DNA from: Tricharina praecox
Lineage: Eukaryota
Reading direction: 5' to 3'
Assembly: GCF_024521635.1 (NCBI RefSeq)
Contig: NW_026250427.1
Span: 248,001 to 312,000 of the forward strand
DNA length: 64,000 bases
Part shown: in pieces, positions 1-64,000 of the stretch
How the letters are laid out: each line of letters begins with the position of its first letter
Position numbering within the stretch: position 1 is the first letter of the stretch
Translations under genes and position numbers: made by a program
Notes under the pieces: generated by a model
What the model was told of the DNA's origin: nothing
The model's input: only the letters and a program-made list of their open reading frames with translations
Databases searched by the model: none

Positions 1-184
1 GCTGGCTATGTCACACTGCGCGTGTTCCTTTTGGCAGTGAGAAGGAAGCAAGCTTTGGTCCGTTCTTTTGGATCTCGCGATTCGCGAAATCATGACAGTT
101 GAGTGAATGGATTCTGGCGAAGGGATACGTCTATGATCTAAGCTCTATCGTTCTAGAAATCAAAAACAACGCTTTCTACAACCC

Positions 185-892
185 TCAAAACATTGCGAGT
201 AGATCATCAACAATCTCCTCCTTCTTTTCCTCCTTCACACTGCTCAATATGAACCCGACGAGCGCATTAACCATTGGCTTCTGCGCTGGTAAATAATGTC
301 CACCAGGATGGTACACCGTCCGCTTATCCCCATCCACACACGCCTTCATGAGTTCGAGACTCCTTTCCTCATCAACAACCGTATCCAAACTCCCAATAAC
401 ATGTAACACCTTCGTCTCGATGCTTGGTTCGTACCACTCCCGATACATGTCGGGCGCTCTGAAGCCGCTGTAGCAAACCGCGAACTTCAACGGCGGGTGC
501 GAGGTAGTAAACTCCTCCGGCCGCTTCCGCCCCTTCTCCAGGATCGCTGCGAGAATAGCCGCGAAGGCGGCGCCCTGGGAGAACCCGATAACGCCGTCAA
601 ACGGTCCATGGGTGTCGAGGTACGACGAGATGAAGAGGAAGGTCTCTGGAAGACCAGTGTACGCGGATGTGGGCGTTGCGCGTCGCCACCACGCGTACGC
701 TTCGAGGTCGGCTGCATCGTCGGCGACCGCGTCGCCGGGGATGTCGGCGGGGGAGAGCTTAATCGGCGCTGTAGGAAAGTGAAGGGTTGTGTCGGCGCCC
801 AGCGACTTCGTTAGCGCCTTCTGGACGGCTTTCGTCTTCGCAGAGAACAGCGGACCGGATTGCGTGTAGCCATGAAGGAAGAGAAGGTTCAT
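185..892 (-). CDS. FSH1/OVCA2-family serine hydrolase (alpha/beta hydrolase)
   Basis: Intronless 235-aa ORF with family motifs LHGYTQS, GPFDGVIGFSQGA (nucleophile GxSxG), HVIGSLD and HPGGH. Confidence 0.93.
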   Translation of the reverse strand: MNLLFLHGYTQSGPLFSAKTKAVQKALTKSLGADTTLHFPTAPIKLSPADIPGDAVADDAADLEAYAWWRRATPTSAYTGLPETFLFISSYLDTHGPFDGVIGFSQGAAFAAILAAILEKGRKRPEEFTTSHPPLKFAVCYSGFRAPDMYREWYEPSIETKVLHVIGSLDTVVDEERSLELMKACVDGDKRTVYHPGGHYLPAQKPMVNALVGFILSSVKEEKKEEIVDDLLAMF

Positions 893-1281
893 GGCGATGG
901 TGGTAGGTGAGGACGGGCCGGGTATGAGGATGAGGGATGAGAGGAGGACGGAAGTGACAGTGGTTATATCATGGTGGACGCGACATCGCGGGGATGTTTC
1001 GGACGGGATTGATCATCATGGTGAGTCTAGGATTAGTTACTTCTCTAGCCGAGGCGGAACGCCACCGGAGATACCCACGCCAAGCCGAGAGAGGTTAGAA
1101 AGCGAGTACGAGGTTATGAAGCGAGTGCAAAACTGTGGACTACTACGAGAGAAAAAGAGAGAGAGATTTTCCTTTTTCAAATCGTTGCCGAGACGACGGC
1201 ATCCCACCGAGTCACCGAGAAGTATCACAAACCACACCTTCATCATCCTCACCCACCACCCTCGGTACCAACACAATCGCA

Positions 1282-3127
1282 ATGGCCGCCAAGCTGCTTC
1301 GGCGGCTGCTCAGCCTCTCTATTTTCCTCTTGATCCTTGGATCTTTCTTTTTCTGCTTCACCCTCGCAGATCAGATCGTCCCTCGTGCTGACTCCCCTCA
1401 CGTCCCTGTCACCACTCACTTGCCTAGCTTCCATGGATACCCTTTCCCAAAATCTAGGCACGGTTCAGACGTCAAACAAAAAACCCCGCCTTTCCCGATT
1501 AACCAGATTGTGCTCTACGTCTGCGGCGTCATCTTCGTGACCAGCGGGATAGTCCTACGTTTTGTCTCCTACAGAGGCGACCAAGAGGACGACGTCGAGG
1601 TACTCAGGTCACGTAAGATTGGCGACTGGGCTGTCTGCATCGCCTTTGTGTTGTATCTCACCGTGACCGGCCTCCAGTTCTTCCTCCTCACGGAAGGGTA
1701 TAAACTGGCGGACCGCATCGATCCGGTGTATGGTGCGCACTTTGGCGTGAGTGTGGACGTGCGCGTGCGGAAAGGGAAGGTGAGATATTTGGACCGGTTG
1801 AGATCGAAGAAATATCGTTGCTGATCGGTTTGTTAATAGATCTTGTATGTGTCAAGGATCCTCTACTCCGTGGTCGTCTACGCCACCAAGATTCCCTACC
1901 TGGCGCACTACTCATCGGTGCGCCATGTGAGTAATCCGCGCTACAACTACTTGCTCCGGGTCCTGGGGGTCGCGACCCTGGTCGGCTTTTTCGTCGCCAT
2001 TTTCACATCTATGTTCACCTGTGGTCGTCCGAGCAACAGCTGGTGGGTGACCGTTTGTGTGTGCCTCCAAGTGATAACGCATGATTGACAAGCATGTGCA
2101 GGGCTCTGGGACGCTACGAGATGTGCAATCCGTTCTTGAATATATGGAGTAAGTACACCGTAGCCATGAATATTTTTGGTGAGAGGAATGACTAATTTTA
2201 CCAGTACTGATGGCCAACTCAATCCTCAACCTCTCCACGCAGACGCTGAGTACGTCCTCCTCAAGTCCCTTTCCCCTCGAACTACCACTAACCCCATTAG
2301 TCCTCCTCTATCCTCTCCAAACGGCGGTAGATATGCAAAGCAGCAGCATCCTGCTCCGGACCAAAGCTCTCTTCATCTTCTTCCTCTACGGGATGTGGCC
2401 ATTGGTCACCGGATACGTGCGCGTGTTCATAATCCTTTTCTACATCGATGTCAATACCGGCGCCCCGCTCACCTCTCCCACCTCCCTCACCGCTATGGCC
2501 ACGGAGTCCGACATGGCCGCGCTGATCGTCACCGCTTCGATTCCGCAGTACCGCATACTTTGGAGGAAGGTTACGACCGCGGACGGCATATTGACCATCT
2601 GGTGGTATTGGTGTTTCTCAATCGACCGTAGGTGGAGGAAGGTGCTGCTGTGCGGCCAGCAGCCGACGAGACGGATTCATCCGCCCTGGATTCGCAAGAA
2701 GAAGGCAAAGAAGAATCTCCGGCCGGGTGCGTTCAATCTGGATCTCGGAAGCTTCGAGTTCAACTATCCAGCCGGTACCGTGCGTGGAAGTGTCGAAAAT
2801 GTTGCTGCAACTGCTACCGCTACCGGTTCTTCGGACGTCGCCGCTGCTCCTGCCGCTTCTGCTGCTGCTGCTGCTTTTGCTTCTCCCATGACCACCAGTG
2901 AAAGTGGCGCGGCCTGGAGCCAGCCCGCTGAGGCGTTCGAGTTGTCTGATTTGGGCACGGGCGTTGATGCCACCGGCGGCAACTATGGCACCAGAAACAG
3001 GAGCAGCTACAGCAATGCTACTGGCGGCTTACACCACAGGAACCGTAGCATCGCCGGGAGTTCCACGATAACAAGAACAACGGCAGAAACTAGCGCCGGA
3101 ACCATTTCGGCTCCCTTTCTCCGGTAG
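1282..3127 (+). CDS. Multi-pass membrane protein, fungal rhodopsin-domain (PTH11/SAT4-like), spliced
   Basis: ATG at 1282 with a signal-like hydrophobic N-terminus. Hydrophobic helices continue across ORFs 1135-1824, 1843-2088 and 2210-3127, joined by GT-AG introns (e.g. 1780-1839). Pattern LRF..GDW, YxxxxYATK, C..P..W, ASIP.YR; Ser/Ala-rich C-tail. Inner exon boundaries are approximate. Confidence 0.7.
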
Positions 3128-4615
3128 TTGTGGTGTGCCTGGTGTTTTGTTTGGCCCACCGGCTCGGAGATGGCTAGACGGAGGAGCCGATGCCGCTGCT
3201 GGTGGGATGGAGGTGGACATTAGATAGGCAGAATTACATTTTCACTCTTAGTATGGCACCTTTTTCTTCTTCCTTTCTGCTGTTTGTTCCGCTTCACAGT
3301 ACAGTGATTTGGAGGAACGACACTGCCACGGATATCCTGTCGGCTTTGACCTCCAGGTATCACATCGAAACGCGTCGCAGTGCTATCATAGTTCTCGGTC
3401 TGCGAGAGCTGCATGAAGCCACGGGGGTTCTTCTTGCGTCGCAAACGTATCAACTGACTGAATGACTGATACAGAAAGCATACGGACATCCATAGAAGAA
3501 GATATATGGTGGGAAAATCGGAGGAGCAGGTTAACTTTCTTTGCATCAATACTACGTTGCGCACATAGCTCCAAGATCATACTAGTACATCTCATCCCCT
3601 TCTCTCTAAAGTTCACTCCATCAATCGTTCCCTACCAGGCTACCATGGGTCCTATCTTCAATCATCACTGAGTAACATCCTCCAAACTGGAGCAATAACT
3701 CTCAAGAACCAGCAGTTGGACTATTAATGTCCGATGTGCGACTTCAGTGGGCGACATCCATCGTCCAAATATGGCAGGCACATCCAGTTCATGATCTATC
3801 ACTTGCTCTTCACGTGACTAAGGTTTCGGATCCCGCTTCATTCTTTGTTTGTAGCTTGATAGCTTCTTAGTGACAATAGAGAGTCCTCACTCAGAGAGAC
3901 GGACTTTTAGAGATCGCCGAGGCAAGATCTGCTATGAGCCGAGGGGCCAAGTGGCTGCTACCGTATGATCGCTAGGAGGATAGGTGATAGAATGGATTAT
4001 GGAACTTCACAGGGAATAATCCATGAAGAAGCCCGTATATCTACCCGACTGTGTTTACAACATTTCAAACGTTTGTTCGGTATGAGTCCAATCTCCGGCA
4101 GGATGCTCTCGATTCACTACAAGTTCTCGCATGTAGCGGCGGCGGAACAAACGGGGAGACCAACACCGGGTTCCTGCACAACATTCCACAGGTGAAAATC
4201 GAGTTGACGAGGACTTGTTGCAAGAGCCGGTAGAATAACCACAGGGGCTGCTGCACTTACTTCTCCTTCGCTTTTTGCTGTTGTGTCTCCCAAATCACCC
4301 CACATTAGACAAAGACATTTAGCCCAAGTTGCGTCGAACACTATCGTGGTCTCGCACTATTGGCCTCCGTCGGAAAAGACGAGGGAGGAGTAACGAGAGG
4401 TAGACGGGGAAAGACTAGAGGTAGTCTCGTGGAGTACCCTCACACATGGCGCCACAGCGTTACACGATCCTCGACCGGCAAGAACGTCGTCCCAAACCGT
4501 CGGCTCTATGTCAATACGCATGATCGGTCGCTAAACGTGGAAGTGGGGAGATGAAAAGGAGGGGTGCGTCTTCGCACCTTTGATACCAGTGCCACCTCAA
4601 CTCCTCGCACATACC

Positions 4616-5425
4616 ATGAACGCACTCCCCATCTGCGAACCATGCAATCTCATATTCCCCCATCGCGCCGCACTGTGGGAACATCGCATAGCAGCTCAAC
4701 ACTTACGATGCAACCTCTGCAACACGTACGTCGTCGATCCTTCGCAGTTATCGCTACACCTACAGCTTTTCCACACCGACCTGCGGCACAGATACTGCTT
4801 CGAGTGCGCGTGGGTGTTCGCTGATGCCGAGGCGCTCAACTGCCACCTCCAGTGGAGTCCGCGACATCGGTCTCAGCGGCTGCAGTACGCGCTCGCACCA
4901 GCGGTAGTAAGCGTTCAGCAGACGATGCAGGGATATCGGAAGGAGAAGCAACATCACTGCACCGAGTGCGAGCGGTATTTCGTGAATGCGGCGGGACTGA
5001 AGTCGCACCTTGCGAGCAGTTTACGGCATCGGCGACCGGGCTCCCAGAGCACCGCCGCAAAAACCGGACGCCTAATGGTGACTAATATACCTTGTGCCGT
5101 CCCTGATCGCGAACGTGAGATTCCGCAATCGCAGGCAAAAGTCACGAGGACACAGAGAGTCCAGCTACCCCACTGCGCACAGCAGAATGCCGTGCCGGCT
5201 ACTGCTGCAGTGAAATCCGCACAAACGCCGACCTCGGTGAGCCGACACCAGCGCCCCGGTCCGGCGTTAGCATATCGTACTCGTACCACCCGAAAACCCC
5301 GCCCTTCAGCGAATCTGTTGCCGCAGCCTGCTCGGAATACTATTAAGCCATCACGACCGACAGCACAGCAGCCGACACCGGAGCCCATTATCCCCTACCG
5401 CAATACATGGCTGTGGTCTATCTGA
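4616..5425 (+). CDS. C2H2-type zinc finger protein (4 fingers)
   Basis: CEPC..H..H, CNLC..H..H, CFEC..H..H and CTEC..H..H; first ATG at 4616; low-complexity basic C-terminus. Confidence 0.75.
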   Translation: MNALPICEPCNLIFPHRAALWEHRIAAQHLRCNLCNTYVVDPSQLSLHLQLFHTDLRHRYCFECAWVFADAEALNCHLQWSPRHRSQRLQYALAPAVVSVQQTMQGYRKEKQHHCTECERYFVNAAGLKSHLASSLRHRRPGSQSTAAKTGRLMVTNIPCAVPDREREIPQSQAKVTRTQRVQLPHCAQQNAVPATAAVKSAQTPTSVSRHQRPGPALAYRTRTTRKPRPSANLLPQPARNTIKPSRPTAQQPTPEPIIPYRNTWLWSI

Positions 5426-5850
5426 TAAACTGTACCTTGTACCTCCCCGGAGGTCATCTGATGGTCCATGTCGCTTCTCCGCCACGGCAACCGCAGAGAG
5501 GCTGGAGGGGAGGCGTCAGGTGTACTGTAGTTCTGCTGCGGTCTGGATTTTGCGGATTGTAGCCAGGTTGTTCTAGGCTCGCAGATCATATGGTGGTTAT
5601 GTAGGCTCGAGGAGGAGGAGGAGGAGGAGGAGGAGGAGGAGGATAATGAGGATGAGTATTGTTTACAGTAGGTGAGGGTTGGCAGATTTCTCAAGCGCGT
5701 CCGGGCAGCACCAGCATAAGAGTGGCTTCTCGATGTATCTATTGCGGGAAATACGATTAAAGAGAAGAGGAACTTCTGTCGCGGTTGCCATTACCGGTAT
5801 CCTCGGCGATGGAAAACTTGGACCTGTCCATGACTGCTTTATAACGCCGC

Positions 5851-5977
5851 GCCACATCGCGCTGGCTGGTAACGGGGTCTCGAACCCCCGGCCGGCCACA
5901 GTGAGCAGGAAAGGAGTGCGACAGTTCGCCATAGTCTAGATAGGCTGCATGCGAAATAAACTGAAAATCTCTCTCTT
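5851..5977 (+). mobile_element. Retroposon 3'-tail module T (LINE 3'UTR-like) ending in (CT)n
   Basis: gccacatcg...gttcgccatagtctagataggctgcatgcgaaataaac...ctctct. Homologous segments at 7289-7464(-), 8455-8511(-), 53163-53248(+) and 55005-55035(+). Resembles the LINE 3' end at 31285-31406. Confidence 0.65.
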
Positions 5978-6062
5978 TCTCGTCGGGCGTCATAACAAAT
6001 TACATCCGCAACATGTACTCTACAGCTACTCTACAGGACCCACCCGCGCGCCAGACCCATTG

Positions 6063-6459
6063 GCTCTCCTTTCTTCGCCCTCTCGCATAGCAGCCAGAGA
6101 AGCACTGAAAAAAAACAGGGGATCCAGTCAGAACATCTGCAGCTGAGCGCCCAGACCCAAATTCCAAAAAGTAAGCAAACAGTACCTAACCAACACATAG
6201 AGATACTCTCATCCCCAATCGACCCGCTGTGACTCGGTGAATCACAGAGGAATCGAAATGAGCGATGACCTGATATGTGTGTTGACCTGGTATGTTCACC
6301 GATGATGGTGGGGAGAAAAGAGAGAGGAGAGAGTGGGGGAGGAGAGAGAGGGTTTTATAGGTGTTGTGGGAGTTCTTGGAATCAAAATTTCGCCCCCGCA
6401 TGAGCGGTCACTCGTCGTCGCTAGCCCTAGGCACTAGCGTCACTGGCGGCAACACCAGG
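6063..6459 (+). mobile_element. Dispersed non-coding element R, copy 1 (truncated)
   Basis: Aligns by eye with 6775-7276 (inverted), 44728-45121 (inverted), 52954-53147 and 55151-55692. Strand is the putative retroposon sense; the TATA/hairpin cassette reads on the opposite strand. Confidence 0.85.
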
Positions 6460-6774
6460 AAAAATTGAGGAAAGCTCCACCAGACCTGGAGGAGGATGAG
6501 GAGGAGGAAAGCATCGCATCGGGACCTAACAAGGGTGCCCAGCAGGGTAATGCGTCTGCGGCCGGTGCGAGGAAGTAAGAAATGAGGATATGCAGTGATA
6601 TGTTCTTGGTGTGATTTTCTATGTTATTTTTTTGGCTGGCAGCGGCCCATCCAGCGGCGTAACCGGCGTTGCAGTTTCTTGGTTCTTTAACCTACCTACG
6701 CTGTGTACAGCTCTACCACTATGGCCCGTTACTGCGCCGCTGCCTACCACCGGATTTCACAAAGGAAAAACTTT

Positions 6775-7276
6775 CCTGGTGTTGCCGCCTGTGACGCTAG
6801 TTCTTAGGGCTAGCAACGCCGAGTGACCGACTATGCTTCTGCGAAATCGAGAACCCGCCAACACCTATAAAAGCCTCCCTCCCCTCCCCAACTGTCTCCT
6901 TTCTCCTTATCATCTGCGAACATACCAGGCCAACACACATATCAGGTCATCGCTTATTTCGATTCCTCTACGATTCAGTGATTCGCAGCGGGTCGATTGC
7001 GATGAGAGTATCTCTATGTGTTGGTCTGGTACTGTTTGCTTACTTTTTGGAATTGGGGTCTGGGCGCTCAGCTGCAGATGTTCTGACTGGATCCCCTGTT
7101 TTTTTTCATTGCTTCTCTGGCTGCTATGCGAGAGGGCGAGGAAAGGAGAGCAGGTTGGTGCAGTGCTTGGGCGGCTCATGTTGAGTACTTAGTTGCATCC
7201 AATCTAGAACTCGTGGAAGCAATGAGTTCAATACTGGTTCCCTATTGCTCTCTGCCCAGCCCTCCCCGAGCGTCAA
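6775..7276 (-). mobile_element. Dispersed non-coding element R, copy 2 (near full length)
   Basis: Reverse-complement homolog of 55151-55692. Flanked by direct repeat cctggtgttg at 6775-6784 and 7278-7287. Confidence 0.85.
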
Positions 7277-7288
7277 CCCTGGTGTTGA

Positions 7289-7464
7289 GAGAGAGAGAGA
7301 TCTTCCTGTTTGATTTCGCATGCAGCCTATCTATACTATGGCGAACCCACGACCTCCGTTACTTGTCCGCCCTGGCCAGTCAAGGTGAAAGCCCCGGTAC
7401 CGACCAGTCCGATGCGGCACCCCACTTCCCCTGCCCACCCGCCTCGGGCCGACACAAGCAAAAT
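7289..7464 (-). mobile_element. 5'-truncated retroposon tail module T with 12-bp target-site duplication
   Basis: (GA)n tail at 7287-7300 on +. Perfect direct repeat ccctggtgttga at 7277-7288 and 7465-7476. Confidence 0.75.
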
Positions 7465-8454
7465 CCCTGGTGTTGATTTTCCTTACCGCCTGCTAGGCTT
7501 TGAGAGCGAATCTCTGGCCTGGGCCGGGAGCATCGTAGCTTATTCTCTTCATAGCTGTTTGTGAGTCCGTGAAATTAACCGAATCACCCACCTACTGTCC
7601 AACTGTCCATTTACTGTGTCCCATAAACCCAAATACGGTATCTCTGCGTATTGAGTATCGAACGGCAGCCCAAGGGCCAATGCAACCACAAATAGTACCA
7701 GCAAGCCGGCTTCTTTTTGGGCAGAAACGTACCTAGCCCAAAGCAACTGTGGCACACCATGTACTCTGCGTGACCTTTTGTGCAGCGTAGTCTGGTGTGA
7801 TCTACTCCGCAATACGATACGATACGAAACCAGCCCTGTCATCCGTGCGAGGTGGGGCCCACTAGGTGCACGTATCGCATGGTTAGCTCCGTGGATCACT
7901 CGGGTATGTCGGATCGCAAAAGCTTACACGAGCTATATGATACGAGTTTAGGAGTAACACTCTAGCCGTAGTGCTAAGTATTTCCTTCGTTTACCGTAAA
8001 TGGAATACGGGGCGGGGCGATTTCCACCGTGCCGTATTCCTCGAGGTACCGATGATACGGGTGGAAGACGAGGTCAGACGGCACGTGCCGAGGCCGAGAA
8101 CAAGCATACAGCAGCAACAACCGCGCACGTAAGCTATACGAGGGGATATACCGAGCCCTGCCCCGGGTGAGAATCGAGATGCTGGCTGACGCCGATTCGG
8201 GACCTTCCGCGGGTTTGCCCGCTGCCCTGCGTTCAGACGCACTGCATACATATCGCTGTGCATCTCCTGCGAGGATTTGTCATTTCTCTGCAGAATGCGC
8301 ACTGCGCGGGATCTATGACGGGCACTGGGCGGAATCGATACCCGTGGTGACGTGTCCTACCTAGGTACACCGTTGAACCCGATTTGACCCTATTTCCACG
8401 GCCAACGGAGCCCTCCTCTATGATATTTGGCTGCGATGTTGTTGCACTGGCTAT

Positions 8455-8511
8455 GAGAGAGACAAAGATCTTCAGTTTATTTCGCATGTAGCCTATATAG
8501 ACTATAGCGAA
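8455..8511 (-). mobile_element. Short fragment of tail module T
   Basis: gagagagac..gatcttcagtttatttcgcatgtagcctatatagactatagcgaa is the reverse complement of the 5925-5977 module. Confidence 0.65.
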
Positions 8512-9182
8512 AGAATGCAATGATAAACAAAAAAAATGCTCATCATCGCACAAACCGAGTCATGAACCATGCATCGCTTACCATTACACCGAACAGTGAA
8601 CACCCCCAGAAAAACTCATTCGGCCACTGAGGCGAGGCGTCACAATCGCAGCGAAGAGGTGCACAACAGTCCAAATGAGTGAAAAGATTCAAGATTTATC
8701 ATTAAATAATAATTTTTGATCGCCATGCCCCCATGTCCGACCCATCCTCCGTCTCCCCGCTCCTCCCCACCCCCTCCCCTGATCGTAACTTTCGTATCCT
8801 CCATGTCATCCTCCATGTCTTGTATCCTCCGCTATTACTCATCCTCTCATCCCCTCACCCCCCTCCCCTCATCCCCCCTCCGCTCCTCCACCTCTCCCCA
8901 TGCCAATAGATCCATCATCCTCCCGATTATCGCACACTCATAAATCCCAGCCCATGCAAATTCCAAGCTACCGATGCAACGCAACGCAAGTGCAAGTCTA
9001 TCCCCGCAAACTCGAGGTCCAAAGCAAACATCAAACATCATAAACGGAAAAATAGAAAAACGAAAATGAAAATGATAAACGAAAAAAAGGAAGAGATAAT
9101 CAAAAACGCCTGTCGCAATGCTCATGAATAGGAAAGAAGAAAAGACAAGAAGAGGAGAGATGGGTGGTTAAGGGTGGTTAGC

Positions 9183-11052
9183 CTAGGCCACAGTAGCGGT
9201 AGGCTCAGCGATCTCGGCGATGGCATTGCCGGTGAGCGCGGGGCCGACGCGGGTGGCATGGTACTCCTCGAGGGCGGCCTCGACCTTCTTGACGTCCTTG
9301 TAAGCGCGGAGCTTTGCGAAGTTTGGGAGGACCTCGTCTCTAAGGGTGCGGATGGAGGTGCCGCGGTACTCCTGGGGGCGGAAGCGGGGGTCCATGGGGT
9401 CGATGAACTTTGTGGTCTCGGGGTAGCCGAAATCCGGGAGGGAGGTGATGTTGAACGCCGCCATCATGTCGTGGTCCTCGTGGATCAGGTTGTGGCAGTG
9501 GAACATGTACACGCCGTCCCAGGGCGCGTACTTGGCGAGGACGGTCACTTTCTCGTTGGTGCCGAGAGCGGCGACGTCCTTGAGCGCGGCCGCCTCGTAG
9601 GGTGTCACGTAGTTGCGCCCGATGGTCGTGTTGGTGCCGGCGCGCGGAGTGACGCCCTCACGCGCGATGATCTGGAAGTCGACAAGGTGGATGTGGATGG
9701 GGTGCGACCAGCCGCCGCCGCCCTGCAGCGTCCACTTCTCGGTGGTGCCGCGGGGGACGTTGCGGACGATGCGGTTCTTGGCGTCGGCGAAGGAGCGGTT
9801 GTTGATGGTCCACTCTCCGGCGGGGGGCGGGCCCTTGGGGCCGAAGCCGAACTGGAAGTGCTGGTCGACGGCTTCGTGGTTGACGGGGAGGTCGAGGTCG
9901 ACGAGCTTGGCGGGGAGCGGGCCGTTGCCCTTGCGGCTGGTGACTTTGTGGCCGACGCGGAACTGCATCACGTTGCCAGTGCCGTAGAAGATGGTGTCGG
10001 CGAAGGTGTCGGCGGACTTGAGAGTGAGCTTCTGGCCTTTGTATTGGGAGAAGTCGATGACGACCTCCCAGCGCTCGGCCATGGCTTGCACGAGGGACTC
10101 GGTCTCGACAGGGTGGGAGAGGAAACCAGAGTCCGAGCCGATGACCCACATGGGAACCTTCTCGGTCTCGCCGTAATCGCCCTTGCTCTCGAGCGTGAAG
10201 TTGAAGGTGTGCGAGGCGGCACCGTTGAGGAAGCGGAAGCGGTACTTGCGGGGCTCGACCTCGAGGTGGGGAAGGATCTGGCCGTTGACCGAGTAGGTGT
10301 CACCGTAAGTCGAGATGCGCTGCGCGCTCTCGTCACTGATGTTGCCGTTGGCGGTGTAGAAGCGGGACTGGAACATGAGCGGGATGTCGTATTTGCCGCG
10401 GGGAAGGTCGAACTTCTCCTCGAGGGCCTCGTCCTCGACGATATAGAAGCCAGCCTGGCCGGCATAGGCGTTCAGTGAGGTGATTCCCTGAGCGTGATCG
10501 TGGTACCACAGAGTGCGGGCACTCTGCTTGTTGGGGTAGTAGTAGTCCTTGTACTGTCCGGGCTTGATAGTGTCTGCAGCCCATCCGTCGAACGGAGCAC
10601 GGCTGTAGGAGCCGTGAAGATGGATCGAGGACTCTCGGAAGTACTCGTTGACGAAGCGAACGACCGTCTCGGTGCCCTTCTTGATCTTGAAGGTGGGGCC
10701 CGGGACCATCCCGTCGTATCCGATGAGGGTGGCATCCTCGAGGTCGGGGAAGAGGTTCTTGGTGAACTCCTTGATCTTGACCTCATAGAACTCGATCTTT
10801 GTGCCAGTCTTCCTGTCGGTGTATGTGCTATTGGGAAAGAAATGTCAGAGCGGCTGCGTCCAAGGGGATGAATGGGAGGAGAAAAACTCACGTCATGGGT
10901 TTCTTGACAGGAGGAATCGGAACCGGATACTCGAAGTCGTGATTATAAGGCGGCGATACTCGGCCAGAGGGAGCTGCTCCGGGTTGAGCAGTAACAGAAA
11001 CGATCGGAAGCAATGCTGCCACTGCAGCGAACATGAACGAGAGAGAAACCAT
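9183..11052 (-). CDS. Secreted multicopper oxidase, bilirubin oxidase type (exons 11052-10892, 10827-9183)
   Basis: Signal peptide MVSLSFMFAAVAALL; SPPY..PIPPVK N-terminus. Cu ligand motifs HLHG, WYHDH, HPIHIH and HCHNLIHEDHDMM. The GTGAGT...TAG intron at 10891-10828 restores frame. Confidence 0.93.
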
Positions 11053-13839
11053 CTTGCTGTGATGCTGTGATGATTGTAAGAGAAGCTGTTGGGACGTGGT
11101 GATGATCTGTGAGGAGGATGGGGAGGAAATCTTCAACATGCGGATGTCAGAGTGTCTTATATCCCATTGAGTTCATCAGGCCCTCCGGTACCTTTTGCTC
11201 TGGTCACCTTTCGTCCCTCCTTCCGCAACACTGCCTCCATGAAAAAAACCTCATCTGCTGCTATGGCGTCCGCTTCCATTCGCAGTAATCGAGGTCTGCC
11301 ACGAGACTTCAGGTACCATCTGGGACCCTGCAAGCGGTGCTGACTGGTAACGACATGGTATAGTACTAGTACACTAGTACAGTGGCTATTTTCGAGCGAG
11401 ATCGAATGATAGTCAACTTCTAGGCTGGGTGCAAGTTCATGGGGTGGAAGCGAGCGTGCGACCGGGCTGAGTACATAGAATGTATGTACTTTGAGTCGAG
11501 TAGCCATCACACAAACGGATAAGACCGGTGTGTACCGTCCACCAGGACCCCATGCCGTGGTCTGTCAAAAGGCAACAAAGTACAGTGTTGGTCGATTGGC
11601 GAATAAGAACAACAGGCCAATAAGCCAAGGCCCTGTCCTTGCCATGCAGCGTGAAGGCTGAGGACTTTGCGGATACTCTACATAGTGGAGGCGGTGGAAG
11701 ACAGGACAAGAGACCGACCGACCGGCAAGCCAACAATAGACGGGCTGACAGGTTCTTGAGTCTTCACCTCGTATCCCCGCAACATGGGCGAGATCATCCC
11801 CCAGTCCGTTGAGGGGAGCAAGCATTGCAGAGATTGCCCGCCTTGGAGATATCGTGAGAGCAAAAGCGAAGGTGAGTCCGGTGTCGGCTGTGCGGTGGAA
11901 GAACGGTTAGGCCGACCACCGCCTCGAGTCAACCTCCACCCCACCTCGAGATCCAGATCCAGATCTGCATGAGTGCTTATTTTTGTCTTTCTTATTTTTT
12001 CCTGCTTCCCCTCGCTTTCTTGGATCGAAACCGGCAGTCTGTCGGAGAAGAAGCAGCGGATGAGCTGAAAAGTCTCGAGATGCAAACAAGCAGCACTGGC
12101 ACTACTCGAAAGGCCCCCCATGATTTGTGTCGACTGGATCCAAGTTGCAGACTGCGATAGCCAACCAGTTGCCAACTAGTGCAACGCTGTTGGAAAGAGG
12201 TTACTCGATTATTCCACTGCTCATGCCTGCACTTTGGCGGAGCCATACTTACTTCATAGTTTATCCACAGGCGATGGGATCGACAGCGCGGCGGTGGCTG
12301 GGCTGGCTGGACTGGATGGACTGGATGGCTGTAGCGCGTTCAGCTATCGTACTATGTTTGTGCGGAAAGAAGGAGAGACAGATAGATAGCGAACCAAACC
12401 ACCTTCCGCTTCACGGTCACGATGTGCGGTTGGAGCATCATCTTGCATCTGCATGGCAGCTAGTTGATTGTGAGTCGAATATCTGTCTGCCGGCGCGCGG
12501 GACGGTCGTCGGAGTGTCGGTGTCTGACATCAGAAATTAGAAGTGCGATACTATTAATACGCATCGGATACGACCCTGCAGATTCTAACCGCAGCCGCCA
12601 GAGCCTCACAATCCATCCCCGTCCAGAGCTCACTGAGCCTCACTCCCACTCCCACGCCCACTCCCACACTAGTCCCCCACTCCTACCTCCACACCCACTC
12701 CCACACCCATTCACACTCACACTCTCACTCAAAAATGTTCTTCAGAGTGCACGCCTATGACTGCCTGCAGAATGCACCACACTTGCCAACACGACCGAGC
12801 AGGGATGGCGGTGGCCGCGGCTTTTGCCGGCCTGCGCATCGAATCCTACATGTCCCGGCCCGCCCGTGAGCGTGAAATGGCTTTGTCTCTCTCCTTCGCT
12901 TCGCTCGTGGCGGTCAGCATATCTCGCGATTGCGGGCACCAATAAGGACCGCACTCGAGCAACCCCTTCAGCTACGGCTGGAATGCGGGATACAATTCTC
13001 AGCTCAGCGGGCCCTCCGGTGCCGAAGTCGCTCGCCTTCCAACCCGCACGCTGGCAAGGCGAGACTTCGACATGTGGCCGCTCGACGCTAAATTCCGTGC
13101 CCCCAAGAATCTAAGTATGTACATGGCGACCGGTCAACGGTGAACTGCTGAAAATATGAACGACCGGCATCGGCTGAATCGATGTGACCCGCAGAAAGTA
13201 CCGTCCTCTCTCAAGATTTCCTTTCCCCCCGGCGAATGATCGTACGGAAGGAGCATACCAATCCCTCCAGCTAACATCCAGACCAGCAGTCCATGGCGAG
13301 TCATACATGCTCGTAGTTCCTTCCGACGACGTCAATGACAACGGACACCCACGGAAGGAACGGCCTTCCGCTGGGTATCAACTCTCAAGGCTAAGCGGGC
13401 GTCCACGATCCAGTTCCAGTGTTCGTGTGTTTGTGTGTGTTCATTCTACCAGGTTTTTATTTTTTTTGCCTGACGACATGCAGGTGAGAACATGGGACGA
13501 AGGCACAGCAGACTGGTCCAATCACTTCATTCGTGCAGCGCTGCGAAGACCGAACCTTACTATACACTGAGTTACCTAAACAAAACTTCCCGTACTAGGT
13601 ATGCGATGCTGGGCACGCTCGCCAAAGACTGCAGAATCAGTATGTACGGTATGTACTCTATCCATAGAGTAGGTACCTATAGTTATGGGCGGATAACTAA
13701 CAAGTAGATATCCTGGCCCCAGCCAGCCCAGCCCAGCCTTATCGAATGGATCGTGATTACTTTCGATCCCAGTACCCAGCAACCAACCCCGCGGACACAC
13801 ACCCGGAACCACCGGCACCATTCGGATCAACGCTGCACA

Positions 13840-13985
13840 ACACACATGTACTTGCTTACTTGGGCAGAGTATCGAACAATTGCTGCCTACACACATGTTC
13901 TTACCTACTCACTTGGCTGGGGAATCGAACAATCCATGTACTTACCCATTTCCTTGGCTGGAGAATCGAACAATCGCTGCGGCGC
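13840..13985. repeat. Degenerate ~45-bp tandem repeat, 3 units
   Basis: Recurrent catgt(a/t)ctt...cttgg..g(a/g)g(t/a)atcgaacaat units. Confidence 0.6.
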
Positions 13986-16158
13986 TGCCTACATACATAC
14001 GAGATCATCCGTGTACACTAAATATGTAAACACCTATCTAGGCCCCAGGAAAGACAACTCACGCTGACGCCGGGGGTGGCCAGCGACGATGAAAGCTTAG
14101 CATCGGATCAGCGGGTGTGATGAGGAGGAGTGCGCCTCGCTTGAGAACGCAGCTATCTATTCTCTCTCTCTCAAGGCGTTATGACACTCTACATACAAAC
14201 ATGGACAGACTTGCCTCGTATGGACGCCGCGCTCCCCGCACATGAACATGAACATCGAACGGACGAGCTTCGCCCACCCCCAGCACAATACACTCGCAAT
14301 GGATGGAGTTGCCACTTCGCGAATAGACGGAGTGTGGGCACCGGGAAAAGCCCTCGCAGATGAACACCCGTGATCACTCCCTCTCCGGTGAAGTAGGTAC
14401 ACGTTCTAACTTCAGCCGTACCGTACCTGCTCCTCTCCATCTCACAGGTACGGACGGAATAAGAACGTGGGGGTGAAGACAAGCAATTTGGGGGCGAGCA
14501 GAGAATCTTCCTCTCGGTTCGGCATGCAGTCTGACCGCCGATAATCCGGTGAGCGTGAGCGCTGACAGCCTGAAGCTAGACAGAGGAGCACCACATAGCC
14601 GGGCCGAGTGGGCAAGTTTTGCGCGTCGGGACCCGAACGCCGCCCCCAGAACACCCCCGACGGTCAGCGTGGAGTACCCAATTACCTACCAAGTATGTAT
14701 CGTCCCGGATGCAGCCCTGCGCTCTGGTGCCCAGCTACTGCTACCGCACCTAGAATGTGGACGGCTTTCGATTCCTATCTACGGCACTCTAATCCAAGGC
14801 CCGCGGACTTATTCGTGAAGCCTAATGTGATGAATTACACTCATGCAAGGTGCACCTACTCCACGGTCGTGCGCTCGTGCGGAGAACACCGAGTGAATGA
14901 GTGTTCGTATGCAATCAAACAATACCCATCATCGACCCATCGCGAATACAATCTTCCAATGTTTGCATTGCGAATTTTGATCCCGTCCGTGTGACTGACT
15001 GTCCGACGGTCGCATTCCTTCCGTCAGGCTTCACTGTCATCCGACGTCCCATACTTGCGTCTCGCCCAGCGCGCCTCGTTGTAAATGAGCAGCCAACGGA
15101 TTGCTGTACCACCACCACTCAGCACAGGCACCACCACCAAAAGGAACCACTGGCACCAGGAACAGCCGAGTGATATCTGTGTACCGTGTATCGACACACA
15201 TCAGCCCCCTTTTCTAGGCAGCCACAGTACAGTCCAGCTCAACTCAACTCAACCCAACTTAACCCAACTCAGCTCTCACTCACCGCCTGGCTGTCACCGC
15301 CTGGCAGGTTGTCACCTCGCATTCGCCCGTCCACACGCAGGTGGTGGTGGGGGTGGTGGCCCGAGCTTACATACTCTACTCTACATACAGAGATTGCTGG
15401 TATGTATGTATGTATGTATGATATGTACGTGGCGGTGACTTGTCACTGTCACTGTAACTGTAACTGTCGCTTATGTCCCAGCGGGCGACGGGCTGCGGAT
15501 TGCGGGAACACCTGATGATTACGGCAGACTATGTATCATGGATAACGCCCGGTTGCCCGGTTGAACCCCGGTTTTCCCGGTGCCTGGGGCCTGGCCGCTG
15601 GTGTCGTCGTTGTAGTCGTCTTCGTGGTCTTCGCCGCGTGCCTAGCGTGCGTCCGTCGGGAGGGAGGGTGGTCGGAGGGTGGTCGGGGGGTGGTTGGGAC
15701 AAGGCGAGATAGACGTCGTTGCGTGCAGTTCTACAAGGCACGGCAAAGGCGAAATTACATGTTTACTTCCTACTTACGCATGACCGCCGCCGCTTGACGA
15801 CATCGCTTGCGGGTATTTTGCGACATATGTCCTTATGTATGTACGCGTAACTATGTAATTTCAAGTTGGTGCGGGTATGCGAACGGAGGGTATATAGGTA
15901 CTTATTTGATCTGGGCCCACGCAGAAAGAAAGGAGCTCGGTGAAGTATGTACTGATGCATTGCATCTATGGAGCAGGTATCGATTATGTAGGTACGGTAC
16001 CTCCCCTAATCTACACAGGAAGCAGCCTAAAGAAAAAAGAAAGTTTACACGCGGCCTTCGCTTCACTTCCATGATCCATCTATTTATCCGTTCCGAATCT
16101 AAGTAGGGTATAATACAGTCCCGTCCCCGTCCCTCCCCTCCCCTCCGCGACCGAGCAT

Positions 16159-18015
16159 TTACTCTGCGAACTCAGCATCGACAGACTCAAAGTGTTCATA
16201 GAGGCCCGTGAAGATCTGGACGCCCAGACCGGGATCGAGCGAGCCGCACGCTGCGCGGATGGAGTGCATCGAGAGCTGCGCCATTCCGGCGTCAATCGCG
16301 CGGCAGCCCATAGCCGAACTGAGCATGGGGCCGACTGTGCCGCCGCTGCGCGAGTCATTGCGGATCTGGAAGACCTGCAGCGTGTGTCCGCTCTTTTCGG
16401 CGATGCGCTGGAGCAGCGCGGAGGAGACGGCGTCGGTCGTCATCTATGCATATAGTTAGTATCGTGTACACACGGTAGGAGAAGATGCGTGGGTAAACAT
16501 ACGTGTCCGTTGGGGTCGGCGGCAACTGTAATTCCGACGTTGAGCTTGGGCGAGTGGTCTTGCAGGTAAGAACCCAAGAAGTTGGGGTTGACGGCGTGAG
16601 TGACGTCTGCCGACAGCAGGAAACTGTTGGCGTAGGTCTGGTTCACAACGTTCTAGTCCCCAGTGTTAGCATACAGGTATTTTGCGTGGGTAGGTGATAG
16701 TCTTACTGCTCCAGCCTTTCCATCTTTCGAGAAAGCTTCGATGATGCGCTCCACGGCACCACTCAATAGGTTTCCCCGAGCACCTTGACGCAGCTGGCTG
16801 CCAATCTCCTCGTCGTCAAACAAAGCGCAGGCATTCACGGTGCCCCGGCCCTCTAAGTCTTTGCTAGCTTCAATGACTCCCTCCAGCGCAGCCCACGAAC
16901 AGAGCTTGTCGTCGATTCTCGGCGCGAACAGCAACTCCTTGGAGAGACCTCCTAGCCTCGAGGGCTCAAACTGGTAGAGCTCGAGCTCCCAATTGATGAT
17001 GGAGGAGTAGTCTTGGATTCCGAGCTCGGATGAGATTGCCTTGACGAGACGTGCGGGCTGGCTAGCCGCGAAGGTGCCGGCGGGCATGGTCAACTGCTCA
17101 TCCTCAGAGCTGTACGTGCTGTTAGCCACCCATCTCCAACTACAGTAGTAACAGCGAACTCACTTCTCCAATCCGATCACAGGAGTCATCTGCGTCTCCT
17201 TGTTGAACGGCCCGGATGCCGCGGCGCCGAAGTGCGGCGCCAGAGTAGAAATACGCGCGATCGGCCAGTCGAGGTTTACCAATCTGCTCTCGATCTTGCC
17301 GTCCGAAGTCTTGACCATAACGCGTCCACCGACACCGAGATCACTGCAGGTCCATCTATCAGTAACGCGACTCTTCCCAAAGCAGACTCCGCCGAGCATA
17401 TTGTACATACCGATCCCACCAGGTGGAGTTCATTCCGCCCGCGTACGGCGCAACACCGAGCATCACATAACCTGCGCTGTTGGGCTTCTTCGAGATAGGC
17501 TTCAGCCGCGCCGTCAACGCGTCGATATGTCCGGCGGCCATCGCAACACCGTTACCAGGCTCGTACGCGGTGGGGATGCTGAACGCGACAATCGACGATC
17601 CGTTCCTGGTCGTGAAATACTTCCCGCCCTTCTTCAGCTTCGACTGCCAGCACTCGCGCTCGCTGAGCTTAACGAAGCCCTCGCCCTCGAGCCGCTTGCT
17701 GAAGTAGGACACGGCATGGAACACCGTGGGACTGCTGTCGATGAACTCCATGAACGGCTGCGTGTACTCGGCCGGACAGATGTCCTTCGCGGACTTGTTC
17801 TTGCTCTTGCTCGTGGCATTCTTGTGGCGCGACGGGAGGCTCTCGAGAACGCTGGCGAGGTCCAGAGGCTCGTTCGCGGCGTTGACAATGTTGCCGTCTG
17901 CGTTGATGCGTGCGCCCGTCCGGAGGAAGCGGACGACCGCGCTCTCGATGTCGAGGGTATCGCGGTCTTGGGCGGCGGCGGTGGCACGCAGACTCGTAGT
18001 GCTGGGGGTACGCAT
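16159..18015 (-). CDS. APE1: M18 aminopeptidase, vacuolar aminopeptidase I (Ape1/Lap4)-like, 5 exons
   Basis: SPTVFH, GHIDAL, VAPYAG..WWDRDLGVGGR, LAPH, RIDDKLCS, FDDEEIGS, SADVTHAVNPNF, RSGGTVGP and LSMHSIR. Introns 17410-17344, 17163-17110, 16706-16653 and 16502-16444 give a continuous frame. Confidence 0.88.
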
Positions 18016-19790
18016 CGTGATGTGAATGTGAATGTTTACGTTGAGATGAAGATTATAGAAGACTGTATGTAGGAGGTGTATGTACGATGGCTGGATGTAA
18101 CGAGAAGGAAGCTGAAGGAAGATGGAGATGAGGAGGTTAACTATCGCAGGAGCTCTATCTATCTATCAGTGTCCGTCACTTGAGGCGAATACCTACGGGC
18201 ACGGACCGGGAGTTCACGTGTCACCATCCCCAATGATCCTTGCCCCCGCCACCTCCGATAACCCCAGTTGTCTACGGTGGCTTGGCAGGCACCTCCACTC
18301 CCGCTATCTTTGACTCCTCCAGCTCGGCCGTCGGCATCGATACGGTATCTTTCGGCGACAGTTATATAGCAGCAGTCGGGCTAGAACCCGATGACTGGCA
18401 GGCGGCGACCATAATAGAGTTACGAGCGTGATGAAGCGGGGACGTCGGAATCTCTCCGACCATCATAGCCGATGAGGAGGAGACTACCGTATCCGAACCA
18501 ATAATCCGCAACCCGGCGCAAGGAGCTGTCACGCGCCGTCGATGGCGCAAGCACACCAACCCCGGTCCCCAGATCCAGACGCCACCTCCGTTTGCAGGGT
18601 TCAGGACTCCAGGTTGGGCTGTGCCTGTCGGGAAGAGTCAGCGCTCAGACTACCCCGAAGCAGAACTGAGCGGCTGCCAGATGGCCGATAGGTACTCGAG
18701 TACCCAGCCACTGGTGACTGACTGAAGGTCTCAGTTTAGCATAGGTAGGTACACCCGTGGATGGGGCTGGGGAGTCAGCACGGAAGCCCTTTCCGATAGT
18801 TGCATGCGGTTGCCATAGCAACGCATCGCTTGGGTCTGCGCAAACACTGAGCATTCAGAAAGGCGTCCGCGACGAGGTCAGCCACAGCAGCTCTACTCTA
18901 CTTGAACTTAGAAGATGACAGTATTCTACTTCTCTATCTAGATATCGTTTCATACCTACCCAGCTTCTTACCAACTCGCGTAAACGTGTTCAAACCCCGG
19001 CTCAAGCGAGTGCGATCCTGTGCATGCGTAACAAGTGAGAAATTAAGTAATTAGCCAACGCCGGCTCGTAAGTAATTATCGGCCGCTGGTCACAATGGCA
19101 GGTCTAGGGAGGGGTGTATGGTGCCTTTGTATTCCTATGTAGATACCGGGAGCAGTGGTGCGCCGACTTGATGCTATGAAAGGGACTATTAGTGTACCAA
19201 GTAGAGCCAGTCTGCCGAATTCTCAGCTTCAAAGAAAGATATGTCAATCGAATCAACAAATACACACTTACCTAAGGTCGGCTCTAAGGCAAGCTCTCGT
19301 GATTCATCGGCTTTAACTCCTTATGGGAGATAATATTGTAGTGCCTCGTTTGTGAAGCCTGCGGGACTGTGGTGGGGTTTGTTTCTGAAGATGCAGCAGC
19401 GGGATAACAAAGCGAGTGATATTTTATGAGACGACGTGAGTGATCAAGATGGTAGGTGTGGTCCATATCTTGAAAGACGTCAATTCCCTACCCCCTTCTC
19501 ACTACAATTCTTCCCCCATAGCCATCTCCATCTTGTCACAATTTTACTTTATTCGAATGCTCCTTGATGATCCACAGACAAGAGTTGAGGCTGACGGTAC
19601 TCTAGTCACTGCCTACTGTGCTATATGTACGGGATGACAGGACTAGTTTGGCATGGACGTATGGGAAAAACAATGAAGTCATATTTCTGTAGATAAGTAT
19701 GCAGCCACGCACAGCGGGATGATTAAAAACACTCTATATCTACCTGAACCCCGTATGTATAGTAGTAGAGCTTGAACGCCTCCACTCCGG

Positions 19791-21828
19791 CTACTCCTTC
19801 TCCTCCAACAGCACCTTCTGTAGATGTTCACATAATCTCGCCATAATCCATTCCGTCTCCGTGCCCGCACTGAGGAGCGGACCATCATCACCGAGCCATT
19901 TCCATTCCACTTCCTCTTGTTCCTTCCCCGTATCCTCCGTCTCCCCCAGCAACTCCAAAAAACTCTTCCACTCATCCCAGTCATACTTCCTGGGCGGCTC
20001 CTTCCCAATATCCGTAGCAAGGTTGGATATCTCCTTCGCGATCCTGGCGCCGAGATGGTGTTTCCCTTTCTCTGCTGGGACAGGATCTATCGCCTCGGCT
20101 GTCTCTTCGCGATGCTCGATCGCGTGCCCGAGGTGGGATAGATCTGAGCGCAGTCCGGATAGTTCCGGGTCGACATCGCGGGGTAGCTCTTTCTCGCCGT
20201 CGGCTTCGCGCTCGACGCGGTCGGGGGATTTCGACGACAGCCCCTTCTCCATGTTCTTGCCGTGGCGCTCGGGAAGGATCGTTTTCTGGCCGACCCAAAG
20301 GGTGCCGTGTTTTACCCAGCCGACCACGGTGTCACCCATGCTCGAGATAAGGATTGTTACCGCCGGGATGGCCACGAGCGACCAGACGACGAAGAAGGGC
20401 TTGCCGAAGTTGCTTTGCGGGTAGTAGTCGCCATATCCGATGGTGAGCAGACTGACGTACGTGAAATACAGACTCTGGAAGTAGGTCCAACCCTGGTCCT
20501 GCTCTGAATGCGAGAAGACAATCGCTCCGCCGAACCACACGATCAGGAACGCGATGAGCGCCGTGCCGAGCCCCCACCAGCGACGGTTCATGTTCGCTGC
20601 GTCTTGCACACTGCGCATAAGCTCGAACTCGGTCTTCCAGTCCGTGTCGGAGCACTTGAGATCCTTCAAGATCTTCTTGCGTTCCTTGTGGATGGCGCGG
20701 TTGCGGACTTTGCTTTTCCCTCTCTCGAGGAACAGACCGCGGACTGAGCCGACGACGAGACCGACCATGATCACACCACCGACAGCGTACGGGATCAGGA
20801 TCCCCTGTGATACCTGCCTCTTCGGACTGAAATCGCTGCCAAAGCCGATGGTTAAGAGCGTTAAATCCGCCCAGTACACACCATCCACAAAACTCCACCC
20901 CTCTAGTGAGCTGAAGATCCCCGCGCCTAGGGATAGATAGAGTGTGTACGAGATCGTCTGCAGCATCAAGGTGCGCTGCGGGATGGTGAGGGTCATGAAC
21001 GATGGCGGATACGCCTTGAAGAGGTATGCGCCCACCGCATTCCATACGAGTAGTGTCGAGATCAGGAAGTAGAGCGCGGCGGAAATGATGCCGTAGTAGT
21101 AGGATTGCGAGAACGCGTGATTCTTGGGCGGGAGCCGGAGGTGCTTGTGTGCGGCGACTACAAGTGCGAGGAGGAGGAGCGAGGATATGTACCTGCGACC
21201 TGTCAGCCCTCACTGCATGCTACGTACGGCAGTGATTGCGTGCCAGAATACGATTGTCAGCGGTTGCGCGATGGCATACCGGACGCGATGCGCAAAGTTG
21301 AGTAGAAGCAGTAGATTCGCCGCGATAGCAAACACGAGCGAAACAGCATTCACCGCGATCAACCTGTATACGTAAACATCAGCCAGGTCGACCGCCACGC
21401 CATCACCTCCTCGCAGATAAGCAGACCACGAAGGATCCGGCACCCTCTCCGCCGTCGCCTCCGTCTGTCCCGGTGGAATCCTGACTCTCCAAGTCATAAC
21501 CAGCGCACACACACTAAACAGATTCGCCAGCGGTCCAAAAGTTCCCGCAATCAGCGGAAACACGGTCGACGTGAACCACCATCGCCTATATTCCCATCAG
21601 CAGCCGATCTCCCCTCCAACGCGCCAAAAAGACAACCTACTTCGGCTGCGGATGCGCTAATTTCTGGTCGACTTCCGATCGCAACTGTTTTCGGAATGCG
21701 GCGCTGGCGCTGGGAGATCCAAGACCTTGTTGCTCCTCCGTTGTAGTGCTTCCAAGACGCCGCACCAGCGTGCGCTCGGCGTCCTCGGCGGATTCTTTGA
21801 GGGGTCCGCCGAGTTCTAGATCGTTCAT
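19791..21828 (-). CDS. TOK1: TOK-family two-pore outward-rectifier K+ channel, 4 exons
   Basis: RWWFTSTVFPLIAGTFGPLAN N-terminal motif; two pore loops LLTIGFG and LLTIGYGD. Introns 21640-21586, 21426-21364 and 21243-21193 (GC donor). Confidence 0.9.
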
Positions 21829-22816
21829 GGCGCCGGGAATGTGATATAATGGGGTGAGGAGAAGAGGCCGAAGATTGGGATATTTTCAGCTGATGCCCGC
21901 CGCTTCATGGTGGTGCTGGATGTGCTGTGGATTTGGGCGTAATGGACGTGGACGCAAGGTGCGTGGTGACAAGCGAGTGGCAGGTGAGTGGCCGGGACTT
22001 GATTGGAGTGTGAGGCGAGTGAGCAGGCAAACGGTGATGTCATTGGTCTCCTGCTCTACCATCGCCTTCAGCCGCACCGTTCGTGATTTGATCTTGTCTG
22101 GGTTCTCGAACAGGCCGTTGGATATCGTGCCAGCACTCGTTTCTTCCCTAGGTAGTTTAGTCTACCTTACGAAATCGGACTTCAGTAAGTCAGACTCCAT
22201 CTTGGTTTTCTGGGCTGTCAAATTACGTACCGTAAATTCTGAGGCGTGACGGAAAATTGTCATGTCAAGTTGTAAAGTCTTGGCTATCATGATGCTGTGA
22301 GAGCAGTTAGGACGATAGCAAAGGCGTTTCTGTAGATACATAGCCAGACGGCTGTGGAGTGGTTTTTCCTTTACCTTGACCCTGCTCTAACACGACAAAT
22401 GGAGTCTCCGAAGTGAAAATATGAGATGTGGGTATGGAGAGAGTGAACGGCCAGCCACCGGACGGGGCGGTGCCGCGGACATCTAGCCACGCTGTCAGCC
22501 GCATCTGGCCACCAGCCACCAGCCACCAGCCACCAGCCACATTTGGCAACAACACACATTACCCCAGCTTTCTGGCTTTCCAACCGACTCGTGGCTGACT
22601 CAGCCTAACCGAAAATAGCGACGCGAACGACCCCACCGAGTCCCGGCCCCACCAGCGCACTACCTGGAAGTGGCCGCTTTCGTGCGGATCATCCGAGGCC
22701 CAATGTCATCGCTTGTGATGAAAGGTGTCCCGAACGCCGGTTTAAAAGTATCTACTTGAGAACTGGATTTGGGAACTCGAAATACGGTCACCATATCTTC
22801 TGACTTTGCCATCACT

Positions 22817-24229
22817 ATGGCGAGCAAATTCATCCTTCCCGGAGCTGTGGCTAGTATCGGTACGCACATCCATGGCGGTAATCATAATTAATTGAATGAG
22901 CATGCTGACGTGGATTACTATTCAGCCCTCGTCGCTGTCCTGACCCCCTTCCTCCGCAACTCCAACGAACTCCTCAACGTCTACCATGACTTCACACCTT
23001 ACCATGCCTTCGTCTCCGCCCTCTCGTCTACGTGCTCCCTCCTGCACGCGGATCAATTCCTCGGCTGCGAGGACATGAAGCTGGTCGACGATACCATCTA
23101 CACCGCCTGCAACACGGATCTTCGCAACCGCCAGAAATACTGGCCGGAGTACTCCCGTCAACCCCGCCCTTGGTCGGGCGATAAATTCTTCCGATGGGAC
23201 ACCGCCACCGACAGCGTCGTTGAGATCGATCTGCGCGGCATCCCCGGCGATGACGGCACCGCCGAAACCCGCTCCTTCCACGGCTTCGACGTAAACGTCC
23301 TCCCCGACGAGACCGTCAGTATCTACGTGATCAACCATCTCCGCCACGAGAGCGTGGTCGAGAAATTCGTCCACTCCCCCGACACCGCGTTCGCGACACA
23401 CGTCGCACGGCTGAACACCACTGTCGCGGGCGCCCCGCCGCACCCGAACAACGTCTTCTCGCTTCCCGAGCGCGATGCGGAGAACGCGATTTTTGTCACC
23501 AACGACCATCTGTACGCCCACGGTCCGCAGAGGATCTTTGAAGAGATTACACAGCGCCAGTGGGCGTGGGTTTCGTTCTACTCCGACAAGACGGGCTGGA
23601 AGAAGGTGCTCGAGAATGTGGCTAGTGCCAACGGTATCGCCGGCGATAAGTCTGTCGACGGTAGACGCGTCTATGTCTCTGAGATCTTTAGGGGCATCAT
23701 CCGTGTGCTTGAGCCTGTTGGCGACGAGGGCGAGCTGAAGGAGGTGCAGCAGGTGAAGGTGGGCATGCTCGGTGATAATCTCGGACGGTTCGGTGATGAT
23801 CTGTACATCACTGGGCCTGCGAAGGGCCTGCCGGTTGAGCACTATATGCGAGACCCTGAGACAGCGGGATCTCCCGGGATGGTCGTCAAGAGGATCAACA
23901 CCAAGCAGCTCGGTGGCGGGTTCTTTGGTGGCGGGTACACCGCTGATCCAATTGTCGAGTTGCTGATCAAGGACGATGGAAAGCTGGGAAACATGACTAC
24001 GACGTCCGTGTTTAAGGCGCATAAGATTGAGGCGCCGGTGAAGGCCAAGCAAGAGGAGCAGGACGACGAGGAAATGATGGTCGAGGAGCAGACAACGGGC
24101 CAGCCGAAGGGTGATCTTTTCATTACCGGACTACAGTTCAAAGGTAGGGTCCTGCTTCGTGTAGATTTCGAGAGAGCATGAGCTAACTGATTGTGCGTAG
24201 GTATCATGAAGTGCACGAACTTTGAGTAG
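22817..24229 (+). CDS. Paraoxonase/arylesterase-like six-bladed beta-propeller (exons 22817-22859, 22926-24143, 24201-24229)
   Basis: N-terminal anchor after splicing (MASKFILPGAVASIALVAVL). Motifs GCED, FHG, VINH..ESVVEKF, PNN, VTNDH, ANGI and GDNL. Confidence 0.85.
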
Positions 24230-24673
24230 GCGGCTACCAGGCTGTACATATGCTGGCGGCGATATTATGTATATAAAAATAGGGCGTGAATGAATGAACG
24301 ATCACGAAAGCTTAGCGGACGCATCATTGATTTTTCTAAGTACTTACTCAATCACACACCATGCAGTATCACCCCTCGAAGGCGGAAGAAGGGGTGAAAC
24401 GAACCCGAACTGTGCCGCGGCTTCGGTCGGAGGTCGCGGGAGCGGGGACCGGCGGTCTGTTGTCTCTACAGGCTAGACACTGTATGACGGAAGTAGAAGA
24501 AAAAAGGCCTCATAGTGTAAATCTTACTTAGGAACCTATATAGCGTCTCTTGTCCACTCTTCATCATATTCTGTTCGAACCGATACAACGTGATGTAGAT
24601 CCAGCGCGAGCGTATCACTGTGGCATCACGTCTTGTCTCCCGAGTCCCGTCCGCACTCCAACCACACCAGGAC

Positions 24674-24715
24674 CTCCTTGCCCTCTCGCATAGCCAACAA
24701 AACAATGGAAATGAA
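24674..24715 (+). repeat. Short fragment of element R
   Basis: ctccttgccctctcgcatagcc..caatg matches 6063-6110; preceded by cacaccagg. Confidence 0.5.
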
Positions 24716-25360
24716 AGGCCACAATATCTCTATGGGAACTCAGCCGGAAACCTGCAATTGGGGACTCGACCCCCTAGTTCAAGAGTTACACAAACACAAC
24801 CATACAATAGACGGCGATCTCCCCAACCCCAGATGGGCCGACTGTGAATCGGTGAAGCGCTGAAGAGAAGAAGTGAAACGTGAGCCGGCTTGAGTGACGA
24901 TCCGATATCTTCTGGAAGATGAAGGTAGACCGCATACTGAGATGTTTAGAATTGGAGGAAAAAATGAAAATAAAATCGCCGCTTCATAACGTATCACACG
25001 GATTTTAGAGTTTTGCTGAGGAAAGGTGGATTGTGCAATTCACGAAATGATGCTATTATACTCCCCAGCCTTGGAGTTCTGCTGCAAGTTAAAGTCCGCA
25101 ATAATTGAAACTTTGTGACGAGTGCTCCTCAGTCTCGTATTTTCTTACTATGTCGACTGCTACTATTACCACTACCTCTCCGGTTGATTTCGCGAGAAAC
25201 CGAAGTCATAGGAGAGATGGACCCGGAGCGAAGGACTCGACGAGAAATGGTGGTCATGTAATTCTAGAAGTAAATACAGGTCTGCATCGCAGTATCGCAC
25301 TCCGTATGAATTTCTGGATTTGAACATATTTTATGCCACCCTAAGCTGTACTTACTACTT

Positions 25361-25410
25361 TGCCATGATCTATTTAGGTTGCAAGCAATTGATGATCAAA
25401 CAAAAAAAAA
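25361..25410 (+). mobile_element. Extreme 3' tail of a LINE-like retroposon with poly(A)
   Basis: gccatgatctatttaggttgcaagcaattgatgatcaaacaaaaaaaaa matches the LINE terminus at 31359-31406. Confidence 0.7.
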
Positions 25411-25619
25411 CGCTACCCAGAGCAGTACACCTCTGCTTGTGTGAGTGGGTTGAAGCACATGACCGGGGCCATCATTCAATCTCGTCTTTCAATACCTAGT
25501 TCCGAGCCGCCAGTGAAATGTTTGCCCCGTGCTCTCCGTCTTAAGTAGCTGCCTTCCATCCTCGACTCATTCCATTCCTCCCACGTTCTTATCAACCACG
25601 GACCAAATAACCCTTAGTT

Positions 25620-27095
25620 ATGGCGGAACCATCACCAACTGCAACCATCATCGCGGCGACCCCCACAGCGTTCCACCTGGCCATCATAACAGGGGATATC
25701 GGACAACCAGAAACAACGGAGAGATATTATCGAGATGAAGAAATTACCACAAATATCCCGCTTATACCTCGGGACCACGAGCCCGAAGGAAGCCTGACGA
25801 CTGTCCGTTATCTCACGACCGTCACGCACGACAACTCGGTGATGACCCACTACGTGGAGACAGTGTCCACAGTCTACCCGTTACCCCCCGCGGGTTCTGT
25901 CACCACCATGATCTTCACCGTCACTTCCGGCGGCTCGACGAGCGGCAATATACATATAACTACGACGGTCCCAGCGCCCCCTGGAAGCACAACCCTGCAC
26001 GTGACCCCAGCGGCAGGATCTAAAGAGATGAGTACCGGCGCCACAATCGGCGCCGCAGTCGGCGCCGCAGTCGGCATCATCGGTTTGGCATTGCTAGGCT
26101 TCTATGCCTGGTGGCAGCACAAGAGGCGGAAGGCGGAGAAAGCGCGCCTCCAAGCCGCCCAGATGGAGTTGATGAGGCTGCAACAAGCGCCCCCGCCGCC
26201 GCAGCGGCCCCCATCTACCCAGCAGACCAGATCCGATAGTCTGAGCACGACGATCGCCGTACAAAACTCGGATCCGTGGAGGGGTTATGATGGTGGGCGT
26301 GTGCCGTCGGCGATGTCGCAGAGACGATATGAGCCGCCGCCACAGAACTATCAGACAGAAGCCCCGGAAATTGTGTTGAAGCCGGGAACGACATATGTTC
26401 CACACCGTACCAGAGGATACCTTCAAACCCCGTCGTCGGTTGCCGATCGCCGCTCGGAGGCTCCAGACCCATATGCTCCGACCGAGTCCACGGAAGGATC
26501 TCACATCGCCCCGCCGACTGTATGGGAGGATATGCGGCCCGACGAGTGGAGAGGTATGCGGCATCGGGCGGAAGAAGTGACGGAGAGGGAAGCTGGGCCG
26601 GGCTCGCCGCTTGCAGCTGTGCAGAGAACCGTTGGATGGGTGCGCAACGGTGGGGGGAGCGGTGGTGCAAGAAGCGGAAGTGGCAGGAGCGGGGGGACCG
26701 AGCGGCCTGCGCAGCCGGTACAGTTGATCGATATGAGCCCTAGCAGCTCGCCGCGGCTGGTAGCTCCGGGACATTCTTCGCCGCCGCCTATTATGGACCT
26801 CGACGAGAGGGATGCGCGGGGGCCGAACAGATATCCTCTCCAGCGTGATGGAGCTGGGCCGAGTTGGGGAGCCAGGCAGCATAACACACCAGAGAGGGGC
26901 ATCACTTCCAATAAGTACGACACACGGTTCCATCCGACGGATAGTGAACTCCAGTTGAACGAGTTTGAAACCACTCAATCGAGACGTCACCCGTTGGAGA
27001 GCCAGATGGACGCTCGCGATGCCCGGGTCACGGAAGATGTTGAACCGCTACAGATGAGACGGTCTCGGGATCTTCTGAGGGACCCTAGGGATTGA
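25620..27095 (+). CDS. Single-pass membrane protein (Thr-rich ectodomain, Mid2/SKG6-like TM helix, disordered cytoplasmic tail)
   Basis: 491-aa intronless ORF; STGATIGAAVGAAVGIIGLALLGFYAWW followed by basic stop-transfer HKRRK. Confidence 0.75.
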   Translation: MAEPSPTATIIAATPTAFHLAIITGDIGQPETTERYYRDEEITTNIPLIPRDHEPEGSLTTVRYLTTVTHDNSVMTHYVETVSTVYPLPPAGSVTTMIFTVTSGGSTSGNIHITTTVPAPPGSTTLHVTPAAGSKEMSTGATIGAAVGAAVGIIGLALLGFYAWWQHKRRKAEKARLQAAQMELMRLQQAPPPPQRPPSTQQTRSDSLSTTIAVQNSDPWRGYDGGRVPSAMSQRRYEPPPQNYQTEAPEIVLKPGTTYVPHRTRGYLQTPSSVADRRSEAPDPYAPTESTEGSHIAPPTVWEDMRPDEWRGMRHRAEEVTEREAGPGSPLAAVQRTVGWVRNGGGSGGARSGSGRSGGTERPAQPVQLIDMSPSSSPRLVAPGHSSPPPIMDLDERDARGPNRYPLQRDGAGPSWGARQHNTPERGITSNKYDTRFHPTDSELQLNEFETTQSRRHPLESQMDARDARVTEDVEPLQMRRSRDLLRDPRD

Positions 27096-28599
27096 TACGA
27101 CGGCATCGCAGCAAAAACAAATAGCGTGGTGTTTTGTATTTGGCCGTTAGTGCTGCTCGAGAGGAATGGGAAAATGATATGTACATACGAGTAGCTACTT
27201 CTATTTCGATGCTTGGATGTTTCTGATTGTTTGTTTTTGCACAAGTTGTGACATGCGGTTCAAGGATCATCAACATTGCCCCCGAAGCGTAGTAGTGGAT
27301 AGGCGGTTTCTACATTGTAAGCTGAATTTGTGGATGGCGAGATGGATAGTAAAATTTCCGAGGTTCTACAGTGCTTTAAGAAGGATTCGTATGAGAACTT
27401 TTCCATGCTGCCGCCGATGAACCTTCGTGGTGAGAGCCGGTACCTCCGCTCTTAGCTGCTCAACTTTGTATTGTGTAATCAGCTACTGGCCGGATTTAAT
27501 CAGATCCGCCTTGAAGGTACCGTATTAGCCTCGCACCGAGCCTGAATAACCGCCTCGGTGATGGAAGACTGAAGAATACCCTCTGTAGACCGCACGGAAA
27601 AGTATCAGTGCCTCAACACGTACAAAGCCAAATTGGTGGTTTACTATCGTCTTCACAGCCTCTCATTCACCCGCCATACAAACATCGCGCTCCTAAACCT
27701 CCTCTCCATTAATTCACCATTAGAAGCAAGTAGGTGGCTCGGTGACTGGGTCCGGGCCGTATGTATGAGTCAGGGGGGGAGTCAGTAGGAACGGAGAGAA
27801 AGGAGGAGTCGACGCTCGGGGCAAAGAAGTAGGGGAGCCGGGACAGCGAGGGAGATTTGTATTTACTTGGCCTTTCCCGCTGGTCCCATTATCTCGAGCA
27901 GGTTATGCATCGACGACCGACAGGATATCCGGAGTGCGTTTCGAATTGAAGTGAATGGGCTGTATGTAATATGGAGAGGCAGCCGATCATCACCGCAGGC
28001 TCACTCCACCACCACAACCACCACCACCAAATAAAAATGCCAAATGCCAGATGTCAGATTCACAGCGTGGTCTCATTGACATCATGAGATATCAAGCGGA
28101 TGTGCCCGGCAAGGTGAGAGAGAATTCATACCCTAGCTATCTGTCCGGACACAAACATCGAATACCCTCCGTCACCGGAGATTAACACGATATCCCTCGT
28201 CATACCGGCAAGCTGTAGTATCGCTAGCTTCTGCAGTGCATTCACCTGATCTCCCGCTGTTGTCTACGCCGGTGCATTTGCGAAATGAGCTGTATTAAGA
28301 ATCAAATAAAAAACTACTGGGCTTGCACCTCACACGAGAAAGGTCCTGGAAGTTTGTATAGGTAGAATCCTGGCTACTTATTTTTGTCACAGCGGTGAAA
28401 AAGGAGGACTTATAGTGAGTTCCGTACGTAAAAGAGAGAGGCGGGCACTATAGACTCTAGAGGGGCTTTAGAGAGATGGAAAAGCACACAATTTCGGCAT
28501 ACAACTTTTATTTTCTCGGTGATGTCACCCATCACCGACACTTAACTGTCCCCCTGCCGAGACTTCCATCCATCCCCCGTACCTGGGCCGTAGCCTGTT

Positions 28600-29512
28600 T
28601 CAATACCGCCTCCTCTTATTTTTCCAAAAGTCCCAAACGTCGCCTCGCAGGAGGCCGCTGGCGTAAAATTCATAATCGCTGATAAATTCCTCACTTTGGC
28701 CGAACAGGCCCTCGTAGAGGGCATCCTCAGTGTTGACGATCCTAGCCATTTTGATGATGGCTTTGACAGCCGCCAGCCCGTAGTAACTTCTCGGCTATAA
28801 TCTCGTCGAAAATGTCGTAGTCGGCCTGGGCTTCGCCGACCTTGTCTTCGTCTACGTCTAGTTAGAAAATTGTCACAGTACGTCGCTTGAATATGTGTTA
28901 CTTACCATTGGCTTCTCCGGCATCCATTTGACAGAAAAGGAACACACGGACGGCAGTCCTATAGTGTTCGTGAAATTCGCTTCGCAGAATGGGATCCGAT
29001 TTTAGGACCTCCAAGGCGATACCGGCTTCGTCGACCTTGTAAACTTTGTAAAAAAACGAATTGGAAGTGGTGAGTGCAAACGCATCGGAGAAGTTTCCGG
29101 CGCACTCAAAGTTATTCTGAAGGATTTCCACCGGCAAGGAATCCCGGGTACGCACGATGTGCGGCTGTTGTGGAGGGGGCGTCTCGTCAGGGCTACAGCT
29201 TCGTCGCCAATTCTCGGGAACGTTATAGCTTGACGAGCGACTGAGATTGGAACGTGCGTAACCACGATTGTAATAGCCTGGCGTACCACTGCGGCCGCGG
29301 CGACCGTAATTATCATCACGACGATTGATATAGCCTGACGAGCGACCATACCGCCAGGATTGAGCTTCAGGTCCGTAGTTTCCCCGGTACCCACGTGTAC
29401 GCTGGCGATGATGCTCGATTCTCTTCCCGTACCCGTCTGTCAGTATACCGTATCTCGGGTTGTTTCCGCACCAGCCGTCGCGACGACGCCAATCTGAATA
29501 GAAGCCGGACAT
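28600..29512 (-). CDS. Orphan protein with R/G/Y-rich N-terminus; possibly frameshifted
   Basis: ATG at 29512 and a canonical GTAAGT..CTAACTAG intron at 28905-28858. The spliced frame stops at 28742, while an adjacent frame stays coding-like to 28600. Confidence 0.5.
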
Positions 29513-29597
29513 TGTTGTTTACTAGGGATGAGTGTAGGAAGGACTCGTCGATGGTGTGAAGGATGGTTGGAAGAGTGGCGGAGAGTGTGGAAGTATT

Positions 29598-29643
29598 ATA
29601 GAGTGTAGAGGTATAATAGAGTGTGGAGGTATAATAGAGTGTG
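29598..29643. repeat. 18-bp tandem repeat (~2.5 units)
   Basis: atagagtgt(a/g)gaggtata repeated, upstream of the 29512 ATG. Confidence 0.7.
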
Positions 29644-30379
29644 ACGGATGGTTGGTGGAGTGGTGGGGGGAGTGGAGGTGGAACGAAGTGTGGGGGGTAA
29701 GAGAAGGAAGAGTCGACCCTTAGCCCTAAGTTGATGCTAGTTTACTGTTCCTCCAAATGTTTTCCAAACTTGACCATTCTGAAGATTCCAAATGCGGTGA
29801 TGTCGCCGCGTGACCAGCTGGGCGGGGTCGATTGAGATCCGATGTAGTGCCGAGAGACTTCAAAGATAGCTCCCTCCCTGCTAATACAACTGCTTTCCCC
29901 CTCCACTCCCTCTATCGTATTATCTCGCACTAGTAATTAATAGCCTTGTACGACAGCACTCATGTCAGGAGAACTGGCTTCTGAAAGGACATCGCTGAAT
30001 GTGATAGATTCATAGGCTCTCAATCGCTCCATCGGTTGCCGCGAATGTAATGTCTATGAGCTCTCTCGGAGAAGCACCATCGGATGGGCGATCACCTGCA
30101 GAGGTTCTTTAATTAGGAAGCCAGGGCAGTCACAGGCAGCTTCAGGAAACCCAATCAAGGGTGCCTCATGATACGTTGCAATCCGAACTAAGGCCGGCAG
30201 CAGCCCAGCTCGGCAATAGAGATAGAAGCATCGCCCTTAGTTTCCTGAGCTTTCCAAAGGACAGCTAGGCCCGCCACTTGGTAGGAACGAACACCGCGAT
30301 CGACTGATGATTGATTGCAATATTGGGGAACCCGGGAGGGACAGAAGAAACGGTGCGTCCGAACGAAGCTGGAGAGCTC

Positions 30380-31406
30380 GAAGTACGCCATCCAGGCTGG
30401 AAGGGATATGCCGGAGGGAGCCCGAGATCACCATCGAAATTTGATGGTGCCCGACTCGCAAAGGTATCTCTGGTATCGAAAAGGCCGACGAATGGAACGA
30501 GCTAGCAGCCGAGGCCCGACAACCCCATCGCCAGCGGAGTGGAGGCTCCCAGTTATCTCAGCCAGTACGGGAGTAGACTACTGTGGCAACCGTCGCACCT
30601 CTACCTGGAAGCGTGGGATTACGGAGGCTAACAGGAAAGAGACCACGGCATGGACCGACGCGAAAGCCGGAAACCTTGCGAGAAACCGGACCCGATCCCC
30701 AAACGCTTGAGCTTGAGGTTCTACCAGCCGAAAACTGGGTATTGCCACACCGGCCAGTACCACCAGTCGACGAAGAGCCGCTCCGACGCTCGGTGCGGAT
30801 GGTGTCGTTACAAGACCCAAGCCCAGGAGCACCTCTCCAAATACTGCCCGAATGGAAGAGCCAGCAGAAGAACATGTGGGCAGAGGTTCGGAAGGAGACA
30901 GGGAGAGGCAAGGATCGCTTCAAGAGCCACGACCTCATCAGAGGTGCAGCCAGACTATCCTGAAGTTCCTCGTCACCACTGATGTGGTCAGGCGGATCTC
31001 GGAGGTTACGGAGGACGATCTAGCAGGTGAGGTATCTGCACGGAAGCTCAGTGAGTGGGAAGAAAGGCAGGCAGGGTAGGGGTAAGAGGAGGAGGAGAAG
31101 GGTGCTTAAGTTGAGGAACAGGGGCCACTCCCGGTATTTCTTCCCACACCCTCCTTCATGGCATCTCCTGATGAAGAGGTAGGAACTGGACGGTATGAGG
31201 AGTGGATTTTCTTTTTCCTGGTTCATTTCCATGGTGAGCTCTAGATGTAGCTATCTTGGGGAAAGGCCAGGGCGTAGGGTATGAGAAGCCGCATCGGGCC
31301 GCTTTACCATGGTAAGGTAGACCGTAGGGACAGTGGACATAAGAGCGGTGTGTATATTGCGACGATCTAGCTAAGTTGCAAGCAATTAATGATTAAACAA
31401 ACAAAG
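30380..31406 (+). mobile_element. Decayed 5'-truncated Tad1-like LINE (RNase H C-terminus, CCHC knuckle, 3'UTR)
   Basis: Broken frames give KYAIQA, PEITIEI*WCPTRKGISGIEKADEW (RNase H), RFYQPKTGYCHTGQY..CGWC...EHL..YCPEWK.QQK.MWAEVRKETG and FLPTPSFMAS. Ends gcaattaatgattaaacaaacaaa. Confidence 0.85.
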
Positions 31407-31825
31407 TCGCTCTCTTAGAACTGTGTGTAACGCCGAGTCTCGGTGCATCATCTGTGCCACCTATGGATGCCGGCGTTTTCCTCGCTTGAGTCGGTTATCT
31501 GACATCCCCACTGTCTTTTCCTCCGCGCGGAGGCAAATCACGGTGGTTCGGTTTGTGACGGGAGATCGTAGCAGTTTGATTATATGTGACTTCGATGGGT
31601 ACTTGGGCTGGCGCAAGGAAGATTTATAGTCGAAAAGAGTTGAACTGGGAGGTTTTGTGGAGACAGGCTCTCGCCTGCCATATGACCAGGTTACAACTCA
31701 CAACCACAACGGCTCACAGTGCAAGAGGACGGAACAAGTACAGATCATGAACCCAGTAAAAGACTTGAAATTCCCCTACTGACCTTGTGACCATTGCCTA
31801 AAACGTACGCCGTTATGACCCAAGC

Positions 31826-32134
31826 CTAACAGCCCAGCTTCGTGTTCTCGTTGATTTCGTCAGTGTAAGACGCGATAGTGTCCATGAGTTCTTGAATGTT
31901 GCCCCTAGCACGGCGCCGCGGAGCGATGGACAACCTGAGCTGGTCGACCTGGTGCTGCAGACATTTACTGCATTGACGGGAAACAGTTGTGACTTCCTTT
32001 TCGAGGACGACACCGGGAGCCGAAGCGAGCGGGAGATCGCCACGGCGAGCAGTAATAGCGGGAACGCACCACAGCGCCATTGCGGAGGCCACCACGTGGT
32101 CGCAGGCGAACTTGTAGACTGGATGGGGACACAT
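31826..32134 (-). CDS. Small Cys/His-containing hypothetical protein (102 aa)
   Basis: ATG start; MC.....F.C.H........C...CSKC spacing typical of small fungal putative Zn-binding proteins; helical C-terminus. Confidence 0.5.
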   Translation of the reverse strand: MCPHPVYKFACDHVVASAMALWCVPAITARRGDLPLASAPGVVLEKEVTTVSRQCSKCLQHQVDQLRLSIAPRRRARGNIQELMDTIASYTDEINENTKLGC

Positions 32135-32394
32135 CTGTGGAATTAAATGATGTCAATGAGCTGTTCCTAGAGGCAGAGGAAACGAAATTCAGATCCTGGC
32201 TTGCGTCTCGTGTTGATCCCCTACAGGCTTGGCTGTGGTGTTCGAGACGGTGATCAAGATCGGGCACCAGCATAAATAAGCACTGTTATCGGATGAAGGG
32301 ATCAATTACTGCTTTTATGTGTTAGGTACTAGGTTCGTGATATCTGATGGGTTTGAGTAACTGGAGGTCGTGGTGGTCGTTGCTGTGGGCGCGG

Positions 32395-32662
32395 TGATGG
32401 TTGTGGTTGTGGTTGTGGTTGTGTTTGTGGTAGTGTTTGTGGTAGTGTTTGTGGTAGTGGTTGTGGTCGTATGGAGGAGGAGGAGGACAAGGAGGAGGAC
32501 AAGGAGGAGGACGAGGAGGACAAGGAGGAGGACGAGGAGGACGAGGAGGAGGAGGAGGAGGAGGACGAGGAAGAGGAAGAGGAAGAGGAGGAAGAGGAAG
32601 AGGAAGAGGAAGAGGAGGGAGAGGAAGAGGAAGAGGAAGAGGAAGAGCAAGAGGAAGAGGAG
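32395..32662. repeat. Compound microsatellite: (GTGGTT)/(GTGTTTGTGGTA)n then (GAG/GAC/GAA)n
   Basis: Directly visible low-complexity tract. Confidence 0.9.
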
Positions 32663-34686
32663 TAGAAGGATGAAGTTGGGCGAGGTTTTTCAATATCGGA
32701 CCATGACCGTCGACGACATCATGCACACGATGGCTGGAAACGAGTTACGCCGTGTTGAACAGCTCGGCGTGCGTTTTGGGCGATTGCTGAAGAACATGGC
32801 GCAGGTGTTTCAATAGTCCGCCTTCCCGTCCCATCGGTGCCCGGCCGTCATTTCGTGCGGTCCATCGTGGTCAACGATTTGATAGGACTGCTTTAGTAGA
32901 ACGGGCCATGACTGGTCGAGGTAAAGGTCCCGCTTGAAGGAAGGTGTGGCTTATGTAGTGATGGAGAATCGGGGTATATTTTGATTCCGGGCACAGACTC
33001 TGCAGCCCGAGAATTACTGAGGTCTGCGGGAGTTCCCCAGGGCGTCAGGCCATCGGATCATAGCCGACCAACAGAGAATGCTATTTCGATCTAAAAATTG
33101 ATAGTTTCCCCCAACGTAATACTGCAAGAGATCTGTTAGATACGCCGATCGAGTTCGGAAAGTGACTATATCTTTTCCAGGATGTGGAGGAGGAGAGAAG
33201 TGACATGGAAAAGGGAAAGGAGCAGCAGGATGGCGGAAGTAGCTCCTGGTTTTCATAATCATAGCATACTACATACATTATATGTCTTTATCTCTATTAA
33301 TATCCCTACAACCCACAAAGCGCGAAAACCTTAAATCCACGACTCTCAACTTCTCAAGACTCCGCACCCCTGCCGCACACTAACTAAAGCTCATGTTACC
33401 CACAGACCAAAATGCCCACAAACGATCGACCGTCGTCATCGACCGACGGATAAAGAAATGGGCGAGACCACGGATCAATTAGCTAAGTATGTACAAGGTA
33501 GTTCAGCAGTCCAGGACTCCTCCCTCCGATGGCATCGCGAACAGCCTTGATGGGCCGCCAACATCCAGTCTGGAAGTACGGAGACCGTGCGGAGGGCCGG
33601 CGGTAGTGGAGTACGGTGCCTACTGAGGTAGCGACGGTTGTCTCCACCGGACCCGGGATGGGTGCGACCAGATTCTGCAAATTGAACGATTTTCAATTTT
33701 CGTGAGGCATCGTACACAGACTCCCGAAGATCTAGGTAGTGGCTGGATCTGGCTCCATCTTATATATGTTCCTTCTCACCACGGCACTTTGCTGCGATAT
33801 CCTCACCGGCATGCGACTGATCGGAGAAGGATGCTAGCCCAGCCGGACCACCATTGAGGCTAGTCGAGTGATAATACGTGAATATCCCGCCATCCAACAC
33901 AGAGCGGGAGCGGGAGCCGGAGTCGGACCCAGCACTCCATCACCGATTCCGCGCAGCAAAGAAGTATTAGAATTCGCGTTCATAGAAAGCCGTTGACAAA
34001 TTAAACCTCGCAATGCGACGAACTGACGCGTTACGATCCGCTCAGTACCCCCACTTCGCCATCCGGTGTGCGATGAAACCGTTATGACCCACCGTAATCT
34101 AATCACACCGTACACATGATGCTGAGCCGCGTTTTACCGCTCAGCTAAAGTCCCTATATACCTGCTGTTGGTATGAGCCCCGCTGTATATGTACGTACAT
34201 TATACATATAGGTACGATCTGTTCGGCGTTCGCCCCCTGAGTCCTGACACTTTCTCCGTTGGTTCAAGCCGTGTTGATGATGGGCGCCTGCTCGATGCTC
34301 GCTTGATTAAAGAATGTCAGCTGCACAGCTTGTGGGTACTGGTATATTCATCGACACTTCGCTCTCCAAACATACTGCGGGCATACTAGCAGATACCCGG
34401 AGCATGATTACGTTTTATCCTTATCGTTTAAATCACTAACTAAAAGGGACGTACCACAAAATATTCCAGCCACAAAGAAACACTACCACCCCACATGAAT
34501 TTCATTCCTGCAGTATTCCCTCCCGGGTAGCAGCCCTTGAATCTATCATCGAAACAGACCAAGCGATTGCCACGATGACAAAACTGGGAATCACAAAACC
34601 TAACGCCACCCAAACTCCAAGGCTTAAGATCCGATATATCACCTGAAGTGATTAGTAAATACTGATTTCTATTCGTTTGGAAGTGC

Positions 34687-37600
34687 TCACCCGATTGGAA
34701 CAGAGGCAGAATCAAATTTCAAGAATGAAACGATACCGGAGACACCTCCGAGGGCGATGGTGTTGTTTCGCACGGCAAAACAGCGAGTTTGGTAATTAGG
34801 GGGGAGTAAAAATATCCTACGTGCTCCTAGGAAAATCCAGCCATTACTGACATAAAACAAAGCCATTGTGTAAGGGTTTCCCCCTGCATTGACTGCCTGG
34901 ATTACATCATGCGTATCAACATCCCTGAGCTGGACGGTTCCGTCGTATGATATTAATTGCAGCACCGTGCCATCCGGCGAGAAAGCTACTGCGTTGACCC
35001 AGTCCGAATGGCCCTCAAGAGTGCCACAACAGGTCCCCGTCACTGGATCCCAGAGCCGGACGGTTTTGTCCAACGACCCCGATGCGATGAGCCTGCCATC
35101 AGGCGAGAAAGCCACTGCGGTGACACTGCCCGAATGGCCCTCAAGAGTGCCACAACAGGTCCCCGTCACTGGATCCCAGAGCCGGACGGTTTTGTCCAAC
35201 GACCCCGATGCGATGAGCCTGCCATCAGGCGAGAAAGCCACTTCGTTGACCCAGCTCGAATGGCCCTCAAGAGTGCCACAACAGGTCCCCGTCACTGGAT
35301 CCCAGAGCCGGACGGTTTTGTCGTCCGACCCCGATGCGATGAGCCTGCTATCAGGCGAGAAAGCTACTGCGTTGACCCAGTCCGAATGGCCCTCAAGAGT
35401 GCCACAACAGGTCCCCGTGACTGGATCCCAGAGCCGGACGGTTTTGTCCAACGACCCCGATGCGATGAGCCTGCCATCAGGCGAGAAAGCCACTGCGGTG
35501 ACACTGCCCGAATGGCCCTCAAGAGTGCCACAACAGGTCCCCGTCACTGGATCCCAGAGCCGGACGGTTTTGTCCAACGACCACGATGCGATGAGCCTGC
35601 CATCAGGCGAGAAAGCCACTTCGTTGACCCAGCTCGAATGGCCCTCAAGAGTGCCACAACAGGTCCCCGTCACTGGATCCCAGAGCCGGACGGTTTTGTC
35701 CAACGACCCCGATGCGATGAGCCTGCCATCAGGCGAGAAAGCCACTGCGTTGACCCAGTCCGAATGGCCCTCAAGAGTGCCACAACAGGTCCCCGTCACT
35801 GGATCCCAGAGCCGGACGGTTTTGTCCAACGACCCCGATGCGATGAGCCTGCCATCAGGCGAGAAAGCCACTGCGGTGACACTGCCCGAATGGCCCTCAA
35901 GAGTGCCACAACAGGTCCCCGTCACTGGATCCCAGAGCCGGACGGTTTTGTCCAACGACCCCGATGCGATGAGCCTGCCATCAGGCGAGAAAGCCACTTC
36001 GTTGACACTGCCCGAATGGCCCTCAAGAGTGCCACAACAGGTCCCCGTCACTGGATCCCAGAGCCGGACGGTTTTGTCCAACGACCCCGATGCGATGAGC
36101 CTGCCATCAGGCGAGAAAGCCACTGCGGTGACACTGCCCGAATGGCCCTCAAGAGTGCCACAACAGGTCCCCGTCACTGGATCCCAGAGCCGGACGGTTT
36201 TGTCCAACGACCCCGATGCGATGAGCCTGCCATCAGGCGAGAAAGCCACTTCGTTGACCCAGCTCGAATGGCCCTCAAGAGTGCCACAACAGGTCCCCGT
36301 CACTGGATCCCAGAGCCGGACGGTTTTGTCGTCCGACCCCGATGCGATGAGCCTGCTATCAGGCGAGAAAGCTACTGCGTTGACCCAGTCCGAATGGCCC
36401 TCAAGAGTGCCACAACAGGTCCCCGTCACTGGATCCCAGAGCCGGACGGTTTTGTCGCGCGACCCCGATGCGATGAGCCTGCCATCAGGCGAGAAAGCCA
36501 CTGCGCCGACCCCGTCCGAATGACCACAGAGCACTTGCAACGCTGTCGGGTCCCAAACGTTGGGAACCATTGGCTGTTGTGTGATCCAGGCGGGGACACA
36601 ATTCGAATAATGTTCCTTGAGTGTGCTTTTCTTTGGGCTGAGCGTCAGAGCAGAGCAATATACTTGCAGAGGTGCGATCGCGATGATCGATCCGAAAGTG
36701 AGCACGAAGCGCACCGCATCACTAGCCATTGCACGTAGATGATAATCGGCGTCGGACTTCAGTCGACGTCAGCAAGACTATCCGTGAAAGACGCACCCAT
36801 CTAAAGTTCCGGAGAGGAAATCGGCCTGTGCTGAGAGGCTAGCCCTTTCCAAAGCGAACGGGTATCGTGCGTATTGCAACTTGGCTTGCCTGTACTAGGC
36901 GCATCTCGCCGGGGAAAAAAAACAAGCTCGGAGTTTTCGGAGCACTCACCGGCAGCATGGAAGCCAAAGTGCGGACAATGAGAATTCCGTTGGAGATATT
37001 TCCCATTAGGCTAAGAGCCTCGAGCCAATGGAGGAAGTTTTCGTTCAGAAAATTGTGGACTAGCTTATGCAGTGATTTGGAATCGCCGTCACGGAGTTCG
37101 ACGTTACTTTGCTGGAGATGATCGAACCAAAACCGGCACGCATATTGAACCTCTTGGGGAAGGAAATGATTTACCGCAGAACGATCCACTTCGATTGTGA
37201 GGCTACCCGGAAGTTTTAGAGAACATATATCCTGCTTAAGACGTCTTGACATCAAATCGAGACAGCTCGCCGCAAGATGCGCGTGTGCATCGCCGCTAGC
37301 TATGTGGAACTGCTGATCAGTGCATCTCTGGTTGTTCAATAGAAAGTCACGGAATGACAGATGTAAAAGCGTGATGGGAACACTGTCGCTTTCGGAACCA
37401 TACTGCAATACAGAACCCAGAGACCGCAACGTCTGCTTCACTTTCCACAGTTTAGCGGACAAGAGCCCAGCAAGAGCATCAGCAGTCAAGGCGTCGAAAA
37501 GGATCACAATAGATCCAATAATCCTTTTGAATCGCCTTAAGAGTTCCGGTTTCTTCTCTGGCTCGCGACCTTCGACCACTGCGCTTATTAAGAGAGTGGT

Positions 37601-39110
37601 ATACATCGAATTGAGTTGTTGCGTTGACGATCCGTGCTCCATAGTTTCGTCACTCAACACGGAAGTGAGACGTTCTTCCGGGTCTTCGTCGATGTCCCCG
37701 ATGAAGCGGCACACCGTTGCAGCATAGATGAATAGTCCTCCTGCTTTCCGAACGAGATTATCCAGGCTTGGTTTGTCCGGCCACCCCTCGGGTAGGTCAC
37801 AATTCATCCGGATGGTGTCGAACTCGTGTCGGAGGAACGTGGATATGTCGGGATTGACGGACTCGGGGTTTTCGTGAAGGATGATCTCTCGATAGGCAGT
37901 GCTCTCTATACCGCTGAGACGGAAGCGAATCGCAATTGGCGGTCTGCTGGTTACGAAAACCCTCAGCCGCACGGGGCCGAGGGCTTTTGCCTGAGAAAGC
38001 AGTTGAAGGAGCAGTTCGGTATCTTTCTCCCCGGCGCACTCGTCCAACGCATCGACGACTAGTAATAATGATTGAGGTGGTACATCATTCAGCTGAGAGA
38101 GTGGTTGACTGATGAGATTTTTCCACTGCTCTTTAAGGTTTTGTTTGAGGATATCGGGGTTGTCGCATATAGCCTTGCTTATGTGAGCGGCAAGGCCGGA
38201 GACATCGTGGGACCGCGCACGTGCCAGCTGGTAGGCGAGGGTGGAGAGGAATTTCGAAGCGTTGGCCAGATCACCCCGACCTTTCGTAAAGAAGAAGCTT
38301 GCCCCAAGTCTCCTCTCGAGGTCCCACTTGTGAGCAACCGTACGCGCAATGGTGGACTTTCCGGTGCCAGCCATGCCATTCAACCAGAAGATGCATGCAT
38401 CGTCGGGATTATCCGACCAGCGCATAATGTCGTTAAGGAGGTCTACTCGGGTGTCGTTTAGGCATGTAGGCTCGTGTTCCAATCGGCGCGAGTTGAAGGC
38501 GGCACCGTCGGCGCAGTGCGCTTCGGCTTTTACCGCAACCGTAAATCAGCTATGGAGAATCACATTGGAGCGGCTTCCTCTAACTCACCAAACTTCTCCA
38601 AGGCTCCTTGGGTTTGCGTGTAGTGGATCGTCGTATTTCCTCCTAGAAAAAGACGATGTGAGTTAGCCAAGTATTGCTCCGCCGTCAAAGAAGAGGTTGG
38701 CGAACCAAGCCCTACAGGCCCATCGAATTTTACGTGCTGGAATTCGTTGTGCTTCGAGTGCTCATATATACGAGAGTTGTTCGTGCTGATTGTTGTCGTG
38801 TTGACTCTATGGCTATCGATTGTGCTGCTGCTGCGACTGTCGGTTGCTCGGGCGATGGGAATCAGTAAGCTGCTTGGGCCAATATCGGGGCTATCTAGCT
38901 CCTCCAGCGGCTATGTAGATCTGAGTTAGGCAGCCTCCAACTCTCAGTGGTATCCGGAAGGGCGGTACTGACCGTCACGCGTGGTCTACCGCCGCTGCGG
39001 AGCGTTTCCCGCTCGTCCCTGAGTGGATCTGGCTGCGCATTGCGTGGTCGGCCCGACGGCTCCTCCGGTGACCGATCTCGCTTTCCTAGTACACTCCGAA
39101 GAGGAGTCAT
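34687..39110 (-). CDS. Fungal NLR: NACHT-WD40 (NWD/HNWD-like), 5 exons 39110-38973, 38910-38706, 38642-38589, 38526-36950, 36756-34687; about 1347 aa
   Basis: AAFNS..CL..TR pre-NACHT motif, P-loop GMAGTGKS, Walker B VVDALDEC, VTSRP, GGLFIYA, HLSFRDFL, HWLEALSL and PLQVYCSAL, then 12 full plus 1 partial WD40 repeats. Four GT-AG introns with CTRAY branch points keep one open frame (4044 nt). Confidence 0.93.
34975..36525 (-). repeat. Intragenic tandem array of 126-bp near-identical WD40 units
   Basis: gagaaagc recurs every 126 nt from 34979 to 36491 (13 occurrences). Confidence 0.97.
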
Positions 39111-40451
39111 TGCGGGCTATGTTGGGGCGATGAATCGAGTCGAAGGTAAAATCCAAGCTGTGGTGTCCGGTTGTGATTACAAAAGAAAGGGGCGGGCTGG
39201 CTTTGGTGTTATGCGATTCTGGCTGCGGGGTTGATTGTATGCGGAGTTGTTGGTGCACATACGTACTGTACTTACATGCAGCGATTTACCGATAGTTGCT
39301 GAACCAATGGTCCGGCGACATTTGTGCTCTGCGGCGTCGTATCCATGCACGCATTTTCGGGCCTGTTGCAACCCACGACTTTTACGATCAGCTGGCGACG
39401 ACTCGCTGAAACATAACGTATCAATTCACTGAAGAGGTAATGTCTCAGTTGTATTTGGTTTTGACACTTGGCGCACAAATTAGTGCCCGAACGAGAAGTA
39501 AAACAAATAGAAATAGAGGTAGAACTGTCTTTCGTATCAAAGGCCGAGATGCCAGATATAGAAAGCCGACTGCCAGATACGACAATAAAACTATCAGAGT
39601 AGAGTACGCCGAGTACCTCTTATTTCAGCATCCAACCCCCGCTGATAGCCGATAGCCTCCTCGGACTCGGGAGGCCATCCCGAATTCCCGAGCCAGCCCT
39701 CTTCGCATGTACAATACAGTCCTCCGGCCAACGGGGAAGATTGATTGTTACAAAGAAGGGAGGCGGCCTGCCACTGCTAAGACAAGGACGGCATCGCTGC
39801 CTCGTCGGCTATCTTATCTGATCGGAGATGGCGGGTGACACTTCTTGTCTGGACTCCCGCTCACCATCTTACAATCGACATTGCACCATTTAGATACCCG
39901 CGGCCGGTGAACCTCGAAAATCTCTATTAGTATGTATGATGTATTGCGAAACAAGTGATTGACACGGTGGTGGTTTCCCGAGACGCGCCACTCTCGTGTA
40001 TAGATTGTGTCGTACCAAGAGTTCAAGTTCGCCGGCCAAACAAGCTATATGGTATGTGCCTGTTGGTGGGTGGACACAGTGTACCTATGGGGGTGTGGTT
40101 GGGTTAAGGTTGGTAGGGGTGCTGACTACATACTTCATTTCTACATACTGAGTGCGCGAAGGCAGAGTCGGCTGGGCGTCATCGGTGGGCGTTGGAGAGG
40201 AGACCTTATCGAGACCCGAGTGGGACCTTGAATTTGGGGAGAGAGACCTTGCAGGGACCTGCTAGGACTAAGCGTTAAGGAGGGGAAACCCGATGCGGTC
40301 GTTGGACGTTGAAATGTTTTCCGTTGCTGCTTTTCTATTCAGAACCCACTCGGCTAGGTCTAATTAGGTCGGCCGACGTCGGGTTACCTGTTAACTCTAT
40401 CAGCCGCAAAATTTCCTTAGTTCCCGGCGGTAGTTAGAGCACTTCCGACGT

Positions 40452-40570
40452 CAAATGTTGTTTCTTAGCCAGACTTATCCCGACCCGACCTGAAAATTTA
40501 TGGTCTGGATATATCTGACCCGACCAGACCATACCCAAATATAGTCGGAACTGGTCTATGCAGAACACTG
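40452..40570. mobile_element. Degenerate copy of the hAT-type MITE
   Basis: Homologous to 53764-53883; right TIR ctggtctatgcagaacactg intact, left TIR eroded. Confidence 0.7.
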
Positions 40571-41479
40571 TCGGTTCGTCTGTTGTTCAAGTTTCAACAC
40601 CACAGATATACCCAAAAGTTCATAGACCTCTTTTCCTTTCGATTGAATCACGTTTCTACATTTCTCGTAAGACATCGGAAGGTCTCTCACTAGCATACGG
40701 CCACCGAGCGCGGAATCTCGTCGCAACGGAATGTGTCCAGGAGGACTGTGTGGATGGACACCGAGCTTAGCCGAATTGCGTCAAATGGAGGTGGCCGTCG
40801 TGTCGACACCCTCCGCGCACCCCCACCGGACGGATTAGGTATGTAATCCATATGGTCTTTGGATATTTAGGACCGTGCTTAGCTTTTTAGGTACATACCG
40901 GTAACGATCCGCCAAACCGCTCCGATATCCTAAAGCTGATCCAGAGTAGCTTTGTATGCCACGTGCGTAATCGTTTTCACACGAGACGCACACTATTGGG
41001 TTGCCGGTATCCCCGAGAGTACTAGGAGCAGTCAATAGGTCGTGCCTCACTACCTCTACAAATTATAAGCGCAAGGTGAGACACCACTTACCCTTACACC
41101 TGAGTACCTTTTATATACCATGGAATGCAGGGGGCATCCTTTTATATACCATGAATACCATGACAGGGACATAGTTTGACCCACAAACCTTTATTATGGC
41201 GGCGACAGGTGGCGATAGGCGTTCAGAGTCTGGTTCGAAAATCTCGTCGGTATGCGATGCCCGCTGCACCGCCACCCTAATTCTGAGTACAAAACCAAGT
41301 TTTTTTTAAGCAGTCGACTGGGTAGCGAGAGTTCGACAGAGAGAAAATGAATTCTTTTCTATTTTGTTTTATTGAAGCCCTGAAGCTTGCTATGGTGCTG
41401 CTTTCCCAACTTTTATACCGATTTTTCCGTGGGTTATGTGTTCCATCGGTTGAGAAGTAAAATCTTAGTTGGTATTTCA

Positions 41480-41600
41480 ATGACGAGTCAATCAAATTTA
41501 GTGGCGGGTCAATTTATCTTAGTGATGAATCAATCCATCTTAGTGACACACAAGTCACTAGATGTGCGCATGGCGAGTCAGTGACTTTTATGACTCAAGT
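41480..41600. repeat. Degenerate ~21-bp tandem repeat (ttagtgacgagtcaat-like)
   Basis: tgacgagtcaatc, tagtggcgggtcaat, tagtgatgaatcaatc and tagtgacacacaagtcac units; possibly DNA-transposon subterminal repeats. Confidence 0.45.
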
Positions 41601-42716
41601 GCAAATTGCACTCATCTGGTCTGCGCTGTTCACAACGCGCGACTAGAGACAAATTGGCCATTAGACAGTTACGAAATGCAAGCAAATCCTCAGTAAATTT
41701 ATTTCGATGATAATACCACGATACCTCGGGGTTCTCTCTTTTTCTACCCCACTGTCTGTCAAGTTGCATTGTCTTCGTTGCATCGACGCGTAAGATGCAG
41801 AATTTTTGCTGTGGCTGGTGAGGGCACTGGATACCTTTTTAGCTCCAGCCCGGGCATGATACCTTCGCTCAAAAGACATATTTCGCATAGAAGCTAAGCC
41901 TAAAACCGAGGAGCATCAATGATGGAAGTTCAACTCGAGAAGATACATGTTACACCTGACAGTGCACGCAATGATGTCTCTATGTCTCTACAAAGGCTAA
42001 GCACGGGTGCGAATCTGATTTCAACGCAAGCCGCTGTACCGGCTTCAGTCACATGTTCACAGCCTACGCACTGAGCGTCTAAAAATGCGTCCGGACACCC
42101 ACCGCGAACAACGAAAATCGTAGGGAGTTGACTCTAGAGTCCACCATACTTCAGGACTGCCGCAAGAAGCCACACTGTCGAAACGATACGAAACATTCGG
42201 TCCGCAATTCTCTATCGTGAGTCGCGTACGCTACATCGTGTTCACCTGCGGTGATGTTGAGTACATACCATCCCATTAGTTCCTGAAATTAATTGAAGTA
42301 GGCGGTTATTCTTGAGAAGTCAATGGAATCAATAGTATCCTCCTCTGTTGAACTACATGCCACCTTGCTTCAGCTTTTAGTGCCAGGCGAGAATGTGAGC
42401 TTGTACGAAATGCACGTGATATCCGCTAGAGCGCAACAGCGCAAGATCTACTCGTAGATACAGTGCGACGTGCGAACGTTCGATGCTTCTTCTTTTCCCA
42501 TGGAACCGTCCGTCGTGTAACATCAGTTCGGCAGTTAATCACTAATCACTTGCAGTTGCCTGTTAATTAGGCGCATGTGCATCCAGAACTCCCCAGGGTA
42601 CCTCGGCAAACACCATATCGCCAGCTATGAAGCTCGCGACAACTATATCAACCCGCACCCCACGTCACGAAGCTCAAACCTGACTCCCCCAATATCAACC
42701 AGTCACCCCACTCACC

Positions 42717-43884
42717 ATGTCGACCGCTGTCCCCAAGAACTACAGCTTCCTCCATTTCAATACCATCGCCATATCCCACGTACCACTCCCTCCGCCGGTG
42801 CCGCATCACCTTCATCCGCAAGCTCTCACGGTCGTAACCCTGAATCGGCCCAAGCATCTCAATGCATTCACGAAAGAGATGGCCCTGGAGCTGGAGCGCG
42901 CGTTCACCGTCTTGTCAGCGGACGAGCGGGTGCGCGTGATTGTGCTCACGGGTGCTGGACGAGCGTTCTGTGCGGGCGCGGATCTGAATTCCGGATTGCT
43001 AGGTACGAACGAGCAGCCATTCGAGCAGCATCGGGATGAGTGCGTTTCTTCCTCGATCCGAGTGTAAACGGGTAAAATTGACGGGAAAAACTTCAAGGGG
43101 CGGCATGGTCACCCTCGCCATCTACCGCTGCACAAAGCCTGTCATCGCCGCCATCAACGGTCCCGCTGTAGGGGTATGTACGTCTCTCCGTTCCACCGAC
43201 ACTCCCGGTCCGTAGGTATGCACGAGTACTTACAAGTCCTCATTCACGCGCCTAGGTCGGCATCACCATTACTCTGCCGTGCACGATCCGCATCACGCAC
43301 GCGCGAGCCAAAGTCGCATTCCCCTTCGTCGGGCGTGGGCTCGTCCCGGAAGCCGTCAGCTCGTGGTTCCTACCAAAGCTCATCGGGCACTCGCGGGCGA
43401 TGCATATACTCACCACTGGTGAGACGTTGCCGGGAAGTGACAAGTTGATCGAAGGGTTGTTTTCAGAGGTGCTGGCAGGGCCTGAGGATGTACGTGTGCA
43501 TCAGCTGCGGGCTAGCCGAGCGAGGTGCTGATCGACCGCAGGTTGTCCCCCGCGCCCTCGAAATCGCCACGAAGATCGCGACCCAGGCTTCCGCCGTGTC
43601 GGCATATCTCGTCAAAGCTATGCTATTCCATACACCTGCGACGCCCGAGGAAACGCATCTTCTTGACTCAAGGCTACTCGCGGAGTTGTTCGTCGGGCCG
43701 TAAGTCCTTTCCCCAGTCCTATGGAGGTCAGCAGCTAACAACATGCAGAGATAAGAAGGAAGGTATTCAAGCTTTCCTGGAGAAGAGACCGCCGGCTTTC
43801 GTGGCCGAGGTGAAGTCGGATTTGCCGCGTATCGTGCCCTGGTGGAAGGAGGTGGAGACCAAGATGAACAAGGCAAAGCTGTGA
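42717..43884 (+). CDS. Enoyl-CoA hydratase/isomerase (crotonase) family protein, 5 exons
   Basis: VTLNRPKHLNAF, VIVLTGAGRAFCAGADL, KPVIAAINGPAVGVGITITLP, GLVPEA, EGIQAFLEKRPP. C-terminal AKL is PTS1-like. Introns include 43040-43097 and 43174-43255. Confidence 0.92.
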
Positions 43885-44727
43885 TGGATGAGCTATCCGA
43901 GTTTACTCTATATGTCTCCCGATGAGTCCATGGATGCCATTTGGTACTTATTGATGTGGTTGGCGAAATTTAAAACATTGTGCCAGATGATCTCCACATG
44001 CAAATTAGTGACCAGCTGTCCACAAGGGGCTTAACGATGGTGAGATGACGGTTTCGAGTATCGAATCGGATATTCCTTCTATAGTGATGATCTTCCGAAG
44101 CTTGTCCGGAACCTTGTGAAATACGATACTACCGCGAGCGGAAATGCGAAGTCCAGCAATCGCAATGACTCACTCCCCATGGTCCTCGACCGTCACATCT
44201 AAGAACTGACTCGGTTATTGCTTTAAGGGCCTTGTCAGAGAGATGAACCATACTACCTATTATCCTATCCTTTCCCATGCGCCCTACGCGCCCTGCAGCG
44301 AGCCGTGGTACTCTAGAGACCCGGCGACAGTACAGTCGCTGCGGCGCCGCCGCGTCCCCAGGAAACGAAAGAGCGAAGCCACTTCTATACACATCTCGAC
44401 GCCACCCACCGGTTCAGTTTTTGCAGGCGGCTCTTTTGCCAACACCCCCTCTAGGCTAGAGGGGGGATCGAGAGGAGAGCACACACAGACGAAAGAGAAT
44501 ATATCAAGCTTGATCGTCTATTCGGTAGAAGATGATTGAGAAAGAAGACGAAGATGAAGAAGAAAGCTGGGAAAGAAAATTCCGTTCCTCACCCCGCCGC
44601 GCCTCCTGCCTCTTCGACAGGAGATGCCACGAACGAAGCTGTGGGAAGGAGTAGCGGGAGTGGTTCTGGCTCCTCAACCTCAGCACCCTCCTCCCCCTCT
44701 TGCCTCAGTCCCACTACTGGGTGTTTT

Positions 44728-45121
44728 CTGGCGTTGCCGCCTGTGACGCTAGTGCTTATCGCTAACAAGCCGAGTGACCGATGATGCGGCGGCGAAATTT
44801 CGATTTCAAGAACTCCTGGAACACCTATAAAACCCTCGCTCCCTCCCACACTCTCTCCTCTCTCCTTTTCTTCCATCATCATCGGCGAACATACCAGGTC
44901 AACCCACATATCAGGTCATCGCTCATTTCGATTCCTCTGCGATTCATCGAGTCACAGCGGGTCGATTGGGGGTGAGAGTATCTCTGTGTGTTGGTCTGGT
45001 ACTGTTTGCTTACTTTTTGGAACTGGGGTCTGGGCGCTCGGCTGCAGATGTTCTGACTGGATCCCCCTGTTTTTTTATTGCCTCTCTGGCTGCTATGCGA
45101 GAGGGCGAGGAAAGGAGAGCC
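44728..45121 (-). mobile_element. Dispersed non-coding element R, copy 3
   Basis: Same orientation as and closely similar to 6775-7150. Confidence 0.85.
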
Positions 45122-46748
45122 GGTGGACCGTGGGACTGGTCCGCTGGGGGTCCTGTCGAGAAGCTATATACCCTCGTAGCCCCCTCGTAATCAGAGAAAA
45201 GTTGAACAGCTGGGATGCCCGGTGCCGAACGGGTTCATCGGGGCCGGGGGCGATCAGAGTTTGCAGCTGCAACTGCAGCTTTGGTATCAACATTCACCTC
45301 GTCAGAAACCCCAGGCCTGAAAACACAGCTCCATACAACCCGAAAAGGCCCTCAGTTACCGACGCAATCTGTTATGACGCCCGACGCCCGACGACTGGCT
45401 ACATACCTATCTACATCCTACCTAGAGAACTGAAAACCAGCCGAGTGCGGATGCATGATCCGTCCCCCCAAAAAACCAATTTCAATTCTCAGAACTCCTG
45501 CAGGCTGCAACGCATATATGAGAGGGCGAGAGAGCGAGGAAGCGTAGGTACCTGTGTAGTCGGGAGCTGGGGGTCACTCTTGCTTGAACTTTGAAGTTCC
45601 GGCCCTCCATTGATCCACCTCGCTACTGCGCTGCGTAGAAGTAAACACAAAGAAGAATAGAAGTAAAACAGAAACAAAGGATTGGGTTGGATGTCTGTGT
45701 ATACAAGGATCCGCTTTCTCGCCCAGGAACCAGTGAGGTCAGGTGACAGGTCTCGGAATTGGACCTAGGTACTCAAGTTCTAAGAAGCAGGTAACTTAAA
45801 TGAGATGGAACCCCCCCACCCCCGGTGAAGACTTACTTCCGAATTTCCAAATCATATCATCGAGTCCTTCATCTCCCGATGTCCGGTCGGAACCACAGTG
45901 CATCTCCGGAAGATCCCATCAGTGCGCGTCACCAGACATCACTCGACAGCACGTGAGTCTTTACGTCACAACGCCACAACGCCACGGCCACCAGAGTGGA
46001 TCACTACTAGGTATCATACGTGGAGACCAAATGCACATCTAACGGCGAATGGGACTTTTGTTCGTTCGTCTGTTTCCCAGTTTCCCAGGTTCCCACGCAT
46101 CATCTGTCTGCAAGCAGCTACGGTATGGATCAACGTGAGCGATATACGAGTGGCCAGTGGCCAGGACGAGTCGGAGTTGTGAGTGGACATGAATCCTGAT
46201 TCGTTGCATTTCATTCACAGAGTCTTTATTTATTATTCGTCATCCATAACAGACATTATTCGTTCGTTCATTCGTTCATTCGTTTCATTCGTTGATTCGT
46301 GCAGCCATGATCCCACGGTCCACCGCGATCCCACGGTACCCTCCCACCCTCGCGACACGGTCTTGTAAATTTCTGATGCATGGTCAGCACGCTGTTCGCG
46401 ATGGAAAAGAGGAGCGATGGGGTGTACCATAGTAGTGATAGTAATACTAGCAAAGTATTCTGTGATGCTCATATTCCCCCGAGTCCAAACCACGTATCGA
46501 CATTGACAAATCAATGGATAATCGTGTCCTACGGTCTGGCGAGCAGAAGTGTGAGTGCGCGGGCAAGGAAGGGACAGAGACGGGGTATAAGTCGGCATGT
46601 ATGTATAAGTGTACACACGTACCTTTCTCACGATCCGTCCGTCCCGCCAGCACTGTTCCCCGCGCACGGCCAGCAATAATTCCGGGCAGCCTTGAAAGAG
46701 AGCGAAGGCATCGGCCCATCTGCGTGATATTCCATCGGCGACTACGCG

Positions 46749-47153
46749 CTAGACGCGGATGCACATGGGCGCGCGGTCCCACGCCTGCTCCCACCGCCGC
46801 TCGAGGGACTCGGGCAGGTTCATCTCGTCGAAGCATTCCTCGGGGGCGCGGATCAGGGCGATCTCCCAGCGCTTCTCGAGGTAGTCGGGGAGGAACAGCT
46901 GGGCCTCGCCGTCTTCGCCGGGGGAGGGGAGAGGGCAGTCGCGGACCAGGTCGATCCGCCGCGAGGTCAGGCTGCGTGTGCGGATCAAAGCGATCTCCCA
47001 GTGCTTTCCCACCTCGCCGCTGAACGCGTCCTTGATGGGCGATGAGGGCGCGGATGAGGGCGCAGATGTGGACCGGCCGTCCCGGACTAGCTTGGGCCGC
47101 TTTGCGAGGCTGCGCGTGCGGAGGATGGTGAGCATTGCGCTTGGTTTCGGCAT
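46749..47153 (-). CDS. Small orphan protein with internal repeats
   Basis: ATG at 47153 with GC3-rich codons. Repeated motifs RTRSL..R..LVRD (x2), WEIALIR (x2) and LP..LE.RWE (x2). Confidence 0.45.
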   Translation of the reverse strand: MPKPSAMLTILRTRSLAKRPKLVRDGRSTSAPSSAPSSPIKDAFSGEVGKHWEIALIRTRSLTSRRIDLVRDCPLPSPGEDGEAQLFLPDYLEKRWEIALIRAPEECFDEMNLPESLERRWEQAWDRAPMCIRV

Positions 47154-47657
47154 GTTGGGTGTGGGAGGAAGAGCGCCGCGTGAACGGGTTGTGTGTGCGA
47201 GCACAGGTCCAGCGAGGACTCTTCTGGTACTTAAAGTGTTTGCTGGGCTGGTGCACTCACACACCACTCCCCCCACCCAACGTTCGAATGCCGCATTCGC
47301 AGGCTGGGTTCCTTTGCAGTCGTCCAGCCGCAGCCAGCCCGCCGGTGTGGGTGTATGGGTGTGTGGGTGTCGGTGTGTGGGTGTGTGAGTGAGATTGTGG
47401 GTGAGTGTGTGGATCGGAGAGTGGCTTCGAGCCCACCATCAGCGATAGAGTGCACACAGTGGATGTTGGCGTTCTGGTGGCCATGCCGCCACGTTTCGGC
47501 CGTGCAGTCTATTCTAGAAGAGCTGATGCTGGAACCACCTGTCGTAACTCGTTGGCTGACTGTTACACCGCCAACCTTTTTATGGCACGACATGCAGCAC
47601 ACAGTCACCTCCCGCCAGACAGACAGCTACCCCACCCAGTGCACCCCACCCTGTTGA

Positions 47658-47812
47658 ATGTTCTGCGTGTTCTGTGTGTTCTCTGCCTTCCATGCATTCC
47701 CGGCGTTCTCCGTATTCTCCGTGTTCTGTGTGTTCTCTGCCTTCCATGCATTCCCGGCGTTCTCCGTGTTCTCCGTGCCCATCCTCCGTGTTCTCCGTGC
47801 CCATCCTCCGCA
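47658..47812. repeat. Nested tandem repeat (54-bp duplication built from 9-bp gttctccgt units, plus a 21-bp duplication)
   Basis: gtgttctgtgtgttctctgccttccatgcattcccggcgttctccgt occurs twice. Confidence 0.8.
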
Positions 47813-50800
47813 TCCTCCATGACCGCCGTGTTCTCTGCGATGCTTCCACCATTCTGTTTGCCGCCGCCCTCTCCCGTCCCCCTGTATGCTGCACCTTGAC
47901 GCAGCCGCGCCGTAAACGTCAAACTGCAATAGTAAGCTCGGCCAAAAACCCTGTTTCTGATACCCAACTGACGAATCGGCGCGATTTTTCGGCGAGGGTG
48001 ACTGGCTCCTCGCGCGCGACCTCTCGTGCGTGCGCAGTTTCCGGCCCGCCAGCCACTTGCTCTTAGCTACTTGCGGCTACCAATGGCGGCGGCGGAGAGA
48101 AGGTGCTGAAACACAACGAGGACGGTGGGAGGACGAGATAAGGTGGAACGGCGCCCAATAGCATGCCTAGCGCCGCAGCGAGCCCAGGATCCGGTGGTCA
48201 TATGTACCATGGCCAGCAAAACCTTGGCCCTGGTTGCTGGGACTGGGCTGCATAATGTTTCGGATTCCGTTCCATCGACGCCGTGGATGCTGGGCCAGAC
48301 TCCCAAGGCTGAGGAGTTGGCCGTGCAGCACTACTCTAATACGGTATGTTTGTATGCCTGTTGGACTGGGGGCACATACAGATGCTCGACGTTTCGCACT
48401 CATGTCGCCTTTGCCGCAGCAACACAGCAACGTGTTGACCTCCGCATTGGTGCCGATTCCACTACGGAATACATCGAATGATGAATCGGCGATCGGGCGC
48501 TACGATCCCAACCATGAGGAAATCGGTGTCCAGACTCCCGCTGGCTCTCTTGGTGCGAAACGTCAAAACACGATGTGGAATCCTGGACTGTCCTTCGCTC
48601 GAGTGCCAAATTCCAATGCTGCTCTTCCGACGAGTGCTACCCAACGTGCTGCAAGCTGCAAGCTGCAACTCGAGATGAACGCCATATCTCACCACGATCA
48701 CATGTCCGTGGGAGGGTGGGTGAACACAGTGAGCGAATCAGAACTTCTCGCACGCTGCAAGTGGCGTGGTCCGTCTGCGTCGTGGCCTAGGACAAGATCT
48801 TCCAGTTCGACTCGTGTTGTGTTTCGATTCTGGACGTGGCTGATCCTCGCATTGGGTCCGGCCAGTATTGGCCCCTTGCTTTCTTGCCATTGTCATGTGT
48901 GTACAATACGTAAAGCTCTCCCGCGCACCGACGACGCGGTGCATGGTCATCGGTAAGATCACCATGCCCCCCCATAATCCCGCACATGACATAGCTATGT
49001 AAATACAGTACTCTTCCTGTGTGCGCGATGCACGAAACGTGCCAATAATAAGCGACGACTCGTTTCACCAGCACGAAACCTCGTCAGCCACGGCCAGCCG
49101 TACGTATGTACGGCGTACGCACCGGAGTGCCATGACCTTGACAATATCTGTGGGGATTACCTTCGATGCCGCCGCTGTGCTTTTTCACGTATGTACGCGT
49201 AGGTAGACCGCCCATCTCGGCGCCGTACACTTGCTTGCTTGCTTTGTCGATCGGTGAACCGTGATGGTGATGGTGAAACCCCGCCTGGCCTCGCCGTCAG
49301 CCTACATACTTCCTTCAGGCTCCCCCGATTCTGGTGGAATCGGCGACGGAAGTGGAGCTTACACAGAGAACGTGATACCCACCTTCTCTGCCTCGTATGT
49401 AATCCCACTCCCAGTGACCCGCCGCGGGAGTGGATATCGGAGAAGGCATGAGGCATTCCCGTGAACCGGCACGGTTGGATTGCCTCGCAGTCCTGAGTCC
49501 ACCGTATTCGTATCCTCTCCGACTGGGCGTTTGTTATGTTACATGTATCGCCAACCTGCCCAACCGCCGCCGCTGGGCTTCAAGCCTCACAGCCAAAGGT
49601 GCACTTTGATATGTACGGTGTACCCCGTGATGTCGATGTGACTACGCCGGGCGCCCACGCCCACTGCAGCCGGCCGATTTCTCAGGTTCTGCGAGATCCA
49701 GATCCAATCCGCGGCGAGCCCAGTGAAGATATCCAGCCACCCAGTTTTTTTAGATTCTAGATACCGTAACACGCTCGCCCGGAGGCCTGGAGACTGGAGA
49801 TATGAGGGACACATACTCCACCGACCCTGCCGAAAATGATCCTATCCCGCCCTGCCCCACCCCGCCCCGCCAGGCGGGCTCGAGCCCGTTGGGAATGGCC
49901 AGCGGCCAGCCAGCCACTTAGTCCTCTGGAGTGACGGATTCCCTGATTTTCCAGAGATGTGGGGGCTCCGTACCCTCCCTACCAACTAACCATCTCCCGG
50001 CCATGCAGCCTCGAGCCTCCTGGTACAATAGAGACATCGGTGAAGAGAGCTACGGCCATGTCACTCGTTGTAAGTTGTACTTGTGCCGTGTCAATCTTGG
50101 GTTGTATGTAGGCACTACATATGTGGCGGCCGCTGTCATCGACTCATCGTATATAACAGGAGAAGCTGCGAGGCAGTCATGCTGACACATCTTTGGTTGT
50201 CAGGCGGCAGGCCGTTTCTGTCCTCTGCCGCTGGTAGATACCTACATACCCGAACTCACGCCGGCATTGGATGGAGACGGTCCCGCTGTGCCAGACTTCC
50301 AGTTGTAAGTTGTAACATCACCTGGGCCCGGGAGGGGGAAGATGTAAGTTGGTATTCTACCGTCAGTCCGTCAGTCCGTCAGCCCCTCGCTCAGCAGTAC
50401 GGATTCCGCACCGGTCTGTATGCATGTACGGCTGACATAACATAACAGATCAGAACAGAACAGAAAAGAACAGAACACGGCATCGAAAATTGATAATCCT
50501 TCTTGAGTATAGGTAGGTATACCTCGTCTCTAGTTTCACGTTTCAACTCCCGTGCCAACTATATAACTCCCGTGCTAACTGACTAACTACCGGTATACCC
50601 TACAAATAAGTATGTACTTTCTTGCTGACATTCCTCTCGGCTTATGTACATTAGGTGCGTATCACCTACATTGACTCCGCACTTTGGCTCCGCACTTTGG
50701 CCCGGTGAAGGACCATGGTGATCACTACATATGTAGAGTACTGCGGCCTGCGGCCTGACTACTGCAGCCTGACTAACTACACATCCATCTGACGCTGCTC

Positions 50801-52094
50801 GGTGCTCACTGATGCGGAATGCGGTACAACTATCATGCCCGGCGGAGGCGAAAGATTTCTCGACGGAAACACGGCGTCTCACTGTCAGATACTACCCGTT
50901 TACCACATCTTTCGGGCGAAACAGTCAGAGTTCGTCTAGCTTGTTTCTCCAATACCCAGGGAGAAAAACAAAGCATCGACGCATATCGTAGCGAGTGACA
51001 TATAATGAACTTTACAGGATAGCCTAGGCACCCGAGACATCGGTGATGGTTGGCGATGGTTGGTGAACTGGCAGCAGCGGTGGAGAATACAAAGCACGCT
51101 GCACGCCATGCCGCAGCCCTTACATAGCTAGAAGAATGCTCGTACTTCCCGCGTTTCTAGTGAAAGAACCATTCAGCCGGGTACATGTTTGCCCATCGTC
51201 ATCCGCAAGCCTTCACCTTCACCTTCCAGAAACCAGTCTCGACTTTCGAGTTCGCTGGCGGCTACGTATGTATGTAGGTGGGTAGGAAATGAGCTTATCG
51301 ATGAGCGAGCCGATAGCTCGGGAATCGGGGATCGGGGATCGGGAATTGAGGGGATCGGGTCGGCTTTCGTGGCTGTTCATGGCTGTTCGTGGCTCTTCGG
51401 CGCCGCCATGATCCAACCTCTGGCCATGAGTATCGGCGGATGCAAGGTGGTAAGGTGGTATGGTGGTAAAGGTGGTAAAGGTGGTAAATGCGGCAAAGGT
51501 AAGCACGCCCCAAGCCTCAAAGTCCGTCAGCCTTCGGGTTTGGAACTGAAAGTACTTCGTTTAGGCTGCTGGTCAGTGATCACTGGTGGGCCGTGGCTTC
51601 AGTTGCGGTGTGGTGGGGGTGTGGCAAGCCGCTATTAAGTAAATGCGAGCCTGCTTGTAAACCGGCTCCTGACACAAAATGCGGCTCATTTGCTCTGGTA
51701 TTTCAGGCTTCTGCTAGTAAATTGGCCTAAGCTGAGCCAATAGGCGTTTGACAATAATTTCGGCCAGTTTACGATAGTCAAATTTGGCTCTTATACTTAA
51801 TTTTGCTGCCAATACTGAATATGTCGATTGGACAGAAGCCTGATTTGGCGTTGAAGTGTAAACTGGCGATTAGTAGTAAATGCAATGTCTCTCCACCACT
51901 CTCTTCGGGCATCCGTTGGTAAAAAGATTCTTACCGCTCATTAGGCTTCCGGCTCCAGTGATGAATGGGCTTCGATTTATAAATGGAGAATTTTCTTCTT
52001 ATTCGGCCGACCCACCATGCGTACCCCCCGACATTCCCCCCGCCATGCCCACAAATTTTGATGCCTGCAGCCTACTACTGGCCACATTCGCTTC

Positions 52095-52620
52095 CTCCCG
52101 CCGACAGCTTTTCCATCACTTCCTCATCTCGCCAACAGCTCCTCCAAGTTCTCTTCCTCCTCTCGCCAACAACACATCCTCTCCTCCTTCTCCCGAACAT
52201 CTCCTCCTTCACATCCTCCTCACGCCGACAGCTCTTCCATCACTGCTTCCTTTCGCTGATGGCTCCTCCATCACTACGTCATCCTCTCACCGGCACGGTG
52301 GCACCCACAGCTCCTCCATCACTTCCTCCCCCATCACTTCCTCCTCTTGCACTGCAGACAGCTCATTCCTAGAAGAAAGCTCCTCCTCCTCCCGCCCACA
52401 GTTCCTCCTCTTGCCGCAACTACTCTCGCTCCTCCTCTTGCTAACAGCTCTTTCTCTCCCGAAAATCTCCTCCTTCACTTCCTCCTCTCGATGGCAGCTC
52501 CTCCTCACCCTCCCCCTCTCGCTAACAGCTCCTCCGTCACTTCTTCCTCACGCTTCTCCTCTTGCTAACAACTTCTCTTCTTGCTGACAGCCCCACCTCT
52601 CGCCGAGCCCTCCTCCTCTG
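52095..52620. repeat. Degenerate ~30-bp pyrimidine-rich minisatellite (ctcgccgacagctcctccatcacttcctc-like)
   Basis: Many acagctc..ccatcactt units; the same unit occurs at 54050-54460 and inverted near 57670-57727. Confidence 0.7.
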
Positions 52621-52953
52621 TCACTCCACCACACAGTATTTTCTTTCACCGTCGTTCGCCCTCACCACTGGTCTTCCTACAGCAGGTACGTAGTGTGCTT
52701 GTAGACCTAGCTCGCTGCGGATACCCACTGTCTAGGTACTAACAGAATGTCTATCAGCACGCCGGTCATGTTGAATCTGTGCTAAGGCACCCGGGTGAAG
52801 GCCGGAGAGGCTGGGAGAGGCTGGGAGAGGCGGGGAGAGGCGGGGAGAGGAGGGGAGGGGAGGATATATATGGGGTGAGCAGCAGTATCTACCATACATA
52901 GAACCACAGCAGTTTCAAGCAGCAGTTCGCGCTCGTGTAATTGTTGAGGTCAG

Positions 52954-53147
52954 ATGAGCGATGACCTCATATGTGTGTTGACCTAGTATGTTCGCTGATG
53001 ATGATAAGAAGAAAAGAAAGAGGAGAGTGGGGGAGGGGAGCGAGGGTTTTATAGGTGTTCCAGGAGATCTTGCAATCAAAATTTCGCCTCCGCATGGTTG
53101 GTCACTCGGCTCGCTAGCCCTAAGCACTAGCATCACAGGCGGCAACA
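52954..53147 (+). mobile_element. Dispersed non-coding element R, copy 4 (truncated)
   Basis: Matches 6258-6453; followed almost immediately by module T at 53163-53248. Confidence 0.8.
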
Positions 53148-53162
53148 GACAACCGGGAAACG

Positions 53163-53248
53163 GCGCCACATCGTGCTGGCTGGTAACGGGGTCTCAACCC
53201 CCGGCTCGCCAGAGTGGGCAGGAAATGTGATGGTTCGCCATAGTCTAA
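53163..53248 (+). mobile_element. Tail module T fragment
   Basis: gccacatcgtgctggctggtaacggggtctc..gttcgccatagtcta matches 5851-5938. Confidence 0.75.
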
Positions 53249-53763
53249 ATACCTACCATAGCGAGCCGTGTACTAATGTCGTTAGCCTTATGTGGGGCTT
53301 GAATAGGCCTACAAAATAAAACAATCCTCGTATAATCCAGCTATAAGCACGTTGAACTCGTGAGACCTCAGTAAGGGCTGTGTTAAACTAAGGCTAGTGT
53401 TCTCATTTCCCTAAAAATGTCGTAACTCCTACATAATGCCTATGCAGCAACAACCTCCATCACCTAAATCGGCCTTGTCACTTTGTAAGCCCCATAGCTT
53501 TCGTCAGGCCTATATCGTCATTGTTGAAATGCACAGCACTGCCGTACAACAATGACTGTAAAACTGGCAGGCTTTTTGAAGCATTATGGGATATATCAGC
53601 CCGGGACAGAAAACCCAGTATGATGTAAGCGTTCAATGAGCCTTATTCAAACCCATGGGTTCTACCACTCTTGTGAGTTAGTAGTGCATATGCGAAAATC
53701 AGCCTGGTTGACACCGGCGGCGGCGGGTCGAGAGGAGAGAGAGCGGAGGTGGGAGGTTGAACG

Positions 53764-53883
53764 CAATGTTCTACATAGACCAGACCGGTCGGCCGACCAG
53801 ACCTGATTTTTTCCTGGTCGGGATATATCCCGACCGACCCGACCATACCAAATTTGGTCGGGACTGGTCTATGTAGAATACTG
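53764..53883. mobile_element. 120-bp hAT-type MITE with 20-bp TIRs and 8-bp TSD
   Basis: TIRs caatgttctacatagaccag / ctggtctatgtagaatactg; perfect TSD gttgaacg at 53756-53763 and 53884-53891. Confidence 0.9.
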
Positions 53884-54049
53884 GTTGAACGTCTAGGTAT
53901 TCTGTAGATGGTGATGAGAGAGAGAGGCAGCTCAGATAGAATCAAACCCGCCAGATAATGCCCTAATGTATAGTTAGGCGTAGAGTTTTCTGAAGACAGA
54001 TATGATAAAGCTTATTTTTCAGGTTAAAACTCTCGAGCCCAGGGCCCGT

Positions 54050-54460
54050 CCTCTTCATCTTTCTAACAACTCCTCCTCATCTTTCTAACAGCTTCTCCTC
54101 TCGCACACAGCTCCCCCATCACCAGGCCTGGGAATCGTCCGTCCAGTCCCAGACAGGTCCTCCATCACTTCATCGCCTAGCTGACAGCTCCTTCTCTCGC
54201 CCACAGCTCCCCCATCACTTTCCCCTCTCGGTGACAGCTTCTGCATCACTACCTCCACTTCCTCCTCCCGCTGCAATTGCTACCTCCGCCGCAACTACTA
54301 CTGCTACTCCCGCTGATATCTCATCTCTCATGTAGCTACTACTCCTGCTGCAGCTCCTCCATTCCCCGATAGATTCTCTTACTGATTCTTCTATCTCTTA
54401 CAGTTACCGTCCCCGAAACTCCTCCTTTTCCTGATAGTTCCTCCATTACTTTCTCCTCTT
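54050..54460. repeat. Second block of the ~30-bp pyrimidine-rich minisatellite
   Basis: acagctcccccatcac units as at 52095-52620. Confidence 0.65.
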
Positions 54461-55004
54461 CATCCTGTCACTGCCAGACCGGTATCCAAGGCGAGGGGCA
54501 GTAGGGGGGCACAGTATGGTGAGTAGGAGACTGACAAGCGGGGAAGAAGAGTAGTTTAGGTATATAAGGGTACGGAACAAGCGATAGTCATCGTCAAATG
54601 AAGAGCATTGATAAGTGATAAGTATGACATTGGGATGAGGCTTCTCGCAGAAGAGCGATTATGGAAACCTTTTGGGCGTATAAGCCTTACTAATCCTTAT
54701 TTTTTCAAAATTCCCTACAGAGCCCATATGGAACCCTTATGAGCTTCCAAGGTGGGCCGGCCAGTAGTGGTTGCAGAAGGCTTACGAGTCGGGACTGATT
54801 TTCACTGCACTCAGGATTGTGGAAGCCGTATTCAACAAAAAGAGCGGGAATTTGAAAACCCTGACTAAGCCTTAATTTACGACAAGACTTTTGGGGATGA
54901 AATACTAATATTAGTATTTTTTCGTCAAGAGTATTGTGCCAAAATCGCCCTCATGTATAGCTGCCATAATGTTTTTGACTTTAGTACACGGCTCGATATG
55001 GTAC

Positions 55005-55130
55005 ATAGGCTGCATGCGAAATAAACTGAGGATCGATCTCAACCGTCGAAACAGGGGGGTTGACGTGTAGACATTGCCATGATCTAGACAGGTCACATGT
55101 AATTATTGAATAAACCAGAAAACAAACAAA
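55005..55130 (+). mobile_element. Two stacked retroposon tail fragments
   Basis: taggctgcatgcgaaataaactga (module T), then gccatgatctagacaggtcacatg...taaaccagaaaacaaacaaa (LINE tail type). Confidence 0.65.
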
Positions 55131-55150
55131 TGGCAACACGCTTCAGTGGG

Positions 55151-55692
55151 AAGAGAGGGTTGACGGGCGGAGAGGGTTGAGCGGACAGCAGTAGGGATTC
55201 AGGAACCGGTATCGAGCTCATTGCTTCCGCGAGTTCTAGAGATGCAGCTACTCGATAAGACTCACTCTCGCCCCAGCCCCCCCCCCAGCCTCCGCCTGCT
55301 CTCTCTTCTTTCTTCGCCCTCTCGCATAGCAGCCAGAGAAGCAATGAAAGAAAAAAAGTGGGGGATCCAGTCAGAACATCTGCAGCTGAGCGCCCAGACC
55401 CCAGTTCCAAAAGAGTAAGCAAACAGTACCAGACCAACACAGAGATACTCTCATCCCCAATCGACCCGCTGTGACTCGGTGAATCACAGAGGAATCGAAA
55501 TGAGCGATGACCTGATATGTGTTGACCTGGTATGCTCGCCGCTAAGGATAGGGAGAGAAGAGAGAGGAGAGAGTGGGGGAGGGAGCTGGGGTTTTATAGG
55601 TGTTGGAGGGGTTCTTGAAATCAAAATTTCGCCGCTACATAGTCGGTCACTCGGCGTGTTAGCCCTAAGCACTCGCGTCACTGGCGGCAACA
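55151..55692 (+). mobile_element. Dispersed non-coding element R, copy 5 (apparently full length)
   Basis: Homologous along its length to the reverse complement of 6775-7276. Flanked by ggcaacacgcNNcagtggg at about 55132-55150 and 55686-55703. Confidence 0.85.
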
Positions 55693-55715
55693 CGCGCCAG
55701 TGGGTATTGAGCGGG

Positions 55716-55890
55716 TAAGGCTGGGTGGAGAGCAATAGGGAACCGATATCGAGCTTGCGGTCAGCGGTCGGTGGCAGCCGGGTGGATACTGATATGTCAT
55801 CTGCCATGATGATTAAACAAAACCAAAACATGCACCAGTAGGAGGAAACCGCCATGATCTAACAAGGTCGAATGCAATCAAACAACCCAG
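55716..55890 (+). mobile_element. Further LINE-3'UTR/tail fragments
   Basis: ggctgggtggagagcaatagggaacc (shared with the distal end of R), gccatgatgattaaacaaaacc and gccatgatctaacaaggtcgaatgcaatcaaacaa. Confidence 0.55.
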
Positions 55891-55936
55891 AAACAGCGGC
55901 AATACGCTTGAGTATAACTAATGAATCACAAGCAAT

Positions 55937-56862
55937 GGGAGTGTTATGCGTTTGTCGCACATCATCTGCCAATTCTTCCTACCCAGTGCTTGTATACGTT
56001 CCCCAACGATCCCACCCTCATGCAGACAGCTCAACGTCTCGGTCGGACTCTCCGTCCACGCAAATGTCGGGGGCTACCCAGCTTGACTTGCGTTCATGGC
56101 TTCGAAGGTGGCTTGCCCCGTAAAAGCTGTCCCAAGGTGGTTCAAGTAGGTTGCATGTACGGTTCTGTCCTACTTCTCTTCCAGTCTTGATCTGTCTGCA
56201 TATCGTCTTACCTCCTGTTCAGGGGCATTTGAGTTCCTCGCCGTACGTACGTTGTGCTTTCTCCCTTCCCTCCACGATGAAGTTCATCGTAGGGATTCTC
56301 GCCTCCACCACCGGCGACAGTGTAATTATATGTCACGTGATACTGCCAAGTGATATACAATTAGTGCTCTCTCTGTCACGCCAAAAACAAAAACAAAAAC
56401 CATCACCACCCCCGGTAGGTGGCTTGGAAGCCCCAAGAGCTGAGTCTTTCACCCCGGTTTGAACCTGGAGCTTTCGCTCAATTCCCCTCGCCGATTGCGT
56501 GGCCTAGACTACTAGACCACGCGGGGTTTTTTCCGTGCTGGATACATGAATCCGAATCATATAAAGTGGTGAGTCCCCCCGCGACGTACAAGCTCGGTCA
56601 CAACGCTGTCTGCGTCACGGGAGTGTTATGCGTTTGTCGTATATCATCTGCTAATTCTGCCTACATTCCACCATGCATTCCCCAACACCACACGCACCTG
56701 ATCCCCACCCTCACGACGGGTCATCGTCTCGGTCAGAATTCATGTCCACGAAAGCTTCGGCGGCTACCTAGCTTTACTCGCATTTGTGGCCTCAAAGGTA
56801 GAGTGCCCCCGGGTAAGCTGTCCCCGAGTTAGTTCAAATAGGTTGCATGTACGGTTCAGTCC
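55937..56862. repeat. Diverged ~235-bp direct repeat pair (55937-56171 and 56618-56862)
   Basis: Both start gggagtgttatgcgtttgtcg and end taggttgcatgtacggttc.gtcct. Confidence 0.8.
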
Positions 56863-57757
56863 TCATGTACCTATGATACCTACTTCGCCCCGCACCCATA
56901 CACGCACTCTCTAAGTCAAAAGAGGACATATGCTGTGGACATAACTGCGTTTCTTCGATCAGGGAAACGCCCCTTGGGTGCGTAACACGATACTGCAATG
57001 CCTGGAGGCTGGATATTGTTGTCCCGAGGATTTCCGAATCGGAAACCTCGATAGCCTCGGGTTAGTATGTAGAGCATTAGGCGTCTAGGGCAGAGATTCC
57101 GTCCTACAATAGTGAATTTCACTCTTTCTCATCTCTTCTGTTCTGCAGACACACCTTCCTGTCGGATCTTTCACGTTTGCTGCTAGGTAGAAGGTACTCC
57201 GACGTCCACCGAGACCGGCTACTTTTGCACAGGCTGTCACTCATACCCCCGTGCCCACACGTGCAGGACCATCGGCCTGTCGAGCGACTGTACGCTCGTT
57301 TCGATTAGCGGGGTGTGGAGGTGGTGAGTTGCTGGCACGCGGGCACTGTGGTGGCGGTAGACATCTACTCCCCGAGTCATGGCCGTGCATCTAACCCTAC
57401 TAGATGGGATCATGTCTTACAGCTATTTTCTAGATCTACGGGCTTCTCCTGTGGTGGAAGCTCGAGTTCCTGCCCCGTGTGTGGCCAATGATGCGGGTTT
57501 TCGGGCCGATAACTACCAGTTGTTCGTGCTTGTGACTCCCTCCTTCCGCCCAGGACAAAGCGTCAGTTCAGTCTCCATCACTCCATTCGTTGCCTGTTGC
57601 GAGCTGCACCGTCTATTGATCGGTGTATGTTTCGCCCCACCGCGCCATGCGCACAATACCACTGCAGCGAGTGATGGAGGCGCTGTCTGCGAGAGGACGG
57701 AGTGAAGGAGGACTCCTGTCGGCGGGAGAAACCAAATGTGATTAGTGTGGTGCGCAT

Positions 57758-57833
57758 CTCCTCCTCCTCCTCCTCCTCCTCCTCCTCCTTCTGCTTCTTC
57801 TTCTTCTTCTTCTTCTTCTTCTTCTTCTTCTTC
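57758..57833. repeat. (CTC)n(TTC)n microsatellite
   Basis: Directly visible. Confidence 0.9.
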
Positions 57834-60800
57834 TTTCTAGATCATCGTCTATCAAATAGACCGCCAACCCCCATCTCCGCTCTCGCCTCTGTGTGCGCTT
57901 CCTTTCTCTTCAGGCCTGGAGAGTAATTGGCAAAGAGCCCTCGCAATACCACCTGTGCCCACCCAGCCAGCAGGTGAAACAGCCAGCACACCGCGGCTCC
58001 ACGACCCCGCCGTCTTTCAAGCGTCAGTTACTATCGTCTCCCCCACCGGCAAGCTTCTCGGAGGCCCAGTATCCGCTCGAAGACGACGGATACAGCTTTC
58101 GAATATCACTCGGCTGCTGGGGCGTTACCGCGAGGACGGAGTGGCACGGTGGCACCCGGCACCAGCATTCCCCGAGACCCCCGATATGCGATGTACCGTA
58201 AGATACGACTAGCTTGGCTGCGAAGGTCACCACCTGCGGCATCTGCCGTTGAGGCGTTCTTGCGAGCTGCAGATATTTGCCGGCCATACGCAGCCCGCGG
58301 CTTCGATCTATGTATGTCTGCACTGGGTCATCACGGCTGCTGAAGGTACGTACGGAGCCTTAGCTTGCCGGCACGACCGTAGCAACGAAAGACAGCGAAG
58401 AGTGCGAAGAGTGTGAGGATGTGATCGGTGATCGGGAGGGAGAGAATCGTCTGGTCGGTAGGGAGGAGTACTAGTAGAAGTGTGAGCTGTGCGAGTGCGT
58501 CTCTGTACTTATGTGATTTCCACTGTTGCCCCCGTTCACCGGAACTACCACTACCCCGTGTTACAGAGAATACTAACATGCTATAGTAGTTTCGCTCTTC
58601 GCATACTCCATAATTAGCTATGATACCCTCCCACATACCGGTACTACATACCGGTCCTTCATACTACACAGCCACCGTTCCGCCGTTCGATCGGCCCGGT
58701 TTGGCATAAGCCAACAAACGAGTGCGAAAGTGTGAGTGAGCCGGCACACACCATCCCGCCGCACCCCGCCCCACCGCACCCCATTTACTCTGCGTCCGCT
58801 CCGGTGGGTATCACCTGACCCATACCACCCAAACTGCGACTGTTTGCAGGGGGTGTCTTCGTCCGGCTCGCCACTGAACAGCCAATTGCACAACTGATGA
58901 CTGACGACTGACGACGGACGGACGGCGGACGGGGCTCGATCTCGGTGACTCGGTGACTCGGCGACTCGGTGTGGTGTTGTGTGGTGTCGTGTTGGGGCTC
59001 ACATGCCCGTGCCGTCGACGACGGGCTGGGCTGGGTTGGAACCTTTTTCTTTTCCTTTTCTCGGCAGGTCTCGAACTTGGGGGTGAGGTATTTGAGGGTG
59101 CTGACACATATCACATCATACATGTACGGTACATACCGTACATACCGTATCCGTCAGTCTAGGTATATCTATCTATCTATCGCTGCCCCGCTGATTACTC
59201 TACACGAATCACGAGCAGCAGCGTCGGATGCAAATAAGAAGCCCCATTCCTCCTCGGTGGGGCCTGAATCCGAACGAAAAATAAAATAGACTAGGGTGTG
59301 TGTGAGAAGAAGAAGAAGAGAAAGAAGAAGCTGAGCGCATCTAGATGTTCCCGTCGCGATTAGTATTGTGGTTTGGGAGGGGGCAGATGCAGTGATGCAC
59401 ACTTGGCGATCGGAACGGATTGTTTGGAAGGAGCAACCGAGGGGCATCAAGTAGAGTACTCTAGAGTACCTACCTAACCATCAGGGGGGGAAGAAATGAC
59501 TCGGTATCTTCTTCTTTGCCCATCCATTTGATCAGAGGATCAAACGGTTGCTAGGGCGTAACTATGTCTGTATGTATGCACACGATCTTCACTGACAGAC
59601 AGACAGCTTCCGCACGCGGGTAAAAAAAGACCTCAACTCAACTCGGCAGGAACCCCCGGGTACGATCGGGGCCCCGACGACATCATCATTGGAGCTTGGG
59701 CCTGAGGATGAGGGGGAGGGGTAATTTCCGTCACGCACGGCCGGCCGGTTCGATTCCCCCATCCCGCCCTGGGGCCTTGGAGCCTGCAAACGAGGCGTCG
59801 CCCATCGCCTGTCGCCCGGTATTTCCGTCCGGCAGGCACAGTTGAGATCCAATCGAACGAACGAACGCTGCTGCTGCCATGGCGCACACACACCGAGCGA
59901 GGCAGAACGCAGACGACGATGGAAACCTGTTGGCGCCCGTCGCGTCCCGCGTCCCGCGTCCGCATGTATGGATGCAGAGTACGGGGGCTGCATAGTGGTC
60001 GTCGAGAGGAAAGCGCGCGATCAGTGGTGCTGTCGCATGAACGAAACCTATAGAAACTATAGCAACTACAGCCTGTGTATCGCAACTAGGGCGTTGTCCG
60101 CAAACAGGCAGGCAGGCAGGCAAGCCGCAGGCTGCCTTCCGCACGGCCGGGTACGAGAGGATCGAACATCGAACGCCTTTTTGATTATTATTATTATTTT
60201 ATTATTTTGGACCACACGGCGCACGCGCGACATGAGTGTCACATCCACCATCATCCATGGGTGTACTCATGGCTGTCTGTAGTTATGGAGTTATGTATGC
60301 AGAAACGGGACCTGGTGTTTGCGTTTCATTTCACCGGGACACAATCAAAATCCTGGAGTACATACCGGTATCATCAGTCGAAAGCGGAGTGTTGGGAGTA
60401 CTGGGGGAGGGGCACGGCGAGAGCTGAATTGCACGCACCCAGCTGCCCAGCTGCCAGGAAGCTCAGGTACGCAAGCCCACGCAACGCATGTCGATACGGC
60501 ACGGTATGTGCCACTCCACTCCACTCCACTCCACTAACTCCGAGGTAACCGCACCGACCAGGATCGGAGGGGACGATGCGGCTTCATGTGTTCCTGAGGT
60601 TTTCGGTTGGACTACCAATCGATCGCTGTGGATGGAATGCTTCGTTCGGGTATGATAGGTGGACGTGAGATGGAGATGCACGACGACGGGCTGGAAGCCC
60701 TCTTCTTCTTCTCTCTGCAAAGATCTCAGGCATGAACTGGTGCAGTTGGGGTTCGACCGCGCGCTTACCTACTTTACTAGTACTATACCCTCCAGAGTCC

Positions 60801-63800
60801 AGAGTCCACTTATCCCACCCAGTGGTTTCTTCTTCTTTCGCTCCCCCTCCCCCTCAGCGCAGCCAGGGATACATACCGTACATACGGTATTTCCGCGCCA
60901 TCCGGAAGCTTCAAGCTGCATACGATGCGTGCGTACGTGCGTAGCCCTTTCTTGTTTTTTTTCATTCCTTCATGGCCGACTTCTAAGTTTCTGGCTTACG
61001 TCAACCGGTGCCGTGTCATGTGCAGTGGCTCGCTCATTGATGATTGGTATAATATAATCGGCGTCGATATTTCTGGCTCGATGATTACCTGGTGGGATGG
61101 ATGAGGAGTGTGGGGTGTAGAGTGTGAACCTGGATTCCCCCCCTCCCCCTACAGAAAAGGATAGGAGGATGCGGCGATGCGGTGGTACAGCGGCGATGCG
61201 GCGGCGGCGAGTGGCGACGAGAAAGCGAGTGATACCGCATGGCGCCGGAGTGCACAGGTATCAAGGTAACCACGAGGCTCCAGCTGCAGGAAGCCGGGGC
61301 GAGGAGGTCCTGGTCCGAGTCTGGTACAGTCAAATATTCCTATCCAGCGGAGCCTTGCCTTGCCTTGCTCTTGCAATTTCGGGTGCGAATGATGGCGACG
61401 ACGAAGATGGTGATGGAATGTGGGCAGTGGGCTCGACAATGGACATTGACGTCCATCAGCATCTCACCCGCTGCCTGCAGCTTGCAGGCCCTGTGGACGA
61501 TTATGAAGTAGGTACTACTGGCAGCTCTCGGGCTCCGGCGGAATGTGCGTCAATGTTTTCTCCGAATTATACATAGCCACCCGTCTGTGGTCTGCCCCTT
61601 ACATATGTACGAGTACATAGGTTGCCGCCAGCCAGCTTGCGGAGTCCTGGACACCTCAGGTCGGCTTGCGGGACGATACCTGGAGTACAACAGGTACATA
61701 CTAGTGAGCTTGATAGTGCGTTCCCCGCACTCTGCGAGTATGTATGTACTCCGAAGCAGTCCGCAGTCCTCATTCCGCAGCCCGCAAGACATGGATAGCT
61801 TGTATTAGCTACAGCCCGCCAAAGGTTCTTTACTGACTTTTGTTCCGTACTCTTCAGACCAACAGTTGAAGCAGCATCATCGGTCATTTTAAGCGGCATA
61901 ATCCCTCGAGCCCCGATTTTGTCAGTCGTTTCGTGTGCCGTCGAGCATGGAGAGTACCTTAGGTACCTACTTCATGTTCCACATTCATGGGCGGGAGGGC
62001 GGCATGCTCGACTCTCGAGAGCTCAACCCTAACCACCACCCAACGCAACAGCTAGAGCTGCAGCTGGAGCGTCTCCCTGCCTAACACATCACCACCACCA
62101 CCACCCCATTCGAGTGTCGCGCTACATACACCCGCGCTCTCGCGTCCAGAAACACCCCGCACGCCGACCGATAGTGGGGTAGTGAGAGGGGCTGCTAACT
62201 AAGCCGACCACGCGGGGGTCCAGGTTCGACCGTTCGAGACCACACCCTACCTGTCAAGCACCTACCTACTACGTCACGGCGAGCGTCCCCACGGAACCTC
62301 CACCTCCGTCGGCTATGTATACTTGCGCGGACGAGGAATCGAGCTTCATCCGTGACTCGCACTGCGGAGCTGTTGCTGCGCGGTGGCTCGAGACGGCCGC
62401 ATACCGGCCTACATATGAACATCGCGATTCCACGCAACAGCAGCAGCACGGACGTCGGTACTTTAGCGGATACTGGGCTGGGCTGGGTTGGGCTGGGCAC
62501 GAGGAATGATTGCGCGGAAGGGAGAGGCGGAGGTGTCGAGGGGGTCTGCTAAGCGAAGGCCGGATGAAGTCACCACTTCATCCCACGCTGGGCCGGTGGC
62601 GACGGCGGTGGTGCAAGGTTCGCATTTACGGACCGGTCGGGAGCCGCTTCGAAACGTCGTTTCGATACTCTCTGCCGTAGCGTAGGTAGGAGGTAGGTAT
62701 TGGGTTGAGTGTTGTTGAACTTGGGTAACCTGAAATCAGAGATGGAGATGGACGCTTGACTGGCACACTGGTTACTACCTAGTGACTGGAGAGGGAGAGG
62801 GGCGCGCCCGGCGCCCTACAGTAGAGTACTATAGAGTAGTTACCAGGTATCTACCTATTCCCGGACGTCCTATCTTCGCATGGGCATTGAACATTGGAAA
62901 TCGCCTTTAGGCTTCAATCGAGTTTGAGTGTACCTATTCTACCTAAAGTAGAGTACTTAGAGTCTATAGACCAAGTCGAGACCAGGACAAGCCTCAAGGG
63001 CGCGCACCACGACCACGACCTCCACCACCACTACGCACCCGAGGGGCGAAAAAAACCAGACATCATCCCCTTCCGCCAGAGTAGAGTACGAGTACTCTGG
63101 AATAGAGTAAATGCAGTGAACGGAGGCGATCCGTGGCGTCGTCACGAAATACCTAATGGCGAGGAGTGCCGTATGATAGTCAGTGGTGCCGAAGTGAGGG
63201 GCCGGGATCGGGGACTCGGGGAGCCCCCCAAAGCTAAGGAAAGCTAAGGAAAGCCTAGATGGCGTGCGAGTGCGAGACTGCGAGTGCAGTTCTGCTGGCT
63301 GTCGGGAATAAACCCTCGCGGCTGTAGTCTGTATCATAAGCCTCGTTGAAGCTACTCCGCTCTGGATACTTATCAAACCTAGAGCATGTACTCTACACAT
63401 GTACCCGAGTATGTACCTGTGTCCAACCGCAACGAAACAAGATGACGACGACAACACGGTGGGCGGACGGAGTGGACGAACAGGCGTTGCTCGGCGAAGC
63501 AAGATCCACCCGTCACGCCCCCACGCATCATCCACGGTAATTGGCTGGCTGGCTGGCTGGAGGAGGGGTGCTCTGGGCTTAGAGTACGTTCTTGCTCTAC
63601 TAATATAGATATTTGGAAGGTATAGAGCAGTTGGTTATGCAGGATAGGCACAAGGTAGGTATGATATGTCACGAGTTTCATGATTTCATGATTTCATAGT
63701 TTCATTTTCGTATGTACATACGGTACTGGTATATGGCCTAGGTGGGTAGGTAGTTGCTTTCGCGGATAGTCCCCGCGTGGATGGATGTCGCAGTTGATTC

Positions 63801-64000
63801 CAACCACGAAGACTCTGTAAGCGGAAAAAGAGGGATTTGACGGTATGTAGATACATACTGCCCATGCTGCTGCTGTGTGCATCCATCTATCTACGATTCT
63901 ACATACCCAGTACCCACGACGTCCCTAGCGCGAGGCGGTGGATATGATAACGACATTGGCCTGCTGCTGCAGCCTGCAGCCTGCAGCAACAGGCAGAGGA

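Follow-up and report, generated by a model that had tools for sequence, protein, structure and literature searches.

Solo long terminal repeats (LTRs) of fungal Ty3/gypsy and Ty1/copia elements, including those of crapaud in Podospora, are non-coding units of a few hundred base pairs that start with TG and carry a TATA-type promoter and a transcribed region, and they occur as dispersed single units nested with other repeats; in crapaud (PMC10787394), differences between the LTRs are concentrated in U3 while R and U5 are kept. The repeat that we describe in this study, hereafter called E, resembles them in these respects, with a putative promoter and transcribed part and with TG at the 5' end of four of its five copies. 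Unlike the LTRs of such elements, E was not seen as a pair around an internal region, its 3' ends are non-CA and specific to subfamilies, and it forms partial dimers; unlike crapaud, E has its subfamily-specific variable part at the 3' end and not in U3. Podospora repa/crapaud was considered as a relative of E and dropped, as there is no sequence relation and the host belongs to the Pezizales. Hairpins in the R leader of retroviruses and LTR elements, such as HIV-1 TAR, provide another point of comparison: the hairpin of E likewise lies at the expected transcript start and is favoured on the sense strand, but E has a rod of ~110 nt, much longer than TAR, and its role is putative. In the 5' UTR of mouse L1, promoter monomers follow one another head to tail and the first of them is truncated, which resembles E at copy c5, but the E unit measures about 0.5 kb compared with about 0.2 kb and is not followed by a LINE ORF; to our knowledge, no head-to-tail promoter monomers of the mouse L1 kind are known in fungi. 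Finally, in snRNA genes of the Sm class (U1, U2, U4, U5) the TATA box comes before a structured body, which is followed by a single-stranded, U-rich site and then by a stem-loop, and E has its features in the same order. The original prediction for this locus had proposed a mobile structured RNA gene or a SINE and had named, as the alternative, a solo LTR whose R region is TAR-like.

E is a non-coding repeat of 0.44-0.66 kb that is present in five copies (c1-c5) and as a sixth relic (c6) in the window, the 64-kb stretch of DNA analysed here (Table 1). BLASTN searches of positions 6700-7500 against the window, and of the window against itself, recovered c1-c5, and an nhmmer profile built from these copies found c6 (E = 2.7e-13), which confirmed that the five copies and the fragment at 24674 listed originally are real. 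The five copies are 78-89% identical in pairwise comparison and c6 is far more divergent. All E copies known here lie within 50 kb, in both orientations and between unrelated genes, and their flanks are unrelated to one another beyond a neighbouring repeat, X, which is described below. Copy c1 is inverted relative to c2, with their heads ~320 bp apart, and in c3 ~186 extra bases (45169-45354) precede the common 32-nt tail at 45355-45386. The predicted absence of a conserved ORF was borne out by three-frame translations of four copies, which are full of stops and in which indels shift the frames; as a translated frame of E also had no match in a collection of 5.8 billion proteins, we rejected a conserved ORF in E. 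We likewise rejected a signature of RIP: transversions make up most of the singleton changes in the promoter part, and there is no excess of C>T/G>A. A scan of 139 ORFs of the window (12 of the 54 of at least 150 aa, together with 127 of the 160 of at least 100 aa outside four known genes) detected no reverse transcriptase, integrase, gag or transposase domain, so that every E copy in the window is 'solo' with respect to the scanned ORFs. Our literature search returned nothing specific on SINEs or solo LTRs of Pezizomycetes, and comparison with Rfam and with the literature sets E apart as what appears to be a new family.

Table 1. Positions of the E copies, of the parts of copy c2 and of the X copies in the window
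Feature	Position	Strand	Remarks
E copy c1	5982..6455 (BLASTN 6462->6027)	-	subfamily 'b', tail ...TGTTATGACGCCCGAC
E copy c2 (copy of the original prediction)	6780..7277 (BLASTN 6772-7280)	+	subfamily 'a', tail ...GCGTCAAC
E copy c3	44732..45396 (BLASTN 44724-45168)	+	subfamily 'b'
E copy c4	52954..53147 (BLASTN 53147->52954)	-	truncated within the rod's 5' arm
E copy c5	55691->55152 (BLASTN 55693->55156) within 55132..55770	-	subfamily 'a'
E copy c6, old relic	24651..24928 (nhmmer 24928->24675)	-	TATA box lost, no hairpin fold
TATAAAA of c2	6866..6872	+	E position 87-93; AACACCTATAAAA invariant in c1-c5
CT-rich tract of c2	6873-6912	+	directly after the TATA box
Rod hairpin of c2	6915..7040	+	inner part 6923-7031 matches the original description; ~110 nt
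Conserved core of E (in c2)	6920..7151 (alignment columns 151-395)	+	87-98% identical between copies
X (SINE-like), directly 3' of c2	7289..7464 (nhmmer 7283-7484)	+	profile match and direct repeats
X directly 3' of c1	5773..5987	-	same orientation as c1; nhmmer
X directly 5' of c4	53149..53296	-	same orientation as c4; abuts the c4 head; nhmmer
X core ~110 nt 3' of c5	54993..55040	-	same orientation as c5; nhmmer
X copy away from any E	8456-8511		nhmmer

Alignment of the five copies revealed a sharp common 5' end at TGTTGCCGCC (c3: CGTTGCCGCC), upstream of which the sequences differ between copies, and the 5' terminus is TG (TGTTG) in four of the five and CG in c3. Sensitive pairwise comparison separated two subfamilies that differ in their 3' ends, both of them sharp: ...GTCAAC in subfamily 'a' (c2, c5) and ...GACGCCCGAC, with the last bases ...CCCGAC, in subfamily 'b' (c1, c3); beyond the purine block GCGAGAGGGCGAGGAAAGGAGAG the two cannot be aligned with each other. 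The bases CTGG immediately precede the head of E in c1, c2 and c3. A 10-nt direct repeat, CCTGGTGTTG, lies on either side of copy c2 (6775-6784 and 7278-7287); c2 is bordered by CCTGG and c3 by (T/A)CTGG, and no target duplication is present at c1 or c5. Target duplications of LTR elements are typically 5 bp long, the length of CCTGG. The CCTGG at c2 may be element sequence and not a target duplication, because it is part of the longer CCTGGTGTTG, which includes the first five bases of E, and because CTGG also precedes c1 and c3. Indeed, c2 is followed by these first five bases (TGTTG), preceded by the same CCTGG as at its own head. Two further junctions have CAATA or TAACA as the tail of E, near the usual TGTTG...CAACA ends. 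Terminal inverted repeats in E are at chance level, with shuffles doing as well in 190 out of 1000 cases for c2 and in 600-999 out of 1000 for the others. The stretch at c5 consists of ~1.17 units head to tail, with a partial E tail upstream at 55770->55709, and in one Logan contig the tail of an E is linked to the head of another, with 25 other letters between them. Copy c5 is the only one with direct repeats at both ends (within about 85-90 nt), one of 26 nt (81% identical) with a spacing of 554 bp and one of 17 nt (94% identical) with a spacing of 537 bp. Beyond the short repeats, a search for a further partial E head after c1, c2, c3 and c5 gave nothing significant. A candidate empty site, a 505-nt skip from 5981 to 6487, was dropped since its short side comprises only 22 nt and is purine-rich.

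The TATAAAA motif and the CT-rich tract had been noted correctly in c2, and the TATA box is invariant in all five copies, with the 5' end of E 87 nt upstream of it. The first ~150 alignment columns (head, TATA box and CT tract) are 62-88% identical between the four long copies, in contrast to the core that follows (Table 1). This core runs from the rod hairpin through a T5 run, a weak stem-loop and a T8 run to the purine-rich GCGAGAGGGCGAGGAAAGGAGAG. Copy-private substitutions relate to invariant columns as 23:206 in the core and as 28:89 upstream of it (Fisher p = 0.001), in a comparison of four copies with a star-like tree, in which decay after insertion is inseparable from evolution of a master lineage. 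The uneven conservation agrees with two readings: selection acting on the genomic copies, or a retroelement in which the promoter part varies and the leader is constrained. The T-run noted at 7099 is present in c2 (7099-7106), and conservation continues straight across it, which indicates that it is not the end of the functional unit. From these features of the sequence we infer a promoter and a transcript of E, both of which are putative.

We then analysed the ~110-nt rod hairpin, for which the minimum free energy of the E-sense strand is -42.1 to -59.7 kcal/mol in the four copies folded, with z = -3.2 to -6.8; none of the 200 shuffles folded as well in any of the four, and the hairpin is thus real as predicted. 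The complement of the rod also folds, with z = -2.6 to -8.5, yet in each of the four it is the less stable strand; the difference is 4.6 kcal/mol in c2 and 7-19 kcal/mol in c1, c3 and c5. The original assertion that the fold is confined to this strand is therefore only partly right: the sense strand is the stronger one in each copy, and the complement folds too. When each 5' arm was aligned to the reverse complement of its own 3' arm, transition mismatches between the arms gave 3-9 G.U wobble pairs per copy on the sense strand as against one A.C per copy; as the copies share ancestry, these counts amount to roughly one sample of about 6-8 versus 1. The sense-biased wobble pattern is suggestive, not strong, and strand-biased mutation in a transcribed unit could yield the same pattern. 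RNAalifold predicted 47 pairs for the five copies, only one of which shows a compensatory change (U-A has become C-G in c2, and c3 has the half-step C.A), and returned a covariation term of +6.12 kcal/mol, i.e., a penalty; the covariation proposed as a check on the rod does not extend beyond this one pair. In c6, many rod pairs are broken and the fold is no better than that of shuffles (z = +0.49). Such decay of the hairpin in c6, and a single compensatory change among 47 pairs, are to be expected if the copies are those of a mobile element and are dead. The other structures described in E fared less well. The ggggtc...gatcccc stem-loop is at shuffle level (z = -0.30; 72 of 200 shuffles as good) and does not hold up as a structure, and the small 5' hairpin folds modestly (z = -2.5) and is disrupted in c3 and c5. 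The Sm-site-like ACTTTTTGG does lie at 7042-7050 in c2 and is kept in c1-c3, but it is broken by an inserted C in c5 (ACTCTTTTGG) and lost in c6.

On the basis of these features, we lean tentatively towards E being a decayed, low-copy family derived from a transposable element and most likely representing the promoter-and-leader module of a retroelement, similar to a solo LTR. The first ~145 bases of E would then be a U3-like promoter, with the TATA box followed by the CT-rich tract, and the following conserved ~230-250 bases would be a transcribed R/U5-like leader, the RNA of which would start with the long rod hairpin; the sense-biased fold might reflect a role of this RNA in the life cycle of the parent element, in packaging, dimerisation or priming. 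We infer the retroelement origin of E from the occurrence of its six copies in both orientations, the sharp 5' end, the two tail subfamilies, the non-coding nature of the repeat, the position of the promoter-like part upstream of a conserved core, and the clustering of E with X, a mobile repeat that bears a 12-bp target duplication. Against a retroelement origin speak the 3' ends, which are non-CA and differ by subfamily, the chance-level terminal inverted repeats and the lack of a gag-pol or transposase flank among the scanned ORFs of the window; the head-to-tail arrangement at c5 and the tail-head junction in the Logan contig are unusual for solo LTRs, and selection on the genomic copies themselves could also explain why private substitutions are depleted in the core. 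Because a paired copy is lacking in the window, the 3' ends are divergent and non-canonical, the duplication is ambiguous and there are tandem junctions, we use the term solo-LTR-like as a comparison and not as a claim of membership. The solo LTR with a structured R region, originally offered as the alternative, fits E better than an snRNA gene or a SINE, and lacks the paired copy with gag-pol that would go with it. If E is such a solo-LTR-like relic, it would be a matter of routine repeat annotation for a Pezizales fungus, as well as a worked example of how the succession of TATA box, structured body, U-run and stem-loop can arise in a transposon leader without snRNA function. Of all the features of E, only the uneven conservation and the strand-biased wobble pairs merit follow-up.

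The repeat X lies within about 110 nt of four of the five E copies, 3' of c1, c2 and c5 and 5' of c4, and its orientation always matches that of E. X consists of a purine run, a very conserved ~57-nt head, a variable middle with indels and, in some copies, an A-rich tail; it contains TGGCGAAC, has neither terminal inverted repeats nor TG...CA ends, and is SINE-like by layout only. We rejected a tRNA origin of X, given that an exact B box is present in a single X copy, that the total of such matches is at chance level, that ARAGORN found no tRNA and that Rfam gave no tRNA match. A perfect 12-bp direct repeat, CCCTGGTGTTGA, borders the X copy beside c2 (7277-7288 and 7465-7476) and is the mark of a retroposon-type insertion; since this X has its own perfect target duplication, it inserted next to E at a later time. 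An 'X-E-X' arrangement was not established, as the X-like remnants seen by eye (upstream of c1, c2 and c3; downstream of c3 and c6) failed a shuffle test, in which 26 to 498 of 500 shuffles were as good. Homology between the tails of E and X was not significant. In two soil-metagenome runs, the summed contig depth, which is not a copy number, was ~100x that of unique flanks over the X head and ~1.5x over the E hairpin. This contrast fits X being abundant and E being rare, and the low depth over E means that few copies of it may exist beyond the window. A 20-mer of the X core was found in four short contigs of one public metagenome, which hold X and no E, and an exact 24-mer from the most conserved block of E gave no stretches in a metagenome scan.

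The proximity of the two repeats brings up a further reading, which we consider unlikely: E would belong, as internal part or as passenger, to a composite, non-autonomous element that resembles a TRIM and is formed with X or with short terminal repeats of its own. Such an element would be in keeping with the start of E, where TGG precedes TGTTGCCGCC as a would-be primer-binding site (TGG begins E in c1-c3, and the start reads TGGTGTTGCCGCC), and with the direct repeats close to both ends of c5, as well as with the constant orientation of X next to E. The exact 9-mer CTGGTGTTG also occurs only four times in the window, in each case at a junction of E or X. The (GA)n purine run before the X head would be a matching polypurine tract, but it is part of the abundant X core and is thus not a polypurine tract of E. 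Furthermore, X is statistically supported on only one side of each E copy, the X at c2 is a later insertion by its own target duplication, and X does not have the ends of a terminal repeat. The TATA box would be internal to a composite element and unable to regenerate terminal repeats.

A structured non-coding RNA gene family, in which a TATA box drives a hairpin RNA or microRNA-like precursor and which has spread by duplication or by hitch-hiking with X, is closer to what had been predicted and is, in our view, improbable. Searches with Rfam gave no match at the gathering score over the whole 64-kb window; with a threshold of E <= 10, the only matches between 5800 and 7600 were the VEGF IRES (E = 0.046) and mir-320 (E = 1.2), both at chance level and far below their own gathering scores, and the proposed Infernal check therefore links E to no known RNA family in Rfam. 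The snRNA-gene architecture finds no backing beyond the order of its parts: unlike the Sm-class genes, E has no Rfam match, its 3' stem-loop is insignificant, its Sm-like site, ACUUUUUGG, is altered in c5 and lost in c6, and both conservation and one contig continue past the T-run. The SINE proposed as another possibility fails likewise, as E has no A or B box, no A-rich tail (the tails end in ...GTCAAC or ...CCCGAC) and no tRNA or Rfam match. No B box with up to one mismatch to the consensus lies inside c1-c5, and c6 has one match with one mismatch; the window as a whole contains 17 such matches, with 16.5 expected by chance, and ARAGORN found no tRNA in it. Nor is the antisense promoter of the original prediction needed, since the stronger strand of the hairpin and the TATA box have the same direction.

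What does speak for an RNA gene is the core, which is conserved above its flanks and depleted of private substitutions, together with the invariant TATA box, the excess of G.U over A.C in the rod and the true compensatory pair in c2. E also has the stable sense-strand hairpin that is expected of a hairpin-RNA precursor, with z down to -6.8 and the sense strand the stronger in each of the four copies. Two small runs that we guessed to be RNA provided a further, weak hint. In these runs, exact contigs cover the cores of c1 and c2 at a depth of 2-7, compared with about 100-385 for exact matches to the neighbouring genes and 0 for some unique spacers; contigs of this kind cannot show the start, end or strand of a transcript, and neither the low depth over E nor its uncovered parts are evidence. 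The starts of three core contigs lie no more than 2 nt from the rod's 5' base, and one contig crosses the T8 run into X, a hint of weak transcription that would start some 55 nt 3' of the TATA box and pass the T-run. As conservation and this contig both cross the T8 run, a unit of ~190 nt ending at the T-run is not what is seen. Other observations that weigh against an RNA gene are the lack of an Rfam family, a positive covariation term with 46 of the 47 pairs uncompensated, the loss of both TATA box and fold in c6, the insignificant 3' stem-loop and the Sm-like site that is not kept in c5 and c6. In addition, the partial tandems fit a mobile element better than a gene, as does a sharp 5' end that precedes the TATA box by 87 nt, and the depth over E is far below that of the neighbouring genes in the same runs.

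A stricter version, in which the conserved core of ~230-250 nt is a working, TATA-driven gene for a strand-specific structured RNA with four to five paralogues, forming a mobile cassette together with X, seems to us slightly more doubtful still. Its RNA would start with the ~110-nt rod and might feed a small-RNA pathway or act as a long hairpin RNA. If true, E would be a rare mobile pol II non-coding RNA unit with its own promoter in fungi and a testable source of microRNA-like RNAs in Pezizomycetes. Least probable of all, and very unlikely, is that E is not mobile and represents remnants of local segmental or tandem duplications of a promoter-like intergenic segment in a repeat-rich region: the confinement of all known copies to 50 kb, the partial tandem at c5, the low summed contig depth over the hairpin and the lack of metagenome matches to the 24-mer would agree with this, but the copies lie in both orientations among unrelated genes with an identical 5' breakpoint in five out of five, their flanks are unrelated beyond X, and the two tail subfamilies point to an evolving lineage and not to a single duplication.

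The genes of the window, which is fungal, include those for a multicopper oxidase, a two-pore potassium channel and an M18 aminopeptidase, as well as a NACHT-WD40 gene. The multicopper oxidase ORF, by which the host is placed in the Pezizales, is most similar among named hits to proteins of Sphaerosporella brunnea (70%) and Trichophaea hybrida (68%), followed by those of Morchella, Geopyxis and Tuber, and two unnamed metagenome proteins are 82-87% identical to it.

Several copies of E, the non-coding element with the rod hairpin, adjoin a second and more abundant repeat, X, which comprises a purine run, a highly conserved head of about 57 nt (containing TTTATTTCGCATGCAGCCTAT) and a variable middle, with an A-rich tail in some copies only. 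The copy of X beside c2, the plus-strand E copy of the inverted c1/c2 pair, is enclosed by a perfect 12-bp target duplication. By its layout, we regard X as SINE-like.

Repeat X and the NACHT-WD40 gene in the window
Feature	Position	Strand
Repeat X	5773-5987	-
Repeat X, beside c2	7283-7484	+
Repeat X	8456-8511	+
Repeat X	53149-53296	-
Repeat X	54993-55040	-
NACHT (NPHP3_N) + WD40 gene	34690-38545	-

In two soil-metagenome runs, contigs over X had a summed depth roughly 100-fold that over unique flanks, depth not being equivalent to copy number. Four contigs of one public metagenome (L001-L004) also hold X, and in two of them (L001 and L002) it occurs as tandem pairs. In L003, about 650 bp separate an isolated X core and a fragment of a DDE_1 (pogo/Fot1-type) transposase (1720-2172, plus strand, E = 4e-10).

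Together with their X repeats, c1 and c2 form an imperfect palindrome of about 1.7 kb (5773-7484), from which long double-stranded RNA would be expected if the region were transcribed through. The two E arms share 83% identity across 436 bp and stand about 310 bp apart. The spacer between c1 and c2 (6467-6634) is itself repeated, with a summed contig depth 10-20 times that of unique flanks, again not a measure of copy number. Its plus strand resembles the last part of an ORF, with an acidic C terminus, then a stop and a 3' UTR, and similar sequence is found within 0.8-1.7-kb contigs of two runs that we guess to be RNA.

The 251-nt fold of c2 contains a third helix (7099-7152), in which the T8 run and the pyrimidine run are base-paired to GAGAGGGCGAGGAAAGGAGAG, the conserved purine block. 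Inside this block, 20 bases (7123-7142) are still matched in the oldest copy, c6, with 19/20 identical by BLAST.

The WD40 units of the NACHT gene form a 126-bp tandem array (34921-36525) with 94-97% identity from unit to unit. Arrays of near-identical WD40 units are known from HET-E/NWD-type genes of Podospora; the same pattern is seen here in a Pezizales fungus.

A 128-nt inverted repeat (31089-31214 and 44572-44699, 77% identity) has one copy directly upstream of c3, another plus-strand E copy. Short triplet-type simple repeats (5608-5656, 32473-32673 and 57758-57836) match one another on both strands.

Follow-up and report, generated by a model that had tools for sequence, protein, structure and literature searches.

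A candidate amyloid-type signalling motif shared by NLR receptors of Tricharina praecox and related fungi, with motif-only partner proteins

We found that the short peptide in front of the NACHT domain of a Tricharina praecox NLR is best read, from its sequence, as the receptor's own copy of a so far undescribed family of NLR signalling motifs in the Pyronemataceae, the fungal family that comprises Tricharina, Trichophaea and Sphaerosporella. We consider it probable that the motif represents a new NLR amyloid-signalling (beta-arch) family; this reading is based on its positions in receptors and partners, its modularity across NACHT and NB-ARC proteins, and its composition. Together, the short tag and its tag-only partners suggest that amyloid-type immune signalling has a variant not yet described. 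The window analysed is a stretch of 64,000 nucleotides (contig NW_026250427.1, positions 248,001-312,000, assembly GCF_024521635.1), and coordinates given without a contig handle are positions within it.

Results

Structure of the NLR gene

The NLR is an intact spliced NACHT-WD40 gene on the minus strand, the five exons of which (Table 1) join in one open frame of 1347 aa. It was noted that NACHT is followed by WD40 repeats in this single frame, as in the HNWD-like NACHT-WD40 class of fungal NLRs. The NACHT domain is preceded by 140 aa without a Pfam domain, AAFNS beginning at residue 141 and Walker A lying at residue 183, and no Pfam match to exons 1 and 2 was found at E<=1. The first-pass annotation of this DNA had described a short N-terminus lacking an effector domain, and this was borne out, as was the peptide it quoted, which is present as written in the spliced frame. 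The NACHT exon is 100% identical to the T. praecox record BZA05DRAFT_342136, which is partial and lacks the N-terminus.

Table 1. Coordinates of the exons, introns and motif of the NLR gene within the window
Feature	Position	Strand	Remarks
Exon 1, 46 codons, ATG at 39110, charged, disordered-looking	38973..39110	-	
Intron 1, 62 nt	38911..38972	-	spliced in X4, retained in X1 and X5
Exon 2, Ser/Thr/Asn-rich linker, then motif	38706..38910	-	
Motif core RIYEHSKHNEFQHVKFDGPVGL-G, residues 93-115	38706..38772	-	ends at phase-1 intron
Intron 2, 63 nt, interrupts last Gly codon of motif	38643..38705	-	contigs of X1, X4, X5
Exon 3, motif tail G-G-N-T-T-I-H-Y and linker to NACHT	38589..38642	-	
Exon 4, NACHT and helical domains	36950..38526	-	NPHP3_N E 3e-31, NACHT E 2e-7
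Exon 5, 13 near-identical WD40 repeats (sensor)	34687..36756	-	repeats differ between runs (allelic)

Spliced contigs were used for intron evidence only, none of the runs being recorded as RNA. Introns 2, 3 and 4 are skipped exactly in contigs of runs X1, X4 and X5, and transcript contigs of the gene start at about 39190-39216. Intron 1 is skipped in X4 only; its presence in the main contigs of X1 and X5 leads to a stop after 71 codons, before the motif, a retention that is possibly regulatory. A 48-nt 3' UTR intron (34639-34686) begins directly after the stop codon, and an intron just past the stop is predicted in the motif-only genes as well. The WD40 repeats (34990-36520) are near-identical in DNA, with a few codons that vary between runs as allelic differences, a variation like that of HNWD-type receptors under concerted evolution.

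Extent and conservation of the motif

The motif is longer than the first-pass annotation had seen, reading R-x-Y-x-x-[SA]-K-H-N-E-F-x-x-S-x-F-x-G-x-[VQ]-x-[FIW]-G. The alternating pattern described there is part of a real motif but covers its less conserved half, the best-conserved part lying upstream. Among 54 non-redundant copies the consensus is D-N-S-R-T-Y-N-D-S-K-H-N-E-F-x-x-S-x-F-x-G-[PG]-[VQ]-x-F-G, with H (54/54), Y (52/54), E (50/54) and R (48/53) as the best-conserved residues. The valine of the proposed N-x-F-x-x-V was not conserved, being found in 2 of the 54 copies at an inner position that is otherwise occupied by S (33), P (7) or G (6). Proline also follows the conserved Gly in 22/54 copies; such frequent prolines can break beta-strands and count against an amyloid fold. 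Residues N, H, S and G and aromatics are abundant in the motif, and NLR-side HRAMs have been described as S/H-rich (PMC4518210). An AlphaFold monomer model (pTM 0.19, no secondary structure) was uninformative.

The window copy scored 44.2 bits against a profile built from 16 library hits without it, a profile that is only partly independent since the hits were found with one containing the window copy. With the full profile, 20 shuffled windows peaked at 10.9 bits, and the window motif exceeds chance. The first seven aligned copies (exon 2 and six further places in the genome, 7/7 candidates) all end at the same phase-1 intron.

Distribution across NLRs and taxa

When protein searches, pattern searches and a local profile were combined, the motif occurred at a threshold of at least 20 bits at 17 places in the T. 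praecox genome, one of which is a duplicated contig region (C38/C63). A nucleotide-binding domain lies downstream at 14 of these places, in five lineages comprising four NACHT groups and one NB-ARC. Identity to the window NACHT was 52-58% within its own NACHT-WD group, 26-28% in the NACHT-ankyrin group, 21-24% in the C38/C39:2.5k group and 25% for C39:55k; the fifth lineage, an NB-ARC-TPR protein, gave no significant match to it. Among the other three places, one runs off a contig end, where a separate contig suggests continuation into NACHT, one (C85) lacks such a domain within 1.8 kb, and one is C-terminal. Two copies are internal, between an alpha/beta-hydrolase-like domain and NACHT. The motif behaves as a conserved mobile N-terminal module before many unrelated NLR cores, standing, like amyloid signalling motifs (ASMs) generally, at NLR N-termini in place of an effector domain. 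For most motif NLRs, the window gene included, no motif-bearing neighbour was seen.

Of 120 homologues of the window NACHT, five carried the motif at 20 bits or more and four more at 5-15 bits. In a quick tree of 60 NACHT homologues, the clade that holds the window gene (SH-aLRT 99) has four members whose N-terminus is complete, and each of them bears the motif; one further copy was placed with proteins whose N-termini are long and helical. When 1.84 billion representatives were searched with the profile, 22 of the 23 hits carried the motif; P0126 was a repetitive false hit. Hits with a species name came from T. praecox and Trichophaea hybrida, while the NACHT homologues included Sphaerosporella brunnea. 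Outside T. praecox, the motif was seen in Trichophaea, Sphaerosporella and metagenome contigs. A metagenome pattern scan returned 40 loci, 13 of which were discarded as chance (stops or less than 20 bits). In the 27 genuine loci the motif is followed by a nucleotide-binding domain in 14 and is C-terminal in nine, with four assigned to neither class.

Several further arrangements were noted. The region G000:C39:1-59000 (L157-L162) is an NLR cluster with four motif NLRs of three lineages and one more NACHT-ankyrin gene near the contig end. At L094 (G000:C50:1693373) a motif exon accompanies a NACHT-WD gene lacking the first ~130 NACHT residues, including Walker A, likely a deletion pseudogene. 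L152:3984-4763 (G000:C85) has the motif after a disordered leader of 170 aa; the 1.8 kb that follow contain no nucleotide-binding domain, and the locus may be a pseudogene or another motif-only type. L176 shows TPR repeats, then a partial and a full motif copy (internal and doubled), then the start of a NACHT, and P0138 is a 143-aa called protein in which the motif runs straight into ankyrin repeats without a nucleotide-binding domain. The contig regions C38/C63, C17/C52 and C19/C34 (G000) are near-identical with small indels, possibly assembly haplotigs.

Motif-only partner proteins

As with known ASMs, C-terminal copies were found on separate proteins: P0148 beside the C47 NLR, P0130, and 9 of the 27 metagenome loci. 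P0148 is a 77-aa single-exon ORF (G000:C47:91343-91576) rich in Asn, Thr, Ser and Gly, which ends with the motif followed by W-S-stop and contains neither a catalytic nor a membrane segment. A NACHT-ankyrin gene on the same strand, whose first exon bears the matching GGQ subtype of the motif, precedes it by 1 kb. The first half of P0148 resembles the window subtype (6-9/11 residues; 8/11 to the window copy), and its second half the GGQ subtype (5-7/12 vs 2-3/12). A 1434-nt Logan contig yielded an ORF call identical to P0148, and an annotated 91-aa equivalent with a C-terminal motif exists in T. hybrida (KAF8532763.1).

Among the places read in six degenerate pattern scans of the T. praecox genome, P0148 was the sole C-terminal copy; in two scans 14 and 7 places had no loci, of which 11 and 3 were read and the rest judged from the matched letters, and in one further scan 3/18 places had no loci. 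P0128 seemed to be motif-only and was rejected as an NLR first exon. A word-indexed search with P0148 returned only P0148 itself (one candidate), and a genome search with the L193 protein gave two low-complexity hits and missed P0148, which shows such searches to be blind to short motifs. The ESM Atlas held nothing above 0.86 for P0148 or for P0145, a fragment described below.

The nine C-terminal metagenome loci fall in four groups, and seven are motif-only, each starting at an ATG of its own and showing no domain in the 2.5 kb before it. These motif-only ORFs are predicted proteins, and their UTR introns are likewise predicted. NLR genes lie near three of five motif-only groups (C47, L193 and L202): L193 lies between a hydrolase-like gene on its upstream side and a NACHT-ankyrin gene on its downstream side, and L202 faces a patatin-NB-ARC gene. 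For the L172 group no NLR core was found in the available flanking stretch. In each pairwise comparison of L184, L189 and L193, the last 24 codons show 1-2 synonymous changes and none that is non-synonymous, and constraint was weaker for L172/L175 (4 synonymous and 2 non-synonymous) and L181/L200 (1 and 2). The C47 NLR cluster also contains an OTT_1508-like deaminase gene (L087:7202-8149, G000:C47:98.7 kb), at a distance of 7 kb from the gene for P0148.

Search for effectors

The first-pass annotation had seen no HeLo, HELL or gasdermin ORF with a matching motif in the window. This agreed with our scans, in which 100 of 193 ORFs searched against Pfam gave no HeLo, HeLo-like, gasdermin or SesB domain, and a six-frame profile scan of the window gave no second motif copy (next best 4.7 bits). 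In line with the expectation that any effector would be unlinked, C-terminal copies of the motif were found elsewhere; an effector of the HeLo, HELL or gasdermin type was not found. The annotation had also listed what would speak against its reading: a motif not conserved in homologous NLRs, no effector with a similar motif, and no aggregation or seeding. The motif is kept in homologous as well as unrelated NLRs and has unlinked C-terminal copies, so two of these three objections fall.

Searches of the T. praecox genome did not find a death domain with a C-terminal motif copy; they score best candidates only and miss intron-split copies, so an effector may have escaped them. None of the six HeLo matches (five read, the sixth duplicating one of them) carried the motif; two of those read precede NB-ARC and three precede a kinase-like region. 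These three HeLo genes fused to a kinase-like region (L057, L059/L060 and L061) have an MLKL-like layout. The motif was likewise not seen at six HeLo-like and six patatin matches, and PNP_UDP gave three genome matches. Genome searches with PF11558 and PF17046 gave no match and were weak, their controls being silent or nearly so. A hydrolase with a GHSLG motif, read by eye, is tentatively labelled SesB-like, and the label Goodbye-like for a domain is likewise tentative.

On metagenome contig L200, a patatin gene (PF01734, E 1e-8) is joined in frame, through a canonical predicted last intron, to a motif-ending tail. The patatin is frameshifted near L200:6745 and the fusion was seen once; the sister contig L181 has different DNA upstream, and 0/112 patatin homologues carry the motif. 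The intron and tail of L200 can be aligned with motif-only L193 over its 5' intron and the region of its start, and the fusion may thus be a recent capture, or else a decayed ancestral effector. P0145, a fragment without context on a 1483-nt contig, has a two-helix membrane domain followed by a C-terminal motif. Partner-side copies stand on a motif-only protein in T. praecox, besides one frameshifted patatin fusion and one membrane-protein fragment.

A distant relative of P0145 in the T. praecox genome (22% identity) is a non-NLR gene at C17:612.7 kb (L080:163-1896, from G000:C17:612726 on), which matches no Pfam family and has a C-terminal two-helix membrane domain. It starts with a weak GGQ-type motif exon (8.4 bits, below the shuffle maximum), an intron and an 8-nt micro-exon, as in GGQ-type NLRs. 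Fragments of a similar membrane domain were noted just upstream of this gene and at C23:143.7 kb.

Comparison with known motif families

The first-pass annotation had proposed an HRAM-like or new motif, of which the first part was not supported. HRAM spacing (hydrophobic residues at 5, 8, 10, 16 and 18, Gly at 19; PMC4518210) was shown by 0/39 copies, the second half of our motif being two residues shorter, and PF11558 matched none of the 39. The two-repeat HeLo layout of HRAM partners was rejected because the partners here are single-copy and no copy lies at the six HeLo and six HeLo-like matches. We also rejected PP/RHIM-like motifs (G-x-Q-x-G core in 0/39, no Pfam Ses_B match), PUASM (F-x-G-x-G-x-Q-x-x-G-x-G-x-F in 0/39) and the sigma motif (no NACHT_sigma among the 39 at E<=1, profile HMMs being weak on short motifs). 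No Pfam amyloid-motif family matched the 39 copies, and a PDB sequence search gave nothing at E<0.28.

The closest resemblance was to the agaricomycete families NLR05/08/22/29/44 (PMC9815663), compared by eye from alignment and figures. The spacing of these N-termini, a loose one read by eye from S2 Data, is fitted by 38/39 copies. Shared features are the first 14 positions, aromatic-x-x-A/S-x4-hydrophobic-x4-F, with GG often before the last F, as well as many NLR-side copies per genome, rare or unlinked effectors, and both NACHT and NB-ARC hosts. The T. praecox motif differs in its ascomycete (Pezizales) range, its invariant His and R-x-Y head, its tail (F-x-G-[PG]-[VQ]-x-[FIW] vs F-x-x-V-x-G-D) and its motif-only partners, and it lies 10-210 residues in or behind a hydrolase domain, whereas the agaricomycete motifs lie at the very terminus. 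The searchable part of the PMC9815663 supplements contained no KHNE, Tricharina, Trichophaea or Sphaerosporella. Identity with NLR19 (Tuber, the nearest lineage) or NLR34, both known here by accessions and positions only, is possible.

Like the HRAM pair NWD2-HET-S of Podospora anserina (PMC4518210, PMC5485727), the window NLR has a NACHT-WD40 architecture with conserved repeats and a short N-terminal motif replacing an effector; the N-x-h-x-x-(h)-x-h start, the h-G end and the aromatic residue at the partner's C-terminus are also shared with HRAM. Unlike HRAM, the inner position is mostly Ser, Pro or Gly and the partner has one copy and no HeLo, and, unlike NWD2-HET-S, there is no adjacent effector at the window locus. 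A single partner-side copy and enzymatic outputs recall PUASM/NLR12, where NLR12 is often unlinked (PMC9815663), but the PUASM pattern is missing from all 39 copies and no PNP_UDP partner was seen. Pirk of the Drosophila Imd pathway and herpesviral RHIM decoys (PMC13506858) are, like the motif-only proteins, small or dedicated motif proteins without effector function; they are unrelated in sequence and come from animals and viruses, whereas those described here are endogenous fungal genes beside NLRs.

No literature was found on Tricharina NACHT proteins or Pyronemataceae NLR amyloids. In the portions of the fungal NLR amyloid literature searched (bioRxiv 2020.01.06.895854, PMC12261475, PMC7889193, PMC12881547, PMC13506858, PMC9815663), no description of a motif-only fungal partner was found, and likewise none of a patatin with a C-terminal motif.

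Discussion

By analogy with the NWD2/HET-S paradigm (PMC5485727), ligand binding to the WD40 repeats would oligomerise the NACHT, and the clustered motifs would nucleate a cross-beta stack that templates other motif-bearing proteins. Because a conserved motif-only protein matches both subtypes, its simplest use would be as a relay or amplifier. The motif-only proteins may serve as a soluble reservoir by which the seed is extended and spread and the two motif subtypes of the T. praecox genome are connected. Output might then come from motif-bearing enzymes; in T. praecox the most plausible are the two hydrolase-motif-NACHT-WD proteins, which would be recruited in trans, and elsewhere a patatin phospholipase might act. 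This full model, with motif-only proteins as relays or amplifiers of the seed and the hydrolase-motif NLRs as outputs in trans, is put forward tentatively, at slightly less than an even chance. A wider version, a many-to-one amyloid network of the Pyronemataceae in which dozens of unrelated NLRs would converge on one motif, with microproteins as a prion-like relay or rheostat that bridges the motif subtypes, enzyme NLRs acting in trans and no HeLo-type executioner, appears doubtful. In that version new effectors could arise by splicing of an enzyme onto the microprotein exon, as the patatin fusion would suggest.

An alternative is classical two-component amyloid signalling. Here a true effector would bear a C-terminal copy, be it a patatin phospholipase, the membrane protein with two helices or a gene not reached by the searches, and the motif-only genes would be remnant tails of effectors after loss of the domain. 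The in-frame patatin of L200 and the membrane domain of P0145, each followed by a terminal motif, would fit this, and patatin has been shown to act as an NLR death domain in PLP-1 (PMC12881547), while NLR12 and basidiomycetes show unlinked effectors and an excess of NLR-side copies (PMC9815663). We nevertheless consider it improbable: the patatin is a frameshifted single sighting and maybe a recent capture with no counterpart among its 112 homologues, P0145 is a contig fragment, the six HeLo, six HeLo-like and six patatin matches of the genome are motif-free, and P0148 is the only C-terminal copy that the six scans brought to light.

If the motif is amyloid, the motif-only proteins could also be endogenous decoys or dampers, capping or sequestering NLR seeds to set a threshold, for which Pirk and viral RHIM proteins offer a precedent as RHIM-like inhibitors (PMC13506858). 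P0148, with nothing catalytic or membrane-bound and a hybrid sequence that could meet both subtypes, would suit such a role, as would the NLR genes near three of the five motif-only groups; but a decoy presupposes an effector that it protects, and the searches found no effector, and the Asn/Thr-rich tail looks more prone to nucleation than to capping, which leaves this quite improbable. We likewise give little credence to a linear motif that is not amyloid and is reused as a mobile 5' exon cassette, be it a homotypic clamp, a metal- or partner-binding peptide, or a degradation or localisation signal. The invariant His, the near-invariant Arg, Tyr and Glu and the frequent Pro do resemble a specific binding motif, the motif matches nothing in Pfam or the PDB, and the cassette with its intron and micro-exon also opens the non-NLR C17 gene, if weakly. 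However, known amyloid signalling motifs likewise pair a receptor N-terminus with a partner C-terminus that ends in an aromatic, the register agrees with that of a published amyloid-like family, and known ASMs also bear family-specific polar residues (PMC4518210).

On the preferred reading as an amyloid-signalling family, the motif appears to be an ascomycete equivalent of the agaricomycete orphan motifs, which number in the hundreds and whose targets a 2022 survey left open (Wojciechowski et al., PMC9815663). The five fungal NLR amyloid motif families listed as established all have effector-bearing partners (PMC12261475); the present family supplies a concrete small partner, a 77-aa motif-only protein beside a matching NLR. 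If P0148 seeds, a third component, relay or damper, would be added to fungal amyloid signalling, and the partners of orphan motifs have perhaps been missed by surveys that sought effector proteins of 200-400 aa.

Other short N-termini among the NACHT homologues (P0056, P0060, P0067, P0095, P0096 and P0121) resemble HRAM or PP by eye, which indicates that the NACHT-WD clade swaps among several motif types.
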